Origin: Alphaproteobacteria bacterium
GTDB lineage: Bacteria; Pseudomonadota; Alphaproteobacteria; MPNO01
Direction of reading: 5' to 3'
Assembly: GCA_964291675.2 (NCBI GenBank)
Contig: OZ219866.1
Coordinates: forward strand, 3,168,001 to 3,232,000
DNA length: 64,000 bases
Of this stretch, positions 1-64,000 are shown one piece after another. Numbering within the stretch: position 1 is the first letter of the stretch; each line of letters starts with the position of its first letter. Under the pieces are notes generated by a model that made no database searches, had not been told where the DNA came from, and worked only from the letters and a program-made list of their open reading frames with translations. The position numbers were made by a program, and so were the translations under genes.

Positions 1-1355
1 GCCTCCGGCAGGTATGGCGCCTGCGCGCCTTCGCGGTAGGGATCGACGCGCGCGGAGATCTCGCCCTCGGAGACCGCGCGGGTGCGGCTCAGGATCGCCA
101 CCACGACGGAGACGCCCACGCCCGAGCCGTAATTCCTAGCCAGGCTGGTCAGCGTCGACGCCTCGGTCCGATGTCGCGCGGGCAGGGTCTCGAAGGATAT
201 CACCGTGAGCGGCACCCAGATGAAGCCGATGCCGAGCCCGTTGACGAAGGCCGCCCAGGACACGTCGTAGAGGTCGACATCGGCCGAGAATGTCGAGAGA
301 TAATAGGACGAGACGGCGACGCAGGCGAAGCCGAGCGCGCACACCGGCCTGCCGTCGACATGGCGCACCAGCCACCCCGCCAGCAGCAGCGAGGCGAAGG
401 TGCCGAGACCGCGCGGCGCCATCACATAGCCCGCCGTGATCACCGGAAGACCCCGCAGGACTTGCAGGAACATCGGCAGGATCACGTTGAGCGCCAGCAC
501 GCAGACCCCGAGCAGGAACATGAAGGCGAGGCCGAGCACGAAGTTGCGGTCGGACAGGATGCCGCGCGAGATGAAGGGGGTGTCCGTGGTGAGCGAATGG
601 ACCGTGAAGACGTAGAGGCCGAGCACCACGATCGCCGCCTCGACGACGATCTCGGGCGAGTCGAACCAGCCCTCCTGCTCGCCCCGGTCGAGCAGGAGCT
701 GGAGCGCGGCAAGCGCGCAGGCGAGCGCGACGAAGCCGAACAGATCGAACGGCCGGTCCTGCTTCGCCAGGGTCTCCCGCATGAAGCCGAGGCCGAGCGC
801 GAGCCCGGCCAGCGCGAACGGGATGCCGATGAAGAAGATCCACTGCCAGCCGTAATTCTCGGTGACGAAGCCGCCGACCACGGGGCCCATGACGGGCGCG
901 AACATCACCCCGGTCCCCCAGATCGCGAGCGCCGAGCCGTGCCGTTCCGGCGGGTAGTTGTCGAGCATCAGCGCCTGCGAGATCGGGATCACCGGCGCGC
1001 TCATCGCCCCCTGGCAGGCGCGCCAGACCAGGATTTCGGGCAGCGAGGTGGCGCTGCCCGACAGCATCGAGAAGCCCATGAACCCGGCGAGCGCGAGCAG
1101 GAAGGTGCGCTTGCGCCCCAGCCTGCCCGCCACCCAGCCGGTGCATGCCGTGGAGATCGCCTGGCAGACGAAATAGGTCGTCATCACCCAGCCGATCTGG
1201 TCCTGGCTGGCACCCAGATTGCCCTGCATGTGCGGCAGGGCGATCGAGGCGATGGTCATGTCGAGGATGACGACCGTGGTCGCCATCATCACCGCGACGG
1301 TGACCATCGACCGCGCCAGATCGGATCGCCGCGGATCCGGCTCGCCTTCGGTCAT
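1..1355 (-). CDS. emrB: DHA2 family MFS efflux permease (EmrB/QacA), runs off the window start
   Basis: ATG at 1355 overlaps the HlyD stop (ATGA). Translation MTEGEP...VAVMMATTVVILDMTIASIALPHMQGNLGASQDQIGWVMTTYF...GRLGRKR has the EmrB N-terminal signature. Not in the ORF track because its stop lies outside the window. Confidence 0.9.
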   Translation of the reverse strand, partial: MTEGEPDPRRSDLARSMVTVAVMMATTVVILDMTIASIALPHMQGNLGASQDQIGWVMTTYFVCQAISTACTGWVAGRLGRKRTFLLALAGFMGFSMLSGSATSLPEILVWRACQGAMSAPVIPISQALMLDNYPPERHGSALAIWGTGVMFAPVMGPVVGGFVTENYGWQWIFFIGIPFALAGLALGLGFMRETLAKQDRPFDLFGFVALACALAALQLLLDRGEQEGWFDSPEIVVEAAIVVLGLYVFTVHSLTTDTPFISRGILSDRNFVLGLAFMFLLGVCVLALNVILPMFLQVLRGLPVITAGYVMAPRGLGTFASLLLAGWLVRHVDGRPVCALGFACVAVSSYYLSTFSADVDLYDVSWAAFVNGLGIGFIWVPLTVISFETLPARHRTEASTLTSLARNYGSGVGVSVVVAILSRTRAVSEGEISARVDPYREGAQAPYLPE

Positions 1356-2413
1356 TTCCCCGGCGCCATGAAGGCGAGCGCCGAGCCCACCGCGTCGAAC
1401 AGCGTCACCTCGCGCCCGGTGTCGATGCTGACCGACACCGTGGCCCCCGCCGGCATGGCGAAGGGCCGCCCGGTGCCGCCGTCGATCTCCAGCCGCACCG
1501 GCACCCGCTGGACGATCTTGACCCAGTTGCCCGACGCGTTCTGCGGCGGCAGCACGGAGAGCTCGGCGCCGGTCGAGGGGCTGATGCTGGCGACCCGGGC
1601 GCGCCACGACAGCTCCGGGAAGGCGTCGACCACGATCTCCGCCGGCTGGCCGACCCGGACATGGGTGAGCTGGGTCTCCTTGAGATTGGCCTCCACCCAG
1701 GCCCGGCCGGTCTCGATCAGCGGCATCACCGGCCTGCCGGCATCGACATACTCGCCCCGTTGCAGCCGCACCCGGCCGATCGTCCCGTCCGCCGGCGCCC
1801 GGATCACGGTGCGTCTCACGTCGATCTCCGCCCGGTCGCGCGCGGCCAGCGCCTCGCGGAATTGCGGGCTTTGCTCGGCCTCGATCCCGGGCGCGCCGCC
1901 GAGCTCGGCGAGGATGGCGAGACCCTTCTGGCGCACCGTGCCGGCGCGCTGGCGGGCGGCGATCAGGTTCCGCTCCGCCTCCTCGAACCGGGTGCGCGAG
2001 GCGTGGCCGCGTCCGGCAAGCTTCTCCTGCCGGTCGAAGATGCGCTGGCGATAGGCGACCTCCTGCTCGGCCTCCCGCAGCTCCTCCCGGGCGCCGCGCC
2101 AGGACGCGCGCAGCGCGACCATCCGGTTGCGCACCGCAGCCAGCCTGGCATCGGCCTCGGCGAGCGCGACGCGAAACGGTTCCGCGTCGATCGAGAAGAT
2201 CGCATCGCCCGCCCGGATGGCCGCGTTCTCCGCCACGAAGACATCGGCGACCCGGCCCGGGATCTCGGCGCTGATCTGGATCACGTTGGCCTTCACATAG
2301 GCGTTCTCGGTGGTCACGTAGCGACCCGACGCGACCCAGTAATGCGCGCTCACGACAATGGCCGCGGCCGGCACGACGACGAGCAGGACTATGCGAAGCA
2401 GCGCGCGCCTCAC
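1352..2413 (-). CDS. emrA: HlyD/EmrA family membrane fusion protein
   Basis: N-terminal TM segment, TENAYV, and the PPQNASGNWVKIVQRVPVR motif. Confidence 0.92.
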   Translation of the reverse strand: MRRALLRIVLLVVVPAAAIVVSAHYWVASGRYVTTENAYVKANVIQISAEIPGRVADVFVAENAAIRAGDAIFSIDAEPFRVALAEADARLAAVRNRMVALRASWRGAREELREAEQEVAYRQRIFDRQEKLAGRGHASRTRFEEAERNLIAARQRAGTVRQKGLAILAELGGAPGIEAEQSPQFREALAARDRAEIDVRRTVIRAPADGTIGRVRLQRGEYVDAGRPVMPLIETGRAWVEANLKETQLTHVRVGQPAEIVVDAFPELSWRARVASISPSTGAELSVLPPQNASGNWVKIVQRVPVRLEIDGGTGRPFAMPAGATVSVSIDTGREVTLFDAVGSALAFMAPGK

Positions 2414-2554
2414 CCCGCGGTTTCCTTCTCCAGCCTGTTGCGGAAGGAGTCCGGGCCGGGCCCGGAAACCGTTAGATTACTAACATTCTCCTTCCCGGCA
2501 AAGCGCGCAGAGGTCGGGCGCGTGCCGCCGTTTCGACCGGATCCCCGCCGGAGG

Positions 2555-2970
2555 CCACTGCTGTCCGGATTAGATGGGCTGGACGGGGCGCAAAGCCTTG
2601 TTCCGGGCGGGATATCGGCGCATCCGCCGGATCGGGACACGGATCGCCGCACGCCCGCACTTGCCGTCCCTGCCCCTCCGTTGTCACCCCGGCCTCGTTC
2701 CGGGCACCCACGGGCGGGGCGGGCCGCACCCGGCTCCCGTACTCCTCCACCGCCACCCCCACCCCGTCATGGCCGGACTTGATCCGGCCACCCATGCGCG
2801 GACTTGATCCGCGCAACCACTGGCGCCACCGGTACAACGCCCCGTCCGGAGGAGCGGCGGCGCCAGTGGATGCCCGGATCAAGTCCGGGCATGACGATGG
2901 GGGGAGGCATGGCGCTGGGCGGGGAACGCCGGGCGCGACCCGCGTCGAAGGCTAAACCGGACAGCAGTGG
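2555..2970. mobile_element. MITE-like element, copy 1 (416 bp), containing internal REP palindromes
   Basis: TIRs CCACTGCTGTCCGGATTAG (2555-2573) and CTAAACCGGACAGCAGTGG (2952-2970) match 18/19. The first ~140 bp are homologous (inverted) to 44670-44813 and 46900-47032. Confidence 0.7.
2766..2895. repeat. Inverted pair of REP-like palindromes, class 1 (GTCATGGCCGGACTTGATCCGGCCA)
   Basis: Units at 2766-2794 and 2866-2895 (inverted). The same motif recurs near 44515/44815-44830, 45540-45695 and 47031-47110. Confidence 0.75.
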
Positions 2971-3087
2971 AACGAGTCCGGCCATGGCGGAGAAGGCCGG
3001 AGATGACGGGTGGCGGGCCGCGGATGTTGTCCGCGAGCCCCGCGGGCGTATTATTGGCCGGGGACGCAGAGGACGGGTTGCGAGACG

Positions 3088-3933
3088 GTGAGCCTGCGCA
3101 TCGAAAAGCTGCATGAGGCGATCGGCGCCGAGGTGATCGGCGTCGACCTGGCGCGGCCGCTCGGCGCGGCCGAGATCGCCGGGATCGAGGCCGCCTGGCT
3201 GGAGCATGTCGTGCTGGTGTTCCGCGGCCAGGAGCTCGACCAGGAGGCGCAGCTCCGCTTCGCCGGCCAGTTCGGCACGCTCGGCGAGCGGTCGAGGCCG
3301 GCCGAGATCAGGCCGGAGGGGGCCGATTTCCACCCCGCCGTCATGCTGGTGTCCAATATCCGCGAGAACGGCAGGCCGATCGGCTCGCTGCCCGACGGCG
3401 AGATGTGGTTCCACCACGACATGTGCTACGTGGCCGAGCCCTATCGCGGCACCATGCTGTACGCGATCGACATCCCGAGCCGCGGCGGCAACACGCTGTT
3501 CGCCAACATGTACGCGGCCTATGACCGGCTCGATGCCGCGACGAAGGCGCGAATCGCCGGCGCCCGCGCGCTCCAGATCTACAACTACTCGGTCACCGAG
3601 AAGGTCTCGCTTGACGCCGACCTCGACGATTACCCGCATTTCGTCCAGCCGGTGGCGATCGCCCATCCGCGGACCGGCCGCAAGGCGCTCTACGTCAATC
3701 CGCTGATCACCGCGCGGATCGAGGGGCTGCCCGAGGCCGAGAGCGACGCCCTGCTGGAAGAGCTGTTCGGCTTCACCGAAGATCGCGGGCTGATCTACGA
3801 GCATGTGTGGCGCGAGGGCGACCTGGTGATGTGGGACAACTGGTGCTCGTGCCACGCGCGCACGGACTTCCCGGAGAACGAGCGCCGCCTGCTCCGGCGG
3901 TGCACCATCCTCGGCGAGGCGCTGGCCGAATAG
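3088..3933 (+). CDS. TauD/TfdA family Fe(II)/2-oxoglutarate dioxygenase
   Basis: GAEVIGVDL, HHD facial-triad motif, GGNTLFAN, HPRTGRKALYVN, WDN...HAR. GTG start at 3088 inferred. Confidence 0.92.
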   Translation: MSLRIEKLHEAIGAEVIGVDLARPLGAAEIAGIEAAWLEHVVLVFRGQELDQEAQLRFAGQFGTLGERSRPAEIRPEGADFHPAVMLVSNIRENGRPIGSLPDGEMWFHHDMCYVAEPYRGTMLYAIDIPSRGGNTLFANMYAAYDRLDAATKARIAGARALQIYNYSVTEKVSLDADLDDYPHFVQPVAIAHPRTGRKALYVNPLITARIEGLPEAESDALLEELFGFTEDRGLIYEHVWREGDLVMWDNWCSCHARTDFPENERRLLRRCTILGEALAE

Positions 3934-3944
3934 GAGGGCAGGAG

Positions 3945-4790
3945 ATGGCCTTGAGAACCAGGAAGCTTTCCCCGCATATCGGCGTCGAGGTCATGGATAT
4001 CGACCTCGCGAGGAGGCCGGACGAGGCGACGATCCGCGAGATCTACCGGCTCTGGCTCGACCACATCATGGTGGTCTTTCGCGGCCAGTCGCTCGACCAG
4101 GAGAGGCTGCTCCAGGTCACCTCCTATTTCGGCACGCCCGGCGCCAACGCCAGGCCCAGGGAATACCGCACCTCGGGCCAGCACGACATGCTGCCCGGCA
4201 TCATGCTGATCAGCAACATCCGGGCCAACGGCGAGCCGATCGGCGCGCTCCCCGACGGCGACATGATGTTCCACCACGACATGATCCACGCCGACGTGCC
4301 CGACAAGGCGACCTGCCTGTATGCGGTGGAGATCCCGTCGGAGGGCGGCAACACGCTGTTCGCCAGCGGCTACGCGGCCTACGAGACGCTCGACGCCGGA
4401 CTCCGCGACTCGCTCGAGGGCAGGCGCGCCTTCCACCACTACAATTACGGCTCGCAGCACCGCGGCGACGACATCGGCACGCCGGCCTTCTCCGAGGCCG
4501 AGCACCCGGTGTTCCGCACCCATCCGGAGACCGGCCGCAAGGCGGTCTATGTCGACCGGCTGATCACCGCCTCGATCGTCGGCATGGAGGAAGACGAGAG
4601 CGAGGCCGCGCTCACCCGGCTGTTCGACCATTCGGAGAAGGACGAGTTCGTCTACGAACATGTCTGGCAGAAGGGCGATCTGCTGCTCTGGGACAACCGC
4701 TGCTCGATGCATGCCAGGCGCGACTTTCCGTCCACCGAGCGGCGCCTGTTGTGGCGCACCACGGTGAGCAGCGAAGACCGGCCGGCCTGA
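3945..4790 (+). CDS. TauD/TfdA family dioxygenase (paralog of the upstream gene)
   Basis: FHHD, GGNTLFAS, HPETGRKAVYV, WDNRCSMHAR. ATG at 3945 follows a GGAGGG RBS. Confidence 0.92.
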   Translation: MALRTRKLSPHIGVEVMDIDLARRPDEATIREIYRLWLDHIMVVFRGQSLDQERLLQVTSYFGTPGANARPREYRTSGQHDMLPGIMLISNIRANGEPIGALPDGDMMFHHDMIHADVPDKATCLYAVEIPSEGGNTLFASGYAAYETLDAGLRDSLEGRRAFHHYNYGSQHRGDDIGTPAFSEAEHPVFRTHPETGRKAVYVDRLITASIVGMEEDESEAALTRLFDHSEKDEFVYEHVWQKGDLLLWDNRCSMHARRDFPSTERRLLWRTTVSSEDRPA

Positions 4791-4800
4791 GGGCGCGCCG

Positions 4801-5613
4801 GTGGGCAAGGCTCTGAGCGCGGCCGAGGTCGAGCGCTATCGCCGGGACGGCTTCGTGTTCCCGGTCCGCATCATGGACCGGGCCGCGGCGGATGCGCTGC
4901 GCGCGCGCTTCGATGCGCTCGAAGCCGAGACCGGGGCGGAGCCGCAGAGCCGCTTCAAGATCAAGGCCCACATGCCGCTCACCTGGCTGAACGAGCTGGT
5001 GCGCAACCCGGCGATGCTGGATGCGGTGGAGGACCTGATCGGTCCCGACATCTTGTGCTGGGGCTCGTCGTTCTTCACCAAGAAGGCGCGCGACCCGCGC
5101 TTCGTCTCGTGGCATCAGGATTCCACCTATTACGGGCTGCGCCCGGCCGAGACCGTCACCACCTGGGTCGCGTTTACCGACAGCCGGATCGAGCAGGGCT
5201 GCGTCCGCTTCGTGCCCGGGACCCATCGCGACGGCATCCTCGACCACGAGGAGACGATGGACCCGCAGAACCTGCTGATGAAGGGCCAGACCATCGCCGG
5301 GGTGGACGAGAGCCGCGCGGTCGATTGCGAGCTCTCCGCCGGCGAGATCTCGATCCACCACGAATCGGTGGTGCACGGCTCCAACCCCAATAGCTCGGAC
5401 AAGCCGAGGATCGGGCTCTCGATCCACTACGTCGCGCCGCATGTCCGCCAGACCGCGTTCGAGGGCGCCTCCGCCCTGGTGGTGCGGGGCCGCGACACGC
5501 ACGGCCACTGGGAGCCCGAGCCCGAGCCGCGGCACGACCTCGACCCGGTCTGTCTCGCCGCCCTCGACGAGGTCTACGCCCAGTACCGCAGCGGCCGGGG
5601 CAAGCGGGGCTGA
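4801..5613 (+). CDS. Phytanoyl-CoA dioxygenase (PhyH) family protein
   Basis: YRRDGF, WHQD, GCVRFVPGTH, HGSNPNSSDKPRIG. Confidence 0.9.
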   Translation: MGKALSAAEVERYRRDGFVFPVRIMDRAAADALRARFDALEAETGAEPQSRFKIKAHMPLTWLNELVRNPAMLDAVEDLIGPDILCWGSSFFTKKARDPRFVSWHQDSTYYGLRPAETVTTWVAFTDSRIEQGCVRFVPGTHRDGILDHEETMDPQNLLMKGQTIAGVDESRAVDCELSAGEISIHHESVVHGSNPNSSDKPRIGLSIHYVAPHVRQTAFEGASALVVRGRDTHGHWEPEPEPRHDLDPVCLAALDEVYAQYRSGRGKRG

Positions 5614-5700
5614 GGCGGGCGATTCCATCTGGCACCGACAGGTCCGGGTGTATAGGTTGCCCGGATCGTGCCGTGCGTCCGATACAGGGAGAAACCGAAC

Positions 5701-6786
5701 ATGTCATCGTCCAGCAAGTTGAAATCGCTCGCCTTCGGCGTCGCCGCCCTCGGCCTGGCCGCGGCGGTACCGGTCTCGGCGGTCGACGCCAAGTCGTTCA
5801 CGCTGCGCATCGGCGCCGGCCAGGCGATGAAGCCGCTCGAGCCGATCTTCATGGCGAGCACCTATTTCGTGCCCACCGTCAAGGCGCGGGTCGAGAAGGA
5901 GACCGACCACAAGATCCGCTTCATCGAGGCCTATGGCGGCACCGTCGCCGGGCCGTTCGATGTGCTGGAGTCGGTCGAGAAGGGGCTGTTCGACATCGGC
6001 CTCTGGTGCGCCTGCTTCGAGCCCACCAAGGCGGTCCATTTCGCCTTCCACTACTTCGTGCCGTTCGTCACCGACGATCCGGTGTTGCAGGACAAGATCA
6101 CCCGGAAGACCTACAAGCAGTTCCCGGCGTGGACCGAGTCGCTGCACAAGTATAACCAGAAGTGGCTCGGCGCCGGCACGTTCTCGTCCTACGGGCTCGG
6201 CACCAAGTTCAAGTGGTCCAAGATGTCCGACCTCAAGGGCCGCAAGATCGCCGGCGCCGGCCCCAACCTGCCGTGGCTGAAACTGTCCGGGGCGACCGCC
6301 GTCCAGACCAGCCTGAACGAGTCCTACAACTCGCTCCAGTCGGGCGTCTATGAGGGGCTGGTGATCTTCCCGACCGCCTGGCTCGGCTTCAAGCTCAACG
6401 AGCCGGCGAAGGTGTTCACCGTGGTCGGCTGGGGCTCGACGTCGCTCTACCAGATGACGATGAACCTCAAGAGCTACAACAAGCTGCCGCCCGAGGTGCG
6501 GAAGATCATCGACGAGGAGTCAGAGATCTGGATGGACAAGTCGGCCCAGGAATCCTCCAGGCGCTTCGATGCCTCGCTCAAGAAGCTCAAGGAGACCGGC
6601 AGCACGATCCAGTACTTGCCCCCCGAGGAGCGCGCCAAGATGGCCGCGGCGCTCGGCGACTGGCCGAAGCAGAACGCCAAGAAGTTCGACGGCCAGGGCC
6701 TGCCCGGCACCGCGCTGATGAAGGCCTATCTCGCGAACGCGGAAGCCGCCGGCATCAAGCTGCCGCACAAATACGATCTCGACTAG
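5701..6786 (+). CDS. dctP: TRAP transporter substrate-binding protein (DctP family)
   Basis: Signal peptide, EAYGGTV, DLKGRKI, YNSLQSGV, YNKLPPEVRKII. Confidence 0.85.
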   Translation: MSSSSKLKSLAFGVAALGLAAAVPVSAVDAKSFTLRIGAGQAMKPLEPIFMASTYFVPTVKARVEKETDHKIRFIEAYGGTVAGPFDVLESVEKGLFDIGLWCACFEPTKAVHFAFHYFVPFVTDDPVLQDKITRKTYKQFPAWTESLHKYNQKWLGAGTFSSYGLGTKFKWSKMSDLKGRKIAGAGPNLPWLKLSGATAVQTSLNESYNSLQSGVYEGLVIFPTAWLGFKLNEPAKVFTVVGWGSTSLYQMTMNLKSYNKLPPEVRKIIDEESEIWMDKSAQESSRRFDASLKKLKETGSTIQYLPPEERAKMAAALGDWPKQNAKKFDGQGLPGTALMKAYLANAEAAGIKLPHKYDLD

Positions 6787-6866
6787 CGCCGGATCGTTCG
6801 GGCGCGCCGCCCCCGCCCGCGCGGCGGGGGCGGCCGCGACAGGCGTCAAGAAACGGGGAACGCAGC

Positions 6867-7862
6867 ATGATAAGGGCGGCGGTCGTCGGCCTCGGCTGGT
6901 GGGGCCAGCGGATCTGGAGCTCTCTCCAGGGAAGCGAGCGGATCGAGGTCGTGCGGGGGATGGATGTGACCTTCGACCACCTCGCCGAATTCGCCGAGCG
7001 GTCGGGGCTCCCGCTCACCCGGAGCTACGCGGAGGTGCTCGAGGATGCAGCCGTCGACGCGGTGATCCTCACCACCCCGCACGGGCTGCACGAGGAGCAG
7101 GTGGTCGCCGCTGCCGAGGCCGGAAAGCGGATCTTCTGCGAGAAGCCGCTGGCGCTCAACGGCGCATCGGCGGCCCGCATGCTGGAGGCGTGCACCGCGC
7201 GCGGGATCCTGCTCGGCATCGGCCACGAACGGCGCTACGAGCCGGCGCTGATCGAGGTCAAGCGCATGGTCGACGACGGCGAGATCGGGACGCTGCGCCA
7301 TCTGGAGGTCAACTGGTCCTACAGCCTGTTGGCGGGGGCCGCGACGGCGGCCTGGCGCCAGGACCCGGCGCAGGCGCCGGCGGGGCTGATGACCGCGGTC
7401 GGCGTTCACATCACCGACTACCTGCAAAGCATCGCCGGACCCGTCGCCGCGGTGGGCGCGACGCTCAGGCGGCACCGCGAGGACCGGCCCTCCGATGCGA
7501 CGCTCTCGGTCCAGTTCGACTTCGCCTCCGGCGCGACCGGCTATATGTGCAATATCGGGCCGACGCCCTACTACCAGCGGATCACGCTGTTCGGCGACCG
7601 GGGCTGGGTCGAGCACCGCGAGACCGCCCACATCCAGGACCCCGACCCCGCGCTGGTGACCTGGCGGGGAGAGGACGAGGAGATCTGGTCGCGGACCTTC
7701 GATCCGATCGACCAGGTGCGCGCCAATCTCGAAGCCTGGGCGGCGGCGGTCGAGGACGGCGCGGCGTACAAGTTCACCGACCGGCAGAAGGTCCACAATG
7801 TCGAGATCCTGGAGGCGATCGTGAAGTCGACCGAGTCCGGTCGCACCGAGACGGTCGGGTAG
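6867..7862 (+). CDS. Gfo/Idh/MocA family NAD(P)-dependent oxidoreductase
   Basis: VVGLGWWG Rossmann start, TPHGLH, CEKPLA, GVHITD. Confidence 0.9.
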   Translation: MIRAAVVGLGWWGQRIWSSLQGSERIEVVRGMDVTFDHLAEFAERSGLPLTRSYAEVLEDAAVDAVILTTPHGLHEEQVVAAAEAGKRIFCEKPLALNGASAARMLEACTARGILLGIGHERRYEPALIEVKRMVDDGEIGTLRHLEVNWSYSLLAGAATAAWRQDPAQAPAGLMTAVGVHITDYLQSIAGPVAAVGATLRRHREDRPSDATLSVQFDFASGATGYMCNIGPTPYYQRITLFGDRGWVEHRETAHIQDPDPALVTWRGEDEEIWSRTFDPIDQVRANLEAWAAAVEDGAAYKFTDRQKVHNVEILEAIVKSTESGRTETVG

Positions 7863-7868
7863 GGGCCG

Positions 7869-9170
7869 TCAGCGGGTCAGGAAGGTGGCGGTGACCGGCC
7901 AGATCCAGATCACCACCATGACGATCAGCATCAGGATCCAGTAGGGGATCGAGCCGCCAAAGATCTCCTTCAGCGTGACCGAGGGGTCGGGCACCGCCCC
8001 CTTGACGGTGTAGACCAGGAGGCCGAAGGGCGGGGTCAGCAGGCCGGCCTCGATGGCGAGGATCCCGAAGATCGCAAACGCATAGGTGTTCCAGCCGCCG
8101 GCCTCCGCCAGCGGCCAGAAGATCGGCACCGTCAAGAGGATGATCGAGATCGAATCGATCAGCGTTCCCATGGCGAGCCAGATCAGGATCATCAGGATGG
8201 TCACGCCGAACGGGCCCAGCCCCATGCCGTCGATGAAGTCCTGGATCACCCCGATGATGCCGCCGAGCGCCAAGAACTTGGCGTACATCGAGGCGGTCAT
8301 CAGGAGGAACAGGATCGGCGCGATGGTCTTGCCCGAATCGATGATCGCCGTGCGGTAGTCCAGCCATTTCAGCCTTTTCATCGCCGAGAAGAGCAGCGCC
8401 CCGCCGCAGCCGACGGCCGCCGATTCGGACGGCGTGAACAGCCCCGCGAACAGCCCGCCGAGGACCAGCAGGATCAGCGCGACCACGCCGAGCCCGCTCA
8501 CCACCTCGGCCAAAGTGGGCGGCTCCTCCGCCAGCGCATCCATGCTCGGCGCCGCCTCCGGCCGGAACCTGGCGTAGCCCGCGCAGTAGAGGCCCATCAG
8601 CGCGGCCAGGATCACGCCCGGGATGAAGCCGGCCAGGAACAGCTTGCCGATCGACTCCTCGATCACGATCCCCCAGACGATCAGCAGCACGCTCGGCGGG
8701 ATCAGCATGCCGAGGCTGGAAGACCCGGCGATCGCGCCGAGCGCATAGGACCGGTTGTAGCCGAAGCGCCGCATCTCCGGGTAGGAGATGCGCGAGAACG
8801 CCATCGCCGAGGCGATGCTGACCCCGGTCACCGCGGCGAAGACCGCGTTGCCGAACACGGTGGCCACGGCCAGCCGGCCCGGCAGCGCGCGCAGGAAATA
8901 GTTGCAGATCTTGTAGAGGTCGCGCGCCATGCCCGATCTCGACATGAACTCGCCCATCAGCACGAACAGCGGGATCGCCGCGAAGACCGAGTTGCGCAGC
9001 ACCGCATAGGCCGCCTGGTTGGCGAGCTCCATGGTGATGGCGAGGTCGTCGAACAGCAGGAAGGTGCCGCCGAGCGAGACCATCCCGAGCACGATGCCGA
9101 TATGCAGCCCGGCGACGACCAGGCCGATCAGCGCGACCAGGATGATGACGAGGACGACCTCTGGCTCCAA
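7869..9170 (-). CDS. dctM: TRAP transporter large permease
   Basis: AIPLFVLMG, GMLIPPS, FTPSES, LTPPFGL. Confidence 0.92.
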   Translation of the reverse strand: MEPEVVLVIILVALIGLVVAGLHIGIVLGMVSLGGTFLLFDDLAITMELANQAAYAVLRNSVFAAIPLFVLMGEFMSRSGMARDLYKICNYFLRALPGRLAVATVFGNAVFAAVTGVSIASAMAFSRISYPEMRRFGYNRSYALGAIAGSSSLGMLIPPSVLLIVWGIVIEESIGKLFLAGFIPGVILAALMGLYCAGYARFRPEAAPSMDALAEEPPTLAEVVSGLGVVALILLVLGGLFAGLFTPSESAAVGCGGALLFSAMKRLKWLDYRTAIIDSGKTIAPILFLLMTASMYAKFLALGGIIGVIQDFIDGMGLGPFGVTILMILIWLAMGTLIDSISIILLTVPIFWPLAEAGGWNTYAFAIFGILAIEAGLLTPPFGLLVYTVKGAVPDPSVTLKEIFGGSIPYWILMLIVMVVIWIWPVTATFLTR

Positions 9171-9200
9171 GATGCTCTCCCCGGCGCGGCTGCCGCGCGC

Positions 9201-9728
9201 CTATGCGGGTTCCGCTTCCGCCTTGCCGGTGACGGCGACGTAGAACAGTTGCACGTAGATCAGCGCGCAGATCGCGCTGAAGGCGAGGATCAGCGTTCGC
9301 ACCGGGTAGATCGGCACCTCGAACGCGCCGGCGCCCTCGATCTCCCGGACCTCCCAGCTCACGATCATCGCGTCCCAGCCGCCGAAGATGATGGCGAGGA
9401 ACAGCGCCGCCCCGAGCAGATAGGACGCGCAGTCGATGACGCGGCGCGGAATCCTGGAAACCGCGTAGTAGACGATGGTGGTGCGCAGCATCGCGCCGCG
9501 CTTGATGGTCGACGGAAGCTCGAGGAACAGGATGCCGACGATCGAGTTGCCGACGATCTCGTGGGTGCCGAGGAACGGCGTGTTGAACAGCTCGCGGCCG
9601 ATGATGTCGTAGAGGAAGATCGCGGCCAGCAGCAGGATCCAGAACGCCGAGATCGTGCTCAGCGTCTCCGTCGCCCGCGTGACGAAGTCGGGCCTTGCCC
9701 CCTGCGCGGTGTCCGGATCGTCCGCCAA
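9201..9728 (-). CDS. dctQ: TRAP transporter small permease
   Basis: About four TM helices, DIIGRELFNTPFLGTHEIV. Start uncertain (TTG 9728 or ATG 9779). Confidence 0.85.
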   Translation of the reverse strand: MADDPDTAQGARPDFVTRATETLSTISAFWILLLAAIFLYDIIGRELFNTPFLGTHEIVGNSIVGILFLELPSTIKRGAMLRTTIVYYAVSRIPRRVIDCASYLLGAALFLAIIFGGWDAMIVSWEVREIEGAGAFEVPIYPVRTLILAFSAICALIYVQLFYVAVTGKAEAEPA

Positions 9729-9844
9729 CGGCCTCGCCTCCCTGCCCGTTGCACAGTAGAGGGATGGATTGGCATGCACAAATTCCTTCCCCCACCGGGC
9801 GCCCTCGCGCCATGATAGGGCAGACCAGCGAATGGAGGAGGGAG

Positions 9845-10423
9845 ATGGCGAATTCGATCCACACGCCGAGCAAGGCGGAGTTCGAGAGCCGCATCGGCAG
9901 GTTCGAGGATTTGAAGCCGATGTCGACCGCGGGCGAGATCGGCTGGGTCGGGCAGGACGCGATGGACATCATCTTCGCCCGCAAGCTGATGCCGGTCATC
10001 CTGGACGACGACACCAAGAACCCGTTCGGCAGCGACGCGCCGATCTTCGGCGCCGCCGGCTCGACCATGTTCATCTCGATCATGCCGCCGGGGCAGGGGC
10101 CCTGCCTGCACTCGCACAACACCACCTTCGAGACCTTCATGGTGCTGCAGGGCGAGATCGAATACTACGTCGGCGAGCCCGTCGAGCACCGGGCGCGGCT
10201 CGGCAAGTGGGACACCTTCTCCTGCCCGCCCGGCGTCTATCGCGGGTTCCACAATGTCGGCGACATCGACGCGGTTCAGCTCACCGTAATCACCGGGCTC
10301 GGCGAAGACCGGGACGACGTCTCGATGCCCGACTCCATCGCCCGGCAGATCGAGGGCGCGCACGGCGACAAGGTGCTCGAAGCGATCCAGGGCGTGTTCC
10401 ACTTCGACCCGCCGGCGGCCTGA
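9845..10423 (+). CDS. Cupin domain protein
   Basis: PGQGPCLHSH...ETFMVLQG...PPGVYRGF cupin motifs. RBS GGAG precedes ATG 9845. Confidence 0.85.
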   Translation: MANSIHTPSKAEFESRIGRFEDLKPMSTAGEIGWVGQDAMDIIFARKLMPVILDDDTKNPFGSDAPIFGAAGSTMFISIMPPGQGPCLHSHNTTFETFMVLQGEIEYYVGEPVEHRARLGKWDTFSCPPGVYRGFHNVGDIDAVQLTVITGLGEDRDDVSMPDSIARQIEGAHGDKVLEAIQGVFHFDPPAA

Positions 10424-10425
10424 CC

Positions 10426-12804
10426 ATGGCTGAAGACCGCTGGATTCTCGACCGCCCCAACTCCTATATCGGGCGCAGCGTGCCGCGCCCCGACGCCAGG
10501 CGCCTGACGCACGGGCGGGGCACCTTCGTCGACGACATCGTGCTGCCCAGGATGGTGCATGCCGCCTTCGTCCGCAGCCCGCACGCCCATGCGAGGATCG
10601 TCTCCATCGACACCGAAGCGGCCGCCGCCGCGCCCGGCGTGGTCGCGGTGGTGACCGGCGCGGAGCTCGCCCGCATCCACGAGCCCTGGGTCGGCGTGCT
10701 CACCCATCTCGAAGGGCTCAAATCCGCGCCCCAGCACGCGCTTCCCGTCGACGTCGCGCGCTGGCAGGGCGAGGCGGTGGTCGCCGTCGTCGCCGAGCGC
10801 CGCGAGCAGGCCGAGGACGCGGCCGAGCTGGTGGAGATCGAGTGGGAGGAGCTGCCGGCCGCGACCGACATGGAGACCGCGCTCGATCCCGGGACGCCGG
10901 TGATCCATGCCGAGCTCGGCGACAACCTCGCCTGGCAGCGGCAATACGCGGCGGGCGACGTCGATGCCGCCTATGAAGCGGCCGACGCGGTGGTGGAGGA
11001 GACCTACCTGTTCGGCCGGCATACCGGGGTGACGCTGGAGCCGCGCGGCCTGGTCGCCGATTTCGACCCGTCGACGCGCAACCTGACGGTCCACCACTCC
11101 ACCCAGTCGCCGCACATGATGCAGGGCATATTCGCGCTCCATTTCGGGCTCGAGGAGCATCGCGTCAGGGTGATCGCCAAGGATGTCGGCGGCTCGTTCG
11201 GCATCAAGGTGCACACCTATGCCGACGAGATGGCGACGGTGGGGCTGGCGATCGCGCTCAAGCGACCGGTCAAGTTCGTGGCCGACCGGCTGGAGTCGTT
11301 CCTCTCCGACATCCACGCGCGCGACCACCGGATCGACGCCAAGATCGCGATGGCCAGGGACGGCCGCATCCTGGCGATGGAGATCGACGACCTCACCGGC
11401 GTCGGGCCGTATTCGATGTACCCCAGGACCAGCGCCATCGAGGCCAACCAGATCGTCAACATGATCGGCGGGCCCTACGCCTTCGACAACTACCGGGCGC
11501 GCGCCCGCGTGGTGTTCATGAACAAGAACATGATGTGCCAGTACCGCGCGGTCGGCCATCCGATCATGTGCGCGGTGACCGAGGGGCTGGTCGATTCGGG
11601 GGCCCGCGCGGTCGGCATGGACCCGGCCGAGATACGCCGGATCAACGTGCACCGCGACGGCGAGTACCCGAAGAAATCCGCCCAGGGGATGAATTTCGAG
11701 AGCCTCTCCCACCAGGAGAGCCTGAACAAGATCCTGGAGATGATGGACTACGGCGCGCTCTGCGCCGAGCGCGACCGCCTCAGGGCCGACGGCGTCTGGC
11801 GCGGTGTCGGGCTCGCCAGCTTCATCGAGGTCACCAACCCGTCGGCGATGTTTTATGGCATCGGCGGCGCCCGCATCTCGGCCCAGGACGGGGCGACGAT
11901 GCGCCTCGACGCGCGCGGCAACGTGTTCGTCTCGACCGGCGCGACCGAGCAGGGGCAGGGGATGGAGACCGTCGCCGCCCAGGTCGCGGCGACCGCGATG
12001 GGGGTTCCCATCGACCGGGTCCGGGTGATCTCCGGCGATACCGAGCACACCCCCTATGGCGGCGGCACCTGGGCGTCGCGGGCGGCCGGGATCGGCGGCG
12101 AGGCGATCGCCCAGACCGGGAAGGCGCTGCGCGCGCAGATTCTCGACGTGGCCGGCGTCATGCTGCAGGCCGAGGCCGGGAGCCTCGACATAAGGGGCGG
12201 GGTCGTGGTCGACCGCGAGACCGGGGTCGAGCGCATCGGCCTCGATGAGATCGGGCGCATCTGCTATTTCCGCCCCGACACCCTGCCGGTCGACTACCAG
12301 TCCGAGCTGATGGCGACCCGCCACTACGTGCCCAAGGACTACCCCTTCGCCTTCACCAACGGGGTGCAGGGGGCCTATGTCGAGGTGGACGCCGAGACCG
12401 GGTTCCTCACCCTGCTCAACCACTGGTGCGTCGAGGATTGCGGCACGGTGATCAATCCGCAGATGGTCGACGAACAGATCCGCGGCGGCATCGTCCAGGG
12501 GCTGGGCGGCGCGCTCTGGGAGCACTGCGTCTACGACGAGGCGGGCCAGCTCCAGAACGGTACCATGGCGGACTACCTGGTCCCGCAGTCGAACGAGACG
12601 CCCGACATCGAATGCGCCCACGTGGTCTCGATGACCGGCTCGTCCGAGCTCGGCGCCAAGGGCGCGGGCGAGGCCGGGACCTGCGGCGCGCCGGCGGTGG
12701 TGATGAACGCGGTCAACGACGCGCTGGCGCCGTTCGGGGCGAAGGTCACCGCGATGCCGTTCACCCCGGGGCGGATCCTGGAGGCGATCGCCGCGGGCGG
12801 GTAA
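10426..12804 (+). CDS. Xanthine dehydrogenase/CoxL-like molybdopterin-binding large subunit
   Basis: VRSPHAHARI, DVGGSFGIK, GQGMET, GGTWASR, QIRGGIVQGLG, GAKGAGEAG. Active-site loop is QYRAVG, not the AYRCSFR of form I CO dehydrogenase. Confidence 0.92.
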   Translation: MAEDRWILDRPNSYIGRSVPRPDARRLTHGRGTFVDDIVLPRMVHAAFVRSPHAHARIVSIDTEAAAAAPGVVAVVTGAELARIHEPWVGVLTHLEGLKSAPQHALPVDVARWQGEAVVAVVAERREQAEDAAELVEIEWEELPAATDMETALDPGTPVIHAELGDNLAWQRQYAAGDVDAAYEAADAVVEETYLFGRHTGVTLEPRGLVADFDPSTRNLTVHHSTQSPHMMQGIFALHFGLEEHRVRVIAKDVGGSFGIKVHTYADEMATVGLAIALKRPVKFVADRLESFLSDIHARDHRIDAKIAMARDGRILAMEIDDLTGVGPYSMYPRTSAIEANQIVNMIGGPYAFDNYRARARVVFMNKNMMCQYRAVGHPIMCAVTEGLVDSGARAVGMDPAEIRRINVHRDGEYPKKSAQGMNFESLSHQESLNKILEMMDYGALCAERDRLRADGVWRGVGLASFIEVTNPSAMFYGIGGARISAQDGATMRLDARGNVFVSTGATEQGQGMETVAAQVAATAMGVPIDRVRVISGDTEHTPYGGGTWASRAAGIGGEAIAQTGKALRAQILDVAGVMLQAEAGSLDIRGGVVVDRETGVERIGLDEIGRICYFRPDTLPVDYQSELMATRHYVPKDYPFAFTNGVQGAYVEVDAETGFLTLLNHWCVEDCGTVINPQMVDEQIRGGIVQGLGGALWEHCVYDEAGQLQNGTMADYLVPQSNETPDIECAHVVSMTGSSELGAKGAGEAGTCGAPAVVMNAVNDALAPFGAKVTAMPFTPGRILEAIAAGG

Positions 12805-12828
12805 GGGCGCATCGAGGGGACGCCCGTA

Positions 12829-13608
12829 TCAGGGCCGCACGACCTCCAGCAGCCCCCTGAAGGGCCCCTTCGAGCGGATCACCAGCCCGGTGAGCGCGGC
12901 TCTCTTGCGCAGCCCCTCGCTCGCCAGGAAGCAGCTCCGGCGGGCGCGCCGCAGCGGATCCGAAGACGCCTCGATCGGCCCCACGCCTATCAACGAGGCG
13001 AGTCCCTCGCTTCGCGTTCGATGCTGAACCACGGCGGGGTCGAGACTGTACGTCTTCAGGCCGTGATGCCAGTAGCGCGCGAGCGACCTGTCGATGCCGT
13101 CGCGGATCAGCGGGTTCGCTTCCAGGAACCGCCGGGCCGCCTGGCGCGTGATCGCATAGCCCTGGGAGCCGAAATGGGACCAGCGGGTCCAGCCCAGGCG
13201 ATGCCCGGTGGGCAGCGCCGCATGGGCAATGAACGGGCGCCTCGGCCCGTGGTGGAGGAATACGATCCCGAAGGGTTCCGTCGTCTCTTCCAGAGCCCGC
13301 AGCACTGCCGGGAATTCGGGCGAGAAAGTCGCGTCGTCCTCCAGCACGGTCATGATTTCGGGTCCGTTCTCCACCATGTCCAGCATGGCCTCGCGCTGGC
13401 TGATCCAGTTGGCGATGGACCCCATGCGGATGGGCCGCCCGGCCCGGCGATAGGCCGAACGGTCGATCAGGGGTTGGTATGCGGGCGGAAGATCGTGGCC
13501 GTCCACGGCGTCGCGCAGCTCGAACTCCAACCCCAGGGCGTGCAGGTCGGAAACGATCCTTCGCCGCCGCTCGACCGCCCTTTCCAGACTGATGACAACT
13601 ATCTTCAG
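12829..13608 (-). CDS. Glycosyltransferase family 25 protein
   Basis: KIVVISLERAVERR...DAVDG...VLEDDA...GYAIT GT25 motifs. Family-like sequence extends upstream of the ORF-track start to a CTG at 13608. Confidence 0.85.
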   Translation of the reverse strand: MKIVVISLERAVERRRRIVSDLHALGLEFELRDAVDGHDLPPAYQPLIDRSAYRRAGRPIRMGSIANWISQREAMLDMVENGPEIMTVLEDDATFSPEFPAVLRALEETTEPFGIVFLHHGPRRPFIAHAALPTGHRLGWTRWSHFGSQGYAITRQAARRFLEANPLIRDGIDRSLARYWHHGLKTYSLDPAVVQHRTRSEGLASLIGVGPIEASSDPLRRARRSCFLASEGLRKRAALTGLVIRSKGPFRGLLEVVRP

Positions 13609-13621
13609 AGCGGACGACCGG

Positions 13622-14392
13622 TCAGAAATTGTCCTTGCGGGTGCGCACTTCGGCGAAGACCTCCACCGGCGTGCTGCCCTCCATCCCGAGCGCCGCCGCG
13701 AAGGCGGGGACGTCGGCGCGGAGGAAGGGGTTGGTCCGCCGCTCCAGCCCGAGCTGCGACGGCACGGTGCGCTCCCCGGCCGCCCGCTTGCGGTCTACCT
13801 CCGCGGCATAGGCCGCGAGGTCGCCATTGTCCGGCTCCACCGTGACCGCGAAGCGCGCGTTGGACTGGGTGTATTCGTGCGCGCAATAGACCATGGTCTC
13901 GTCGGGCAGCGGCTTGAACTTGGAGATCGAGTTCCACATCTGCTCATGCGTGCCCTCGAACACCCGGCCGCAGCCCAGCGCGAACAGCGTGTCGCCGCAG
14001 AACAGGGCTTCCGATTCCGGGAACCAGTAGGCGATATGCCCGCGCGTGTGGCCCGGCACGTCGAACACCCTGGCCTCCGCCTCGTAGAGCATATAGGTAT
14101 CGCCGTCGCCGACTTCGATGTCGATGCCGGGGATCCGGTCGCGGTCCGCGCGGGGGCCGACCACGGTGCAGCCGGTGCGCTGCTTGATTTCCGGCACGCC
14201 GCCGATGTGGTCGTTGTGGTGATGCGTCGCCAGCACGTGGGTGAGGTTCCAGCCGAGCCCGTCCAGCGCCTCGAACACCGGCGCCGCGTCCGAGGGGTCG
14301 ACCACCGCCGCCTGGCCGGTCGAGGACTCGCGGACGAGATAGACGTAGTTGTCGACCCGCGTCGGGATCTGATGAATTTCGAGCGTCGACAT
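13622..14392 (-). CDS. gloB: Hydroxyacylglutathione hydrolase (glyoxalase II)
   Basis: DNYVYL, THHHNDHIGG, PGHTRGH, GDTLFALGCGR, CAHEYT, TNPFLR. Confidence 0.96.
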   Translation of the reverse strand: MSTLEIHQIPTRVDNYVYLVRESSTGQAAVVDPSDAAPVFEALDGLGWNLTHVLATHHHNDHIGGVPEIKQRTGCTVVGPRADRDRIPGIDIEVGDGDTYMLYEAEARVFDVPGHTRGHIAYWFPESEALFCGDTLFALGCGRVFEGTHEQMWNSISKFKPLPDETMVYCAHEYTQSNARFAVTVEPDNGDLAAYAAEVDRKRAAGERTVPSQLGLERRTNPFLRADVPAFAAALGMEGSTPVEVFAEVRTRKDNF

Positions 14393-14530
14393 GGCAGCAT
14401 GTTCTCCCGCGATCGGCACCGGCTGGCGGGGCGCAAACTAGCAGGAAGAAGCGGTCGATTCCATCCAGGCCCGGCGTCCGGTCACATCGGGCGTATCCGT
14501 TTCGCAAGGGACCGCCGACGCTTCCGAGGC

Positions 14531-14641
14531 CGTCCTTCGATACGCCGCCCTCCGGGCGGCTACTCAGGATGAGGAGGATTGTTGGCGGGCCATACCCCAC
14601 CCTCATCCTGAGTAGCGGCGAAGCCGCGTATCGAAGGACGC
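14531..14641. repeat. Inverted REP-like pair, class 2 (CGTCCTTCGATACG...CTCAGGATGAGG / CCTCATCCTGAG...CGTATCGAAGGACG)
   Basis: Near-perfect inverted pair. Related copies at ~38252-38361, ~43224-43333 and ~46305-46421. Confidence 0.75.
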
Positions 14642-14693
14642 GCTTCAGCCGCAGGTCATGACAGTGCCGGAGAATCCGGGCTAGGCTGGCCGG

Positions 14694-15425
14694 ATGTGGA
14701 CGGATGTGGTCGAGTTGCGGAACTTCTACCGCTCCCGGATCGGCGGCGTCGCGCGGCGCGCGATCCGCGACCACGTCCGCGCGTGCTGGGGCGAGGTAAC
14801 CGGGATGAGCGTGCTGGGAATCGGCTATGCCACGCCCTATCTCGGCCAGTTCCGCGCCGAGGCGGAGCGGGTCGTCGCCGTGATGCCGGCCCGCCAGGGG
14901 GTGATCCGGTGGCCCGGCGAGGGGGCCAATTTGGCGGCGCTGGCGGACGAGGCGGAGCTCCCCTTGCCCGACCTCTCCATGGACCGGGTGATCCTGGTGC
15001 ACGCACTCGAATCGGCCGAGCAGCTCCGGCCCATGCTGCGCGAGGTCTGGCGGGTGATGGCCGACGGCGCGCGGCTGGTCGTCGTGGTGCCCAACCGCAC
15101 CGGAATCTGGGCGCGGCTCGACAGGACGCCGTTCGGACACGGACACCCCTATTCCCAGTCGCAGCTCTCCTTGCTGCTCAAGGACGCCATGTTCAACCCG
15201 GTCGCGGCGCGCTACGGGCTGTTCGTCCCGCCCAGCCGCCGCCGCGTCCTGCACGCCGCCGCCCCGGCATGGGAGCGCATCGGCGGGCGCTGGTTTCCCC
15301 GTCTCGGCGGCGTGCTGATCGCCGAGGCGACCAAGCTGATCTACGCGGCAACGCCGGCGGCCGCGGTCTCAGGCCGCCGCCGAATCCTCGCGCCGCAGCA
15401 GAAAGATTCCCTGCCGGCTCCTTAG
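14694..15425 (+). CDS. Class I SAM-dependent methyltransferase (usual gloB neighbour)
   Basis: FYRSRIG, LGIGYATPYL, LPLPDLSMDRVILVHALE, TPFGHGHPYS. Confidence 0.9.
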   Translation: MWTDVVELRNFYRSRIGGVARRAIRDHVRACWGEVTGMSVLGIGYATPYLGQFRAEAERVVAVMPARQGVIRWPGEGANLAALADEAELPLPDLSMDRVILVHALESAEQLRPMLREVWRVMADGARLVVVVPNRTGIWARLDRTPFGHGHPYSQSQLSLLLKDAMFNPVAARYGLFVPPSRRRVLHAAAPAWERIGGRWFPRLGGVLIAEATKLIYAATPAAAVSGRRRILAPQQKDSLPAP

Positions 15426-16019
15426 ATTGGCGAACGGTCCGATCCTGCCGATCGCGCTGACGCGCCCGCCGCGGTCGAGCGAGACCGCGCGCTCCACCAC
15501 CACCTCGAGGTCCTGGCACAGCTCCTGGAAGTCGCGGATCGTGCAGAGGTGGATGTTCGCGGTGTCGTACCAGCGCTCGCCCGGGCCGCCGATCACCGGC
15601 ATGCGCCCCTCCCAGACGAGCCGCCAGCGCGTGCCGAGCTGGCCGAAATTGGTGAAGGAGACCACCACCCGCGTCGCGATGCGGAGAAGCTGGCCGAGGA
15701 GGTCGCGCGGCGCGCGCGTGGCCTGGAGGGTCTGGCTCAGAACCGCGTAGTCGAACGCGCCCGGCGGGTAGTCTTCGAGATCGGTGTCGGCATCGCCCTG
15801 GATGACCGGCAGGCCGCGAACCACGCAGGCGTTGACCCCGTCCTGGCTGAGCTCGATGCCGCGCGCGTCGACATTCTTGAAGTTGACCAGGTGATAGAGC
15901 AGCTCGCCGTCGCCGCAGCCGATATCGAGCACCCGCGAACCGGGCTCGATCATGTCGGCGATGATTTGCAGGTCGCGGCGGATCGCCGGCGCCCCGGCGC
16001 CGGCCGTCCCGGCGGTCAT
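15369..16019 (-). CDS. metW: Methionine biosynthesis protein MetW
   Basis: [53 protein letters not shown] overlap with metX. Confidence 0.95.
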
Positions 16020-17191
16020 CCCCCGCCAAGGCCCCGGTGCTTCCCCGCACCGTCGAGAAAGCCGCGCAGCGTGGTGGCGAATTCGGGCTCGTCGAGCAGG
16101 AAGGCATCGTGCCCCTTGTCGGTCTTCACTTCGACGAAGCTGACATTCGCCGCGACCGCGTTGAGCGCCTTGACCACCGCGCGGCTCTCGACGGTGGGGA
16201 ACAGCCAGTCGCTGGTGAACGAGAACAGGCAGAACCGGACCGGGGTGCCGGCGAAGGCCTTCGACAGCGCCCCGCCATGCTCCGCCGCGATGTCGAAATA
16301 GTCCATCGCGCGCGTGATGTAGAGATAGGAGTTCGCGTCGAACCGTTCGACGAAGGTAATGCCCTGGTGGCGCAGGTAGCTTTCCACCTGGAAATCGGCG
16401 TCGAAGCCGAAGCTGAGCGCGTCCCGCCCCTGCAGCCGGCGGCCGAACTTGCGGTGCAGCGCCGAGTCCGACAGGTAGGTGATATGCGCCGCCATGCGCG
16501 CCACGGCGAGGCCGCGGGTCGGCACCTTGCCGTGGCGCAGATACTCGCCCTGACACCAGTCGGGATCGGCCATGATGGCCTGGCGGCCGACCTCGTTGAA
16601 CGCGATGTTCTGCGAGGAATGACGCGCGGCCGCGGCGATCGGAACGGCGGAGAAGACGCGCTCGGGATAGCGCGCCGCCCACTCGATCACCTGCATCCCC
16701 CCCATCGAGCCGCCGATCACGCAAAACAGCCGGTCGATCCCGAGATGGTCGAGCAGCAGCGCCTGGACCTGCACCATGTCGCTGATGGTGATCACCGGGA
16801 AGGCGAGACCGTAGCGCTCCCCGGTTTCCGGGTTGATGTCCATCGGGCCGGTGGTCCCCATGCATCCGCCGAGCACATTGGCGCAAATGACGTGGTAGCG
16901 GTCGGTGTCGAGCACCTTGCCGGGCCCGACCAGAAGGTCCCACCAGCCCGGCTTGCCGGTGATCGGGTGGGGCTCGGCGACGAACTGGTCGCCGGTCAGG
17001 GCATGGCATACCAGGATCGCGTTCGAGCGCTCCGCGTTCAGCGCTCCATAGGTCCGGTAGGCGACCGTGACCGGTCCGAGCGCGACACCGCAGTCGAGCA
17101 GCAACGGCTCGTCGGTCGCCAGACGCACATGCGTGCCCGGTATCTCCGCCGGCAACAGGGAGGTCGGGCGATTGAGCGCTACGGGCTTCAT
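16016..17191 (-). CDS. metX: Homoserine O-acetyltransferase
   Basis: [40 protein letters not shown]. Confidence 0.96.
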
Positions 17192-17384
17192 CACCTGCGG
17201 CTCTGTATAAGACCGCCGACGCAACGGCAACCGCGGAAATCCCTGTCCCCGGCAACGACCGGCATCGGCGGCGTCGATTGTAACCAATGCAGGGGCTGGT
17301 TATAAGTCGCTACGAAGATGTCATGTATTCACCCGGCCGAAGGCCCATGGCCAGGCGGGGGTTGCGGGGTGGGACGAAACCGAC

Positions 17385-18296
17385 ATGAGCCATTCCGGGG
17401 TGTCGCTCGCCGATGTGCGCAAGCGCATCGACGACATCGACGACCGCCTGCACGGGCTGCTGATAGAGCGGACCTCGCTGGCGCAATCCGTGGTCGAGGC
17501 CAAGAGCGGGTCGACGGCGCCGGTTTACCGCCCCGGCCGCGAGGCGGAGATCCTGCGGCGCCTGGTCCAGCGTCATGAGGGCGAATTTCCGAAGGTGCCG
17601 CTGACCCTGATCTGGCGCCAGATCATCTCGGCGACCCTCGGTCTGCAGGGAGATTTCGTCGTCGCGGTCTATGCCGCCGACGAATCGGACCCGCGCTGTG
17701 AAATCGTCGAGACCCATTTCGGCGCCGCGACGCCGCTTTCCCTGCACGGGACGGTTACCGGCGTGTTCATCGCGCTGACCCAGGGCGATGCGTCGGTGGG
17801 CGTCCTGCCGTTTCCCGCCGACAGCCAGGAAACCCCGTGGTGGCCGCGTCTCGCTCAGTACGGCGAGCGGGCCAGAGGCGCCGGCCGCCCGACGATCGTC
17901 GCCCGGCTGCCGTTCGTGCCGCTGCGGCGGCTATCGGGCGCCGGCCGCGGTTCGCTGGTCATCGCCATGCAGGCGCCCGAGCCCACCGATCGCGACCGCA
18001 GCTTCATCGTCGTCAGGGCCGGCGAGGATACCAGCCGGGCGCGGGTCCACGGCGCCTTCCAGTCTCGCGGGCTCGAGTCGCGGCTGACGCTCACCCATGC
18101 CGACGAGGTGGAGCCGGAGGCGACGCTTTTCCTGCTCGAGGTCGATGGGTTCGTCGAGAACGGAGACCCCAGAATCGCCGCCATTGCCGAGGAAATCGGC
18201 GGCGAGGAGAAGGTCGAGCTCAAGGTGCTGGGCGCCTATGCCGAGCCCTTTGCCGCCAGCGAGGTCGGGCCCCAGAGGGGCGTCAAGCAACCATGA
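17385..18296 (+). CDS. Chorismate mutase with C-terminal PDT-like extension
   Basis: LADVRKRIDDID...RPGREAEILRRL AroQ domain. Lies upstream of hisC-tyrC as in alphaproteobacteria. Confidence 0.88.
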   Translation: MSHSGVSLADVRKRIDDIDDRLHGLLIERTSLAQSVVEAKSGSTAPVYRPGREAEILRRLVQRHEGEFPKVPLTLIWRQIISATLGLQGDFVVAVYAADESDPRCEIVETHFGAATPLSLHGTVTGVFIALTQGDASVGVLPFPADSQETPWWPRLAQYGERARGAGRPTIVARLPFVPLRRLSGAGRGSLVIAMQAPEPTDRDRSFIVVRAGEDTSRARVHGAFQSRGLESRLTLTHADEVEPEATLFLLEVDGFVENGDPRIAAIAEEIGGEEKVELKVLGAYAEPFAASEVGPQRGVKQP

Positions 18297-19381
18297 GCGG
18301 GCCGACCCCGAGGCCAGGCATCCTCGACATCGCGCCCTACATACCCGGAGACTCGTCGATCCCGGGCCGGGCGCGGGTGATCAAGCTGTCGTCCAACGAG
18401 GGCGCGCTCGGCCCCAGCCCGGCGGCGATGCGCGCGCTGGCCGGGACCGCCGCCGACATCCACCGCTACCCCGACGGCGGCGCCGTCGCGCTGTGCGAGG
18501 CGATCGGCGCGGCGCACGGACTCGACCCGGGGCGAATCGTCTGCGGCGCGGGATCCGACGAGCTGATCACGCTGCTCGCGCGCGCCTATGCCGGACCCGG
18601 CGACGAGGTGCTGACCCATGCTCACGCCTTCGTCATGTACCGGCTCGCCGGGCTCAGCGTGGGCGCGCAGGTGGTCGAGGCGCCGGAACGGAATCTCACC
18701 GCCGACGTCGATGCCCTGCTGGCCGCGGCGACGCCCAGAACCCGGATCGTCTTCATCGCCAACCCCAACAACCCGACCGGGACCTACTTGCCGCTGGAGG
18801 AGATCGAGCGCCTGCGCGCCGGCCTGCCCGAAGACGTCGTGCTGGTGATCGATTCCGCCTATGCCGAATACGTGACGCGCAACGACTACGGCGCCGGCGA
18901 AGCGCTGGTCGATCGCGGGCAGAACACGGTCATGACGCGGACGTTCTCGAAGATCTACGGGCTCGGCGGGGTCCGGCTCGGCTGGGCCTATTGCCCGGAA
19001 TCGGTCGCTTCGGTGCTGCATCGCATCCGCTCGCCCTTCAACATCAACGCCCCCGCCCAGGCGGCCGGAATCGCGGCGGTGCAGGACACCGACTTCCTGG
19101 CCCGGTCGCGCGACCACAACGCGGCCTGGCTCCCCTGGATCTCCGAGCGCATCGCCGCCGCCGGCTTCCCGGTGACGCCGAGCGTCGGCAATTTCGTCCT
19201 CGTCGAGTTCCCCGCCGACGAGGGGCGGAACGCCGAAGCCGCGCTCGCCCATCTCGCGCGCCACGGGTTGATCCCGCGCGCCGTCGCCGGCAACCGCCTC
19301 CCCGACCATCTCAGGATCACCGTCGGGCTGGAAGACGAGATGCGGGCGCTGGTCGAGGCGATCGAGGCGTTCGCGGACTGA
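18293..19381 (+). CDS. hisC: Histidinol-phosphate aminotransferase
   Basis: KLSSNE, HRYPD, GAGSDELI, NPNNPTG, RTFSKIYGLGGVRLG. Confidence 0.95.
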   Translation: MSGPTPRPGILDIAPYIPGDSSIPGRARVIKLSSNEGALGPSPAAMRALAGTAADIHRYPDGGAVALCEAIGAAHGLDPGRIVCGAGSDELITLLARAYAGPGDEVLTHAHAFVMYRLAGLSVGAQVVEAPERNLTADVDALLAAATPRTRIVFIANPNNPTGTYLPLEEIERLRAGLPEDVVLVIDSAYAEYVTRNDYGAGEALVDRGQNTVMTRTFSKIYGLGGVRLGWAYCPESVASVLHRIRSPFNINAPAQAAGIAAVQDTDFLARSRDHNAAWLPWISERIAAAGFPVTPSVGNFVLVEFPADEGRNAEAALAHLARHGLIPRAVAGNRLPDHLRITVGLEDEMRALVEAIEAFAD

Positions 19382-19384
19382 TCC

Positions 19385-20293
19385 ATGTCCAGCGACGTTC
19401 TGTTCCGGCGGATCGCCTTGATCGGAATCGGGTTGATCGGCTCCTCCCTGGCCCGCGTGGTCAAGCGCGACCGCCTCGCCGGCCACGTCGTCGGCTGCGC
19501 CCGCCGGGCGGAGACGCTGGCCGCCGCCGAGCGGCTGGAGATCGTGGACTCGACGACGCAGGATCCGTGCGAGGCGGCGGCGGGGGCCGATCTGGTGATC
19601 ATCTGCACGCCGCTCGGCTCCTATGGCGCCATCGCGCGCGCCATCGCCCCGAGCCTCGCGCCCGGCGCCATCGTCTCGGATGTCGGCTCGGTCAAGGGGG
19701 CGGTGCTCGAGGCCGTCCTTCCGCATCTGCCGGACGGCGTCCACTTCGTCCCCGGCCATCCGATCGCCGGCACCGAGAATACCGGTCCCGAGGCCGGGTT
19801 CGACACGCTGTTCGAGGGGCGCTGGTTCCTGATCACCCCGCCGCCCGGCACCGACGAGGCGGCGATCGAGCGGGTATCCGAGCTGTGGCGCCGCGCCGGC
19901 AGCATGATCGCCAGGATGGATGCGGCCCACCACGACTACGTGCTCGCGATCACCTCGCATATCCCCCATCTGATCGCCTACACCATCGTCGGGACGGCGA
20001 CCGATCTGGAGGATCATCTCAAGTCCGAGGTGATCAAGTATTCGGCCGCGGGGTTTCGCGATTTCACCCGGATTGCGGGCTCCGACCCGGTGATGTGGCG
20101 CGACATCTTCCTCAACAACCGCGACGCCGTGCTGGAGATGCTCGGCCGCTTCACCGAGGACCTGACCGCGCTCCAGCGGGCGGTCCGCGTCGGCGACGGG
20201 GCCGCTCTCGAATTGCTGTTCAAGCGCACCCGCGACATCAGGCGCGGCGTCGTCGCCGCCCAGCAGCACATCCCGCCGCAGCCCGACGGTTAG
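19385..20293 (+). CDS. tyrC: Prephenate/arogenate (cyclohexadienyl) dehydrogenase
   Basis: IGIGLIGSS, DVGSVK, GHPIAGTE, TSHIPHL, GFRDFTRIA, MWRDIF. Confidence 0.95.
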   Translation: MSSDVLFRRIALIGIGLIGSSLARVVKRDRLAGHVVGCARRAETLAAAERLEIVDSTTQDPCEAAAGADLVIICTPLGSYGAIARAIAPSLAPGAIVSDVGSVKGAVLEAVLPHLPDGVHFVPGHPIAGTENTGPEAGFDTLFEGRWFLITPPPGTDEAAIERVSELWRRAGSMIARMDAAHHDYVLAITSHIPHLIAYTIVGTATDLEDHLKSEVIKYSAAGFRDFTRIAGSDPVMWRDIFLNNRDAVLEMLGRFTEDLTALQRAVRVGDGAALELLFKRTRDIRRGVVAAQQHIPPQPDG

Positions 20294-21309
20294 AAGTTCC
20301 AGTCGATCCGCGGCAGCCGCATGACCGAGAGCGGCCCGAGATAGAGCCGGCGGTTCTGGATCGTTACCGGCAGCGCGGTCGAATCGCTCTGCCCCTTGTC
20401 CGCGCGGGCGAGGAGCTGGAGCCCGAGGCCGATGGCCCCGGCGTTCTTCTTCTCGACCGCGCCGAGGGCGACCAGCAGGCGGAGCAGGTCCTCGCGGCCG
20501 TCGATGCGAAAGGAGAACGCGGCGATCGGCTGAAGGTCGCGGTCGAGCGCGACGGTGCCCGAGCCGGCGACGCGCGCGCGCCGCGAGCGCAGCGCCGCGT
20601 TGCCGATCTCCACCACCCCGCCGCCGTCGCGCCACCGCGCGAGCCCCCGTGGCGTCGCCGCGCGCGGCAGCGGGCCGGTCAGTTTGGCCGCGAGCGAAAG
20701 CGAATCGATCCCGCGCTCGGACCCGGCGATCTCGATCCCGGCGAGTTCGAGCGCGATCGTCGGCCCCGGCGGCTCGGGACCGCGCCCCCTATCGGCCCGC
20801 CCCGGCCGGTCGGGAAGGACGATCGAGGCCTCCGCCCCGGCGATCGAGCGCGGCGGCTTGCGCCCCGGCACCCGGATTTCGATATCGCCGAGCGCGAGGT
20901 CGATCCGGGTTTCCGCCGCCGGGCGCCGCAACGTCCCGGTGGCAACCCCCGCCCGCACCCGGATCGGCGCGGCATCGGCCCCGCCGGTCCAGACGCGGTG
21001 TTCGCCCGGGGCCGAGAAGGCGATGCGCGACGGGCTCCAGGGCCACGCCCGCGCGGCGATTCTCGGGCCTTCCCAGCGCCAGCCGGGAGCGGCGACCGAG
21101 GCTGCATCGACGCTGGCGACCAGCGGCCCCGGATAGCCCTCGATGCGGACCCGCTCGTAGACGACCTGCCAGCCGCGGCTCCGCATCTCGGCGGCCCAGC
21201 CGTCGAGACCCGCGCGCAGCCCGTCGGCGGCGATCCACCAGACCGCGCTGTAGACGATGATCGCGAGGAGACTCAGCGCGGCCGCCCCGAACGCCGCCTT
21301 CCTGGCCAT
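20290..21309 (-). CDS. DUF2125 domain protein
   Basis: N-terminal TM segment (YSAVWW), IEGYP, WRDGGGVVEI, C-terminal LYLGPL..LP. Typical position convergent on tyrC. Confidence 0.75.
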   Translation of the reverse strand: MARKAAFGAAALSLLAIIVYSAVWWIAADGLRAGLDGWAAEMRSRGWQVVYERVRIEGYPGPLVASVDAASVAAPGWRWEGPRIAARAWPWSPSRIAFSAPGEHRVWTGGADAAPIRVRAGVATGTLRRPAAETRIDLALGDIEIRVPGRKPPRSIAGAEASIVLPDRPGRADRGRGPEPPGPTIALELAGIEIAGSERGIDSLSLAAKLTGPLPRAATPRGLARWRDGGGVVEIGNAALRSRRARVAGSGTVALDRDLQPIAAFSFRIDGREDLLRLLVALGAVEKKNAGAIGLGLQLLARADKGQSDSTALPVTIQNRRLYLGPLSVMRLPRIDWNF

Positions 21310-21416
21310 CCGCCGGTTATATGCGGCCCCGCGGCGGCGGTCGAGCGGAGGCGGGCCGGCCGCTATGGTGTTCCGATGGGCAAGACCCCCGATCCCGCGC
21401 AGGCGGCTCCCGCGCC

Positions 21417-22313
21417 ATGACCGGCGCGGACAGGTCCACCCCGCTCTGGGTGACGCTGACGCCGGTGCTGTTCGTGTTTTGCTGGGCGTCGGGCTTCCCG
21501 ATCACCAGTTTCGGGATCGAATACGCCGAGCCGCTGACCCTGCTGGCGATCCGTTCCGCGCTCAACGTCATCGTCGTCGGCGCCGCGCTGCCCTTCCTCG
21601 CGGCTTCCTGGCCCGCGACCTGGCGCGAGGCGGGTCATATCGCCTTCGCCGGGTTCCTGCTCCACTCCGCCTATCTCTCCTGCATCTTCATCGCGCTCGG
21701 CGAGGGCGTGCCGCAGGGCACCGTCGCGCTGATCGCGGGGATGCAGCCGCTGGTCACCGCCATCCTCGTCGGACGCGCGCTCGGCGAACGGGTGGGCGCG
21801 ATCCAGTGGACCGGCTTCGTGCTCGGCTTCGCCGGGCTTGCCTGCGTCCTCGGCGAGGGCGTGAGCGTGTCGTCGGGGACGCCGCTCGGCTACATCGTCG
21901 CGGCCTTCACGCCTATCCTGATCACCGCCGCGTCGCTCTACCAGAAGCGCTACTGCGCGGCGATGGATCTGAGGACCGGGATGATAATCCAGCACGGCAC
22001 GGCGTTCTTCACCACCGGGGCGCTGGCGCTCCTGATCGAGACCAACCGGGTGGTACCCGGCGTCGAGCTCGCGCTCGTCCTGGTCTGGCTCGTGCTGGTG
22101 CTCTCCGTCGCCGCGTCCAACCTGTACTACATACTGCTCCGGCGCGGCGAGGCGGCGCGGGTCTCCAGCCTGTTCTATCTCACCCCGCCGACCACCGTGC
22201 TGCTCGGCTGGCTGAGCTTCGGCGAGAGCTTCGGGCCGACCGCGCTGGCGGGGTTCGCGATCGCCGGCCTCGGCGTCTTCCTGGTGACCCGGCGCGGCGG
22301 GGCCGGGGCGTGA
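21417..22313 (+). CDS. DMT/EamA family transporter
   Basis: About 10 TM helices, ALIAGMQPL, LYQKRY, SSLFYLTPP. Confidence 0.9.
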   Translation: MTGADRSTPLWVTLTPVLFVFCWASGFPITSFGIEYAEPLTLLAIRSALNVIVVGAALPFLAASWPATWREAGHIAFAGFLLHSAYLSCIFIALGEGVPQGTVALIAGMQPLVTAILVGRALGERVGAIQWTGFVLGFAGLACVLGEGVSVSSGTPLGYIVAAFTPILITAASLYQKRYCAAMDLRTGMIIQHGTAFFTTGALALLIETNRVVPGVELALVLVWLVLVLSVAASNLYYILLRRGEAARVSSLFYLTPPTTVLLGWLSFGESFGPTALAGFAIAGLGVFLVTRRGGAGA

Positions 22314-23188
22314 CCGCCGGGCGTTCCGCGCACGGGCTGTTCCTCGCCGCGGCGCCGCTGATCTTCGCGGCGATCTGGAGCACCGGCAACATCTTCACCA
22401 AGTACGGCATGCCCTATGTCGAGCCGCTCACCTTCCTCGCGCTCAGGTTCGCCTTCGGGACGCTGTTCCTGGTCGCCGTCGCCGCCGCCTTCCGTGCGCC
22501 CGGGCCGGCCAGCGCCGCGGAGGCGGGGCACATCGCGGTGGCCGGGGTGCTGGTTCACTGCGGCTATCTGTGGTCGGTGTTCGTCGCCGTCGACGAGGGG
22601 GTGGCGATCGGGACGCTTGCCCTGATCGTCGGGTTGCAGCCCCTGTTGACCGCGATGATCGTCGGCCGGGCGCTGGGCGAGACCGTGAGCGCGCGCCAGT
22701 GGGTCGGGCTGGTGCTCGGCTTCGCCGGCGTCGTCATGGTGGTCTGGCGCAAGATCGACATCGCCGAAGGCACGCTGTTCGGCATGGCGCTCGGCGCGAC
22801 CAGCGTGCTCGCGCTCACCCTGGGCACGGTCTACCAGAAGCGTTTTTGCGCCGACATGGATCTGCGCTCGGGCACGGCGCTGCAAGCGGGGGTCAACGCG
22901 GCTCTCACGATCGGCCTGGTGCTGCTGTTCGAGACGCGGGCGATCGACTGGACCGGCGAGTTCGTGTTCTCGCTGTTCTGGCTGGTCTTCGTGCTCACCA
23001 TCGGCGCCTACAACCTGCTGTTCTACCTGCTCAGGCTCGGCGAGGCCTCGCGGGTGGCGAGCCTGTTCTACCTGACCCCGGCGATCACCGCCGTGATGGG
23101 CTGGCTGATGTTCGACGAGGTCCTCGGCCCGGTCTCGATCGTCGGCATGGCGGTCGCGGTGACCGGCTTCGCGCTCGCCTCGCGATGA
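22310..23188 (+). CDS. DMT/EamA family transporter (tandem paralog)
   Basis: WSTG, ALIVGLQPLLTA, YQKRFC, ASLFYLTP. GTG start overlaps the upstream stop. Confidence 0.9.
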   Translation: MTAGRSAHGLFLAAAPLIFAAIWSTGNIFTKYGMPYVEPLTFLALRFAFGTLFLVAVAAAFRAPGPASAAEAGHIAVAGVLVHCGYLWSVFVAVDEGVAIGTLALIVGLQPLLTAMIVGRALGETVSARQWVGLVLGFAGVVMVVWRKIDIAEGTLFGMALGATSVLALTLGTVYQKRFCADMDLRSGTALQAGVNAALTIGLVLLFETRAIDWTGEFVFSLFWLVFVLTIGAYNLLFYLLRLGEASRVASLFYLTPAITAVMGWLMFDEVLGPVSIVGMAVAVTGFALASR

Positions 23189-23754
23189 CCGCCAAGATCG
23201 TCTTCGACGGGCCGGGCGATATCTGGTTCTTCGCCTACGGATCGCTGATGTGGGACCCCGGCTTCGCCTTCGCGGAGGCGAAGCCGGCGCTGCTGCGCGG
23301 CTACCATCGCCGGTTCTGCGTCGATTCGACGGTCTATCGCGGGACGCCCCAACGGCCGGGGCTGGTGCTCGGCCTCGATGCCGGCGGCTCGTGCCGCGGC
23401 CTTGCCTACCGCATCGCCGAAGGCCGGCGCGAGGCGGCGGCGCGCTATCTCGACCGGCGCGAGTTGGCCGAAGACATCTATTTGCTGCGCAAGGTGAGGC
23501 TGGAGACGGCGGACGGTCGCTTTCCCGGCTACACGCTCGTGGTCGACCGCGGGACGCCCTACTACGCGCGCAGCCTGGCGCCCGGGGAAGAGGATCGCCG
23601 GATCGCCACCTGCCGCGGCGAGCGGGGGACCAACGCGGCCTACCTGAAGGAGACCATCGCCCGGCTGGAAGCGCTCGGGGTGCGCGACGGCGGGCTGGTC
23701 GCGCTCAGCCGCCGCGTCGCCGCGTTGGCTCCTCAGGGCGCCGGCGCGGGCTAG
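23185..23754 (+). CDS. chaC: Gamma-glutamylcyclotransferase (ChaC family)
   Basis: WFFAYGSLMW, YRGTPQRPGLVLGL, GSCRG, GTNAAYL. Confidence 0.92.
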   Translation: MTAKIVFDGPGDIWFFAYGSLMWDPGFAFAEAKPALLRGYHRRFCVDSTVYRGTPQRPGLVLGLDAGGSCRGLAYRIAEGRREAAARYLDRRELAEDIYLLRKVRLETADGRFPGYTLVVDRGTPYYARSLAPGEEDRRIATCRGERGTNAAYLKETIARLEALGVRDGGLVALSRRVAALAPQGAGAG

Positions 23755-23992
23755 ATCCCGTCCTTTTTCGCGACCGCCGCCGCCGTTCTCGACGCCTCCA
23801 TTTGCCAGTCCCATGCCTCGGACATCGGAGCATTACGCTCCGGGCTCGGGCGACCGGGCCCTGTGTTCGTTTGCGGCAGTCCAGGCACTCGAAGCAGTCG
23901 TACGTCATCCCGGGCAGCGGTCGATCCTCGACCCGCTTTCCCACTCCGCATGAAGGTTGGCGCCGGGGCTTGATCGGCTGAGGCAGCCTTGC

Positions 23993-24032
23993 TGTTACAC
24001 TTGTTTCTGTTATTCTTGTTATTACACTTGAA
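23993..24032 (+). promoter_or_regulatory. AT-rich candidate operator/promoter of the TA pair
   Basis: TTACACTTG direct repeat at 23995-24003 and 24022-24030 plus repeated TGTT, upstream of the antitoxin. Function is inferred. Confidence 0.4.
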
Positions 24033-24089
24033 CGCATGCCCGCGCGCCGCGATCGAGGCACCGGCCCATTGCAGAGGAGGAGAATCGGG

Positions 24090-24545
24090 ATGAGCAACGC
24101 CACCGACGCGGTGGACCTGGGACACCGTCTTCCGACGCAGGACGAGATGGCCTGCGCTGCGCAAGCGGTAACGGCGCTTGCCCACGCCCGGGGCGGGAAC
24201 GGCGTCCTCGCCATTCATCGCGAAGACGGCGAGGCCGTTCGCTTGGCACCCGCGATCGCCGACCTGGTGATCGATCTGCTGGGCGGTGTCGCGTCGGGCA
24301 AGACGGTCACGCTGGTTCCGGCCGGCGCCATGCTGACCACGCAGCAGGCGGCCGACATCCTGGGTGTCTCGCGCCCGCACGTCAGCAAGCTGCTCAAGAC
24401 GGGCACGATCCCGTTCGTTTCGGTCGGTTCGCACCGTCGCGTCATGCACGCCGATCTGATGGCCTATATCGACCGTCGCGACGCCGTGCGCCGTGCGGCG
24501 CTCGACGATCTTGCCCGTCTCGGTCAGGAGTTCGATGCGTCTTGA
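24090..24545 (+). CDS. Excisionase-family HTH protein, putative antitoxin
   Basis: LTTQQAADILGVSRPHVSKLLKTGTIPF..VGSHRRV, ending ALDDLARLGQE. Overlaps the PIN gene. Confidence 0.88.
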   Translation: MSNATDAVDLGHRLPTQDEMACAAQAVTALAHARGGNGVLAIHREDGEAVRLAPAIADLVIDLLGGVASGKTVTLVPAGAMLTTQQAADILGVSRPHVSKLLKTGTIPFVSVGSHRRVMHADLMAYIDRRDAVRRAALDDLARLGQEFDAS

Positions 24546-25126
24546 CGCAGCTCGCGGACCCTCGCATCGCCCTGCTGGATGCAAACGTCCTGTTTCCCTT
24601 CCGCAAGAGGGACGTTCTCTTGCGCTTCCACCACGCCGGCTTGTTCCGGGCGCGATGGAGCGAGCGGATTCTCGACGAGTGGACGCTGAACCTCCTCGAA
24701 CAGAAGCCGCATCTTGAACCGAGTGTCCGTTCCCAGCGCCATGCTATGAGCGAGCATTTCGCGGAGGCGCAGGTCACGGGATACGAGCCGTTGATCGGGA
24801 CGCTCGAACTTCCCGATGCCGACGACCGCCACGTCCTGGCGGCCGCGATCCGTTGCGGCGCCCGGTACATCGTCACCGATAACCTGGCCGACTTTCCGGC
24901 CGAGGTCCTCGGGCGGTTCGATATCGAGGCGGTCGACGCCGACGGGTTTCTGTCCCGGACGTTCGATCTCTACCCCTCCGAAGCACTTGGCGTGTTGAGC
25001 ACCCTTCGGAAGGCGTACAGCAATCCGCCCTTCACGCCGTCGGAGTTCGTCCGCGACCTGGCGGCGAAGGGGCTTCCCCGGCTGGCCGCGCAGACGCGGG
25101 AGCGACGTTCGACGAACGCGAGATGA
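24542..25126 (+). CDS. PIN domain protein (putative toxin)
   Basis: ALLDANVL, ARWSERILDEW, LPDADDRHVLAAAI, IVTDNLADFP. Confidence 0.9.
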   Translation: MTQLADPRIALLDANVLFPFRKRDVLLRFHHAGLFRARWSERILDEWTLNLLEQKPHLEPSVRSQRHAMSEHFAEAQVTGYEPLIGTLELPDADDRHVLAAAIRCGARYIVTDNLADFPAEVLGRFDIEAVDADGFLSRTFDLYPSEALGVLSTLRKAYSNPPFTPSEFVRDLAAKGLPRLAAQTRERRSTNAR

Positions 25127-25321
25127 TCGTCAGCAGCGGCCGGCCATCGACCCTGATACGTCACCCCGCGAACACCACCCCTTGAACTTCGGATTCGGCT
25201 CCCGATCTAGGCTGCGGACGGCGGCGAAAAAAGTGCTTGCATCCGACGCCGCCGAGCTTCATATCGCGGCGCCTCAGAGCGCTTGTGCAACCGTCCGACA
25301 AGGCCGCGTACCGTGGCGCAA

Positions 25322-26584
25322 ATGACCGCTTTCCTCGCCGAGCCGAGATCGATGTTCGCGCCCATCGCCGCCCTTCTGGCCGGCGTGGCGCTGCTGATGC
25401 TGGGCAACGGGCTGTTTCTCACCCTGGTGCCGCTGCGCGCCGAGCTCGAGGGCTTCGGCGCGGTCTGGATCGGGGCCATCGGCGCGGCCTATTTCACCGG
25501 CTTCGTGCTGGGTTGCTATCTGGTGCCGCCGCTGGTCTCCCGGGTCGGCCATATCCGGGTCTATGCCGCGGTCGCGGCTCTCGGCGCCATCGTTCCGCTG
25601 CTGCACGCGCTGGCGCTGCTCCCGGCGGCCTGGATCCTGTTTCGCATCGTGCTGGGGCTGTGCATTTCCGGGCTCTACATGGTGATCGAGAGCTGGCTCA
25701 ACGCCGCCTCGACCCCGCGCAACCGGGGCACCGTGTTCTCGGCCTATATCGCGATCCACCTGGCGGCCGTCACCGCGGGTCAATACCTCATCCTGATCGA
25801 TTCTCCGGGCGGCCCGGAGCTGTTCTCCGTGGCGACGATCCTGTTCGCGCTCGCCGTCGTCCCGGTCTGCCTGAGCCGCGCGCCGTCGCCGTCGCTGCCG
25901 GTGCGGGCGCGGCCGGATCTGCGCAAGCTGTGGCGCAACTCGCAGGTCGGGGTGATCGGCTGCCTGACCAACGGCATGGCGAACGGCGCGGTCTGGAGCC
26001 TGGCGCCGATCTACGCCAAGAGCCTGGGGCTGTCGCTTGCCGGCATCGCGGTCTTCGTCAGCATCGCGATCGTCGGCGGGGCGTTCGTCCAGTACCCGCT
26101 CGGCCGCCTCTCCGACCGCCTGCCCGACCGGCGCTGGCTGATCGCCGCGCTGTGCGCGATCGCCACCTGCGCCGGTCTGGCTCTCCTGCTGCTGGCGAGT
26201 GTCCTGCCCCTTCCCGTCGTCTATGCGGCCTATTTCCTGTTCGGGGCGGCGGCGTTCTCGATCTACGGCTTTGCCGTCGCCCATGCCAACGACCATGCGG
26301 ATCCGGGCGATTTCGTCGAGATCAGCGCGGGCCTCCTGGTGATTTTCGGGATCGGCGCGGTTGTCGGACCGCTGCTCGCCTCGGCGCTCATGGAGGCGCT
26401 GGGGACCCGATACCTGTTCCTGTTCACCTGCGCGGTGCATGCCTCGGTGGCGCTGTGGACGGTCTGGCGGATGAGGCAGCGCGATGCCGTCGCGCCCGAA
26501 GACCGCGAGGACTACGTGCCGATGGTGCGGACATCGCCCAACGCCTTCGCCCTCGATCCGCGCGCCGACGACGAAGCGCCCTGA
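25322..26584 (+). CDS. MFS transporter (YcaD-like)
   Basis: GNGLFLTLVPLR, RVGHIR, IESWLN, QYPLGRLSDR, VAHAND. Confidence 0.9.
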   Translation: MTAFLAEPRSMFAPIAALLAGVALLMLGNGLFLTLVPLRAELEGFGAVWIGAIGAAYFTGFVLGCYLVPPLVSRVGHIRVYAAVAALGAIVPLLHALALLPAAWILFRIVLGLCISGLYMVIESWLNAASTPRNRGTVFSAYIAIHLAAVTAGQYLILIDSPGGPELFSVATILFALAVVPVCLSRAPSPSLPVRARPDLRKLWRNSQVGVIGCLTNGMANGAVWSLAPIYAKSLGLSLAGIAVFVSIAIVGGAFVQYPLGRLSDRLPDRRWLIAALCAIATCAGLALLLLASVLPLPVVYAAYFLFGAAAFSIYGFAVAHANDHADPGDFVEISAGLLVIFGIGAVVGPLLASALMEALGTRYLFLFTCAVHASVALWTVWRMRQRDAVAPEDREDYVPMVRTSPNAFALDPRADDEAP

Positions 26585-26637
26585 CAGGGGCGCCGGCCGC
26601 GCCTATCCTCGCCGCCCGGAGCCAGCGGAGGGCGCAG

Positions 26638-27483
26638 ATGAAGCTGATCAGCTACCGCCATGCGGGCAGGGAGGGGTATGGCGCCGTCAGGGACGGCGGC
26701 ATCGTCGATCTCGGCGCCCGCGTCGGCGGCGAGTTCCCGACCCTGCAAGACGCGATCGCCGGGCTCGCCTTGTCGCGCATCGAGGCCGAGGCGGGCGCGG
26801 AGCCGGATTTCGCCCTCGACGAGGTCGAGCCCATGTTTCCCGTGACCGCGCCCGGCAAGATCCTGTGCATCGGGCGGAACTATCGCGGCTACCACGAGGT
26901 GCTCGCCGATGGCGGGCCGGAATGGCCGAGCGTGTTCCCCCGGTTCGCGTCGAGCTTCGCCGCGCATGGCGAGCCCGTCCTGAAACCCCGCGTGTCCGAC
27001 GAACTGGACTTCGAGGGCGAGCTCTGCGTCATCATCGGCAAGGCGGGGCGCCACATCCCGGAGGACCGGGCGATGGACTATATCGCCGGCTACACGGCGA
27101 TGAACGAGGGCTCGGTGCGCGACTGGCAGAGCCGCGGGACGCAGAACTGCCCCGGCAAGAACTTTTACCGGGCCGGCGCGATCGGGCCCTGGATGGTGAC
27201 GGCGGACGAGGTCGGCGATATCGGCGACCTCGCGATCCGCACCAGGGTCGACGGCGAGCTTCGCCAGGACGGCTCGACCGCGATGATGATCTTCAAGGTG
27301 CCGTTCCTGATCGCCCATATCTCGCGCTTCACCTGGCTGGAGCCCGGCGACATGATCGCGACGGGAAGCCCCGGCGGCTCGGCGGTGTCCGAGCAGACGC
27401 CGCGCTGGCTCCGCCCCGGCCAGGAGGTCGAAGTCGAGGTCGAGCGGATCGGCGTGCTGAAAAACCCGGTGGCGGCGGAATAG
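26638..27483 (+). CDS. Fumarylacetoacetate hydrolase family protein
   Basis: PGKILCIGRNY, LDFEGEL, NEGSVRDWQ, GPWMVT, LEPGDMIATGSPGG. Confidence 0.92.
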   Translation: MKLISYRHAGREGYGAVRDGGIVDLGARVGGEFPTLQDAIAGLALSRIEAEAGAEPDFALDEVEPMFPVTAPGKILCIGRNYRGYHEVLADGGPEWPSVFPRFASSFAAHGEPVLKPRVSDELDFEGELCVIIGKAGRHIPEDRAMDYIAGYTAMNEGSVRDWQSRGTQNCPGKNFYRAGAIGPWMVTADEVGDIGDLAIRTRVDGELRQDGSTAMMIFKVPFLIAHISRFTWLEPGDMIATGSPGGSAVSEQTPRWLRPGQEVEVEVERIGVLKNPVAAE

Positions 27484-27488
27484 CGGCG

Positions 27489-28547
27489 CTACCCGCGCGG
27501 GCGCCCGAGTTCTTCCGCGAGGCGCCTGATCTCGAGCACGCGTTCGCCCGTCGCGGGATGGGTCGACAGCCATGACGGTCCGCCGCCCGCATCGTCGGCG
27601 GAAAGCCGCTCGAAGAACCGCGTCAGCGCCGCCGGATCGTAGCCCGCCCTGGAAGCGATCCCCACGCCGATCCGGTCCGCCTCGCGTTCGTGCTCGCGCG
27701 AATGGGCGAGCGAGAGAAGCAGCCCGCCTTCCAGCAGCATGTCGTCCAGAACCGGGCCCACGTCGCCGACGATCACCGCGACAAGGAGATAGGTGCCGAG
27801 GCTGCGATAGACGCGGCGTAGCCCGTGGGCCTCGGCGACATGGGCGATCTCGTGCCCCAGCACGCCCGCGATCACGTCGGGTTCGGGGAATGCCCTCACC
27901 AGCTCGTCGGTAACGACGATGGTGCCGCCCGGCAGGGCGAAGGCGTTCGGGCCCACTTTCGGCATGCTGCGGAACACCAGCTTGTAAGCGCCGAAGCGGG
28001 GCGCGGGCGCCACCGCCCCCAGCCGCTCGAACACCCCGCGCGTCCGGTTCCGTTGTTCCTCGTCCAGGCCCGACGGTTCGGCCAGCGTCCGGTCGGCGAA
28101 GGCGAGGTGGCCGTCGTCGACGGCGCGGGTGAGTGCGTCGGGGGTGAACGCCAGCGCGACGGCGACCAACGCGCCGAGCCCCCAGCGCCAGACCGCGAAG
28201 CCCGCCACGAAGGCGAGCGCCACCACGAGGACCAGCCGCGGACGCCACGCCTCCCAGCGATGCAGGCGGTCGGTGCGGTCGGTTCCCAGCAACGCATCGA
28301 CCGCGTCGTGATGGTGGCTGGTGAAGCGCCAGCCGCCGGGAAAATGGGCGGTGGCGGGCAGACTGCCCAGCCGGCGCTCGCGGCGGATCGCCGAAGGCGC
28401 TGCGCTCGCCAGCACCGTGCCGTCGTCGCGGTCGACCAGCTCGACGGCGCCGCCATCGGCCGCGGCGCGCAGACGGGCCGCGATCCGCCGCGACGATCCG
28501 GCGGCATAGGCCTCGCCCGTGGGCGCCTCAGGCGGCCGCCCCGACAT
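27489..28547 (-). CDS. M48 family zinc metallopeptidase
   Basis: PNAFALPGG, HEIAH, SREHEREAD, WLSTHP. Confidence 0.92.
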   Translation of the reverse strand: MSGRPPEAPTGEAYAAGSSRRIAARLRAAADGGAVELVDRDDGTVLASAAPSAIRRERRLGSLPATAHFPGGWRFTSHHHDAVDALLGTDRTDRLHRWEAWRPRLVLVVALAFVAGFAVWRWGLGALVAVALAFTPDALTRAVDDGHLAFADRTLAEPSGLDEEQRNRTRGVFERLGAVAPAPRFGAYKLVFRSMPKVGPNAFALPGGTIVVTDELVRAFPEPDVIAGVLGHEIAHVAEAHGLRRVYRSLGTYLLVAVIVGDVGPVLDDMLLEGGLLLSLAHSREHEREADRIGVGIASRAGYDPAALTRFFERLSADDAGGGPSWLSTHPATGERVLEIRRLAEELGRPRG

Positions 28548-29613
28548 CCGCGCCGCCTAAATCCATATAGGCATCGCCCACGGCCGATTGCCGGCATTCC
28601 GCCTCGCTGGTGAAGCGGTCGAGCGAACCCGCAGGCCTGATCCAGGTGTTGGCGCACAGATACCGCGCCACGCGGATGCGCGCCCAGGGCAGCAGCAACC
28701 CCAGCGAAGCGACGACGGCGACCGCATTGCTGATCGCGATCCACACCAGCCGCGTTGCCGAAATGGTCGATGCGAACCGGTGCCCGCCTTCGAGCGCGGT
28801 GCCGGCATAGACGGCATTGCGCACGAACGCGCCATAGATCGTCTTCAGTGGCAGGACCGCGACCAGGATCAGGCCAATGAACGCGGCCATGCCGATATCG
28901 TGCTCGTAGCCGCTGCTGCGGATTGCGCGTTCGAAATCGTCCGCAAGCCCGCTTGCCGCCAGGACGCAGACAAACAGCACGAAGACCGCGACGAACCATG
29001 CCGCCGACCATGCCGCCGTCAGGAGGAGGGCGCGATAGAACGGCCCGATCCCGCCGTTGAAGGAAAACCGCCGATCCCCCAGCGAATGCCCTCCGATCGT
29101 ATACCGTTTCATCTCCCGCGCGGCGAAAGGGAATGCCAGAAAGAGGGTAGAGGCCGCGAGGAGAGGGAAGATAGCGAAAACGCTGATGGCTCGCTGTCCC
29201 GTCCCGTCGAAGCGGAATCGGACATCCGACCAGCTCGTTACCGACGCGTTGAACCTCAGCGCCTGATAAATGAACACGGGGGTGACGCCCAACAAGCCTA
29301 TGGAACTGATGGCGAAGTCAGGGTTGAGCGACGACCAAACGCCCATCGCCCCGAACAAGCCGACCACGATGGCGCGGCCGACGAGGACCTGACGGCCCGT
29401 GGCATGGTAGCCGAAGGGCCGGCCGCCGATGGTGGTGTTGCCGAGGAAGTACTTCTTGTTCCTGACCTTCGCCCAGGCCGAGTAGATGCCGAGCGTGGCG
29501 ATCGACAGCAGCACGTTGACGATCCAGATGCCGAAATATTCGCGGGCATCGCCGGTAAACCGGACGGGGACGGTTTCGGTCGCACCATGCATCTCGCTCT
29601 GCCTTTGCTGCAT
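28528..29613 (-). CDS. YjgN/DUF898 family membrane protein
   Basis: FTGDAREYFGIWIVNVLLSIATLGIYSAWAKVR, SLGLLLPWARIR. Confidence 0.9.
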   Translation of the reverse strand: MQQRQSEMHGATETVPVRFTGDAREYFGIWIVNVLLSIATLGIYSAWAKVRNKKYFLGNTTIGGRPFGYHATGRQVLVGRAIVVGLFGAMGVWSSLNPDFAISSIGLLGVTPVFIYQALRFNASVTSWSDVRFRFDGTGQRAISVFAIFPLLAASTLFLAFPFAAREMKRYTIGGHSLGDRRFSFNGGIGPFYRALLLTAAWSAAWFVAVFVLFVCVLAASGLADDFERAIRSSGYEHDIGMAAFIGLILVAVLPLKTIYGAFVRNAVYAGTALEGGHRFASTISATRLVWIAISNAVAVVASLGLLLPWARIRVARYLCANTWIRPAGSLDRFTSEAECRQSAVGDAYMDLGGADVGAAA

Positions 29614-29706
29614 GCGGTGCGTCCCGGATGCGCCAAGGCGCGCGGGCTGTCCATGCGGCGTTTCGCCGCGCCACGCCGGCAGCAGGGAAACCGGGGCGCC
29701 CCTGTC

Positions 29707-30771
29707 TCAGACGGCGGCGCCGACATCGATGCCCTCGATGTCCAGGAAAGCATCGCCGAACGCCGACTGCCGGCGCTCGGCCTCGCCGACGAAGTCGTCG
29801 AGCGAACCGGCGGGCCTTATGAAGGTATGGGCGCACAAATAGTGCGCCACGCGAATCCGTGCCCAAGGGAGCAGCATTCCCATCGAGAAGACGACGGCGA
29901 GTGCGTTGCTGATGGCGATCCAGACCAGCCTGGGCGGCGCGATCGTCGATTCGAAGCGGTGGCCGCCTTCGAGGGCGGTTCCGGCGTAAATCGCGTTGCG
30001 CGTGAAGGCGCCGTATATCGTGGCCGCGGGAAACAGCGCCACGAACCAGATCGCCGCGGCGACGAACAGCATGAGGATGGTGACGCCGTCGGACGGATCG
30101 CCGGTCTGGAGGTCGAGCATGACCCGCTCCGCCATCCCGCTGTTCAGGATCACCCCGAGGGTCAACGCGATGCCGACGACGGCCCATATGGCGGTGCAGA
30201 GGAACGCGACGTAGAACGGTCCGATCCCGCTGTCGAAGGCGAAGCGGTGCCCGCCCAGCCGATGTCGACCGATTCTGTATCGCGCGGCGGCCCTGGTCAC
30301 GTAGGGAAGTGCCAGATAGAGGCTGAAGAGCGCAAGAAACGGGTAGAGCAGGAACACGAGGAAAGCGGGCCAGTAGCTCCCTTCGAACCGGAAGCGCAGA
30401 TTGGACCAGCTGGTCATTGCCGCGTTGAAGCGCAGCCCCCGATTGATCAGCCAGGGCAGGATCGCCGCGTACAACAGGACCAGAACAGGCACCGCGACCG
30501 GAAGGAAGGTCGAGGCGACGGAATACAGCGCGATCGCCGCGACCACGATGGCGCGGCCGATGAGTATCTGGAGGCCCGCGGCGTGATACGCGAACGGCCG
30601 GCCGTCGATGCTCGTGTTGCCCAGGAAGTACTGCCTGTTTCGCACCTTCGCCCAGGCCGAGTAGACGCCGAGCGTGACGATCGACAGCAGCAGATTGATC
30701 AGCCAGATGCCGAAATATTCCCGGGCGTTGCCGGAGAATTGCACCGGGATCGCCGAAGTTGCAAACTGCAC
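29707..30771 (-). CDS. YjgN/DUF898 family membrane protein (tandem paralog)
   Basis: FSGNAREYFGIWLINLLLSIVTLGVYSAWAKVR. Confidence 0.9.
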   Translation of the reverse strand: MQFATSAIPVQFSGNAREYFGIWLINLLLSIVTLGVYSAWAKVRNRQYFLGNTSIDGRPFAYHAAGLQILIGRAIVVAAIALYSVASTFLPVAVPVLVLLYAAILPWLINRGLRFNAAMTSWSNLRFRFEGSYWPAFLVFLLYPFLALFSLYLALPYVTRAAARYRIGRHRLGGHRFAFDSGIGPFYVAFLCTAIWAVVGIALTLGVILNSGMAERVMLDLQTGDPSDGVTILMLFVAAAIWFVALFPAATIYGAFTRNAIYAGTALEGGHRFESTIAPPRLVWIAISNALAVVFSMGMLLPWARIRVAHYLCAHTFIRPAGSLDDFVGEAERRQSAFGDAFLDIEGIDVGAAV

Positions 30772-30853
30772 GCGCTATTTCTTTCCATGCGGGTGTCCCG
30801 CCTACATGGGGATGGCCGCGAGGCGTGTCAATTGGCCGCCGCGCCGGGCGGGA

Positions 30854-32809
30854 TCAGTGGAACAGCAGCGACGGGTACCAGAGCACCGCGACGATGCGGT
30901 CGAACATGACATAGAGGAAGACCCATCCCGCCGCCGCGTAGATCGCCGCGATCCACCACCGGTAGCGGCCCCAGACCAGGAGGTAGAGGGCGACGAACAG
31001 GGGAAGGGCGACGAGCTGGCCGGCGGCGACGGTGACCGCGAAGAGGCCGATCCACCAGAGATAGAGCTGGCCCACGCGGAAAAGCTCGCGGCCTACCGGG
31101 AAGACCTCGCCGCCCTCGGCGCGGAGGCGGCGGATCTCCCGCGCGCCCTGCCAGAGGGCGACCGCGGCAAGGCAGATCGCCGGGATCATGGTGATCATCG
31201 GGGTCCCGCCGACATCGGCCGGCCAGGCGAAGGTCGGCACCAGCCCGTAGACGCAGGCCGCGAGCAGTATGCCGACCGCGACCATGGACACCGTCGGGTC
31301 GGTGCGCCCGAGATCGGCGACGATGCTGGTTCCCGCCTCCCGCCGCGTCCGGCTCCGCCGGACCGCGAAGACGATGGAAAGCACGATCAGCACGCCGATG
31401 ACCAGGCAGATCGGCCGTCCGAGCCAGGACAGGCCGTCATGCGCCGAGCTGGTGATGAACAGCGCGTTCTCCATGATCGGGCCGATCACGAAGCCCAGCA
31501 CCATCGGCGGGCGCGGCACCCCGCCATGCTTCATCGCGTAGCCGACCAGGCCGAAGACCAGCAGCGCGATCCAGTCGCCGATATTGGAGTTGGCGAGCCA
31601 CGCGCCCATGAACACGAAGAGCACGATCGCCGGCACCACCAGATGTCCCGGCAGGAAGGTCACCCTCGCCACCTGCCGGGCGAGCAGCATCAGCAGCAGC
31701 GCGCCCGCGACATTGGCGATCACCAGCGTCCACATCAGCGAGAAGGTGATGTCGAGCTTGCTGGTCAGCATCTCCGGCCCGGGCGTCATGTCCTGGATCA
31801 TCAGCGCGCCGAGCAGGATCGCCATCGAGGCGCTGCCCGGGATACCGAAGGCGACGGTCGGGATCAGCGCGCCCCCTTTCATCGCGTTGTTGGCGGTCTC
31901 GGGCGCGATCACCCCGCGCACGTCGCCCTTGCCGAACCCTGCCTTGTCCTTCGCGCTCTGCACCACGTGGCCGTAGGCGACCCAGTCGACGATGGAGCCG
32001 CCGAGCCCGGGCAGCATCCCGACATAGGCGCCGATCGCCGTCGAGCGCAGCACCAGCCACCGGTTGCGCCAGGCGTCGCGGATGCCGGTCATCATCCCGC
32101 CCGCCATGCGGTCCTCCGGCACGCGCGAGATCGAGCTGTTGCGGATCGCGAGGTCGATCACCTCCGGCAGGGCGAACAGCCCGAGCACGACCGGGATCAG
32201 CGGCAGCCCCTCCAGCAGATAGGTCGTGCCCAGCCAGTAGCGCGGCACCGCGCCGTTCTCGGCATAGCCGACATAGGAAAGGCCCAGCCCGCAGAGGGCG
32301 GCGAGCAGGCCGCGCAGGATCGAATCGCCCGACAGCGAGCCCACCATGGCGAGGCCGAGCAGGCCCAGCATGAAGAACTCGGCCTGGGTGAAGGAGAGGA
32401 TCAGCGGCTTGACGATGGGGATCGACAGCCCCAGCACCACCGCGCCCAGCAGACCGCCGACGGCGGACACGGTGAACGCCGCGCCGAAGGCGCGCGAGGC
32501 CTCGCCCTTCATCGCCATCGGGTAGCCGTCCAGGATGGTCGCCTGCGAGGCGGCGGTCCCGGGAATGCCCAGCAGCACCGAGGCGATGGTGTCGCTGGTG
32601 GTGGTGACCGCGAACATGCCGAGCAGGAAGGCGAGCGCCGGCACCGGCTCCATCGAGAAGGTGAAGGGCAGCAGGATCGCCATCCCCACCAGCCCCGACA
32701 GGCCGGGGACCGCGCCGAAATAGAGCCCGATGAAGACGCCGAGGAAGAGGTACCCGATGGCCGGCCAGGCGACCACCGATACCAGCCCGCTCAGCGCCGC
32801 ATCGAACAT
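30854..32809 (-). CDS. tctA: Tripartite tricarboxylate transporter permease TctA with fused TctB-like C-terminus
   Basis: GAVPGLSG, GIPGTAASQATILDGYPMA, GVIAPETANNA, GIPGS, followed by ~150 aa of extra TM segments. Confidence 0.88.
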   Translation of the reverse strand: MFDAALSGLVSVVAWPAIGYLFLGVFIGLYFGAVPGLSGLVGMAILLPFTFSMEPVPALAFLLGMFAVTTTSDTIASVLLGIPGTAASQATILDGYPMAMKGEASRAFGAAFTVSAVGGLLGAVVLGLSIPIVKPLILSFTQAEFFMLGLLGLAMVGSLSGDSILRGLLAALCGLGLSYVGYAENGAVPRYWLGTTYLLEGLPLIPVVLGLFALPEVIDLAIRNSSISRVPEDRMAGGMMTGIRDAWRNRWLVLRSTAIGAYVGMLPGLGGSIVDWVAYGHVVQSAKDKAGFGKGDVRGVIAPETANNAMKGGALIPTVAFGIPGSASMAILLGALMIQDMTPGPEMLTSKLDITFSLMWTLVIANVAGALLLMLLARQVARVTFLPGHLVVPAIVLFVFMGAWLANSNIGDWIALLVFGLVGYAMKHGGVPRPPMVLGFVIGPIMENALFITSSAHDGLSWLGRPICLVIGVLIVLSIVFAVRRSRTRREAGTSIVADLGRTDPTVSMVAVGILLAACVYGLVPTFAWPADVGGTPMITMIPAICLAAVALWQGAREIRRLRAEGGEVFPVGRELFRVGQLYLWWIGLFAVTVAAGQLVALPLFVALYLLVWGRYRWWIAAIYAAAGWVFLYVMFDRIVAVLWYPSLLFH

Positions 32810-32881
32810 CGGGATGTCCGGACAGGACACCCGGACGGCATCGCTCCGCCCGGGTGCGTCAGTGCCTCGGGAACGCTTCGG

Positions 32882-33946
32882 CTACTTGCGGCCGATGAGG
32901 TCCTTGAAGAAGGCGACGATCTCGGGCGAGACCTTGCCCGCCGCGTCCACATGCGCCTGCGCCGCTTCCGCGAGGATGATGTTCGGCGGCGCCTTGATCA
33001 CCTTGGTGTAGTCGGCGGCGAAGTCCTTGTCCGTGGCCACGGCGGCCCAGGCCGCGCGCAACGCCTTGACCGCCTCGTCGGGCGTACCCGCCGGGACGAA
33101 GGAGCCGCGCAGCATGCTCACCGACAGGTTGTTGATGAGCTGGAAGGCATCGTACTGCACGCCCGAGGGCGTCTTGCCCTTGAGCTTCCGATAGACGTCG
33201 AGATAGGTCGGGATGCCCTTGAGATGCGGGTTGCGCACCTCCTTGCCGTCCGCGCCGACCGCCGAGTAGTACCACAGCGCGATGGCGTGGCCGGGCTGGA
33301 TCAGGTTGGGCTCGACGTTCTTGCGGAAGCCGGGCACCGAGCCGCAGGAGAACTGGGTCTCGTTCTGCATCACGCCCGCGACCACCTTGGCGAGACCCTT
33401 GTAGCCGGTGACGTATTTGTAATCCGCGCCCAGCAGGTCGAGCGCCATGCGGAAGCGGAGATCGTGCGACGACGTGACCCGCATGCCGGCGGCCTTGAAC
33501 CCCTTGATCTTCAGCAGGTCGTCGACCTTGCTCACGCCCGCGTCCTTGCGGATGTAGCACACCTGCGGGTGGCCGATGCCGGCGAGCCAGACGAACTTGG
33601 AGAAGTCGACGCGCAGCCCGGGGTCCTGGAGCACCTGCGAGATCAGCGGCGGGGTGAAAATCGCGAGCGACAGCCCGTCCGGCCTGGCGACCTGGCCCAT
33701 GTAGTTGGACCCGGTGATGCCGCCCGCGCCGGGGACGTTCTTCACGATGATATCGGGGTTGCCCGGGATGTGCTTGCTCAGATGCTTGGCGACCAGCCGG
33801 CCCTCGATGTCGGTCGGCCCGCCCGCCGAGTAGTTGATCAGGATGGTGATGCGCTTGCCCTTGTAGAACTGCGCCTCCGCCGCGCCGGCAAGGCCGATCA
33901 CGGCGGCAACCGCGCCCGCCAGAGCTACGCTCAGCAGTCGTTTCAT
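32882..33946 (-). CDS. tctC: Tripartite tricarboxylate transporter substrate-binding protein (Bug/TctC)
   Basis: Signal peptide, YSAGGPTD..GR, NVPGAGG, PDGL. Confidence 0.85.
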   Translation of the reverse strand: MKRLLSVALAGAVAAVIGLAGAAEAQFYKGKRITILINYSAGGPTDIEGRLVAKHLSKHIPGNPDIIVKNVPGAGGITGSNYMGQVARPDGLSLAIFTPPLISQVLQDPGLRVDFSKFVWLAGIGHPQVCYIRKDAGVSKVDDLLKIKGFKAAGMRVTSSHDLRFRMALDLLGADYKYVTGYKGLAKVVAGVMQNETQFSCGSVPGFRKNVEPNLIQPGHAIALWYYSAVGADGKEVRNPHLKGIPTYLDVYRKLKGKTPSGVQYDAFQLINNLSVSMLRGSFVPAGTPDEAVKALRAAWAAVATDKDFAADYTKVIKAPPNIILAEAAQAHVDAAGKVSPEIVAFFKDLIGRK

Positions 33947-33968
33947 CGTCGTCTCTCCCCTTGATGTA

Positions 33969-34817
33969 TCAGTCCCGCTGGTCGGACAGCATCGTCCCCA
34001 GCTTGAACGGCTCGAAGGTCGGCTTGTAGCTCTTCTCGTCGAGGAACTGGCGCAGCCCGGTGTTGTAAGAGTCCTCGGCGTCGCCGACCTTGATCGACTG
34101 GCCCTTGGCGGCGAGGTAGTCGTAGGCCTGGTCGAAATCCATCGTGCGCACCTGGCGCACCGCCTGTTTGGTCGCGCGCAGCACCGCCGGGCTCTTCTTC
34201 ATCAGCTTCCCGGCGAGCTTGACGGTCTCCGCCTCCAGCTCGTCGTCCGGCACGGCGTAGTTGACCATGCCGATGCGCGCCGCCTCGTCGCCGTCGAACG
34301 GATCGCCGAGGCAGGCATAGTAGAGCGCGTGGCGGGGCAGCACCGCGTCGGAGATCGCCTTGGCGACCAGCGCGCCCGGCAGGATTCCCCAGTTGACCTC
34401 GGACAGCGAGAAGGTCGCGCTCCTGGCGGCGATCGCGAAATCGGCCGCCAGCAGCTGCATGAACGCGCCGCCCACGCAATAGCCGTGGATCATCGCGATG
34501 GTCGGCTTGTCGTAGTTGTAGAGCCGCTGCCAGCGCCAGCTATTGGCGTGGCGCTGCGCCTTCTTGCGCTCGAAGGGGTCGTTCTCCAGCTCGCGGAAGA
34601 ATTTCTTCAAGTCCTGGCCGGCGCTGAAATTGCCGCCCGCGCCGGTCACCACGATCACCCGCGCATCCGCGTCGGTCTCCAGCCGGCCGAGCGCGTCGTC
34701 CATGTCGTAGTGGAGCTGCGGGCTCATCGCGTTGCGCTTCTCGGGACGGTTCATGATCGCCCAGGCGATGCCGTCCCGCAGCTCGACCTTGACGCATTCG
34801 TAGTTGTAATCGGCCAT
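33969..34817 (-). CDS. ech: p-hydroxycinnamoyl-CoA hydratase/lyase (crotonase family)
   Basis: NRPEKRNAMSP, AGQDLKKFFRE, KPTIAM, LSEVNWGILPG, YDYLAAK, GLRQFLDEKSYKP resemble HCHL/Ech. Confidence 0.85.
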   Translation of the reverse strand: MADYNYECVKVELRDGIAWAIMNRPEKRNAMSPQLHYDMDDALGRLETDADARVIVVTGAGGNFSAGQDLKKFFRELENDPFERKKAQRHANSWRWQRLYNYDKPTIAMIHGYCVGGAFMQLLAADFAIAARSATFSLSEVNWGILPGALVAKAISDAVLPRHALYYACLGDPFDGDEAARIGMVNYAVPDDELEAETVKLAGKLMKKSPAVLRATKQAVRQVRTMDFDQAYDYLAAKGQSIKVGDAEDSYNTGLRQFLDEKSYKPTFEPFKLGTMLSDQRD

Positions 34818-34896
34818 GACCCCTCCTTAGGACGTTCCGTCGTCGCGACCCCAAAAGCTTATCGGAGCGTGGCGGGGAGGCAAACCAGGGTAGAGC

Positions 34897-36054
34897 TCAC
34901 CCGCCGTATTCCCGCAACACGCGCCGCGCCAGCGCCATCTTGAGGATCTCGGTCGGGCCCTCGGTGATCACGAAGCTCCGCTGGTCGCGCCACATGCGCT
35001 CGATCGGCAGGTCGGTGGTGAGCCCGATGCCGCCATGGATCTGGAGGCAGCGATCCGCCGCCTCGAAGGACCGGGTGTCGCCGAGATACTTGCACATATA
35101 GGCCTCGTAGCGGACGTCCTCGCCGCGATCGGCCTTCCAGGCGGCGTGGTGGACCATCAGCCTCAGCCGGTGCAGCTCGGCATAGGTGTCGACCAGCATC
35201 CACTGCACCGCCTGGCGCTCGGCGAGCTTCTCGCCGAAGGTGACGCGCTGCCCGGCGTAGGAGGCGCCGAGCTCGAGGCAGCGCTCCATCACCCCGATGC
35301 CGCGCGCGCCGTGGCGGATCCGTCCCGCGCTGATCCAGTTCTGCGCGAACCTGAAGCCGTCGCCCTCCTCGCCGATGCGGTTCTCGACGGGAACCCGCAC
35401 CTCCTCGAAGGCGATCTCCCACGGCCGGTCGTCCATCATCGTTTCCTGCGGGCGCAGCAGCGTCACCCCGGGCGTGTCCATGTCGACGAGGAACGCGGAG
35501 ATCCCGCCGCGCGAGCCCTTGGCGCGGTCGGTGGCGGCGAACACCTGGGCGAAATCCGCCTCGTCGGCGCCGGTGATGAAGCGCTTGGTGCCGTCGATCA
35601 CGTAGTAGTCGCCGTCGCGCACGGCAGTCGAGCGCATGGCGCCCGGATCGCCGCCCGCGTCGGGCTCGGTCTGGGCGAAGCAGGCCTTCTTCTCGCCGGC
35701 GACGACCGGCAGCAGATAGCGCTCCTTCTGCGCTGCGTCGAGGAAGTAGAGGATCGGGCTCACCGCCGGTCCGAAGATGCTGGCGTTGCGCGAGGGGAGC
35801 GCGATGGTGCGGCCGAGCTCGGCCCACACCACGGCGCGGGCCAAGAGCCCGAGCCCGAGCCCGCCATATTCCTCCGGCACGTCGTAGAGCCAGAGCCCGA
35901 GCGCCTTCGCCTTGTCCTCCAGCACGGCGCGCACGTCCGGCTTGAGCTTGCCGCCCTCGCAGGTCTCGCGCTCGATCGGGATCAGCTCGCGGTCGACGAA
36001 GCGCCGCACCGTCTGCTTCAGCATCGCGAGCTCTTCCGGCAGGTCGAAATTCAT
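34897..36054 (-). CDS. Acyl-CoA dehydrogenase family protein
   Basis: VPEEYGGLG, FAQTEPDAG, GTKRFIT, QIHGGIG, ITEGPTEI. Confidence 0.93.
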   Translation of the reverse strand: MNFDLPEELAMLKQTVRRFVDRELIPIERETCEGGKLKPDVRAVLEDKAKALGLWLYDVPEEYGGLGLGLLARAVVWAELGRTIALPSRNASIFGPAVSPILYFLDAAQKERYLLPVVAGEKKACFAQTEPDAGGDPGAMRSTAVRDGDYYVIDGTKRFITGADEADFAQVFAATDRAKGSRGGISAFLVDMDTPGVTLLRPQETMMDDRPWEIAFEEVRVPVENRIGEEGDGFRFAQNWISAGRIRHGARGIGVMERCLELGASYAGQRVTFGEKLAERQAVQWMLVDTYAELHRLRLMVHHAAWKADRGEDVRYEAYMCKYLGDTRSFEAADRCLQIHGGIGLTTDLPIERMWRDQRSFVITEGPTEILKMALARRVLREYGG

Positions 36055-38111
36055 CGCCGCGCGGTCTCCCTGATATCGACCGCCCGCACGCCGTCGCCCT
36101 CGGCGAGCACCGTCAGCGGGTTGATCTCGAACTCGGCGAGGCGGTGGCGCATGCCGGGGAACAAATCCGCGGCGGCCAGCATCGCGGCGACCAGCGCGTC
36201 GACATCGCGCGGCGCCTGGCCGCGGAACCGGCCCAGCAGCGCGGCTGCGCGAAGCGAGCCCAGCATGCCGCGCGCCTCCGCCTCGTCGATCGGCAGCAGC
36301 CGGAAGGCGAGGTCGCGCAGCACCTCCACATGGATGCCGCCGAGCCCGGCTGCGATGACCGGGCCGAATTGCGGGTCGTCCCTGAGACCGACGAAGAATT
36401 CGAGCCCGTCGACCATCTCCTGCACCAGGAACCCGTCGAGCCGCGCGCCCGGACGGGCGTCCTCCAGCCGCGCGGCCATCCGCGCCGCCGCGCGCGCGAC
36501 GGCATCCGCGTCGCCGAGCCCGAGCGCGACGGCGCCGACCTCCGTCTTGTGGACCGCCTGCGGCGAGACGATCTTGAGCGCCACCGGATAGCCGATCTCG
36601 TCGGCGAGCGCTGCCGCCTCGGCGGCGGTCGCGGCGCGCCCGCCTCGCGGACCCGGCACCCCGGCGGCGGCGAGCAAATCGGCAACCGGTTCCGGCGAGG
36701 GTACGATCTCAGGCCGGGCGGGGAGGCCGCGCCGCCGGCGTTCGGCATAGCGCCCGAGCGCCTTCAGTGCGCGCACGGTCTCCGGCAGGCCGTGCAGGAA
36801 GGGAACCCCCGCCGCCGCCTGGAATTCGCGCCCCGGCCCGGTCACGTTCTGGCCCATCCGCCCATGCGCCACCACCGAGGCCGCGCCTTGTGCCGCCGCC
36901 GCGAACACGCCGGGGTCGCCGCGCTCGCCGTCCTCCGCCGGGAGCTGGCCCTGCATCGACAGGATGTCGACCCCGGGGTCGTCGGCGATCGCCCGGCAGA
37001 TCTTGCGGAAATCGTCCTGCCGGCCGGCCAGCCCGGCGCCGCCGTCGAGCGGGTTGCCGGGGCGGAGCCCGCGGTCGAGCAGCGGCGCGATGGCCGCCGC
37101 GGTCTCCGCGCCGAGCTCCGCCACCGGCAACCCGGCCTCGCTCGCATAGTCGAGGAACAGCCCGGTCGCCCCGCCCGAATACCCGGCGAAGGCGACCCTC
37201 GGCCCCTTGGGCAGGCGCACGGTGCAGAACATCAGCGCGGTCTCGATCAGATCGTCGAGCCCGTGACAGCGCGAGATGCCGTAGCGGTCGCAGACCGCGT
37301 CAAAAATGTCGTCGTCGCCCGCCACCGCCCCGGTATGGCTCTCGGTCGCCGCCCGCCCGCGCTCGCTCGCCCCGGTCTTGACGGCGACGATGGGCTTCCC
37401 CGCCGCGAGCGCCTTTTCGGCCGCCGCCATGAACGCTTCGGGGCGGCGGATGCCCTCCAGCATGCAGGCGATCACCCGCGTGCCGGGATCGTCGACCAGG
37501 AAGGCGATGTAGTCGGCCGCGTCGAGGTCGAGCTCGTTGCCGCTGGAGACCGCGTAGCTGAAGCCGAGCCCGCGCACCGCCCCCTGGCCGAGCCAGTACT
37601 GGAAGGTGCCGCCCGACTGGAAGACCACGCCGACCCCGCCCTTGGGCAGCGCGCGCACCCGTTCCGCCGGGTAGAACAGGTTGGACTCGGGCAATCCCAG
37701 CGCGCCCATGCAGTTGGGACCGCAGACCCGGAGCCCGCGTTCGCAGAGCGCGGCCAGCGCCCGCGAACGCTCTCCCCCGGCCTCGTCCCCGCCCTCGCCG
37801 AACCGGGCGGCGAAGACCAGCGCCGTCTTCAGCCCGTGGTCGAGCCCCTCGGCCAGCGCGTCGGCGACGCGTTCCGCCGGGATCAGGGTGAGCGCGAGGT
37901 CGACCGGCTCCGGCAGGCTCGCGAAGGACGGGTGCACCTCGCGGCCCCACAGAAGGTCGCGCCGCGGGTTGATCAGATAGACCGGAACCGGGAAGCCGGC
38001 ATGCTCCAGATTGGCGTAGATCGCCCGCGGCCAGCCCCCCGCGCCGCTGTCCGAGGCACCGACGATGGCGATGGAGCGCGGCCTGAAGAGCTGCTCGACC
38101 GATCTGAACAC
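36051..38111 (-). CDS. Acetate--CoA ligase family (ADP-forming acyl-CoA synthetase)
   Basis: PRSIAIVGAS, GPNCMG, QSGG, SSGNE, SHTGA, NPLD, HKTEVG, EINPL. Start uncertain (38111 or 38153). Confidence 0.9.
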   Translation of the reverse strand: MFRSVEQLFRPRSIAIVGASDSGAGGWPRAIYANLEHAGFPVPVYLINPRRDLLWGREVHPSFASLPEPVDLALTLIPAERVADALAEGLDHGLKTALVFAARFGEGGDEAGGERSRALAALCERGLRVCGPNCMGALGLPESNLFYPAERVRALPKGGVGVVFQSGGTFQYWLGQGAVRGLGFSYAVSSGNELDLDAADYIAFLVDDPGTRVIACMLEGIRRPEAFMAAAEKALAAGKPIVAVKTGASERGRAATESHTGAVAGDDDIFDAVCDRYGISRCHGLDDLIETALMFCTVRLPKGPRVAFAGYSGGATGLFLDYASEAGLPVAELGAETAAAIAPLLDRGLRPGNPLDGGAGLAGRQDDFRKICRAIADDPGVDILSMQGQLPAEDGERGDPGVFAAAAQGAASVVAHGRMGQNVTGPGREFQAAAGVPFLHGLPETVRALKALGRYAERRRRGLPARPEIVPSPEPVADLLAAAGVPGPRGGRAATAAEAAALADEIGYPVALKIVSPQAVHKTEVGAVALGLGDADAVARAAARMAARLEDARPGARLDGFLVQEMVDGLEFFVGLRDDPQFGPVIAAGLGGIHVEVLRDLAFRLLPIDEAEARGMLGSLRAAALLGRFRGQAPRDVDALVAAMLAAADLFPGMRHRLAEFEINPLTVLAEGDGVRAVDIRETARR

Positions 38112-38251
38112 GTCGACTCCGCCGGGACCGCGACCGGAGGCCAGTATCGGCACCGCCCTTCGGGCGTCAACCGGCGGCGGGCGTTCCTGGCTCGACGCCC
38201 GAGGGTCTTGAGCGTATCCGGTTCGGGTGGAACCGCCGACGCGGCCGGGAC

Positions 38252-38361
38252 CGTCCTTCGATACGCCCCCTTCGGGGGCTACTCAGGATGAGGAGGCGGT
38301 TGGTAGGCCGCAACCAAATTCCCTCATCCCGAGTAGGCGCGAAGCGCCGTATCGAGGGACG
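38252..38361. repeat. Inverted REP-like pair, class 2
   Basis: CGTCCTTCGATACG...TACTCAGGATGAGG followed by CCTCATCCCGAGTAG...CGTATCGAGGGACG. Confidence 0.7.
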
Positions 38362-38483
38362 CGGCGCCGCATCGGTTCTACCTGAAACGGACACGCTCTA
38401 GACTGACGGGCGGAGGCCCGGATGAAGGTAGCACCGAGCGCTGGCGGCGCTGCAAGCTGACCAGTTGACGCGGCTGCGGGCCG

Positions 38484-40133
38484 ATGGAGCGGGACATGGA
38501 CGGGATCGAGGCGGTGGATCTGCTCTGCGTGGGCTCGGGGCTGGCCGGGCTCGCGGCGGCGCTCGCCGGCGCGGGGGGCGGGCTAAGAGTTTGCGTCGTC
38601 GAGAAATCGGCCCGCATCGGCGGCGGCAGCGCCATGTCGTCCGGCGGGGTGTGGATCGGGGCGAACCATCACCAGGCGGCGCACGGCCTGTCCGACAGCA
38701 AGGAGGAGACGCGCGCCTATCTCGAATTCATCGCCGGCGGGGCGTCGGTTCCCGAGAACCTCGCGGCGCTCGCCGACAGGTCCGACGAAGCCCTGGGGGC
38801 GTTCGAGGAGCTGGGCGTGTCGCTCCTGCTGCGCCCCCGCGTGCCGGACCAGTTCTACCCCCAGGCGCCGGGCTCGACTTCCGCCGGCCGGTCCTTGAAC
38901 GCCGCGCCGATCGCCCGCGCCGAGCTCGGCGCGTGGTCCGACCTGCTCCAGGACAACCCCTATTTTCCGCCCGGCATGTCGAGCACCGACATGGTCGCCT
39001 GGGGCGGGCTCGGCAGCATGAAGGACTGGGACCCCGACCTCCTGCGCGAGCGGGCCGAGAGCGGCCGGCTCGGCACCGGTCAGGCCATCGTGGGCCAGTT
39101 CCTGGCCGGGCTGAGACGCGCGGGCGTGCCCATCCTGACGGAGTTCGAGGCCGGCTCGCTGATCCTCGACGACGGAAGGGTGGCGGGAGTTCGCGGCCGG
39201 CACGCCGGCCGCCCGGCGGAGATCGCGGCGAGACGCGGCGTCGTGCTGGCGACCGGCGGCTATGAGAGCAACCCGGATCTGGTGGCGCGGTTCGAAGGCG
39301 TGCCCGGCTGGCGCTCCATGTTCCCGGCCTCGATCACCGGCGACGGGATGACCATGGCGAGCGAGATCGGCGCCGCCATCCACCGGGTGCCCGAGAATTT
39401 CTTCTTCTTTCTCGGCTACGACATCCCGGCCGAGCGGCAGGGCGAGCCGGCGCGGTTCCGCATGACCGGCTTCACCGAGCTCAGCTATCCGCATTGCATG
39501 GTGGTCAACCGGGCGGGGCGCCGGTTCTTCGACGAATCGAGCTTCCAGAAGGGGGTGAGGGCGATCAAGGCGTACGACCAGGCGAAGCGCGAGTTCGCCA
39601 ACCTGCCCTGCTTCATGATCTTCGACAGCCGGTTCCAGCAACGCTACTCCTTCGCCGGACGGCCGCCGGGCGCGCCGGCGCCGGAGTGGCTGGCGCGCGC
39701 CGATACGCTCGCCGGACTCGCCGCCGGGCTCGGCATCGACGCATCGGCGCTCGACGAGACCGCCGCCCGCTTCAACCGCGGCGCCGCCGAGGGCCGCGAT
39801 CCCGAGTTCGGCCGCGGCGAGTTCCTGTGGATCCAGGTGCTGTCGGGCGACAGCGCGCATCCGATCCACCCCAACCTGGCGCCGGTCTCCGAGCCGCCGT
39901 TCTACGGCGTCCGCCTGCATCCCAGCGGGTCGAGCTCCGCCGGCCTGCTGACCGACGCCGACGCAAGGGTGCTGCATGTGCGCGGCCACCCCATCGCCGG
40001 GCTCTATGCCTGCGGCGGCGCCGCGGCGCAGACCGATTTCGGGGTCGGCTACCAGGGCGGGCTGCTGCTGGTGCGCGGCATGACCTTCGGCTATCTCGCC
40101 GCGCGCCACGCCGCCTCGGCCGGCGGCGATTGA
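38484..40133 (+). CDS. FAD-dependent oxidoreductase, 3-ketosteroid-delta1-dehydrogenase-like family
   Basis: VGSGLAG, GGGSAMSSGGVW, GVVLATGGYE, GRDPEFGRG, PPFYG, IAGLYACG, GMTFGYLAA. Confidence 0.85.
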   Translation: MERDMDGIEAVDLLCVGSGLAGLAAALAGAGGGLRVCVVEKSARIGGGSAMSSGGVWIGANHHQAAHGLSDSKEETRAYLEFIAGGASVPENLAALADRSDEALGAFEELGVSLLLRPRVPDQFYPQAPGSTSAGRSLNAAPIARAELGAWSDLLQDNPYFPPGMSSTDMVAWGGLGSMKDWDPDLLRERAESGRLGTGQAIVGQFLAGLRRAGVPILTEFEAGSLILDDGRVAGVRGRHAGRPAEIAARRGVVLATGGYESNPDLVARFEGVPGWRSMFPASITGDGMTMASEIGAAIHRVPENFFFFLGYDIPAERQGEPARFRMTGFTELSYPHCMVVNRAGRRFFDESSFQKGVRAIKAYDQAKREFANLPCFMIFDSRFQQRYSFAGRPPGAPAPEWLARADTLAGLAAGLGIDASALDETAARFNRGAAEGRDPEFGRGEFLWIQVLSGDSAHPIHPNLAPVSEPPFYGVRLHPSGSSSAGLLTDADARVLHVRGHPIAGLYACGGAAAQTDFGVGYQGGLLLVRGMTFGYLAARHAASAGGD

Positions 40134-40185
40134 CGCGCGTTCCGGGCGGGGCCGATAATCGGGAGACGGGAGGGCGATTGCCGGG

Positions 40186-40698
40186 ATGAACGACACCGCC
40201 GGGCCTGACTTCCCCACTTGGCTGCGCATCCCCTCGGATTCGCTCGCCGCGGTTGCCGGCGTGCTCATCCTGGTGATGATGGTGCATGTGACCGCCGACG
40301 TGTTCGGCCGTCTCGCCTTCAGCGCGCCGATCGACGGCACGCTGGAGATCGTCGCCGGCTACTACATGGTGGCGGTGGTGTTCCTGCCGCTCGCCCATAT
40401 CAGCCGCGGCGAGGGGCATATCTTCATCGAGCTCTTCACCCGCGGGCTGCCGCAGCGCGTGCGGTCCTGCCTCGACGCGGCGGCGGCCACGCTCACCCTG
40501 TTCTATGTCGCGCTGATGGCCTGGCAGACCGCCATCGAGGCGCTGATCCAGACCGAGGGCGGCGAGCTGTGGGAGACCGCCGACGACCTGATCGTCATCT
40601 GGCCGAGCCGCTGGCTGATCCCCATCGGCTGCGCGCTGATGGCGGTGCTGTTCGCCTGCCTGGTGCTGCGCCACGCCCGCGCGGGCAGCGCGCGGTGA
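40186..40698 (+). CDS. dctQ: TRAP transporter small permease
   Basis: DVFGRLAFSAPIDGTLEIV, HIFIELF, four TM helices. Confidence 0.88.
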   Translation: MNDTAGPDFPTWLRIPSDSLAAVAGVLILVMMVHVTADVFGRLAFSAPIDGTLEIVAGYYMVAVVFLPLAHISRGEGHIFIELFTRGLPQRVRSCLDAAAATLTLFYVALMAWQTAIEALIQTEGGELWETADDLIVIWPSRWLIPIGCALMAVLFACLVLRHARAGSAR

Positions 40699-42002
40699 CC
40701 CCCCTCGACATCGGCTTCATCGGGATCGGCGCGGTGATCGTGCTGATCGCGCTCCGCGTGCCGATCGGGGCTGCGCTCGGCCTCGTCGCCTTCTTCGGGA
40801 TCGTCAGCCTGCGCAATGTCGACGTCGCCTTCTCGGCGCTGAGGACGACGCCGTTCGAGTTCGCCGCCCACTGGTCGCTCTCGGCCATCCCGATGTTCCT
40901 GCTGATGGGGGCGGTCGCCTATTACTCGGGGATCAGCTCGGCGCTGTTCAACGCGGCGAGGCTGTGGCTGGGCGCGCTGCCGGGCGGGCTCGCCGTGGCG
41001 GCGACCTTCGCCTGCGCCGGCTTCGCCGCGGCGTCGGGCGCATCCATCGCCACCGCGGCGGCGATGGGCCGCATCACCATCCCGGAGATGCTCGCCATCA
41101 ACTACGACAAGGGGCTGGCGGCCGGGGTGGTGGCGAGCGCGGGCACGCTGGGGACGCTGATCCCGCCCTCGATCCTGATGGTGCTCTACGGCATCTTCGC
41201 CGAGGTCTCGGTGAGCAAGCTGTTCATCGCGGGCATTCTGCCGGGCATCCTGACGGCGTTCGTCTACAGCGCGATGATCGTGGTGCGCTGCCGGCTCAAC
41301 CCGGCGCTCGCGCCCAATATCGACTTCGAGGCCACCTGGGGCGAGCGCTTCGCCGCGCTCAAGGAGATCTGGCCGCTGGCCGCCCTGGTGGCCGGCATCA
41401 TCGGCGGGCTCTATGCCGGCGTGTTCACCGCGACCGAGGCCGGCGCCGCCGGCGCCTCGCTCGCCATCGTCATCGTATGGCTGCAGGGCAAGCTCACCCT
41501 GGAGCGGCTGAAGCTGAGCGTGCTGGAGGCGCTGAGCAGCACCGCGCGCATCTTCTTCGTCGCGGTCGGGGCGGTGCTGCTGACCCGCTTCCTGGCGCTC
41601 ACCGGGGTGCCCGGGTATCTCGCCGAGGTGGTCGGCGGCTGGGCCGGCGATCCGCTGCTGCTGGTGATCGCCGCCTCGCTGATCTACATCGTGCTCGGCA
41701 TGTTCCTCGACCCGCTCGGCGTGATGCTGCTCACGCTGCCGCTCTTCCTGCCGATGTTCACCGCGCTCGACCTGGACCTGATCTGGTTCGGCATCCTGGT
41801 CATCAAGTATCTCGAAATCGGGATGATCACCCCGCCGGTGGGCATGAACGTCTATGTCATCAAGAGCGTGGTCGGCGACAGGATCGAGCTCGAAACGATC
41901 TTCAAGGGCGTCGCGTGGTTCCTGGTCTGCGACATCGTGGTCATCGCGCTGATCGTCGCCTACCCCGACATTGCGCTGCTCCTGCCCGGCATGATGAGAT
42001 GA
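40695..42002 (+). CDS. dctM: TRAP transporter large permease
   Basis: AIPMFLLMG, GTLGTLIPPS, FTATEAG, ITPPVGMN. Confidence 0.92.
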   Translation: MTPLDIGFIGIGAVIVLIALRVPIGAALGLVAFFGIVSLRNVDVAFSALRTTPFEFAAHWSLSAIPMFLLMGAVAYYSGISSALFNAARLWLGALPGGLAVAATFACAGFAAASGASIATAAAMGRITIPEMLAINYDKGLAAGVVASAGTLGTLIPPSILMVLYGIFAEVSVSKLFIAGILPGILTAFVYSAMIVVRCRLNPALAPNIDFEATWGERFAALKEIWPLAALVAGIIGGLYAGVFTATEAGAAGASLAIVIVWLQGKLTLERLKLSVLEALSSTARIFFVAVGAVLLTRFLALTGVPGYLAEVVGGWAGDPLLLVIAASLIYIVLGMFLDPLGVMLLTLPLFLPMFTALDLDLIWFGILVIKYLEIGMITPPVGMNVYVIKSVVGDRIELETIFKGVAWFLVCDIVVIALIVAYPDIALLLPGMMR

Positions 42003-42031
42003 CCGCAACCGAAAAACGGGAGGAAGGGAAC

Positions 42032-43147
42032 ATGAAACGGCTTGGATACGCGGCGCTTCTGGCCGCCGGCGCGCTCGCGCTCGCGCAGCACGCCGCGGCG
42101 CGCGATCTGGTGTTCGGCAGCGCCCTGCCGCCGCAGCACAACGTCAACACAAAGGGGCTCGCCCCCACCTTCGAGGCGCTCGCCAAGGCGACCGGCGGCA
42201 AGCTCAAGTGGAAGCTGCTCACCGGCGGCCAGCTCTTCGGGCTGCGCGCCTCGCTCACCAATGTCGGCGGCGGGGTGGCGGACGGCGCGATCATCATCCC
42301 GAGCTTCGTCCAGTCCAAGATCCCGCATGTCTACACGATCACCGACATGTCGCTGTTCGCCGAGGATCCGCTGGTGGCGGCGGGTGCTTCCGCCGAGACG
42401 ATCTTCCACGACTGTCCGGAATGCCTGGCCGATTTCCGCAAGCAGAAGACCGTGCCGCTCGGCTTCTACGGGCTCAACACCTACAAGCTCCTGTGCAACA
42501 CCAGGGTGACCAGCCTCGCCGAGGTCAAGGGCAAGCGCATGCGGACCTCCGGCGCCGCCGGGCGCTGGGCCAGGGCGATGGGCGGGACGCCGGTCTCCAT
42601 GAGCGGCTCCGACATGATCGAGGCGCTGCAGCGCGGCCAGATCGACTGCGCGATCGGCCCGCTGGCCTGGGTCAAGGCCTATTCGATCGGCGAGCACATC
42701 AAATACGTGCTCGATTTCCCGATGGGCAATTTTGCCGCCGCGGCCCATTTCGTGATGAACCGGGGAGCCTGGGACGCGCTGCCGCTCGAACACAAGCAGG
42801 CGCTCGTCGACGCCATGCCGCTGTCCGGGGCGATGACCACCATCGACGGCTACGCCAGGGACGAGAAGACCGGCATCGAGATGGTGCTCTCGGCGGGCGG
42901 CGTGTTCACCAAGGGCGGCAAGGAGTTCTCCGACCTGAGGGCGGGCTACCTCGCGAAGGAGCTGGACGCCGTCATCGCCGGCGCCAAGAGGCGCCGGGTC
43001 GAGGACCCGCAGAAGGTCATCGACGCCTATCGCGCCAATGTCGCGAAGTGGGAGAAGCTGCTCGCCGGCAAGACCCGCGACACCGCGACCTTCCAGGCGC
43101 TGCTGAAGGAGCACGTCTACGACCGGATCGACCCGGCCAAGCTGTAG
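42032..43147 (+). CDS. dctP: TRAP transporter substrate-binding protein
   Basis: Signal peptide, TGGQL, VKGKRMRT, ALQRGQIDC, MNRGAWDALP. Confidence 0.85.
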   Translation: MKRLGYAALLAAGALALAQHAAARDLVFGSALPPQHNVNTKGLAPTFEALAKATGGKLKWKLLTGGQLFGLRASLTNVGGGVADGAIIIPSFVQSKIPHVYTITDMSLFAEDPLVAAGASAETIFHDCPECLADFRKQKTVPLGFYGLNTYKLLCNTRVTSLAEVKGKRMRTSGAAGRWARAMGGTPVSMSGSDMIEALQRGQIDCAIGPLAWVKAYSIGEHIKYVLDFPMGNFAAAAHFVMNRGAWDALPLEHKQALVDAMPLSGAMTTIDGYARDEKTGIEMVLSAGGVFTKGGKEFSDLRAGYLAKELDAVIAGAKRRRVEDPQKVIDAYRANVAKWEKLLAGKTRDTATFQALLKEHVYDRIDPAKL

Positions 43148-43223
43148 GGCCGTTGCGGGCGGCCATGGACGGGGCCGCGACAGGCTCCGAATGCGCATGA
43201 AATTCTGAAACGGGACGCCGGGG

Positions 43224-43333
43224 CGTCCTTCGATACGCCCCCTGCGGTGGCTGCTCGGGACGAGGAGAGGTTGGTAGGGCGCAAGAAAAACCCCTCGTCC
43301 CGGGCAGGCGCATCGGCGCCGTATCGAGGGACG
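43224..43333. repeat. Inverted REP-like pair, class 2
   Basis: GCGTCCTTCGATACG...GGGACGAGG / CCTCGTCCCG...CGTATCGAGGGACGC. Confidence 0.65.
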
Positions 43334-43348
43334 CCCGGCGCGGTCCAC

Positions 43349-44464
43349 ATGCGGGACCGGCTGGCGATGCACAACGCCAACCGGTTCAAGCTCGGGCTGT
43401 TCGGCGCCAACTGCTCGTCGGGCCGGGCGGTGACCGGGGTGCCCGAACGCTGGTCTGGCAACTGGCCCGACAATTTGGCGCTGGCGCGGATGGCGGACGA
43501 GGCCGGCATCGACTTCATGCTGCCGATCGGCCGCTGGAAGGGCTATGGCGGGGACACCGACTACCAGGGGGAAACCCTCGAATCGGTAACCTGGGCGACC
43601 GCGCTGCTGGCGCATACGAGGCGCATGACGGTGTTCGCGACGGTGCATGCGCCGCTGCTGCATCCGGTCATCGCCGCCAAGTCCTTCGTCACCGCCGACC
43701 TGGTGGGGGAGGGGCGGTTCGGCGTCAACATCGTCTGCGGCTGGAACGAGGGCGAGTTCGCCATGTTCGGCGTCGCCCAGCGCGACCACGAGGCGCGCTA
43801 CGCCTACGGCCAGGAATGGATCGACGCGATCCGCGCGATGTGGCAGCGCGACGACGCGTTCGATTTCGACGGTGAGTTCCTAAGACTCCGCGAGGTACGC
43901 TCCGCGCCCAAGCCCTACGGGAAGTCGCGGCCGCTGCTGATGAACGCGGGCGCTTCGCCGACCGGGCGGGAGTTCGCGGTGCGCAACTGCGATGCGCTGT
44001 TCTCGACGCGGCGGCAGGCGGCGACGATCGACGAGTTCGCCGCGGACATCCGCGCCGCCAAGCGCCTCGCCGCCGAGCACGGCCGCGAGATCGACGTCTA
44101 CTCGGTGGGCGTGGTGACCTGTCGGCCGACGATGCGGGAGGCCGAGGAGTACCACCGCCGCTGCGTCATCGACCACGCCGACTGGGCGGCGGTCGACAAC
44201 ATTCTGGCGATGCGAGGGATGCACCCGAAAGACTTTCCCGCCGCCGAGTTCGACGAGCTTCGCAGGCAGATCGCGCACGGGCTCGGCGGCATCCCGATCG
44301 TCGGCGACCCCGACCGTGTCGCCGCCGAGATCGCCCGCTTCGCCGAGGCCGGGCTGCGCGGCATCGGCGTCTCCTTCGTCAACTACGCCGCCGAGCTGCC
44401 GTTCTTCTGCGCCGAAATCCTGCCCCGCCTGGAGCGCATGGGCCTGCGCGAGAAGCGGCGGTAG
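43349..44464 (+). CDS. LLM-class (luciferase-like) flavin-dependent monooxygenase
   Basis: FKLGLFGANCSSG, PIGRWKGYGG, FATVH, GRFGVNIVCGWN, MNAGAS. Confidence 0.9.
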   Translation: MRDRLAMHNANRFKLGLFGANCSSGRAVTGVPERWSGNWPDNLALARMADEAGIDFMLPIGRWKGYGGDTDYQGETLESVTWATALLAHTRRMTVFATVHAPLLHPVIAAKSFVTADLVGEGRFGVNIVCGWNEGEFAMFGVAQRDHEARYAYGQEWIDAIRAMWQRDDAFDFDGEFLRLREVRSAPKPYGKSRPLLMNAGASPTGREFAVRNCDALFSTRRQAATIDEFAADIRAAKRLAAEHGREIDVYSVGVVTCRPTMREAEEYHRRCVIDHADWAAVDNILAMRGMHPKDFPAAEFDELRRQIAHGLGGIPIVGDPDRVAAEIARFAEAGLRGIGVSFVNYAAELPFFCAEILPRLERMGLREKRR

Positions 44465-44531
44465 CGGGGCCGCCGCCCGCGAGGCGAGCGGTGGCGAGAG
44501 GTGCCGGCGCCAGTGGATGCCCGGACCGGTT

Positions 44532-44813
44532 CCATTGCTGTCCGGTTTGGTATTTCGACGCGGCCTCCGTGACCATGAGCATCGACGTCTCGGCCCCCCT
44601 TTTGTCACCCCGGACGCCGATCCGGGGGAAGCCGGGCGACGACGGTGCCCGTGGCTCTGGGCCCCGGATCAAGTCCGGGCTGACAAAAGGGGGGACAGAG
44701 ACGGCAAATGCGGACGTGCCGCGATCCGTGTCCCGATTCGGCCGATGCGCCGATATCCCGTCCGTAGCAAGGGCTTGGACCCCGTCCAACTCAGCTAAAC
44801 CGGACAGCAGTGG
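44532..44813. mobile_element. MITE-like element, copy 2 (282 bp), inserted in a REP palindrome
   Basis: TIRs CCATTGCTGTCCGGTTTGG and CTAAACCGGACAGCAGTGG. Flanks GTGGATGCCCGGA.. and ..TCGAGTCCGGCCATGAC are the two halves of a class 1 REP. Confidence 0.7.
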
Positions 44814-44975
44814 ATCGAGTCCGGCCATGACCGGGCGGCGACGTTCCGGGCATTCATGGGCGCCGCCTTTCCCCACCGGCCGCCTGGCGGGCGGAGAGGG
44901 TCGGGCCGTGTTTCCCGGCTGAAGCCGCGCGCCGCATCGACGATCGCGGCGAGAAGGCCGAAGCCTGCGAGCTCC

Positions 44976-45004
44976 TCGACAGCCCGCCGGATCGCGGCTA
45001 GGCT
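44976..45004 (+). promoter_or_regulatory. Sigma70-like promoter for a leaderless mRNA (same sequence upstream of all three cassette genes)
   Basis: TCGACA-17 nt-TAGGCT, then 6 nt to ATG 45011. No Shine-Dalgarno sequence. Confidence 0.55.
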
Positions 45005-45010
45005 CGCGCC

Positions 45011-45283
45011 ATGTCCGCCGAGCTGATCGCCATAATCGCCGTCGGGGTCGCCTTGGGATCGCTCACGGCGGGTCTGATTCTGCGGATCGACCGGCGGATG
45101 GACCGGCTCGAAACCCGGATGGACCGGCTCGAAACCCGGCTCGAAACCCGGATCGACGGCTATATCGCCGAGGCCGGCAACGACCGCCGCGCGTTCCAGG
45201 CCGCGATGGACGACTTCCGCCGGGAGATGCAGCGCCTCGCCGAGCGCCAGTCCCACGTCGAAGGCCTGCGCGCCGCCGAGTAA
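45011..45283 (+). CDS. Small N-terminally membrane-anchored coiled-coil protein, copy 1 (90 aa)
   Basis: Hydrophobic N-terminus, (M/I)DRLETR repeats, and a C-terminus identical in the three copies. Confidence 0.8.
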   Translation: MSAELIAIIAVGVALGSLTAGLILRIDRRMDRLETRMDRLETRLETRIDGYIAEAGNDRRAFQAAMDDFRREMQRLAERQSHVEGLRAAE

Positions 45284-45864
45284 GCGGCCGCCTCCTCGCC
45301 GCCGTCCCTGCGGCGGCTTCCCTCGCCGTCGCCGATGCGCTCGAACCCCTCAGGGTCCGCCACGCCGACCTGCCCGCGACCTCGCAACCGATGTGGCGCG
45401 CGATCCGCGACGCGGCGGTGGGGCAAAGCGTCCTTCGACACGCCCCGGATCGGGTCCGGGGGTGTTCCACTGCTGTCCGGTCTGGATTTTCGACGCGGGC
45501 CGCACCCGGCTCTCCTTGCTCCTCCACCGCCACCACCCCGTCATGGCCGGACTTGATCCGGCCATCCATGCGGCATCCGCGCGCACGGCGATCCGGCTGG
45601 AAGGATGCCGATGGGGCGGGCCGCACCCGGCTCGCCATGCACAGCCCATGGATGCCCGGATCACCCCCGGACTTGATCCGGGGGCCGGGCATGACGACAT
45701 GAGGGCAGGTAGGACGTCGACCATGACCGGCGGCGGTCCCCTCGTCGATCCGCGCCATCCGACAGCTCGTCAAGTAATCTGGATAAGCCCCTATCGAAGA
45801 ACGGCCCCGGTGCGGAGCCTGCGAGCTCCTCGACAGCCCGCCGGATCGCGGCTAGGCTCGCGCC

Positions 45865-46158
45865 ATGTCGGCAGAGCTGATCGCCATAATCGCCGTCGGG
45901 GTCGCCCTGGGATCGCTCACGGCGGGTCTGATTCTGCGGATCGACCGCCGGATCGACCGGCTCGAAACCCGGCTTGAAGCCCGGATGGACCGGCTAGAAA
46001 CCCGGATGGACCGGCTCGAAACCCGGATCGACGGCTATATCGCCGAGGCCGGCAACGACCGCCGCGCGTTCCAGGCCGCGATGGACGACTTCCGCCGGGA
46101 GATGCAGCGCCTCGCCGAGCGCCAGTCCCACGTCGAAGGCCTGCGCGCCGCCGAGTAA
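45865..46158 (+). CDS. Small membrane-anchored coiled-coil protein, copy 2 (97 aa)
   Basis: Near-identical to copy 1, one heptad longer. Confidence 0.8.
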   Translation: MSAELIAIIAVGVALGSLTAGLILRIDRRIDRLETRLEARMDRLETRMDRLETRIDGYIAEAGNDRRAFQAAMDDFRREMQRLAERQSHVEGLRAAE

Positions 46159-46481
46159 ACGGCCGCCTCCTCGCCGCCGTCCCTGCGGCGGCTTGCCTCG
46201 CCGTCGCCGATGCGCTCGAACTCCTCGGGGTCCGCCACGCCGGCCTGCCCGCGACCTCGCAACCGATGTGGCGCGCGATCCGCGACGCGGCCGTGGGGCA
46301 AAGCGCCCTTCGATACGCCCCGGATCGGGTCCGGGGCTACTCGGGATGAGGGGTTTCTCTTTGGCCCAGCCAACCTCTCCTCATTCCCGGTGGCCCCTGA
46401 AGGGGGCGTATCGAAGAACGGCCCCGGTGCGGAGCCTGCGAGCTCCTCGACAGCCCGCCGGATCGCGGCTAGGCTCGCGCC

Positions 46482-46721
46482 ATGTCGGTCGAGCTGATCG
46501 CCATGCTCGCCGTCGGGGTCGCCCTGGGATCGCTCACGGCGGGCCTGACTCTGCGGATCGACCAGCGGATGGACCGGCTCGAAACCCGGCTCGACGGCTA
46601 TATCGCCGAGGCCGGCAACGACCGCCGCGCGTTCCAGGCCGCGATGGACGACTTCCGCCGGGAGATGCAGCGCCTCGCCGAGCGCCAGTCCCACGTCGAA
46701 GGCCTGCGCGCCGCCGAGTAA
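46482..46721 (+). CDS. Small membrane-anchored coiled-coil protein, copy 3 (79 aa)
   Basis: Near-identical to copy 1, 11 aa shorter. Confidence 0.8.
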   Translation: MSVELIAMLAVGVALGSLTAGLTLRIDQRMDRLETRLDGYIAEAGNDRRAFQAAMDDFRREMQRLAERQSHVEGLRAAE

Positions 46722-47150
46722 ACGGCCGCCTCCTCGCCGCCGTCCCTGCGGCGGCTTGCCTCGCCGTCGCCGATGCGCTCGAACCCCTCGGTGTCCGCCA
46801 CGCCGGCCTGCCCGCAACCTCGCAACCGATGTGGCGCGCGATCCGCGACGCGGCGGTGGGCCAGAGCGCCCTTCGATACATCCCGGATCGGGTCCGGGGG
46901 GACAAAAGGGGGGACAAGGACGGCGAATGCGGGCGTGCCGCGATCCGTGTCCCGATCCGGCCGATGCGCCGATATCCCGTCCGTACCAAGGGCTTGCACC
47001 CCGTCCAACTCAGCTGAACCGGACAGCAGTGGATCGAGTCCGGGCATGACGGTGGGGGGCGATAGCGGCTCCCCCCACCCGTCATGGCCGGACGTGATCC
47101 GGCCATCCATGCCGCCGTCCGCACGGCCGCCGGACGGAAGGGGGCGCGCC

Positions 47151-47702
47151 CTACGCCGCGAGGTGCGACGGCCAGTCGGGCGGGGCCTCGGCGTCGACGA
47201 CATTGGCCATCATCGCGGTCTTGCAGAAATGGCCGATTGCGCCGACCAGGTCGGCCATGCGGCGATAGCCCAGTACCCGTTCGGCTGCGGCGAACCCCGC
47301 GGCGTCCAGCGTGCCGGTCGCCAGCAGCTCGCGCGCCGCGTCGTGGACCGCCTCGTCCTCGCGGGTCGCGAAGCCGGGCCGCTCGCGCGCGTTCACCGCG
47401 TCGACGACCGCGCGATCCAGCCCCGCCTCCAGCGCCATCCGCGCCTGCGCCGCCCAGGGATAGGCGGCGTTCCAGCGCCTGGCCGTCAGCAGCGCCACCA
47501 GGCGAAGCTGCGGCAGGGTGAGCGAGCAGCGGTTCTCGAAATAGTCGGTCGCCGCGTTGTTGGTCTCCCACATGCCGGGCGCATGGGCGTAGCCGACGGC
47601 GGGCCCGCGCCCGACCCGCCCGGTCGCCGCCACGGTCTCGTCGTAGACCCGCTTGCCCTCGTCGTCCATCTCGTCGCGGGTGAGCGGGGGTATCCTGGTC
47701 AT
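47151..47702 (-). CDS. Carboxymuconolactone decarboxylase/AhpD-like family protein
   Basis: MTRIPPLTRDEM...LVALLTARRWNAAYPW...ALEAGL...ARELL. Confidence 0.8.
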   Translation of the reverse strand: MTRIPPLTRDEMDDEGKRVYDETVAATGRVGRGPAVGYAHAPGMWETNNAATDYFENRCSLTLPQLRLVALLTARRWNAAYPWAAQARMALEAGLDRAVVDAVNARERPGFATREDEAVHDAARELLATGTLDAAGFAAAERVLGYRRMADLVGAIGHFCKTAMMANVVDAEAPPDWPSHLAA

Positions 47703-47718
47703 GCGTCGCCTCCGGGTT

Positions 47719-48102
47719 TCAGACCGGCCGGCCGCCGGTGTGGGAAGAGGTGATCTTGAGACGATAGCCGTCGGGGAACGGGATGGTGAAGGAGGAGTGG
47801 ATCGATCCCGAGGCGATCTCCGACGGCTCCAGCCCCATCTCGCAATAACGCGCATGCGTCGCCCGGACGTCGTCGACCATCAGGTCGATCGGCGCCATCT
47901 GGCCGTCCGCGATCTCGTGCTCCCCGGCGCGGACGATCAGATGGGTGCCGCCGCGCAGCTCCAGCACCGCGTAGGACTCCCCCCGCGTCACCGGGCGGAC
48001 CCCCAGCCGCTCCAGCAGATCGCACGCTTCGCCGAGGCTGTTGACGTCCAGCCTGACATGGCCGATCGCGACTTCCGGCCTGGGATCGCCTGGCTCGGTC
48101 AT
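47719..48102 (-). CDS. VOC (glyoxalase/bleomycin resistance) family protein
   Basis: AIGHVRL, VLELRGGTHL, DLMVDDV, PDGY. Confidence 0.82.
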   Translation of the reverse strand: MTEPGDPRPEVAIGHVRLDVNSLGEACDLLERLGVRPVTRGESYAVLELRGGTHLIVRAGEHEIADGQMAPIDLMVDDVRATHARYCEMGLEPSEIASGSIHSSFTIPFPDGYRLKITSSHTGGRPV

Positions 48103-48193
48103 ATCGTCCCTCCCCTGTCCAGGTGCCGAGCGTGACTCGAAACCGCCCGCCAGGCAATCCGGCATCGGGCGGTAACGTGCTACAAATCCCGCC

Positions 48194-49180
48194 ATGCGCA
48201 TCCCGACCTATGACGACGTCACGGCCGCGCATGAGCGGATCGCGCCCCATGTCCACCGCACCCCGGTGCTGACCTCGGCCTCGCTCGACCGCCTGGCCGG
48301 GGCCGGGCTGTTCTTCAAATGCGAGAATTTCCAGCGCGCCGGCGCGTTCAAGGCGCGCGGCGCGTCGAACGCGGTGTTCGGCCTCTCCGGCGCGGAGGCG
48401 GCGGGCGGGGTGGCGACGCACAGCTCGGGCAATCATGCGCAGGCGCTCGCCTGGGCCGCCCGAAGGCGCGGCATCCCGTGCCACGTGGTGATGCCCGACG
48501 ACGCCGTTGCCGCCAAGAAGCAGGCGGTGGCGGGCTATGGCGGCAGGATCGTCGAGTGCGAGCCGTCCTATCCGGCGCGCGACGCGGCGCTCGCCGGGGT
48601 GCTGCGAGAGACCGGCGCCGCCTTCGTCCACCCCTACGACGATTTTAGGGTGATCGCCGGCCAGGCCACCTGCGCGCGCGAGCTGGTGGACCAGACCGGC
48701 GGGCTCGACGCAGTCATCGCCCCCATCGGCGGCGGCGGCATGGTGTCCGGGATCTGCCTTGCGCTCTCCGCCATCGCCCCGGACACCGAGGTCTACGCCG
48801 CCGAGCCCGAGCAGGCCGACGATGCCGCGCGCAGCCTGCGCGCCGGGCGCATCGTGGTCGACGAGGCGCCGCAGACCATCGCCGACGGGCTCAAGGCGCC
48901 GCTCGGCGCGCTCACCTGGCACTTCGTGTCGGGCGGCGTCGCCGACATCCTCACGGTGTCGGAACGCGAGATCGTCGCGGCGACGAAGCTGATGTGGACC
49001 CGGCTCAAGACCGTGGTCGAGCCCTCGGGCGCGGTGCCGCTCGCCGCCATCCTCAAGCACCCGGGGGTCTTTGCCGGCCGGCGGGTCGGCGTCGTGGTCA
49101 CCGGCGGCAATGTCGATCCCGACCGGCTGCCCTGGATGGCGGGCCGATGCCATCCCCATCCGGGCCGCCGTCCGATATGA
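48194..49180 (+). CDS. bhcB: PLP-dependent beta-hydroxyaspartate dehydratase-like enzyme (serine/threonine dehydratase family)
   Basis: IPTYDDV..AHERI.PH, FKCENFQ..GAFKARGA.NAVFGL, THSSGNH, PIGGGGM, AEPEQADDA, TGGNVD..LPW closely recall BhcB. Confidence 0.78.
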   Translation: MRIPTYDDVTAAHERIAPHVHRTPVLTSASLDRLAGAGLFFKCENFQRAGAFKARGASNAVFGLSGAEAAGGVATHSSGNHAQALAWAARRRGIPCHVVMPDDAVAAKKQAVAGYGGRIVECEPSYPARDAALAGVLRETGAAFVHPYDDFRVIAGQATCARELVDQTGGLDAVIAPIGGGGMVSGICLALSAIAPDTEVYAAEPEQADDAARSLRAGRIVVDEAPQTIADGLKAPLGALTWHFVSGGVADILTVSEREIVAATKLMWTRLKTVVEPSGAVPLAAILKHPGVFAGRRVGVVVTGGNVDPDRLPWMAGRCHPHPGRRPI

Positions 49181-49214
49181 TCGGCAAGCGAGCGAAGATG
49201 GGAGCGCGATCCAA

Positions 49215-49649
49215 ATGGCACAGCGCGATTGGGCGAGGGACCACGTCAGGCGGTACCGAGCGACCGGCGGCGCCGACGGGCATATCTGGAAGGGGCATGA
49301 CGGGACGGGCAACTTCCCTTGCCTGTTGCTGACCACCACCGGGCGCAGGACCGGCGAGCCGCGGACGACGCCGCTGATCTACGGCTGCGACGGGCCGGAC
49401 TACGTCGTCATCGCCTCCCAGGGCGGTCGGCCCGAGCACCCGCACTGGTACCTCAACCTGGCGGCCGACCCGGCGGTGGACGTGCAGGTCGAGGCGGTGT
49501 CCTTCGCCGCCACCGCGCGGACCGCGCAAGGCGAGTACCGCGACCGGCTGTGGCAGATGATGGCCGCGCTCTACCCGCCCTACGACGCCTACCGGGAGAA
49601 GGCCGCCGCGACCCGCGAGATCCCGGTCGTCGTGCTGTCCAGGGCGTAG
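49215..49649 (+). CDS. Deazaflavin (F420)-dependent nitroreductase family protein (Ddn-like)
   Basis: LLLTTTGRRTGEPRTTPL, VIASQGG..HPHWYLNL.ADP, YDAY...REIPVVVL. Confidence 0.9.
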   Translation: MAQRDWARDHVRRYRATGGADGHIWKGHDGTGNFPCLLLTTTGRRTGEPRTTPLIYGCDGPDYVVIASQGGRPEHPHWYLNLAADPAVDVQVEAVSFAATARTAQGEYRDRLWQMMAALYPPYDAYREKAAATREIPVVVLSRA

Positions 49650-49771
49650 CCGCCGCGCCGCGTCCCGCCGGGACGCCGGGCCGGATTCGGGGCGAATGGG
49701 GGTTTTGCGCGGGCGGCTTACCATTTGCGGCACGCTCTTGAGGCGATGGATAAGTCAACAATGCTGACCAT

Positions 49772-49787
49772 TGTTTCACGTGAAACA
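49772..49787. promoter_or_regulatory. parS: parS-consensus palindrome
   Basis: TGTTTCACGTGAAACA is a perfect match to the ParB/Spo0J binding consensus. Confidence 0.7.
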
Positions 49788-49997
49788 TTAAATAATACAG
49801 GTTTCGGATGCGTAATCAGGCCGTATCAGCGCTTGTCAGGATTTGTATGGAGTGGGTGTTTTCTGCTTTATTCCAATAGCTTGCGGATGTATCGGATTGC
49901 CATTCGGTGGCTAGCGTTTCCCCCTCTGATCCACGGTTGACTTTCATGTGTTGAGGTTCTAGATGATATTTCGAGAGATTTTAGAGAGGGTGTCTCT

Positions 49998-51230
49998 ATG
50001 TCAACACTGTCCGGAAAACGGGTCGCCCAGCTCAAGCTCACATTGAATAAGCGCAGCGTCGAGGCCCTCATGCCGGCCGACAAACCCTTCATCGCCTGGG
50101 ACGACAGGCTGACGGGGTTCGGGGTCAGGGTACAGCCCTCGGGGGTGCGGTCCTATCTGGTGAACTACCGCGCCTCGGGCGGCGGCAGGCGGGCCGCCAA
50201 CCGGCGGCTCGTCATCGGCCGGCACGGGCGGGTCTCGGCAGAGCAGGCAAGACGCATCGCCCACGAGACGCTCGGCAAGGTCGCCGCCGGGGAGGACCCG
50301 GCGGAGGGGCGCACCCGGTCGCGGTCGACGCCCACGCTGCGCGAGGCCTTCGAGGAGTACCTGTCGATGGGGCCGGAGAGGAAGCCGCGCACCGTCGAGG
50401 TCTACCGGAGGACGGTGTATCACGATCTCGAGCCCTGGCTCGACCGGTCGCTCAACACAATCTCCCGCAAGGACGTCGAGCAGTGCTTCAACCGGCTGAC
50501 CTCCGAGATCGGCTGGGTGGGGGCCAACTCGGCGCTCATCATGCTGGGGGCGCTGTACCGGCGGCAATGCGTCGACGTCCAGGGTCTGCACAACCCGGTG
50601 GCGCAGTGGCGCGCGGCGGGCGGGCGGCTGCACCGCCAGCGGCGGCGGCGCATCCAGCCTCCGGCCGAGGTTCTGCCGCGCTGGCACAGGGGGATCGAGA
50701 AGGGGGTTCGCAACCCGGTGGCGCGGGATGCGCTGCGGCTCGGCCTCTACACCGGCATGCGCCATTCCGAGGTGCTGGAGCTACGCTGGGACATGGTGGA
50801 CCTCGATGCGATGACGCTGACGGTCGAGGAGACCAAGTCGGGCGAGCCGCTGGAGATCCCGATCGTCCGGCAGGTCGGGGAGATCCTCCGACGCCGCGCG
50901 GCCGAGCGCGGGAACTTTCCGGCGGAGAGCCGCGTCTGGGTGTTCCCGTCGGAGACCAGCGCCTCGGGGCGGCTCGTGACGACGCAGCAGCTGAACGCGC
51001 GGATCGGCGAGGCGGGCGGTGCGAAGTTCTGGTTCCATGCGCTGCGCAACTGCTTCATCACGGTGGCGGACCGGGAGCTGATGCTGCCGACCAGTCTCAC
51101 CAAGCGGCTGGTCAACCATGCGAGGCCCAGCGACGTCACCGAGGGCTACGCGTCGGACTGGACGGCGGACCAGCTCCGCGAGGCCGCGCAGCGCATCGCC
51201 GATCGCATCGATGAGCTGATCAAATGTTGA
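49998..51230 (+). CDS. Tyrosine recombinase/integrase with N-terminal arm-binding domain
   Basis: WDDRLTGFGVRV arm-binding region. Catalytic residues in TGMRHSE, TKSG, HALR, VNH and EGY. Confidence 0.93.
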   Translation: MSTLSGKRVAQLKLTLNKRSVEALMPADKPFIAWDDRLTGFGVRVQPSGVRSYLVNYRASGGGRRAANRRLVIGRHGRVSAEQARRIAHETLGKVAAGEDPAEGRTRSRSTPTLREAFEEYLSMGPERKPRTVEVYRRTVYHDLEPWLDRSLNTISRKDVEQCFNRLTSEIGWVGANSALIMLGALYRRQCVDVQGLHNPVAQWRAAGGRLHRQRRRRIQPPAEVLPRWHRGIEKGVRNPVARDALRLGLYTGMRHSEVLELRWDMVDLDAMTLTVEETKSGEPLEIPIVRQVGEILRRRAAERGNFPAESRVWVFPSETSASGRLVTTQQLNARIGEAGGAKFWFHALRNCFITVADRELMLPTSLTKRLVNHARPSDVTEGYASDWTADQLREAAQRIADRIDELIKC

Positions 51231-51241
51231 GCTCAACATTT
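51222..51241. repeat. Perfect 20-bp palindrome over the integrase stop codon
   Basis: AAATGTTGAG-CTCAACATTT. Confidence 0.8.
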
Positions 51242-51634
51242 TGACTATGCACTTATCGGTCGTGCGCAGCAGGACCGATAAGAGCATTGAGCTGAGCCGC
51301 ACGGCGGAGCGGTGACTCCGAGCTACGGCAAAGTATCCGCTCAGCAAGAGTCGACTACGCCAGGAAGTCACAGAAATGGGCGCGCGGTCCGATTTCATGG
51401 TTTAACTTGTCCACAAATTCGGTTGTTCCGGTGAGGAACTGACGACCGCGAGCGGGAGAACGAAAAAAGAAGGCAATTACATACCTAACTGTGCAAACAC
51501 AGAAACCAAACTGTCCCCAACGGCATTCCAACCGGAGACTACAGGACCATCACTGATCCAAACAGGCTAACTGTGAAAACCGTCCAAAAAAACACCATAA
51601 GCCTAAGACCAAACCCCCACAAAAAACACCTTGC

Positions 51635-51663
51635 TTGACCTCCTTAGATCGCCCTGCTATTCG
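51635..51663 (+). promoter_or_regulatory. Sigma70-like promoter of the tRNA gene
   Basis: TTGACC (51635-40), 17 nt, TATTCG (51658-63) with extended TG. The -7 T is missing, which is common in alphaproteobacteria. Confidence 0.55.
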
Positions 51664-51671
51664 TTCAACGT

Positions 51672-51759
51672 CTAGTAGTGGCGAAAATGGTAGACGCGAC
51701 CGATTACCAATCGGTTAAGTGTAATGCTTGTGGGGGTTCGAGTCCCTCCTACTAGACCA
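51672..51759 (+). tRNA. Class II (long variable arm) tRNA with anticodon ACC (Gly) on a tRNA-Leu-like body
   Basis: Acceptor CTAGTAG/CTACTAG, A73, encoded CCA. D arm GCG-AAAATGGTAGA-CGC. Anticodon arm ACCGA-TTACCAA-TCGGT. 16-nt variable stem-loop. T arm GGGGG-TTCGAGT-CCCTC. Confidence 0.9.
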
Positions 51760-51810
51760 GCGGGGACAGACTTCGGCATTGCTGATGTTTGGTCCCCGCA
51801 CTTCTATTTA
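51760..51810 (+). terminator. Long hairpin directly after the tRNA CCA, possible terminator or processing signal
   Basis: GCGGGGAC...GTCCCCGC closing stem with further internal pairing, followed by ACTTCTATTT. Confidence 0.5.
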
Positions 51811-51822
51811 TCCACCTACAAT

Positions 51823-52167
51823 CTACTCCCCGCCGCGTTCGACCGCCTTCAAATCAGTCAACACCGAAACAGCATTGTCTATCAGATAACCCTTGGTCTG
51901 GACCAATGAATCCCCGCTATCGGAAAATACCGAGTCCATCTCGCCTTTCATTCCTTCCAAAGCCTCAATATCACGATCCGCAAGAGCATTGCCGACGTGC
52001 CCGATAAACGAGATAAGTCCATCAACCGATATATCCGAACTATCCTCCTTCAACCCGGCTAATTCCTTCACTCGTTCTAACTCTTTCAAGTATTTCCCTT
52101 TCCTCAAATCTCGCAACAAGTCCTTGAACCAATTAGGTCTCCGCTTTGCTGACTGTAGAATTGTCAT
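51823..52167 (-). CDS. Hypothetical protein (114 aa)
   Basis: ATG preceded by a GGGGAA purine run, protein-like composition in AT-rich DNA, divergent from the transposase. Confidence 0.6.
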   Translation of the reverse strand: MTILQSAKRRPNWFKDLLRDLRKGKYLKELERVKELAGLKEDSSDISVDGLISFIGHVGNALADRDIEALEGMKGEMDSVFSDSGDSLVQTKGYLIDNAVSVLTDLKAVERGGE

Positions 52168-52208
52168 CTTTCCCCACTAAAATTTATCAAACAATCACCA
52201 ATAAGCCC

Positions 52209-52237
52209 TTGACAAAAGCACCATAAAAGCCTATATT
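52209..52237 (+). promoter_or_regulatory. Near-consensus sigma70 promoter of the transposase
   Basis: TTGACA-17 nt-TATATT. Confidence 0.7.
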
Positions 52238-52265
52238 AACACCATCAAACAAGGGATATTAGACG

Positions 52266-53201
52266 ATGAAAGCGCCCGGCAAATCGGACAGAGACGGCAT
52301 CACAATAATTCAATTATTCAAGATGTTTCCTGATGATGATACCGCTCAGGCTTGGTTTGAAGAAAAGCGGTGGGGAAAAGACAAAGATAACCCGACTTGC
52401 CCCAAGTGTGGCACCATTGACAAGACCAAGCGCACTCCGACACACACTATGCCCTATTACTGCAATTCGTGCCGGAGAGGTTTCAGTGTCCGCACCGGAA
52501 CCGCAATGCAGAAATCTCAAATCGGCTACCAGAAATGGGCAATTGCGATCTATATGACCATTACCAGCCTGAAAGGGGTTTCCTCAATGAAGCTCCATAG
52601 GGAATTGGGGATAACCCAAAAGTCAGCTTGGTATATGGAGCATCGCATTCGCACTGGCTTTGGTGGCGTTGATCTGCCTTTCGCCGGACCGGTCGAAGCG
52701 GACGAAACCTATATCGGCGGGAAGGAAAAGAACAAGCACAAGTACAAGAAGCTGAATGCCGGACGCGGCGGGGTCGGCAAGAGTATTGTTGCTGGCATTA
52801 AGGGTCGCAAGACCAAACAGATTACCGCCAAAGTCGTTTATGAAACCTCTGCAATGACTTTACAGGGTTATGTCCGGGCGAACACCAAAGAAGGCACGAT
52901 GGTCTATACCGACGAAAGCAAGTCCTACAAGGGTCTGCCCTATCACCAGTCAGTCAATCATACCGCCAAGCAATGGGTTGTCGGACAAGCCCACACAAAC
53001 GGGATGGAGAATTTCTGGTCTATTTTCAAGCGAGCGTATCACGGAACTTTCCACCGGATGAGCGCAAAGCACCTGCATCGCTATGTCAATGAATTCGCCG
53101 GTCGGCACAATATCCGGGAAATGGACACCAAGGACCAGATGACGGCGATCTTCCAAGGGATGGTCGGCAAGAGCCTGCCCTATGCCGATCTGGTGGCTTG
53201 A
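52266..53201 (+). CDS. IS1595 family DDE transposase
   Basis: N-terminal zinc ribbon CPKCG...YCNSC, FSVRTGT, VEADETYIGG, YTDE, HTNGMENFWS, YVNEFAGRHN. Confidence 0.95.
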   Translation: MKAPGKSDRDGITIIQLFKMFPDDDTAQAWFEEKRWGKDKDNPTCPKCGTIDKTKRTPTHTMPYYCNSCRRGFSVRTGTAMQKSQIGYQKWAIAIYMTITSLKGVSSMKLHRELGITQKSAWYMEHRIRTGFGGVDLPFAGPVEADETYIGGKEKNKHKYKKLNAGRGGVGKSIVAGIKGRKTKQITAKVVYETSAMTLQGYVRANTKEGTMVYTDESKSYKGLPYHQSVNHTAKQWVVGQAHTNGMENFWSIFKRAYHGTFHRMSAKHLHRYVNEFAGRHNIREMDTKDQMTAIFQGMVGKSLPYADLVA

Positions 53202-53227
53202 CAAGCCGTTTCCCTTCGTCCTAGCCT
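53198..53227 (+). promoter_or_regulatory. Sigma70-like promoter overlapping the transposase stop codon
   Basis: TTGACA (53198-53203), 18 nt, TAGCCT. Predicted start ~53234 coincides with the first base of the RNA stem. Confidence 0.55.
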
Positions 53228-53233
53228 TTTCCC

Positions 53234-53386
53234 TGCTATCGCACATAGACGCGCTGAGTCGGGTCGCCCGCTGAATAGAACAGCCGCAAGACCCGGCAGG
53301 GGTAGCTCCCCCGCCCGGCGAATAGGCGGGGTCTCTCACTTTCTGTGTGCGATAGCAACGGCCCGACACCATTCGGGCCGGTTGCT
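53234..53386 (+). ncRNA. Candidate structured RNA/5' leader, copy A
   Basis: 16-bp closing stem TGCTATCGCACATAGA/TCTGTGTGCGATAGCA. Inner stems GTCGGGTC/GACCCGGC and CCCCGCC/GGCGGGG. 3' hairpin CGGCCCGA-CACCAT-TCGGGCCG. Homologous to copy B. Confidence 0.65.
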
Positions 53387-53409
53387 GACTGGCGCAATGG
53401 AGGCGGGAA

Positions 53410-53832
53410 ATGAAGAAGATCGTGCTGGCGGGGATGGTTGCGGCCCTTATGGGTTGGAGTGGTTCGGTGGAGGCAAAGACTACCAAGTGTATTTTGAAGG
53501 GAGTCGGTTTTTCCGATGTAGATGCTCGCCAGTCTGCGATACTGGAACAAGTAGGAGCTACTTGCGAAACGATCATAGATGGACGCGCGATACAAAGACG
53601 GCAATCAGATACTACCGATATTTGCGGGCAAGCTAAGCAGGCTTGTAGCAATGTAATTTATTCCTGTAGGCGGAACGCGAGACTCGCACAAGCCGAACGT
53701 TATATGTGCCAGAATGCCACCAGTCATCGCATTTTGCTAAGTTGTCTCAAGACAAGAAACACGGCGGCAAAGCATTGCCGGTCTGCGACAAATTGCTTGA
53801 GGCAATACGGTTGTATGGAAAGTGTCCAATGA
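53410..53832 (+). CDS. Small secreted cysteine-rich hypothetical protein
   Basis: GGAGG RBS, Sec-type signal peptide MKKIVLAGMVAALMGWSGSVEA, 10 Cys. Confidence 0.75.
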   Translation: MKKIVLAGMVAALMGWSGSVEAKTTKCILKGVGFSDVDARQSAILEQVGATCETIIDGRAIQRRQSDTTDICGQAKQACSNVIYSCRRNARLAQAERYMCQNATSHRILLSCLKTRNTAAKHCRSATNCLRQYGCMESVQ

Positions 53833-54137
53833 CTGTCGTTCATGCGCTGGTGCTTGTGGCCTATAGCGCACTGGCTCAAGAAGTCACTCGGACTAAGATC
53901 ATGTCTTTTCACAAGAACCATTTCTCTTGTGTTCAGACTATGAATAAGGAACGGTTCAGGGGTCGCCGGTTACAATTCAATGAGAACTACGTCTGCCTAC
54001 AGCTACAGGATTCCCACATAGGCTCACAGCTGCTACGTATGGGCGGGAATGATCGGATTGTGATTCATGGAACCAAGCGGTTCTTTAACAAGCCAAAGCG
54101 GGATAGGTGGTATCAGAAGCGGAAATGGGATAGGTGA
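53829..54137 (+). CDS. Hypothetical protein
   Basis: ATGA coupling with the upstream gene, hydrophobic N-terminus. Confidence 0.55.
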   Translation: MTVVHALVLVAYSALAQEVTRTKIMSFHKNHFSCVQTMNKERFRGRRLQFNENYVCLQLQDSHIGSQLLRMGGNDRIVIHGTKRFFNKPKRDRWYQKRKWDR

Positions 54138-54334
54138 AGGAGGATGAAGGGATGACGAAAACGAAGGTTGTCAAAGGCGAGAACTTTGATATTGATCTTC
54201 AAGCCGAAATCAACGGACAATGGGAAACGGTTGTCACCATTCCTTGTTCATCGGAGGAACAGCATGAGAAACTTTCGAAAGGAATACTTGATTGGGGGCA
54301 CTATGTAATGAATGAAACTCGGTGTAGTCCTTAA
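54134..54334 (+). CDS. Hypothetical small protein
   Basis: Overlaps the upstream stop. Alternative ATG after GGAGG. Confidence 0.5.
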   Translation: MKEDEGMTKTKVVKGENFDIDLQAEINGQWETVVTIPCSSEEQHEKLSKGILDWGHYVMNETRCSP

Positions 54335-54443
54335 TCCCTGTTCGTCCTTTTTGTCATATGTCTTGACGAATCGAAGCTGGTCTCGATCTAACGTGTAGAT
54401 TTGATCCACTTCACCGTTTGAACGGGTTTGGTGGAAAAGTCAA

Positions 54444-54464
54444 TAGACAATAGTCTATTGTCTA
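54444..54464. promoter_or_regulatory. Perfect 10-1-10 palindrome, candidate operator
   Basis: TAGACAATAG-T-CTATTGTCTA. Confidence 0.5.
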
Positions 54465-54801
54465 CCGGTAGGGCCTTGTTCCGTTTCGCACTGGACTTCT
54501 TCGCTGGCTCTGGCCCATTTGTGGTTGGATCGGATCACGAAGAGACAGACGACGCGGACGATGCCCAGTAAACGCAATCAAACGTATCAAATCGATGTCG
54601 AGGTAGTCACCCTGAATTCGGGTCAGCCGGCAGTTCGCCTTGCATGCCTTTGGTGCAATTGTCTCAGCCCCTCCCCGTTCCGGTCCGCGATCGCCCTCAA
54701 TTCTATCGCTCCTCGATGCAGCACAGCTGGCACAGGCTCTTTCAATAGACCTCTTTCGCGCCGTGACATGCGGTTGAAATCGCGGCTGCCGGGGCCTTTA
54801 G

Positions 54802-55134
54802 TCATGGTCCGCTCAAATTCTTGAGTTCTTCTTCGTAAAACTTCTTTCGCAAAGCCTTGTAAACCCGTTCGTATTCCCACTTCCCGGCAATACAGGTCGG
54901 CCAATAAGAGGCGTCTTTTCTGGAACAGTGGCTTAGCCTCTTTTTTCCTTCAGACGTTCCGGTTATGGCCTTGAAGGCTCGATAATAAGCCCGTTTGTAC
55001 GCCTTTTCGGACAGCTTTATTGCCGCAATCATCTCCTCGGCAAGAAGAACGTCCTCCTTCTCGCCGGAAGCCGCTTCGCTCGTCGTCGTAACCACCAACC
55101 CGACTACCACTGACACCAAGAGGACTATACGCAT
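54802..55134 (-). CDS. Small secreted hypothetical protein
   Basis: GGAGG RBS, signal peptide MRIVLLVSVVVGLVVTTTSEA, two Cys. Confidence 0.7.
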   Translation of the reverse strand: MRIVLLVSVVVGLVVTTTSEAASGEKEDVLLAEEMIAAIKLSEKAYKRAYYRAFKAITGTSEGKKRLSHCSRKDASYWPTCIAGKWEYERVYKALRKKFYEEELKNLSGP

Positions 55135-55157
55135 GCCACCCTCCCCGGCTTGTGTGT

Positions 55158-55310
55158 CGGCCCCGGCTGGTGCCGGGCCGTGTCATCGTCGAGCAGAGAG
55201 CAAGAGGTTCTACCTTTTCGCCCGTGGCAGCGTAGCTACTCCCTTCCGTCGATCGGGCTCTTCGATTCAACAGAAGACGCAACGTGGCGGGCTCCGCTCG
55301 ATCAAGTGAC
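55158..55310 (-). ncRNA. Candidate structured RNA/5' leader, copy B
   Basis: Closing stem GTCA..TCGAGCGGAG/CTCTGCTCGA..TGAC. Shares motifs TGAATnGAAnAGCC, GGGAGTAGCT, GGCGAAAAGG and ACGGCCCGGCACCA with copy A. TTGACG upstream at 55345-55340. Confidence 0.6.
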
Positions 55311-55735
55311 GGGAAGATGCTCCGTCGAACCGAGAAAAGCGTCAACCCCCCTGTGAGTCTTGCGGGATTTCGACGGCGATGCTACGGTGAGAAATGGTAG
55401 TCTCGGCCACAAGGGTCGGGGCACTGAATCACCGATGGGGCGGCATCCGAATCGGTTCACACAGGTCCAGCATGGATAGGCATCCCACGGCAGACTTTCC
55501 CTCGGAACGAACCTGTGACGGAACGAATTGCGTAAACCGGCCAAGCGTGCGCTCACCGGTAGGCGAGGAAACATATGGAAGACCCGCGTGCTCAATGCTT
55601 TAGGGAACTTCGAAGGCTCGAAAGTCTAGGCCATGAGGGCCTTCAGTATCTTTTTCACGAGAACCGGGAAACCGCTGAAGGCGGGATCGATGCCTGGATA
55701 ATCTGGGATCGGACCGGACAGGTCTTGGCAAGCGC

Positions 55736-55999
55736 ATGAGCCGGATCGTACGAAAAAGGAGGTCCGGATGCCGAATTGGGATAGCAACCGATGTTGCTGT
55801 TCGGGTGGCCGATCTTAAATCGGCCGGGAAAGTACCAAATGACGCGAAGTACAGAACGCTTTCTTCCGGATTGACATACAAACAGGCGAACGCTGAAGAG
55901 AAAGTACGACGACAGCGTTGTGGGCCGCATTGCGATGGAGAGTTGGGCGGTAGACCGAAGCCAGGAAGAGTATGGAGCGTCTATAGGATTGACTGGTGA
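55736..55999 (+). CDS. Hypothetical protein (87 aa)
   Basis: ORF with protein-like pattern (CRIGIATD...GLTYKQA...CGPHC...WSVYRIDW), convergent on the IS1595 remnant. Confidence 0.55.
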   Translation: MSRIVRKRRSGCRIGIATDVAVRVADLKSAGKVPNDAKYRTLSSGLTYKQANAEEKVRRQRCGPHCDGELGGRPKPGRVWSVYRIDW

Positions 56000-56003
56000 T
56001 CGT

Positions 56004-56234
56004 TCAGTCGGCCACCAGATCCCGATACATCAGCCTGCAGCCCGTGAGCGCTGCAACGCCAGTCATCGTCTGCGCGTCCGTCTAAGCGCGCCGGGCGTTG
56101 TGCTGGCCGGAGAACTCTTTGACGTATCGTTCGGGGTACGCCTTCGAGATCTTGCGGTAGACGCATTTGTGCGCTCGTTTCAGCGTCGCAGAGAATCTCG
56201 CTATTCCCTCCGTATGAACGTCCCCGCGGACATA
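56004..56234 (-). pseudogene. Degraded IS1595 transposase C-terminal remnant
   Basis: YVRGDVHTEGIARFSATLKRAHKCVYRKIS...RYVKEFSGQHNAR* then ...RLMYRDLVAD* aligns with the C-terminus of 52266-53201. Confidence 0.8.
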
Positions 56235-56289
56235 GACCGCCGCCGGCCCGCACGGCTGGGGAAAGGGAACGGCGGATACCTGCAAGGAG

Positions 56290-56553
56290 ATGTGGAGGCA
56301 GGTCGCCGCGGACATCAATTCCCTCCCGCCCGACGTGCGCACCCGGCAATACACCTCGGCGATCGTCAAGTCCGCGCAGGCGATGTACCGCTGGTGCGAG
56401 GCGAACATGGCCTCCTGCGCGCGCCAGAGGGAGGAGGTCGAGCCGCGGGGATGCGCCCTGATCCCAGGGGTCGTCACCTATACCCTGAATCGAAAATTGT
56501 CCTGGACGGTGAACTGCACGAACACGACCTTGATGCTGCCGGGGAAGTGCTGA
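56290..56553 (+). CDS. Hypothetical Cys-containing protein or gene fragment
   Basis: ORF with host-like codon usage; no recognisable domain. Confidence 0.35.
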   Translation: MWRQVAADINSLPPDVRTRQYTSAIVKSAQAMYRWCEANMASCARQREEVEPRGCALIPGVVTYTLNRKLSWTVNCTNTTLMLPGKC

Positions 56554-57051
56554 GCGGTGCTGCGCGACCCTCTCACTTATCTGAGGGTGAACGAGGCGGC
56601 GTGTCGGGGGAATTAGGAGTTCTGCCCCTTTCTTATTTACCCGCCCGGCCTGAGCGGGTTCAACCGTGCCGGTGGATCGGGAGATTGGCGATATGAAGTG
56701 CTGGGTCGGCATCTCTATGGACGTTGCGGCTCATGTCGCCCCGCTCAAGGCCGCGAACTTGGTCCCGGCCGACGCCTCGTGGAGGACGCTGGCCGAGAAG
56801 CTTACCTACGACGAGGCCGTGGTTCTCGAATACTCCGAGCGAAGGGAATGCGGCCCCCTTTGCCGGGGCGCGGGTCGCGCCGAAGAAGCGCCGGATCGCC
56901 ACCTCGGGTCCGTGATCTCCGGGGCGGCGTGCCCCGCCAACCCGAGACCCTGCAACCCCCAACCCGACACCGACCAACTCAAATCACGGCGCTACGAAGG
57001 CGTCGAACACCCCCATGCGCGCGCAAAATCAGGCGACAATCGCTCTGTTCC

Positions 57052-57627
57052 ATGAATAAGTCGGGCTACCACGTCGAGCCGTACACCCCCCATGCGACGG
57101 CGCCGATGGGCACATGGGGGAACGTCGGCGGCGCACTCTCAGCGCAGACCGTCGCGAGCTCGTTCAAGAGCGACTTCTCGGCACCATCCACTACCGCTAC
57201 AACGTGGTGGCCACCGCAGTCCCCGCGAACGGCTATGTCTACGAGGTTCGCGGAAACCATTTCTACGACACCTACATTCCTTCCGGGGCAACAACCGAGC
57301 GCTGGCGGCAGCGCGCCGATCCGCCGGGATGGCTGGGCGAGGGCAACCGGACGGAGCTTCTGTCCCGTACGAGCGCCACGGGCGACTGGGGCTACGTCAC
57401 CCACTCCAACAGGGTCGAATACCTGAGGGCCTTCACAGCGGGCACGGCCGAGCATACAGAGCCGATCTGGACTCGGCTCGGGACGGCGGCGGAGGGACGA
57501 CCAACGTCTTCGACTGGGCGAGACGCTGGAAGACTACGAGGATCGGGTCCCGGCGGACGATGCGATCGCCGCCGCGGCCGTGGAGGCGAGGCGCGAGGCG
57601 CATGCGGGGTGCACCGGCGATGGCTGA
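57052..57627 (+). pseudogene. Frameshifted hypothetical gene remnant
   Basis: Protein-like segments in successive frames (MNKSGYHVEPY.., ..GTIHYRYNVVAT..YDTYIP.., ..TLEDYEDRV..*). Confidence 0.45.
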
Positions 57628-58354
57628 TCACATGAAATCCCGTCGACGCCCCTCAGCGCGCCGCGCGCAGGGACAACTGCGATGACAGATGGCGCAGGTT
57701 TCGGTGAATGAACTCGATAAAAAAAGATATGTCTTCCATATAGTGCCGCGCTTCGAGTCGCTCCACCTGCTCATACGAGTAGCGCGCCTTATAAACCATC
57801 ACGTCTTGGTCGAAATACTCGAGAATATCTTCCAAAGTGGACAGCCTACGGCGGGCAGGCGGTACGGGAGGGTTGGCGGGGTCTTCGAAGTGCAGGTAGG
57901 CGACCATCTTAGTGTTGCAGCCTATGTCCTGGGAGAGCCTGTTGAGGCGCACCTTCTCCAGATTGGGCAGGAGGCTGTACAGTTTTACCAGACCGTGCGT
58001 GTTGTCGTATGGAAGTTCACTTATCCGGAGCATCAGCTTGAACATTAGCTCTAGGGATGTTCCTAAATTGAAGTGCGAGACCGCCTTCATGGACGCGCAG
58101 GCGTCGGAGTTCTCGTCCACATTGGCCTTTCGTATCCACGCTTCCAAGAGGCGGGCGGCCTCCTTGAAGTCATGAATATTTTGGCAGAGAAACGTGAGGG
58201 CGAGCCTCTGTTCTGGGTTAGACATTATTGGGTTTCCTTCTCTAGCGCGACCCTGGAAGACTACGAGGACCGGGTCGCGGCCGACGATGCGATCTCCGCC
58301 GCCGCGCTCAAGGCCTCGCGGGACGCGCACGGGGTGTGCGCCGGGCATAGCTGA
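57523..58354 (+). repeat. Imperfect 105-bp direct repeats (57523-57627 and 58250-58354) flanking the HEPN gene
   Basis: They encode TLEDYEDRVPADDAIAAAAVEARREAHAGCTGDG* and TLEDYEDRVAADDAISAAALKASRDAHGVCAGHS*. Confidence 0.75.
57653..58225 (-). CDS. HEPN-like domain protein
   Basis: SLELMFKLML...THGLVKLYSLLP...ARYSYE pattern of HEPN-fold proteins; lower GC than host genes. Confidence 0.6.
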   Translation of the reverse strand: MSNPEQRLALTFLCQNIHDFKEAARLLEAWIRKANVDENSDACASMKAVSHFNLGTSLELMFKLMLRISELPYDNTHGLVKLYSLLPNLEKVRLNRLSQDIGCNTKMVAYLHFEDPANPPVPPARRRLSTLEDILEYFDQDVMVYKARYSYEQVERLEARHYMEDISFFIEFIHRNLRHLSSQLSLRAAR

Positions 58355-58549
58355 TGGGGGACGCTACATATCGCCCAACGTAGCCGCCCCCGGGCGAAAC
58401 GGCACGATCACGCCGTTGTCGCCGGTTTTCCTCTCCGCGATTTCTCCGTCATCGGTACCACCGCCGAAGACATTTCGGCAAGGCGGTGGAGCATAGCCGG
58501 TCGGGTTACTCCGGCGCCCCCTGTTGGCGATCATAGTTCGATTGCGGCG

Positions 58550-58700
58550 CCGGCACCGCGTTCATCACCGCATGGCTCGCATGGGTGTGCCGAGAGTCGT
58601 GCGGCAAGAAACGTATAGGCGCCGGGGATGCGATCAATTCGCACGCATGCGACTGTCGCCGGTACCACCATTGGCATCGGTCGCTGCCGCGCCGACTCAA
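58550..58700 (-). pseudogene. Tyrosine integrase C-terminal remnant
   Basis: PHDSRHTHASHAVMN corresponds to the HDLRHT box II motif. Confidence 0.65.
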
Positions 58701-58952
58701 CCCCGTCTCCGCGCGCGGCGCATCGCGCGCTGCCGGTGCCATCGCCGCCACCCGTTCCTTCCATTCGAGGCGGCGCGATGGTCGTGTCCCCACGATGGGT
58801 CTGACCACCGTGACGAGTTGCGCCCGGCCATCGTCATCCTCCTCCATCGCCTGTGCGTATCTCTCCATCCCCGTCACCAGATTGCGCGTCCCCGCGCACG
58901 CGCCGGCGGGAGCGAGGGTCTGGCCGGGAGCGGGGCGGCCGGGCGGCGCTGC

Positions 58953-59205
58953 AGAGAGCCCCCGGCCTTCGCCATCGCAGACCAATGGGAGGCACGCCAT
59001 GCGGATTCGCCGGCCGTCGCAGCGCAGCGCACACACGTGCCGAGATCAAGCGCCGAACCAACGTCGTCGGCATCTTCCCCAACGAAGACGCCGTCACCCG
59101 CCTTCGGCGCCTGGTTCGGACGTATTCTGCGGAGAGAGCCCCCGGCCTTCGCCATCGCAGACCAATGGGAGGCACGCCATGCGGATTCGCCGGCCGTCGC
59201 AGCGC
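58953..59205 (+). repeat. Perfect 73-bp direct repeat (58953-59025 and 59133-59205)
   Basis: AGAGAGCCCCCGGCC...GGGAGGCACGCCATGCGG...GTCGCAGCGC occurs twice, 180 bp apart. Confidence 0.9.
59041..59105 (+). pseudogene. IS256-family transposase fragment
   Basis: EIKRRTNVVGIFPNEDAVTRL matches the IS256/mutator C-terminal motif. Confidence 0.7.
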
Positions 59206-59469
59206 GGGCTCGACGGGGAGCGCTACGTGGTCGAGCGCTTCCGCTCCCGGCCCGACGGGCAGATCGACCCGATCGAGGCCGACCAGCCGAAGGCGAAGAA
59301 GGCCGGACGCAGGCCGCGGCGCACCGTCGTCAGCGCGGGCGAGGTCAAGAAGATGAAGCGCGAGCGCGACGAGATCATCATCTGCACCGCACTCGATCTC
59401 AAAGCCTCCGGGGTGCAGCTATGGGGGCTGGCGGCCGGAGGGATTTCCGCAATGCGCTACGCGCGCTGA
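59179..59469 (+). CDS. Hypothetical protein
   Basis: GGGAGG RBS and ATG lie within the second 73-bp repeat. Confidence 0.45.
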   Translation: MRIRRPSQRGLDGERYVVERFRSRPDGQIDPIEADQPKAKKAGRRPRRTVVSAGEVKKMKRERDEIIICTALDLKASGVQLWGLAAGGISAMRYAR

Positions 59470-59484
59470 GCGGGGGCGCCGGTC

Positions 59485-60294
59485 ATGGCCGACCAGGTTC
59501 CCGCGAAGGAGAGCGCCAACGCTCGCCTGCGCCGGCGCCACGCCGCGCGCGTCGCGAGCGGGCTTTGTACCCGGTGCGCCAAGGGTCCACCGGAACCCGG
59601 CCTCAAGGTGTGCGAGAGCTGCGCCGAGAAACGCCGCGCCGCCGACAAGGCCCGCCGCGCCAGGGCCCAGGCCAAGCCCTACGCCGGGCGCGATCCGGTC
59701 AAGTGCCGCCGCGCCAACCGCGCCGGCGACGGGCGCCGCCGCCGGGCGCGGCGCGAAGCGGGACTGTGCGCGGATTGCGGCCTTCGCCAACCCGCCGACG
59801 GCCGTTCGGTCTGCGAGACTTGCCGCGAGGCACAGCGGGCAGCCGAACGCTCCCGGTATGCCGCGCGGCGGGCTGCCGGTCTCTGCGTGCGCTGCGGCGA
59901 GCCGGCGATCGGAGGCACGTCCCGCTGCGCCCGACACGCAGCGCTGGAGGCGGAACGGGTCTCGCCCGAGCGCAAGAGAGCCGTTGATCGAAAACGCTAT
60001 TCCCGGCGCCGCGCCCGAGGCGTTTGCGTGGATTGCGGTGTCTACTCGGCCGGCGCTGCCCGCTGCCCGGCCTGCGCGTACCGCTCCAATACGCGCGCCC
60101 CCGCCTGGCACGCCGCCCGGGTGGGGCCGCCGTTCTACGCCGTGATCGAGGCGGAGTCGGGCATCGACCACGGCACCTATGACACCGAAGCGGAGGCGGC
60201 GGCCTGCCTGGTCTTCCTCGGGCTCCGCATCGACCAGGTGGAAATCCTCTCCAACATGCCTCTCATGGCCCCATCGCTCACCGGAGTGCCGTAG
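59485..60294 (+). CDS. Arg-rich protein with four tandem zinc-ribbon-like repeats
   Basis: Four G(L/V)CxxC-x10-11-CxxC/H modules separated by basic helices. Confidence 0.75.
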   Translation: MADQVPAKESANARLRRRHAARVASGLCTRCAKGPPEPGLKVCESCAEKRRAADKARRARAQAKPYAGRDPVKCRRANRAGDGRRRRARREAGLCADCGLRQPADGRSVCETCREAQRAAERSRYAARRAAGLCVRCGEPAIGGTSRCARHAALEAERVSPERKRAVDRKRYSRRRARGVCVDCGVYSAGAARCPACAYRSNTRAPAWHAARVGPPFYAVIEAESGIDHGTYDTEAEAAACLVFLGLRIDQVEILSNMPLMAPSLTGVP

Positions 60295-60772
60295 CCCTTC
60301 CGCAACCGGGACCAGGGCACCCGCCCAAAACGTGGAAACGCGCGGGAGCCGAACAGGACCTCCAGCGCCCGCGCGTCCAACGGGAGAGTCGCGCATGAAC
60401 GCGGCGAGGCTACATCGCGATCGCCACGCCCCTCAAGACCCGCGGGGGCCCCATCCCACTTAGTGCGCGGATGCCGGCCCCCACCCGGCTTCCACGCTGG
60501 GCGCTTCGCGCCGCGCGGGTGCCGTCCCGCCGGCATCGGTTGTTCCCGTCGACGGCGCCGCTTTCCCGGCACCGGCGCCACGGCCGTGCTCTGCGCCGCG
60601 CCGCCATCCGGTGCGGCCGGCAAGGCTGGCGGCTTCGCGGCAAGCACCGGAGCGGACGGCAGGCGAGAGGAGGTGAGGAGCTTTTGGAGGGGCGAACGGG
60701 AAGGGGATCGAGAGGGTCTCCTCGCCGTTCGTCAACCATCGTCAGCAACCTGGAGAGATAGGAGACACGATC

Positions 60773-61231
60773 ATGGCGTTTGGACTCAACTCCGCGCAGA
60801 TCATTGGCCGCCTCGGCGACGACGTCAGCATCAACCACCTGGCCTCCGGCGGGCGCGTGGCCAACATGAGCATCGCCACCGACGAGAGCTACATCGACCG
60901 GAACGGCGGGGGCGAACGGATCGACAAGACCGAATGGCACCGCGTCGTGACGTTCCAGAGCGGTCTGGTCGACATGCTGGAAAAGCACGCGAAGAAGGGC
61001 CGTCTGGTCTACGTCGCGGGCAAGCTGCAGACCCGCAGGTGGCGCAAGGACGGCGAGGACTCGGACCGCTTCTCCACCGAGATCCTGCTGGTTCCCGGCG
61101 GGCGCGTACAGTTCCTGGACAAGCCCGCCAACGGCAACGGCGCCCCGGCGTCGAACGGTGAGGCGACCGCCCAGACCGCCGCGTCTGGCACCGCCGATCC
61201 CGACGAGACCGCAGGCGAGATTCCCTTCTGA
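60773..61231 (+). CDS. ssb: Single-stranded DNA-binding protein
   Basis: LNSAQIIGRLG, SIATDESY, TEWHRVV, KGRLVYVAGKLQTRRW, C-terminal EIPF. Confidence 0.95.
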   Translation: MAFGLNSAQIIGRLGDDVSINHLASGGRVANMSIATDESYIDRNGGGERIDKTEWHRVVTFQSGLVDMLEKHAKKGRLVYVAGKLQTRRWRKDGEDSDRFSTEILLVPGGRVQFLDKPANGNGAPASNGEATAQTAASGTADPDETAGEIPF

Positions 61232-61262
61232 ATCCCAACTTCGGCATCCTCCCTGCAACTCA

Positions 61263-61291
61263 GGCCGGCGCCTCGCGCGCCGGCTTTTTTC
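61263..61291 (+). terminator. Intrinsic terminator after ssb
   Basis: GGCCGGCGC-CTCGC-GCGCCGGCT followed by a T run. Confidence 0.75.
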
Positions 61292-61492
61292 TTGCCGCCG
61301 GGCCAGAGTCACCGGCCGGGCGGGACGGCATGGGTCGCGCTCCGCGCATCGCCCGCCGTCCCGGCGCCGCCGGGAGGCCGGGTGCCGGCCGGGACCCGGG
61401 CGCATCCCACGCAGCATCGAGAGAGGTCCGGCCATGCGTCCCATCCCCGCTCACGGTCCCGGCTTCGCCGGCCCGCTCGCGAGACGTGCGCG

Positions 61493-62524
61493 GTGAACGC
61501 CGCACGCGTCGCTGCCGCCCTTGCCGGGCGCGCCGAGGAAGTGTGCCGGCGCTACCTCCCCCACGGACGCAGGAGCGGCCGCTACTGGATCGCCGGCGAC
61601 ATTCATGGCGCCAGGGGCCGCTCGCTCTTCGTTCGTCTCGCGCCTCCCGGCACGCCCGGCAAGTGGACCGATTCCGCCGAGGGCACGCATGGCGACCTGC
61701 TCGACCTCGTCCGCATCGCCTCCGGCGCGAGCTCGCTGCGCGCGGCGCTGGCCGAGGCACGCGCCTTCCTCTCGCTGCCGCCCATACCGGCTCCAACCGG
61801 CCCCGACAACCATGATCGGACCGAGGCGGCACGCCGCCTGTGGCGGCGCTGCCGCGCCATCGACGGCACTCATGCCGAGGCCTATCTCCGCGCCCGCGCC
61901 ATCGATCGCTGCCGCTTCCCCGCGCTCCGCTTCCACCCCGCGCTGCTCCATCGCGACGACGGCGGCGTGCGCCGCCTGCCGGCGCTGGTCGCCGCCGTCA
62001 CCGGCGCCGCAGGGGAACACCCTGGTCCAGGGGAACACCCCGGTCACGGCACGCTCACCGGCGTGCACCGCACATGGCTGGACCCGCAGCGGCCCGCCAA
62101 GGCGGCCGTGGCGCGCCCGCGCAAGGCGCTGGGCCGCGTCCACGGCCACGCCGTCCGCTTCGGCGATCCGGCTACCCGCACGCTGCTGGTGGGCGAGGGG
62201 ATCGAGACGGTGCTGTCGGTCGTCACGGCGTTGCCGGATACCGTCGCAGCCGCGGCGCTCTCGGCCGGCAGCCTCGGCGCGTTCGCGCCTCCGCCCGGCC
62301 ACGCCCGCCTCGTCATCGCCCGCGACAACGACCCCGAAGGCGAGCGCGCGGCGGAACGCCTCGCCCGGCGCTGCGCGCGGGCGGGCGTCGCCGCCATCGT
62401 CCTCACGCCCGACGGGGATGACTTCAACGACGACCTCGTTGCCCTCGGTCCCGCCGCGCTCGCCGCCCGCCTCGCGCCGGTCTTTCGCTGCTCGGGAGGC
62501 GGGGGGCCGCGTGCATTGGCCTGA
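61493..62524 (+). CDS. Toprim domain (primase-like) protein of alphaproteobacterial ICEs/plasmids
   Basis: VCRRYLPHG, GKWTD..GDLLDL, LPALVAAV, GVHRTWL, VGEGIET, ARDND, DFNDDL. GTG start inferred. Confidence 0.88.
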   Translation: MNAARVAAALAGRAEEVCRRYLPHGRRSGRYWIAGDIHGARGRSLFVRLAPPGTPGKWTDSAEGTHGDLLDLVRIASGASSLRAALAEARAFLSLPPIPAPTGPDNHDRTEAARRLWRRCRAIDGTHAEAYLRARAIDRCRFPALRFHPALLHRDDGGVRRLPALVAAVTGAAGEHPGPGEHPGHGTLTGVHRTWLDPQRPAKAAVARPRKALGRVHGHAVRFGDPATRTLLVGEGIETVLSVVTALPDTVAAAALSAGSLGAFAPPPGHARLVIARDNDPEGERAAERLARRCARAGVAAIVLTPDGDDFNDDLVALGPAALAARLAPVFRCSGGGGPRALA

Positions 62525-62580
62525 ACGAAGCGCGGGACGGAGAGAGAGAACCCGCCGCAACCCCCGAAGGGGACATTCCG

Positions 62581-62817
62581 ATGGGACGCTACAGAACCGA
62601 CCTCGCCTTCAAGCTCGCCGCCCCCGACGAGGTGCGAGTCTTTCGAGACGGCGAGCACGTCGGCGACATCTTCAAGGACGAGGACATCCTCGATCCGGGC
62701 CGGTTCCACTACCTCATCCATCTCACGGAGGACTGGCGCGGCTGGAAGCGCGTGACCGAGCGCAGCAAGCTGCGCGAGACCGTCGAGCGCTGGGTCGAGA
62801 CCCACCCCCTGCTCTGA
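62581..62817 (+). CDS. Hypothetical protein
   Basis: Good codon usage, purine-rich upstream sequence. Confidence 0.65.
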   Translation: MGRYRTDLAFKLAAPDEVRVFRDGEHVGDIFKDEDILDPGRFHYLIHLTEDWRGWKRVTERSKLRETVERWVETHPLL

Positions 62818-63218
62818 GCCGGCGCCGTTCGCACAGGCCCGCTTCCCGGAAAACCTTCTCGCGGCGGTCGCGTCCGCGGACGCGAAGCGGCTGGCGCCGC
62901 TTGGGACGGACAGGGGACTGTGCCCCGTCGTGATCTCCAATTCTGCCACGCGTGCTCGGTCCGCCAACCGGGGGTCCTCCGCTGCGCTCCGGCGCGGCGG
63001 GCTGCGCTAGACAACGGCGCGCGGCGACCGTGGCTCAGGCCCAACCTCCGCCGGGCTCGTTCCTCGCCAGGCTCCGCTACGGCCTTGCGCCCGCACCACT
63101 CGCCCCGCACCGCCGCCAAGCTCCGCCAGCACCGCGTGGCTCCCCTGCGCGCGCGTGTCCGAAGTGGAGATCACGACGGGGCACAGGGCCCTGGAGGATG
63201 AACCGAAAGGAACTCGAT

Positions 63219-64000
63219 ATGTTCGATACCGGCGCCACACAGACCGCATCGCCCACCGCCGCCGTCTGCGAGAGCATGGCCCTCTACGGCGCCGCGCCCG
63301 AGCGCGGCGAGCTCGACAGCCGCGACGTCTGGGACGAGGACGACGCCATCGACGCGCTGAGCGAAGCCATTCGCGTCATGGTGGAGGGCATCACCGTCGA
63401 GGGGACGCAGATGGCCGACGAGCGCGAGAGCCTGCTGTGGGGCTTCGTCAACTGCTTCCATTCCCAGGTCGCCCGCCTCGACCGGACCATCGACCGCATC
63501 GTCCCGGAGATGAAGGACCTGGAGCGCGCCCAGGACGGCACCGAGGTCAAGGCGCACGAGCTCGAGACCCTGACCGACCGGGCGCGGAACCTCGGCGACC
63601 GCAGGGACGCGTTCGAGACCATGCGCGACGTCGCCGCCGACGCCTACCGCGTCCACACCGGCGACGTCTGGCGCCCGCGCCACGGATCGCACGCCAGCCA
63701 GACCGGAACGCTCACCTCGGCCGCCATCGACGCCCGCGACTTCCGCCGCGCCCGCAAGGACCGCGAGACCCGCGCGCATCTGCCCGACGGCACCCTGGTG
63801 GCGATCGCCGGCGGCAAGAGCGTCGCCGATGCGGACGCGGTCTGGACCACGCTGGACCGCGCGCGCGAGAAGTACGGCGACATGGTTCTGCTGCACGGCG
63901 GCGGTCCCGGCATCGAGAAGATCGCCGCAAGCTGGGCGAACGCGCGCGGCGTCGACCAGGTGGTCTGCCGCCCGGACTGGAGCGCCCACGGCAAGGCCGC
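63219..64000 (+). CDS. DUF2493 (SLOG/YspA-like) domain protein, truncated by the window end
   Basis: LLWGFVN.FH, AQDGTEVK..ELE, TGDVWRPRHGS, TSAAIDARDF, DMVLLHGG..G.EKIAASWA, PDW..HGKA. Confidence 0.85.
   Translation, partial: MFDTGATQTASPTAAVCESMALYGAAPERGELDSRDVWDEDDAIDALSEAIRVMVEGITVEGTQMADERESLLWGFVNCFHSQVARLDRTIDRIVPEMKDLERAQDGTEVKAHELETLTDRARNLGDRRDAFETMRDVAADAYRVHTGDVWRPRHGSHASQTGTLTSAAIDARDFRRARKDRETRAHLPDGTLVAIAGGKSVADADAVWTTLDRAREKYGDMVLLHGGGPGIEKIAASWANARGVDQVVCRPDWSAHGKA

Follow-up and report, generated by a model that had tools for sequence, protein, structure and literature searches.

Results

A class II tRNA gene with the anticodon ACC

ARAGORN detected a single tRNA gene in the window (the whole 64-kb stretch of DNA that was analysed), at 51672-51759 on the forward strand, with the anticodon ACC at 51706-51708. 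This class II (Leu-type) tRNA of 88 nt was also recognized by Rfam (RF00005; score 50.8 bits, gathering score 29) over the full model (positions 1-71 of 71). Its acceptor stem consists of 7 bp that are Watson-Crick throughout, including C1:G72, and is combined with a 3-bp D stem, a 5-bp anticodon stem closed by the loop UUACCAA, a variable region of 16 nt with a 4-bp stem (one U.G pair) and a 5-bp T stem (one G.U pair) with an intact T-loop. The D-loop reads ...AAAAUGGUAGA..., U48 is present and the 3' end comprises A73 and an encoded CCA. The branch is the canonical 7/5, with U8 and the C after the T stem unable to pair. The original prediction of an 88-nt cloverleaf with encoded CCA and ACC anticodon, together with a long variable arm, A73, A15:U48 and a Leu-type D-loop, was borne out by ARAGORN, Rfam and the sequence. 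An assembly error had been named as a possible refutation, and the sequence of the tRNA is not explained by one: with 0 differences in either case, 51522-52773 is spanned by a contig from X2, a run of a separate study, and 51254-58000 by one from X1, possibly the source sample. Small parts of the stretch were also recovered from runs X3 and X4, which partly cover the neighbouring transposase gene and 114-aa ORF and leave the tRNA uncovered.

Directly 3' of the CCA lies a terminator-like hairpin (51760-51799, forward strand) followed by a U-rich stretch. Its RNA fold is strong (-27.3 kcal/mol, z -5.17, with 0 of 200 shuffles as stable), as had been proposed for the 3' hairpin, and a simple terminator scan picked out its inner stem only (51773-51785). 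The sigma70-like promoter that had also been proposed fared less well. A candidate, CTTGAC-17 nt-CTATTC (51634-51662, forward strand; boxes at 51634-51639 and 51657-51662), was read by eye, ends 10 nt 5' of the tRNA and has boxes that we take to resemble the alphaproteobacterial promoter consensus. The stretch upstream of the tRNA aligns loosely to the region upstream of a homologous tRNA in another genome (G004, below), but a sigma-70 consensus scan gave no site upstream of the window tRNA. The sole match of that scan was a promoter-like site before the transposase gene, TTGACA-17 nt-TATATT (52209-52237, forward strand, 11/12 consensus matches), which has the motif CTTGACAAAAG in common with the left inverted repeat of the G004 element.

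Low-GC surroundings within an integrative island

The tRNA shares a low-GC patch (51242-56000, ~42-62% GC vs 69% for the genome) with an IS1595-family transposase gene at 52266-53201 on the forward strand (311 aa; Pfam DDE_Tnp_IS1595, 2.5e-36, and Zn_ribbon_IS1595). The transposase is single-copy in its genome (G000), and protein homologue searches returned transposases that are 71-77% identical and a protein, P0005, that is 98% identical. Between tRNA and transposase the ORF list holds a 114-aa ORF (51823-52167, reverse strand) that is uncertain as a real gene; it had no match in Pfam, NCBIfam or PADLOC, and its best Atlas score, 0.77, was below the lead threshold. The small ORFs of the low-GC patch likewise matched nothing in Pfam, NCBIfam or PADLOC. 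A degenerate second IS1595 transposase fragment (56010-56477, reverse strand) was detected by tblastx to the G004 transposase and has a weak NCBIfam match (transpos_IS1595, E 0.0051). A TTTAACTTG motif at ~51401-51412 resembles the left repeat of the G004 element and is too short to count. Repeat search, a diagonal scan (16/20), local alignment and motif search gave no inverted-repeat partner for the window IS1595 copy, and because this copy has no detectable inverted repeats, the link between the tRNA and the insertion sequence in the window genome is one of adjacency only.

At a larger scale, the tRNA sits 1.9 kb within an integrative island of ~46.5 kb, for which a terminal integrase, direct repeats at both ends and an empty site in relatives were all found. 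The left direct repeat, GTGAAACATTA (11 bp, 49780-49790, forward strand), was defined from the junction sequences vs the empty site, and the right copy of GTGAAACATTA is outside the window, with its end adjacent to C2:3264351. The tyrosine integrase gene of the island is at 49998-51230 on the forward strand (Pfam Arm-DNA-bind_3, 3e-15; Phage_integrase, 1.2e-13), and copies 84-88% identical occur elsewhere in G000 and in sister genomes. The island is absent at the matching site of three sister genomes, where the flanks are contiguous (G009, G010, G001), and the stretch 51242-59100 of the window matched none of the 11 other genomes of the genus. Among its contents are a TrwC relaxase, a NACHT NTPase and an Eco57I/MmeI-like methylase. 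The description of the tRNA as mobile therefore stands in so far as it lies on mobile DNA, but the mobile unit in the window is the 46.5-kb integrase island and an IS1595 element was not demonstrable there.

A diverged homologue inside an IS1595-family element

The suggested search of IS1595 neighbourhoods yielded a homologue in a sister species of the same genus (G004), 69% identical to the window tRNA, 83 nt long and located at L038:10200-10282. This copy lies inside an IS1595-family element of 6455 bp (L038:3906-10360, the span of the repeats) whose ends are perfect 24-bp inverted repeats (L038:3906-3929 and 10337-10360) bordered by an 8-bp target duplication, TATCGAAG. Inverted repeats and a target duplication thus enclose the tRNA in G004, whereas the window copy has no repeat partner; the G004 element is itself absent from the matching site in G000. 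Its transposase (L038:4143-5084; DDE_Tnp_IS1595, 1.1e-36) has 50% amino acid identity to that of the window (157/317 aligned columns), and in a tblastx comparison of the two loci the IS1595 transposase was the only common partner gene. A 230-aa passenger of the G004 element matched only Atlas clusters named "hypothetical protein" (score 0.96), and in a comparison of the element with plasmids the match was confined to its IS1-like part. A deaminase-domain gene near the G004 tRNA was considered as an editor of A34 and dropped because it lies outside the element, in conserved chromosome that is also present in G000.

The anticodon loop of the G004 copy, UUACCAA, is identical to that of the window tRNA at all 7 bases. 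The sole homologue found thus also carries ACC, contrary to the possibility, raised in advance, that homologues would all have Leu anticodons. The G004 copy also has A73, CCA, a Leu-type D-loop (GAACUGGUAGA), a U before the T stem and a variable region of 11 nt, and its acceptor stem has G1:C72 and C2:G71, where the window tRNA has C1:G72. Between the two tRNAs, both partners have been replaced in 11 of the 20 stem pairs, and no pair is disrupted. In the two-copy comparison 40/40 stem cells were paired, 0/500 shuffles reached the figure for pairing or for both-side changes and slid controls gave 0-2 both-side-changed pairs, although two-sequence statistics are weak and related sequences can beat a shuffle control without any constraint. 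Since a second, diverged copy that also has ACC resides in a transposon of a sister species, the ACC tRNA looks like a maintained gene, and one that may read glycine codons as leucine. Retention of the 7-base loop alongside compensatory stem changes looks like selection on the anticodon, within the weak statistics that two sequences allow.

The two genes form a small mobile tRNA family of two known members in one alphaproteobacterial genus, with a Leu body and a Gly-type loop. The ACC tRNA is present in 2/12 genomes of the genus, one copy each, and among 20 genomes of the family these two were the only tRNAs that combine a Leu-type D-arm with a non-A35 anticodon, ACC in both cases. Wider pattern scans, which need exact or near-exact matches and were run on genome sets that are samples, gave the D-arm-plus-ACC-loop pattern in G000 only among 401 genomes of the class, and in G000, G004 and G037 among 78 genomes of the order; the G037 match was rejected as a coding stretch with no tRNA. 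The same pattern hit 18 loci in viral contigs, 0/18 of which are tRNA by ARAGORN. The exact 5'-half tRNA pattern had 0 matches in viral, genome and metagenome contigs and the 3'-half pattern 0 matches in metagenome contigs. An acceptor-stem gap pattern found two loci in viral contigs, a non-tRNA (L012) and a phage tRNA-Pro (L013), and both were rejected as homologues. Scanning with a D-arm 20-mer gave 12 loci, 7 of them ordinary tRNA-Leu genes from scattered phyla and none with an IS1595 transposase or window-type integrase nearby. By blastn, 51600-51830 had no phage match and one plasmid match (77%, to part of the tRNA body), and the low-GC patch (51231-56200) matched neither plasmid nor phage.

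Identity elements of the body and the anticodon loop

When 113 other ARAGORN tRNAs were ranked pairwise, the 10 nearest to the window tRNA were all tRNA-Leu (69-73% identical), and its BLAST matches in relatives were 9 ordinary tRNA-Leu genes and the G004 copy. Model R1, which was built from the two ACC tRNAs themselves, gave its best non-self scores across the 12 genus genomes to tRNA-Leu sets (62.9-76.6 bits), compared to 51.2 for tRNA-Gly(UCC) and ~48 for tRNA-Ser. Leucylation in E. coli needs A73, A15-U48, G18G19 and A20a and depends on neither the anticodon nor the variable arm (PMC9976931). All four elements, with a class II variable arm, are present in both copies (numbering by inspection), with the proviso that the Leu identity rules were worked out in E. 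coli and a small number of further species, outside this genus. The body of the ACC tRNA is, by sequence, Leu-type, as had been claimed. The anticodon is not: Leu anticodons are NAG or YAA, always with A35, and both copies carry ACC, from which, by inspection, each Leu anticodon is separated by two or more base changes.

Bacterial tRNA-Gly is described in the same source as using U73, G1-C72, C35 and C36, of which C35/C36 are universal and positive GlyRS determinants (PMC9976931). The ACC tRNA has C35 and C36, and its anticodon loop differs from that of the host tRNA-Gly(GCC) at position 34 only. U73 and a class I body whose variable loop is short, both found in tRNA-Gly, are absent; both copies have A73, and C1:G72 is restricted to the window tRNA, so the earlier claim that U73 and G1:C72, the acceptor features of bacterial tRNA-Gly, are missing holds for the window copy. 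The three host tRNA-Gly genes are 74-75 nt long and have U73. Some glycylation of the ACC tRNA is nevertheless possible, given that C35/C36 are positive GlyRS determinants and that the loop matches tRNA-Gly(GCC) except at position 34.

The acceptor stem and A73 of the window tRNA are identical to those of a phage tRNA-Pro(UGG). This acceptor (C1:G72 with A73) is, in its bases, Pro-like and unusual for a tRNA-Leu, which counts against the explanation that we favour below. Among the synthetases, leuS was single-copy in 4/4 genomes checked and the GlyRS of G004 is of the glyQS type; searches for glyQS gave no match in G000 or G001, a negative that was set aside. Pfam detected no synthetase domain among 19 window ORFs and 10 G004 ORFs.

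Glycine codon use of host and transposases

In 1033 long host ORFs, GGT accounts for 2418/59220 Gly codons (4.1%) and is the rarest Gly codon of the host. In the IS1595 transposases GGT makes up 20-26% of the Gly codons (6/30 in the window and 6/23 in G004) and is used at Gly positions common to both proteins. That the window transposase uses GGT for glycine agrees with the earlier reading of its sequence.

Discussion

A proposed route from leucine charging to glycine codons

The reading that we prefer, with a confidence a little short of even, is that of a transposon-borne, maintained tRNA that is charged by the host LeuRS and reads GGU, perhaps all GGN. The host LeuRS, being blind to the anticodon, would charge the ACC tRNA with leucine, EF-Tu would bring the leucylated tRNA to the ribosome and it would there compete with tRNA-Gly(GCC) at GGU. 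An unmodified A34 may extend reading to further GGN codons and so lead to low-level Gly-to-Leu substitution. In two reports, an E. coli tRNA-Gly mutated to ACC, with A34 unmodified, lost third-base discrimination at Gly codons (PMC6103715), and tRNA-Gly with ACC was active in elongation (PMC4928997). Because GGU makes up 4% of Gly codons in the host vs 20-26% in the IS1595 transposases, the substitution would be expected to affect chiefly genes of low GC that were acquired recently, the transposase of the element among them. The outcome may serve the element (self-limitation or regulation) or the host (a penalty on foreign genes), or may be merely tolerated. Leucine at GGU would damage the element's own transposase; this counts against leucine charging as the explanation, and a selective benefit for the element is therefore hard to see.

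A stronger version, which we regard as unlikely, is that IS1595 transposons of the genus carry a recoding tRNA by which GGU is partly read as leucine and codon usage becomes a filter between self and non-self. GGC-using host genes would be spared, whereas GGU-rich incoming DNA and the transposase would be mistranslated. Such a tRNA would need no synthetase of its own because it would borrow the anticodon-blind host LeuRS, and would amount to a mobile, RNA-only mistranslation module for defence or for self-regulation of transposition.

Alternative explanations

The same codon bias would suit a tRNA charged with glycine: GlyRS would read C35/C36 and the tRNA would supply GGU decoding for GGU-rich mobile genes, like phage tRNAs. 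In favour of such a helper are C35/C36, the loop that matches host tRNA-Gly(GCC) save at position 34, the scarcity of GGT in the host compared to the transposases, its use at their common Gly positions, and, in G004, a glyQS-type GlyRS alongside a copy with G1:C72 and C2:G71. Human GlyRS charges a G34A tRNA-Gly (PMC4928997). A73 in both copies in place of the bacterial U73 argues against glycine, as does the retention of a class II body, a Leu-type D-loop and A15-U48, which a tRNA-Gly would have no reason to keep. We also know of no class II tRNA-Gly, and consider a glycine-charged helper improbable. Charging with proline would demand that ProRS recognize C1:G72 and A73 of the window copy, with Gly-to-Pro substitution as the result, as for tRNA-ProX. 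The acceptor shared with phage tRNA-Pro(UGG) fits, and E. coli ProRS charges tRNA-ProX despite non-Pro anticodons, with A34 in all ProX (PMC11415595). The Pro-like feature is, however, not conserved, because the G004 copy has G1:C72; moreover, G35 and G36 are missing, the body is class II and Leu-type, and there is no extra synthetase gene among the ORFs scanned near either copy. We therefore think proline charging very improbable.

Two further alternatives dispense with decoding or with function. A tRNA-shaped RNA could act off the ribosome, perhaps charged, as a nuclease decoy or substitute, as an amino-acid donor for a transferase or as a regulator. A loop strictly conserved over its full length would also be expected of a site that a protein recognizes, the island holds defence-type genes (the NACHT NTPase and the Eco57I/MmeI-like methylase), and among irregular tRNAs encoded close to mobile elements or toxin-antitoxin genes there are some that are inactive or, though charged, unused in translation (PMC5389517). 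Set against this, only the IS1595 transposase is common to both loci by tblastx, the neighbouring ORFs matched no defence or tRNA-enzyme family (PADLOC on 9 window ORFs; Pfam, NCBIfam), and the hallmarks of an elongator are all intact, including the encoded CCA and the T-loop; a role outside decoding appears to us to have a low probability. The tRNA could also be a neutral hitch-hiker, that is, a one-time tRNA-Leu that mobile DNA picked up, with an anticodon that drifted, and that is silent or harmless and not selected. Its rarity (2/12 genus genomes, single copy in each, no homologue elsewhere in the sets searched), the lack of a consensus promoter and the decayed IS remains in the low-GC patch are consistent with drift. 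Drift accords poorly with a distance of at least two substitutions between ACC and every Leu anticodon and with one and the same anticodon and 7-nt loop in two diverged copies, and 11 compensatory pairs with none broken, with CCA, T-loop and D-loop intact, are unlike decay. We consider a neutral passenger quite unlikely. Compared to these alternatives, charging with leucine remains the explanation that we prefer.

Relation to known mismatched and mobile tRNAs

Natural tRNAs in which identity and anticodon do not match are few, namely the nematode nev-tRNAs, the allo-tRNAs and the actinomycete tRNA-ProX, and their purpose is still unsettled. The nematode nev-tRNA-Gly is alike in pairing a tRNA-Leu-derived class II body with a Gly anticodon for a rare codon. 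These tRNAs are charged only with leucine and GGG is read as leucine in vitro (PMC3333845), so that the charging and reading demonstrated for them are the mechanism predicted for the ACC tRNA. The nev-tRNA-Gly is eukaryotic, chromosomal and has CCC, whereas the ACC tRNA is bacterial, has A34 and a full Gly-type loop, and lies on a transposon or island. The tRNA-ProX of Streptomyces and Kitasatospora, found with ProRSx (PMC11415595), resembles it in being bacterial, in the mismatch of body and anticodon, in the rare A34 and in the unusual G21. It differs in its class I Pro body, A33, A15-A48, Ala/Asn/Thr anticodons and dedicated co-encoded synthetase, in contrast to the class II Leu body, U33, A15-U48 and IS1595 vehicle of the ACC tRNA, near which no synthetase gene was seen. 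The ACC tRNA thus has A34 in common with tRNA-ProX and lacks its Pro-type class I body, A33 and co-encoded ProRSx.

The allo-tRNAs (PMC5389517) are likewise bacterial, with a long variable arm and an anticodon unlike their identity; their genes frequently lie close to transposon-related or toxin-antitoxin genes, and in E. coli a subset behaves as toxic missense suppressors. They have an 8/4 or 9/3 acceptor/T branch and mostly Ser identity, whereas the ACC tRNA has a 7/5 branch (7-bp acceptor, 5-bp T stem), a Leu-type D-loop and A73. PMC3129680, citing Siguier et al. 2009, mentions transporter insertion sequences of the IS1595 family, which carry passenger genes. The G004 element is alike in its transposase, inverted repeats, 8-bp duplication and several kb of passenger DNA; it differs in having a tRNA passenger, and the element ends of the window copy were not found. 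Our literature search returned no report of an IS1595-family element with a tRNA gene among its passengers. The tRNAs of phages and genomic islands share horizontally acquired low-GC DNA and a codon that is rare in the host, but in them body and anticodon match.

What is new here is a bacterial type with a Leu body and a Gly anticodon that would need no dedicated synthetase, carrying ACC and travelling as a passenger of an IS family. To our knowledge, bacteria otherwise avoid ACC as an anticodon. Should the tRNA prove to be leucylated and to decode GGU, it would be an example of deliberate mistranslation that can spread horizontally as a single gene of ~90 nt, and would offer a natural test of codon-usage differences directing mistranslation at foreign genes. 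If the tRNA is glycylated instead, it would be the first class II tRNA-Gly that we know of, which would also be notable. The two diverged copies with an identical anticodon loop constitute a small, clonable and directly testable system.

A leucine-type tRNA body with a glycine-type ACC loop

ARAGORN identified only one tRNA in the 64-kb window, an 88-nt gene at 51672-51759 (+) with anticodon ACC, which covered the full Rfam tRNA model at 50.8 bits (gathering score 29). Read from the sequence, it has a 7-bp acceptor stem, all Watson-Crick and beginning with C1:G72, followed by U8, a D arm with a 3-bp stem and the loop AAAAUGGUAGA, an anticodon arm with a 5-bp stem and the loop UUACCAA, a 16-nt variable region with a 4-bp stem, a T arm with a 5-bp stem and the loop UUCGAGU, and A73 with an encoded CCA. 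Together these results confirm the complete 88-nt cloverleaf of the original prediction. The 3' hairpin it described was also found, directly after the gene at 51760-51799 (-27.3 kcal/mol, z -5.2). The proposed sigma70-like promoter was supported in part: a sigma-70 consensus scan was blank upstream of the tRNA, but inspection by eye gave a candidate, CTTGAC-17 nt-CTATTC, which ends 10 nt 5' of the gene and which may resemble the alphaproteobacterial promoter consensus. Contigs from the probable source run (spanning window 51254-58000) and from a different study's run (51522-52773) each showed 0 differences, so the tRNA sequence is no assembly artefact.

BLAST of the 88-nt tRNA against 60 relatives returned ten non-self matches, nine of them ordinary tRNA-Leu (67-70% identity over the whole tRNA) and the tenth a homologue in the same-genus genome G004; the ten nearest among 113 other ARAGORN calls were all tRNA-Leu. 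A covariance model built from the window and G004 tRNAs (R1) scored the tRNA-Leu sets of the genus next best, at 62.9-76.6 bits, with tRNA-Gly(UCC) at 51.2 and tRNA-Ser at about 48. As described in an excerpt of PMC9976931, E. coli LeuRS depends on A73 together with three hinge elements (A15-U48, G18G19, A20a), with the anticodon and variable arm dispensable, and the elements of bacterial tRNA-Gly are U73, G1-C72, C35 and C36. The window tRNA has every one of the former and, of the latter, C35 and C36 only. Its leucine-type body, as originally proposed, is thus upheld by its nearest relatives, the R1 ranking and the LeuRS elements. The 7-nt anticodon loop differs from that of the host tRNA-Gly(GCC) only in having A34. 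This loop match and the likeness of the body therefore indicate a chimeric design, in which the tRNA departs from tRNA-Leu by its anticodon alone and from tRNA-Gly in everything but its anticodon.

A diverged homologue carried by an IS1595-family element

The G004 copy is an 83-nt tRNA with anticodon ACC (ARAGORN) and 69% identity to the window tRNA. It differs in its GC-rich acceptor stem with G1:C72 and its shorter variable arm, and the two copies have in common the 7-nt anticodon loop, A73, CCA, A15, G18G19, the D-loop UAG and U48. Homologues that all carried Leu anticodons would have spoken against the original prediction; this one keeps ACC in the same loop. In the two-sequence alignment 40/40 stem cells were paired and 11 of the 20 pairs were changed on both sides (acceptor 7/7, anticodon stem 2/5, T stem 2/5), a result reached by 0/500 shuffles, with 0-2 such pairs in slid controls, although with n=2 sequences kinship alone can beat the shuffle control. 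Fully compensated, heavily diverged stems around an unchanged loop are nevertheless expected if a functional ACC-bearing tRNA is under purifying selection. A loose alignment of the 45 nt preceding each tRNA gene also points to common descent of the cassette.

Relative to G000, the genome containing the window, G004 has a 6.5-kb insertion at its tRNA site (locus L038), with perfect 24-bp inverted repeats at its ends (L038:3906-3929 and 10337-10360) and a flanking duplication, TATCGAAG. This element, single-copy in G004, encodes an IS1595-family transposase (Pfam 1.1e-36) with 50% amino acid identity to that of the window (157/317 aligned columns), together with an IS1-like gene and ORFs without assigned function; the tRNA is set 54 nt inward from the right inverted repeat. 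The suggested search of IS1595 neighbourhoods was borne out by the homologue, which is enclosed in such an element. The window and G004 loci showed no further common feature apart from the transposase and a short palindromic repeat. The palindromic repeat (~120-140 nt) lies just 3' of the window IS1595 gene at 53227-53370, and also at L038:5460-5597 and 7442-7557, in both orientations and with many copies in G004. The IS1595 family includes 'transporter' insertion sequences with passenger genes (excerpt of PMC3129680), and no report of a tRNA as such a passenger was found in the literature searched. A gene 3.8 kb from the G004 tRNA (L038:14090-15487 (+)) encodes a 465-aa protein with a C-terminal cytidine/deoxycytidylate-deaminase-fold domain; it is outside the transposon, in conserved chromosome common to G000.

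The window tRNA lies within an integrative island

In the same-genus genomes G009, G010 and G001, window ~49790 is joined directly to sequence 46.5 kb further on in G000, and GTGAAACATTA occurs at both G000 junctions. These contiguous flanks and the 11-bp direct repeats delimit an integrative island of ~46.5 kb (from window 49780 through 64000 and past the window end; G000 contig C2:3217790-3264351), and its vacant site in the three sister genomes substantiates the predicted location of the tRNA in mobile DNA. A tyrosine integrase (49998-51230) occupies the left end of the island. Also encoded are a TrwC/TraI-type relaxase-helicase, a NACHT NTPase, an Eco57I/MmeI-like methylase and transposases of the Tn5-like, rve and IS1595 types, so that the island resembles an integrative mobilisable element carrying defence-type cargo. 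The tRNA is located 440 nt past the integrase stop codon, where a low-GC patch (about 42-62% GC) begins, and window 51242 to ~59100 had no match in the other 11 genus genomes.

The IS1595-family transposase gene (52266-53201), single-copy in G000, lies downstream of the tRNA; a search for inverted repeats of this copy found none. P0005, a 231-aa relative from another assembly, matches the last 231 residues of this transposase at 98% identity. A perfect 73-nt direct repeat is present at 58953-59025 and 59133-59205, 180 nt apart, and the 63-nt stretch 59038-59100, which recurs at 8 other G000 places at 100% identity and three further at 90-95%, could mark one end of a multi-copy element.

Distribution

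An ACC loop following a Leu-type D-arm was found in 2 of 12 genus genomes, nowhere else among 78 order genomes and in 0/400 further genomes sampled from the class. One extra pattern match in the order falls in a coding stretch and was rejected. Across 20 family genomes, only the window and G004 copies pair a Leu-type D-arm with an anticodon lacking A35. No further copy emerged from exact-pattern scans of the viral, genome and metagenome sets or from BLAST against phages and plasmids; all these searches covered close matches or genome samples only.

Pattern scans also returned other tRNAs. The same D-arm 20-mer occurs, together with A73, in Leu-type class II tRNAs on two Gemmatimonadota MAG contigs (L021:5116-5201 (+) and L025:5811-5898 (-)), whose Val (CAC) and Arg (GCG) anticodons are each one base from a Leu anticodon; neither an IS1595 transposase nor the window-island integrase was found near them. 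A phage tRNA-Pro(UGG) in a 31-tRNA cluster (L013:8476-8552 (-)) has a 7-bp acceptor stem and A73 identical to those of the window tRNA, and its T arm is nearly identical as well. In a Flavobacterium tRNA cluster, L017:5243-5327 (-) has a GUG loop between D and T arms of the Leu type and is probably a decayed tRNA-Leu, because its acceptor halves do not pair.

Possible leucylation and competing explanations

As the leading explanation we hypothesize, at somewhat less than an even chance, that host LeuRS would leucylate the window tRNA, which would then compete at GGU codons. An E. coli tRNA-Gly given the anticodon ACC is active in elongation, and when its A34 is unmodified it ceases to distinguish between third bases of Gly codons (excerpts of PMC6103715 and PMC4928997); by analogy with this unmodified-A34 behaviour, all GGN codons may be touched. 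GGT is the rarest host Gly codon (2418/59220, or 4.1%, in 1033 long ORFs) and makes up 6/30 and 6/23 of the Gly codons in the two IS1595 transposases, those of the window and of G004.

Several points weigh against leucylation, beginning with identity rules that were established in other species. GlyRS could be attracted by C35 and C36, and a rare-codon helper charged with glycine is an unlikely alternative. The window copy also has a Pro-like acceptor end, identical to that of the phage tRNA-Pro, and charging with proline appears highly improbable. Leu at GGU would harm the element's own transposase, in which GGT falls at Gly positions common to both transposases. A non-decoding tRNA-like RNA and a neutral relic are each an unlikely explanation.

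We rate the window tRNA as belonging to the known class of identity/anticodon-mismatch tRNAs. The closest precedent is nematode nev-tRNA-Gly, which is charged with Leu only and in vitro decodes GGG as Leu (excerpt of PMC3333845). The nev-tRNAs resemble the proposed working of the window tRNA, which differs in being bacterial, mobile and ACC-bearing. Its 7/5 acceptor/T branch excludes an allo-tRNA, and its class II body, its U33 and the lack of a synthetase gene among the nearby ORFs scanned exclude tRNA-ProX. The new points are the Leu/Gly(ACC) combination in bacteria, the apparent absence of a dedicated synthetase and carriage by an IS1595-family element.

Host background

G000 (4.8 Mb, two contigs, 69% GC) has a two-piece tmRNA of the alphaproteobacterial kind. 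It keeps ordinary tRNA-Gly (GCC, UCC, CCC) and five ordinary tRNA-Leu genes, so the window tRNA is an additional gene and not a replacement. Whole-genome scans of G000 (93.7% complete) and G001 found neither glyQ/glyS nor a dimeric GlyRS; glyQS is present in G004 and G010, and local tblastx of the G004 genes against G000 gave nothing real. The sole leuS gene of G000 (C2:881849-884406) matches the LeuRS model as two overlapping pieces, reflecting either a frameshift or an assembly indel, and leuS in the sister genomes gives one intact match.

What the first reader, a model, noticed from the sequence alone, without database searches (positions are those of the whole stretch)
53198..55345. Two diverged, covarying copies of an unrecognised structured RNA leading genes for secreted proteins
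Seen: copy A (53234-53386, +) and copy B (55310-55158, -) share one architecture. Each has a TTGAC promoter, a closing stem starting ~7 nt after the -10 box, and colinear motifs TGAATnGAAnAGCC, GG(C/A)AGGG(A)GTAGCT and a stem closing a GGCGAA(T/A)A loop. A hairpin ACGGCCCG(A/G)CACCA..CGGG(G)CCG follows, then GGAGG and an ATG 24-30 nt later. The closing stems differ in sequence yet both pair (TGCTATCGCACATAGA/TCTGTGTGCGATAGCA vs TCGAGCGGAG/CTCTGCTCGA), as do the inner stems, which is covariation. The downstream genes look unrelated but both encode signal-peptide proteins. In A, AGCA (53354-57) can pair in the closing stem or extend the 3' hairpin, which is switch-like, and TCGCC (53264-68) can pair with the GGCGA loop. 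Inference: a novel riboswitch-like cis-regulator or mobile ncRNA expression cassette. GGGAGUAGC recalls yybP-ykoY, but the layout does not fit.
Basis: partly seen in the sequence, partly recalled or inferred. Interest (0 to 1): 0.82.

Follow-up and report, generated by a model that had tools for sequence, protein, structure and literature searches.

The report
Widespread structured leader RNA family
The two look-alike stretches are copies of a folded RNA leader of about 165 bases that carries its own promoter and sits in front of genes for mostly exported proteins; it belongs to a large uncatalogued family, a distant enlarged relative of the known sRNA-Xcc1, and probably controls translation of the gene behind it.

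Summary
Copy A (53224-53389, +) and copy B (55318-55150, -) score 143 and 101 bits against a covariance model built here. Five more copies lie in the same genome. The model finds 78 matches in 18 of 78 genomes of the same order. It also hits 77 of 80 metagenome-assembled records whose titles name seven groups in six phyla.

Four inner helices (P2-P5) show compensatory changes. A 15-19 bp closing stem differs in sequence in every copy yet always pairs. A promoter-like TTGAC sits at a fixed distance upstream, and a Shine-Dalgarno site with a start codon follows.

No Rfam family reaches its threshold. The core is nonetheless a distant relative of sRNA-Xcc1 (RF02221): 26.8 bits one way, and 5 of 30 RF02221 loci hit in return.

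Downstream genes are diverse. Many encode signal-peptide proteins or Gly-rich lipoproteins.

My best reading is a cis-acting 5' leader that toggles between two folds. One fold has the closing stem plus a 3' hairpin and leaves the ribosome site free. The other is an sRNA-Xcc1-like fold whose inner strand masks the start region. The trigger is unknown, and transcription could not be checked.

Verdict: a new, enlarged variant of a known kind.

The parts
53198..53226 (+). Copy A promoter-like site: -35 TTGACA (53198-53203), 17-nt spacer, -10-like CTAGCC (53221-53226)
   Evidence: Read. An exact TTGAC occurs in 63 of 136 distinct copies, and in 57 of those it lies 58-67 nt upstream of P1. No transcript data are available.
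53234..53249 (+). Copy A, 5' strand of the variable closing stem Pv (TGCTATCGCACATAGA); it starts 7 nt after the -10-like box
   Evidence: Pairs with 53342-53357. Across the family, native partners give -26.9 kcal/mol and foreign partners -13.7.
53258..53266 (+). Copy A, P1 5' strand GTCGGGTCG
   Evidence: Pairs with 53359-53367. P1 cells are 94.9% and 97.9% paired, and the innermost pair varies as GC45/AU10/UA6/CG2. It corresponds to the outer stem of RF02221.
53267..53330 (+). Copy A core. P2 is 53267-53272 with 53325-53330. The internal loop is GAATAGAACA (53273-53282) opposite GAATA (53320-53324). P3 is 53283-53285 with 53317-53319. P4 is 53295-53297 with 53313-53315. P5 is 53299-53302 with 53308-53311, with loop TAGCT.
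   Evidence: Compensatory changes occur in 6/6 P2, 3/3 P3, 4/4 P4 and 3/4 P5 pairs in A4. The same is seen on the plain MAFFT alignment A3.
53331..53357 (+). Copy A 'inner strand': linker J2 (53331-53341, pyrimidine-rich CTCTC..CTTTC) plus the Pv 3' strand (53342-53357)
   Evidence: Pairs with the 5' end to form Pv. Alternatively it pairs with the gene's own start region 53382-53409: -23.6 kcal/mol, better than all 85 foreign start regions.
53359..53380 (+). Copy A: P1 3' strand CGGCCCGAC (53359-53367), which is also the 5' arm of hairpin T (53359-53366 with 53373-53380, loop CACCAT). No U tract follows.
   Evidence: The complement of T is conserved across the family: -15.2 kcal/mol against -11.1 for shuffled sequence, and better in 121 of 138 copies.
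53399..53832 (+). Copy A Shine-Dalgarno GGAGG (53399-53403) and ORF 53410-53832 (140 aa, signal-peptide-like start MKKIVLAGMVAALMGWSGSVEA, no Pfam family)
55317..55345 (-). Copy B promoter-like site: -35 TTGACG (55345-55340), 17-nt spacer, -10-like GAGCAT (55322-55317)
   Evidence: Read. Family-wide spacing.
55150..55318 (-). Copy B element. Pv 5' strand 55310-55292; P1 5' 55283-55275; P2 5' 55274-55269; P3 5' 55258-55256; P4/P5 hairpin 55247-55226; P3 3' 55222-55220; P2 3' 55214-55209; J2 55208-55199; Pv 3' strand 55198-55182; P1 3' strand and T 5' arm 55180-55172; T 3' arm 55167-55158.
   Evidence: R1 scores 101.1 bits. The Pv duplex is -25.1 kcal/mol with two small internal loops. P2 reads TCTGTT/GGTAGA, that is U-A, C-G, U-A, G-U, U-G, U-G, with compensatory changes relative to A. 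P1 pairs only 7 of 9 positions and P5 is imperfect, so B is a diverged copy.
54802..55144 (-). Copy B Shine-Dalgarno GGAGG (55144-55140) and ORF 55134-54802 (110 aa, signal-peptide-like start MRIVLLVSVVVGLVVTTTSEA, no Pfam family)
   Evidence: A related protein follows another copy of the element in a different genome (L129).

Best explanation
Each copy is the 5' leader of an mRNA, a self-contained unit of promoter, structured RNA of about 165 nt, ribosome-binding site and gene.

The conserved core (P1, P2, an asymmetric GAAUA-rich internal loop, P3) is the same core as in sRNA-Xcc1. Here it is enlarged by a P4/P5 hairpin. Two further strands are added: a 5'-terminal strand (Pv 5') and the 3' arm of hairpin T.

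Two global folds exclude each other.
- Fold B: the very 5' end pairs with the 'inner strand' to form Pv (15-19 bp, a different sequence in every copy). The P1 3' strand is locked in hairpin T. The start region is then free and the 5' end is base-paired. By nearest-neighbour energy this is the default state.
- Fold A: P1 closes the core as in sRNA-Xcc1. The inner strand (pyrimidine-rich J2 plus Pv 3') pairs with the sequences around the Shine-Dalgarno site, which masks translation initiation.

Shown here: the helices, their covariation, the mutual exclusivity, the fixed promoter and start-codon geometry, and the kinship with sRNA-Xcc1.

Inferred: that the RNA is transcribed from the predicted start, that it switches between the folds, and that a factor or ligand binding the conserved core, or 5' processing, decides between them. 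The trigger is unknown.

The confidence of 0.55 is for the whole statement. That it is a structured cis-leader RNA of the sRNA-Xcc1 kind I put at about 0.85. The two-fold translational switch I put at about 0.4.
For: Family and structure:
- There are 7 matches in the window's own genome.
- There are 78 matches in 18 of 78 genomes of the order.
- There are 81 matches in 77 of 80 loci from the genome collection.
- On 75 distinct rows, 93.8% of cells are paired against 89.2% for shuffles. 18 of 26 pairs change on both sides, against 7.8 for shuffles, and 0 of 500 shuffles reach this.
- On 80 further rows, 95.8% of cells are paired against 88.5%, and 15 of 26 pairs change on both sides.
- The first CCCGCU motif does not compensate when P2 changes (C.A in 4 copies). 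P2 is therefore specific to the second CCCGCU.

Closing stem Pv:
- It averages 17 bp. Native partners give -26.9 kcal/mol and foreign partners -13.7.
- In the 60 best copies, the sense strand has 78 G-U pairs and only 3 A.C/C.A single mismatches. The reverse complement has 41 A.C/C.A mismatches. The constraint therefore acts on the strand that is sense to the gene.

Geometry:
- TTGAC lies 58-67 nt upstream of P1 in 57 of the 63 copies that have it.
- 68 of 75 copies and 73 of 81 copies have a Shine-Dalgarno site and an ORF within 190 nt. The median distance from the model's end to the start codon is 16 nt.

Alternative folds:
- RNAalifold picks P1, which crosses Pv.
- T shares its strand with P1, and its complement is conserved.
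- P1 (-15.1) and T (-16.8) are nearly isoenergetic.

Start-region masking:
- In this family the inner strand pairs with its own start region at -17.2 kcal/mol, against -14.3 for foreign ones. 19 of 86 copies rank under 0.05, where 4 are expected (Wilcoxon p 3e-5).
- In 23 RF02221 loci the same test gives -18.8 against -12.8, with 11 of 23 ranking under 0.05. Covarying arms visibly flank the GGAG.

Kinship with sRNA-Xcc1:
- RF02221 scores 26.8 and 26.6 bits on copies A and D, full length.
- R1 hits 5 of 30 RF02221 loci at E<1e-3, each at the RF02221 position.
Against: - There is no expression data. No RNA run holds the stretch, so the start site, the 3' end and the very existence of the transcript are untested.
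- Fold B is about 15 kcal/mol more stable than fold A, in 88 of 89 copies. It also forms first during transcription. A switch therefore needs an unknown helper.
- The leader may simply be constitutive.
- Start-region pairing in this family is modest. 67 of 86 copies do not stand out. The exact complement of the stem's outer 5 nt lies upstream of the Shine-Dalgarno site in only 12 of 108 copies, where 3-4 are expected.
- A whole-element scan found start-region duplexes hardly better than shuffled: -24.9 against -23.9.
- Folding energy alone barely separates the strands for Pv. It is -26.9 against -26.3, with the sense strand better in 40 of 75 copies. RNAduplex also found 77 G-U pairs on the reverse complement.
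- P1 is almost invariant. Only 2 of its 9 pairs change on both sides, so its support rests mainly on one pair, on wobble-consistent single changes and on homology.
- Alignments A4 and A5 were fitted to the model, and the pattern used fixed part of the 3' strand.
- Copies are related, so cell counts are not independent events.
- The similarity to RF02221 is below its gathering score (26.8 against 53). It is absent at E<=1 in 8 copies from other phyla.
Confidence: 0.55

Rival explanations
1. It is a constitutive stabilising or insulating leader with no switching. The 5'-terminal helix Pv and the compact core only protect the mRNA 5' end from decay and give a portable, host-independent expression module for acquired genes.
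For: - Pv begins about 7 nt after the -10-like box, so the 5' end would be base-paired.
- Fold B is strongly favoured energetically.
- The cargo genes are diverse. No Pfam family is matched by more than 5 of 113 downstream proteins.
- Copies A and B lie in a low-GC island beside a tRNA gene, an integrase gene and an IS1595 transposase gene.
- That 5'-terminal stem-loops protect bacterial mRNAs is established knowledge, recalled here.
Against: - A mere stabiliser would not need about 60 nearly invariant nucleotides in loops and in strands that have two alternative partners.
- It would not need a conserved hairpin T that competes with P1.
- It would not show copy-specific complementarity of the inner strand to its own start region.
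Confidence: 0.2
2. It is a classical ligand-binding riboswitch. The conserved core is an aptamer for a small molecule or ion, and Pv/T against P1/start-region pairing is its expression platform.
For: - The internal loop and junction nucleotides are conserved and flanked by covarying helices.
- P1 and T are near-isoenergetic competitors.
- The element occurs in several phyla, which would fit a universal ligand.
Against: - The downstream genes share no metabolic or transport theme: GT25 5, TbpB-like 5, CsgG 2, nucleases, methyltransferases, and many with no family, out of 113.
- The minimal relative sRNA-Xcc1 precedes genes that, by eye only, look symE-like or phage-regulator-like. The symE link is also stated in the passages read of bioRxiv 10.1101/2025.06.18.660453.
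- No ligand can be named.
Confidence: 0.15
3. It is a stand-alone or processed trans-acting small RNA, as sRNA-Xcc1 was originally described. The gene behind it is incidental.
For: - sRNA-Xcc1 accumulates as a discrete 88-nt RNA with mapped ends and a single Northern band of about 100 nt in Xanthomonas campestris (PMC2996969, passages read).
- Xylella homologues are detected as transcripts (PMC12189769, passages read).
- A P1-closed domain of about 110 nt (53258-53367 in A) could likewise be released here.
Against: - No U-rich terminator follows T.
- A Shine-Dalgarno site and start codon follow at a fixed short distance in 68 of 75 and 73 of 81 copies.
- The inner strand is complementary to its own start region.
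- A conserved promoter sits right at the stem.
- A released sRNA and a cis role are not mutually exclusive.
Confidence: 0.12
4. It is a DNA-level element: an attC-like recombination site, an invertible segment flanked by inverted repeats, or a miniature transposon.
For: - Long inverted repeats flank a conserved segment of about 105 bp.
- The distribution is patchy (18 of 78 genomes) and copies lie in an acquired island.
- One copy is interrupted by a group II intron in antisense. From recall, such introns target DNA stem-loops.
Against: - The repeat arms differ between copies, whereas a recombinase or transposase site would be conserved.
- Mismatches between the arms are almost all of the kind that gives G-U on the sense strand: 78 against 3 A.C. 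Double-stranded DNA would show both kinds equally.
- The inner helices covary as RNA helices.
- The core has one orientation relative to the promoter and the ORF.
- The arm ends read TGCAA/TTGCA, not the GTTRRRY core of attC (the attC motif is recalled).
- A single-stranded DNA role of the sense strand is not excluded by the G-U argument.
Confidence: 0.04

Closest known systems
sRNA-Xcc1 (Rfam RF02221), first found in Xanthomonas campestris and described as an integron-, transposon- and plasmid-borne sRNA
   Same: - The outer stem is the same, G(U/C)CGGG.. with ..CCCG(G/A)C followed by ACC.
- P2, the asymmetric internal loop (GAAUA(C/G)AA(C/G)A opposite GAAUA) and P3 are the same (alignments).
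- It is multi-copy and patchy in distribution.
- It lies just upstream of an ORF in the same orientation: 23 of 30 loci have a Shine-Dalgarno site and an ORF within 160 nt.
- The strand between P2 and the P1 3' strand is complementary to its own start region.
   Different: - This family scores only 26.8 bits against a gathering score of 53.
- P3 is not capped by a short loop. It carries a P4/P5 insert of 28-32 nt.
- Hairpin 2 of RF02221 is replaced by J2 plus the Pv 3' strand.
- A 5' strand (Pv 5') and a T 3' arm are added, which gives a second global fold.
- The length is about 165 nt rather than 87.
- The cargo is mostly exported proteins.
- It was found here only in metagenome-assembled genomes. 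None of the 150 other genomes of the phylum sample has the enlarged form, whereas RF02221 is in 39 of 151.
Long-distance 5'/3' pairings in type I toxin mRNAs (the hok 'fbi' element and similar; recalled, not tested)
   Same: A long, copy-specific pairing that involves the very 5' end of the mRNA decides whether the start region is accessible. Sequences with two alternative partners are frozen in evolution.
   Different: No antisense RNA partner is seen. The pairing lies within the leader and does not reach the mRNA 3' end. Most cargo genes are not toxins.
Riboswitch expression platforms (translational, with a pseudoknotted P1)
   Same: A conserved core closed by P1, whose 3' strand can instead enter a competing hairpin. 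A pyrimidine-rich strand can mask the Shine-Dalgarno site.
   Different: There is no coherent regulon and no known ligand. A third competitor (the 5' end) is present.
Integron attC sites
   Same: A structure-conserved, sequence-variable stem next to cassette-like, unrelated small genes. sRNA-Xcc1 itself lies in integron cassettes (bioRxiv 10.1101/2025.06.18.660453, passages read).
   Different: It lies 5' of the gene and has a promoter. The conserved part is the centre, not the stem base. There are no R/L boxes. The covariation and the G-U bias point to RNA.

Membership tests
sRNA-Xcc1 (RF02221) | Score at or above Rfam's gathering score of 53 bits | tested here: not met
   Copy A scores 26.8 bits and copy D 26.6 bits. 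Copies B and C have no match at E<=10. Eight copies from other phyla have no match at E<=1.
sRNA-Xcc1 (RF02221) | Core architecture: P1 enclosing P2, a GAAUA-type internal loop and P3 | tested here: met
   There are full-length model alignments 1-87. In return, R1 hits 5 of 30 RF02221 loci at E<1e-3.
sRNA-Xcc1 (RF02221) | Compact RNA of about 87 nt with a short-looped P3 and a second hairpin inside P1 | tested here: not met
   The Rfam alignment needs inserts of 28 and 32 nt in the P3 loop. The second hairpin is replaced by the Pv 3' strand.
sRNA-Xcc1 (RF02221) | A discrete small transcript with mapped ends | not testable with these tools
   No RNA run holds the stretch.
Riboswitch | Conserved, covarying aptamer-like core in a 5' leader | tested here: met
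Riboswitch | Mutually exclusive helices that link the core to the start region or a terminator | tested here: inconclusive
   P1 competes with T and with Pv. Start-region masking is clear in only 19 of 86 copies. There is no terminator U tract.
Riboswitch | Downstream genes share a pathway that points to a ligand | tested here: not met
   No Pfam family is found in more than 5 of 113 downstream proteins.
Riboswitch | Direct ligand binding | not testable with these tools
   This needs in-line probing, SHAPE or ITC.
yybP-ykoY (Mn2+) riboswitch, T-box and other Rfam leaders | A match to the family's covariance model | tested here: not met
   No such match in the window at gathering level or at E<=10 in 53100-55450.
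Integron attC site or invertible DNA segment | Arms conserved for a recombinase, with mismatches symmetric between the strands | tested here: not met
   The arms are specific to each copy. There are 78 G-U against 3 A.C on the sense strand. The orientation relative to the ORF is constant. A neighbouring integron integrase or invertase gene was not searched for systematically.

The most novel reading that the evidence does not exclude
The enlarged leader is a new class of sensing RNA. Its invariant core binds a universal signal, either a small molecule or ion or a conserved part of the translation or transcription machinery. Binding flips the leader from the default 'closing stem plus T' fold to an sRNA-Xcc1-like pseudoknot that masks the start codon.

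Because promoter, sensor and ribosome site travel together with the gene, the unit would act as a host-independent, regulated expression cassette for surface and secreted proteins. It is found in at least six phyla, so far only in uncultured, metagenome-assembled genomes.

sRNA-Xcc1, long filed as a trans-acting sRNA, would then be the minimal cis-acting form of the same device.
Probability: 0.2. Interest if true: 0.85.

Novelty: new variant of a known kind. Interest (0 to 1): 0.66.

Why it matters
First, the finding adds a large, well-supported structured RNA family that the current Rfam does not detect. Well over 150 copies were seen here, in Alpha- and Gammaproteobacteria, Acidobacteriota, Gemmatimonadota, Nitrospirota, Latescibacterota and Chloroflexota records.

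Second, it ties that family to sRNA-Xcc1 and gives sequence evidence that sRNA-Xcc1-type RNAs act in cis on the gene behind them. Their inner strand covaries with that gene's start region. This revises the usual 'trans-acting virulence sRNA' label and can be tested with simple reporters.

Third, the genes it leads are surface lipoproteins with TbpB-like barrels, family 25 glycosyltransferases and many unknown secreted proteins. These are the sort of genes that shape the cell surface. A shared leader would therefore define a co-regulated, horizontally shuffled set of surface genes in poorly known bacteria.

Tried and rejected
- RNA evidence: no RNA holder is listed. Two holders are listed, neither on record as RNA.
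- Plasmids: there is no blastn match in PLSDB. IMG/VR has one contig with the pattern, which I did not follow up.
- GUCGGGUC pairing with the ACCCGGC bulge, as in the minimum-energy fold of A: rejected. 10 of 29 copies mismatch at one position without any compensation.
- A small hairpin CCCG/CGGG upstream of P1: no covariation.
- The first CCCGCU motif as a P2 partner: rejected (C.A in 4 copies). The same motif as an anti-Shine-Dalgarno strand: rejected (GCGGGAG in 6 of 107 start regions). Its conservation is unexplained.
- A general 'GCAAC' motif ahead of the Shine-Dalgarno site: only 12 of 108 copies.
- A whole-element scan for a start-region partner: no better than shuffled.
- An early run of the start-region test gave meaningless means because of empty segments. 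It was repeated cleanly.
- Recent cross-phylum transfer: not shown. The best identity between groups is 0.75. A 92-93% match over 4-6.6 kb that at first looked cross-phylum is between Acidobacteriota records, because Candidatus Multivorans is an acidobacterial genus.
- Habitat: two literature searches gave nothing usable. My recollection that several bin labels in the record titles resemble marine host-associated MAG sets is unchecked.
- Prior description of this motif: searches for 'sRNA-Xcc1' (24 papers, 20 listed) and for sponge symbiont / RNA motif / covariation / structured RNA showed none.
- Chen et al. 2011 (RNA Biol 8:947) is not held, so I could not see what it says about the downstream gene. 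Supplements were not available.

Full report
**Observation.** The stretch 53198-55345 holds two convergent copies of one architecture.
- In copy A (+), TTGACA at 53198 is followed by 17 nt and CTAGCC. Seven nt later comes a 16-nt strand (53234-53249) that pairs perfectly, with G-U pairs, with 53342-53357.
- Copy B (-) has TTGACG at 55345-55340. Its closing stem is 55310-55292 with 55198-55182.
The pairwise alignment has 76% mean column identity over 258 columns.
- A folds much better than shuffles: -90.4 kcal/mol, z -4.06, 0 of 200 shuffles. B does so only moderately: z -2.02, 5 of 200.
- BLAST does not connect A and B directly. It connects each of them to further copies.

**Not in Rfam, but not without kin.**
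- At gathering thresholds the window holds only a tRNA, at 51672-51756.
- With permissive thresholds, the only relevant match in 53100-55450 is sRNA-Xcc1 (RF02221). It scores 26.8 bits against a cut-off of 53, full length, with a 28-nt insert in the P3 loop.
- A second copy elsewhere in the genome gives 26.6 bits.
- Eight copies from other phyla give nothing at E<=1.

**A large family.**
- BLAST and then a covariance model (R1, built on a MAFFT alignment of 29 copies) find 7 matches in the own genome, at 147 to 29 bits.
- R1 finds 78 matches in 18 of 78 genomes of the same order, 1-12 per genome, and in 10 of 11 genomes of the same genus.
- A BLAST survey of 151 relatives found the element in 20.
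Eighty loci were returned, and every title begins with 'MAG'.
- R1 confirms the whole element in 77 of those 80 loci. L186, L188 and L226 have no match.
- By their titles, in my own tally, the 80 loci are 39 Alphaproteobacteria, 17 Gammaproteobacteria, 13 Acidobacteriota, 8 Gemmatimonadota and one each of Chloroflexota, Nitrospirota and Latescibacterota (taxonomy of three names checked).
- Five multi-megabase records from outside the Proteobacteria hold 2, 7, 3, 6 and 2 matches.
- In an even sample of 151 genomes of the phylum, R1 hits only the own genome and two sRNA-Xcc1-type loci. RF02221 is found in 39 of those 151, 24 above its cut-off.
- There is no match in 72,556 plasmid records and one in IMG/VR.

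**Structure.**
- On the plain MAFFT alignment, P2 (CCCGCU/GGCGGG) already shows C-G to U-A exchanges. An upstream second CCCGCU does not compensate. P3 changes from GCC/GGC to CUC/GAG in one copy, and P4/P5 vary.
- On the model-fitted alignment of 75 distinct copies, 93.8% of cells pair, against 89.2% for shuffles. 18 of 26 pairs change on both sides, and 0 of 500 shuffles reach this. Slid registers fall to 32-52% paired.
- The 80 distinct copies from the genome collection give 95.8% against 88.5%, with 15 of 26 pairs changing on both sides.
- P1 is 95-98% paired but nearly invariant. Its innermost pair varies as GC 45, AU 10, UA 6, CG 2, and its wobble positions change only in pair-keeping ways.
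- These alignments lean towards the model and the copies are related, so the counts are not independent events.

**The closing stem Pv.**
- Pv cannot be aligned by sequence, so I tested it copy by copy.
- The 5' segment binds its own inner segment at -26.9 kcal/mol on average. It binds the inner segments of other copies at -13.7 (745 foreign pairs).
- The stems average 17 bp.
- In the 60 best copies there are 78 G-U pairs and 3 A.C/C.A single mismatches on the sense strand. The reverse complement has 41 A.C/C.A mismatches.
- Energy alone hardly separates the strands: -26.9 against -26.3, and the sense strand is better in 40 of 75 copies.

**Hairpin T.** T shares its 5' arm with the P1 3' strand. 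It forms in nearly all copies and has no U tract. Its complement is conserved: -15.2 kcal/mol against -11.1 for shuffled sequence, and better in 121 of 138 copies.

**Topology.**
- Pv and P1 cross each other, and T and P1 share a strand. Two global folds follow: Pv plus T, or P1 with the inner strand free.
- Mean nearest-neighbour energies over 89 copies are Pv -30.5, T -16.8, P1 -15.1 and inner strand with start region -17.3.
- Pv plus T is therefore the default, by about 15 kcal/mol. P1 and T are close competitors.

**Leader position.**
- An exact TTGAC occurs in 63 of 136 distinct upstream regions. In 57 of these it lies 58-67 nt before P1, followed at 17 nt by a (C/T)A..(C/T)T-like hexamer.
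- A Shine-Dalgarno site and an ORF of at least 45 codons follow within 190 nt in 68 of 75 copies and in 73 of 81 copies. The median distance from the model's end to the start codon is 16 nt.

**Cargo genes.**
- By a crude heuristic of mine (not SignalP), 50 of 68 downstream proteins start like signal peptides. 24 of 68 have a lipobox, typically LAACGGGGGG.
- Pfam on 113 non-redundant downstream proteins gives Glyco_transf_25 in 5, TbpB_B_D in 5, and CsgG, SNase and methyltransferases in 2 each. The rest are singletons. The two window proteins have no family.
- The A and B proteins are unrelated.

**Link to sRNA-Xcc1 and a cis mechanism.**
- R1 finds 5 of 30 RF02221 loci at E<1e-3, at exactly the RF02221 positions. 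P1, P2, the internal loop and P3 are aligned, and the P4/P5 insert is absent.
- Looking at those loci, 23 of 30 have a Shine-Dalgarno site and an ORF within 160 nt.
- The strand between P2 and the P1 3' strand (hairpin 2 plus linker) is complementary to two arms flanking the GGAG of its own gene. The arms differ from locus to locus. Native pairing is -18.8 kcal/mol against -12.8 for foreign, and 11 of 23 loci rank under 0.05.
- The equivalent strand in the present family (J2 plus Pv 3') shows the same tendency more weakly: -17.2 against -14.3, 19 of 86 ranking under 0.05, p 3e-5. Copy A ranks first of 86.
- In both families this pairing and P1 would form an H-type pseudoknot with 0-2 nt between the stems (the geometry is inferred).
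- The published picture of sRNA-Xcc1 is a discrete 88-nt RNA in X. campestris (PMC2996969, passages). It lies upstream of symE and in the same orientation in integron cassettes (bioRxiv 10.1101/2025.06.18.660453, passages). It lies upstream of an ORF6N gene in APSE phages (bioRxiv 10.1101/2020.03.17.996009, passages). Seven copies are transcribed in Xylella (PMC12189769, passages).
- I could not read Chen et al. 2011.

**Context in the window.**
- A tyrosine integrase gene lies at 49998-51230, the tRNA gene at 51672-51756 and an IS1595-type transposase gene at 52266-53201. The transposase stop codon overlaps A's -35 box.
- G+C falls from about 0.70-0.74 to 0.45-0.60 between about 51000 and 58500.
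- A and B therefore lie in acquired DNA.

**Verdict.**
- The element is a structured RNA leader family, a new enlarged variant of the sRNA-Xcc1 kind.
- The two-fold translational model is the best-supported mechanism, but it is inferred.
- Transcription, switching and the trigger are untested, because no RNA data exist for this sequence.

Noticed in passing
window 49998-58500: There is a low-GC island (0.45-0.60, against about 0.70 in the flanks) next to a tRNA gene (51672-51756). It holds a tyrosine integrase gene (49998-51230) and an IS1595-type transposase gene (52266-53201). Several ORFs in it have no Pfam family (53706-54137, 54134-54334, 55920-56696, 56698-57426).
   Followed up: partly
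L005 about 1484-1860 (own genome C2:2336347-2336509 and upstream): Copy F of the element keeps only its 3' half, followed by a Shine-Dalgarno site, an ATG and a signal-peptide-like ORF. A group II intron (RF02003, 82 bits; RF02005, 34 bits) lies antisense to it. The intron's GTGCG 5' end abuts the remnant inside the P4/P5 region, so the intron seems to have inserted into the element's hairpin.
   Followed up: partly
own genome C2:1575048-1586229 (L004, L003, L079): Three further copies cluster within 11 kb. D (-) and G (+) are divergent and 2.2 kb apart. E, 8 kb away, has lost its 5' part.
   Followed up: no
L174 1357-2353: A Vicinamibacterales record has four matches within 1 kb, two on each strand. 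This recalls the tandem sRNA-Xcc1 copies reported in Xylella.
   Followed up: no
window 53250-53255 and the same place in other copies: A conserved CCCGCU (CGCGCU in A) lies between the closing stem and P1. No tested pairing explains it.
   Followed up: yes
P5 loop: window 53303-53307; variants in L065, L053, L073, L070: The P5 terminal loop always holds a 4-nt palindrome: AGCU in most copies, GAUC or GGCC in copies with a replaced hairpin. This might allow loop-loop dimers. It could also be chance.
   Followed up: no
L060 and L054, about 30-170 nt downstream of the element: In two copies the ORF starts about 170 nt away. A second conserved GC-rich hairpin-like segment lies between the element and the ORF.
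   Followed up: no
RF02221 loci L268-L297, 30-70 nt upstream of the RNA: Many sRNA-Xcc1 loci share a conserved terminator-like sequence upstream (..CACCCGTCAG..GCGGTATTTTTG..). Their downstream ORFs look, by eye only, like SymE, BRO-N or Rha-type proteins.
   Followed up: no
L169 6565-6637: A tRNA gene lies about 900 nt from the element in a Thermoanaerobaculia record, as in the window. This may reflect islands at tRNA genes.
   Followed up: no
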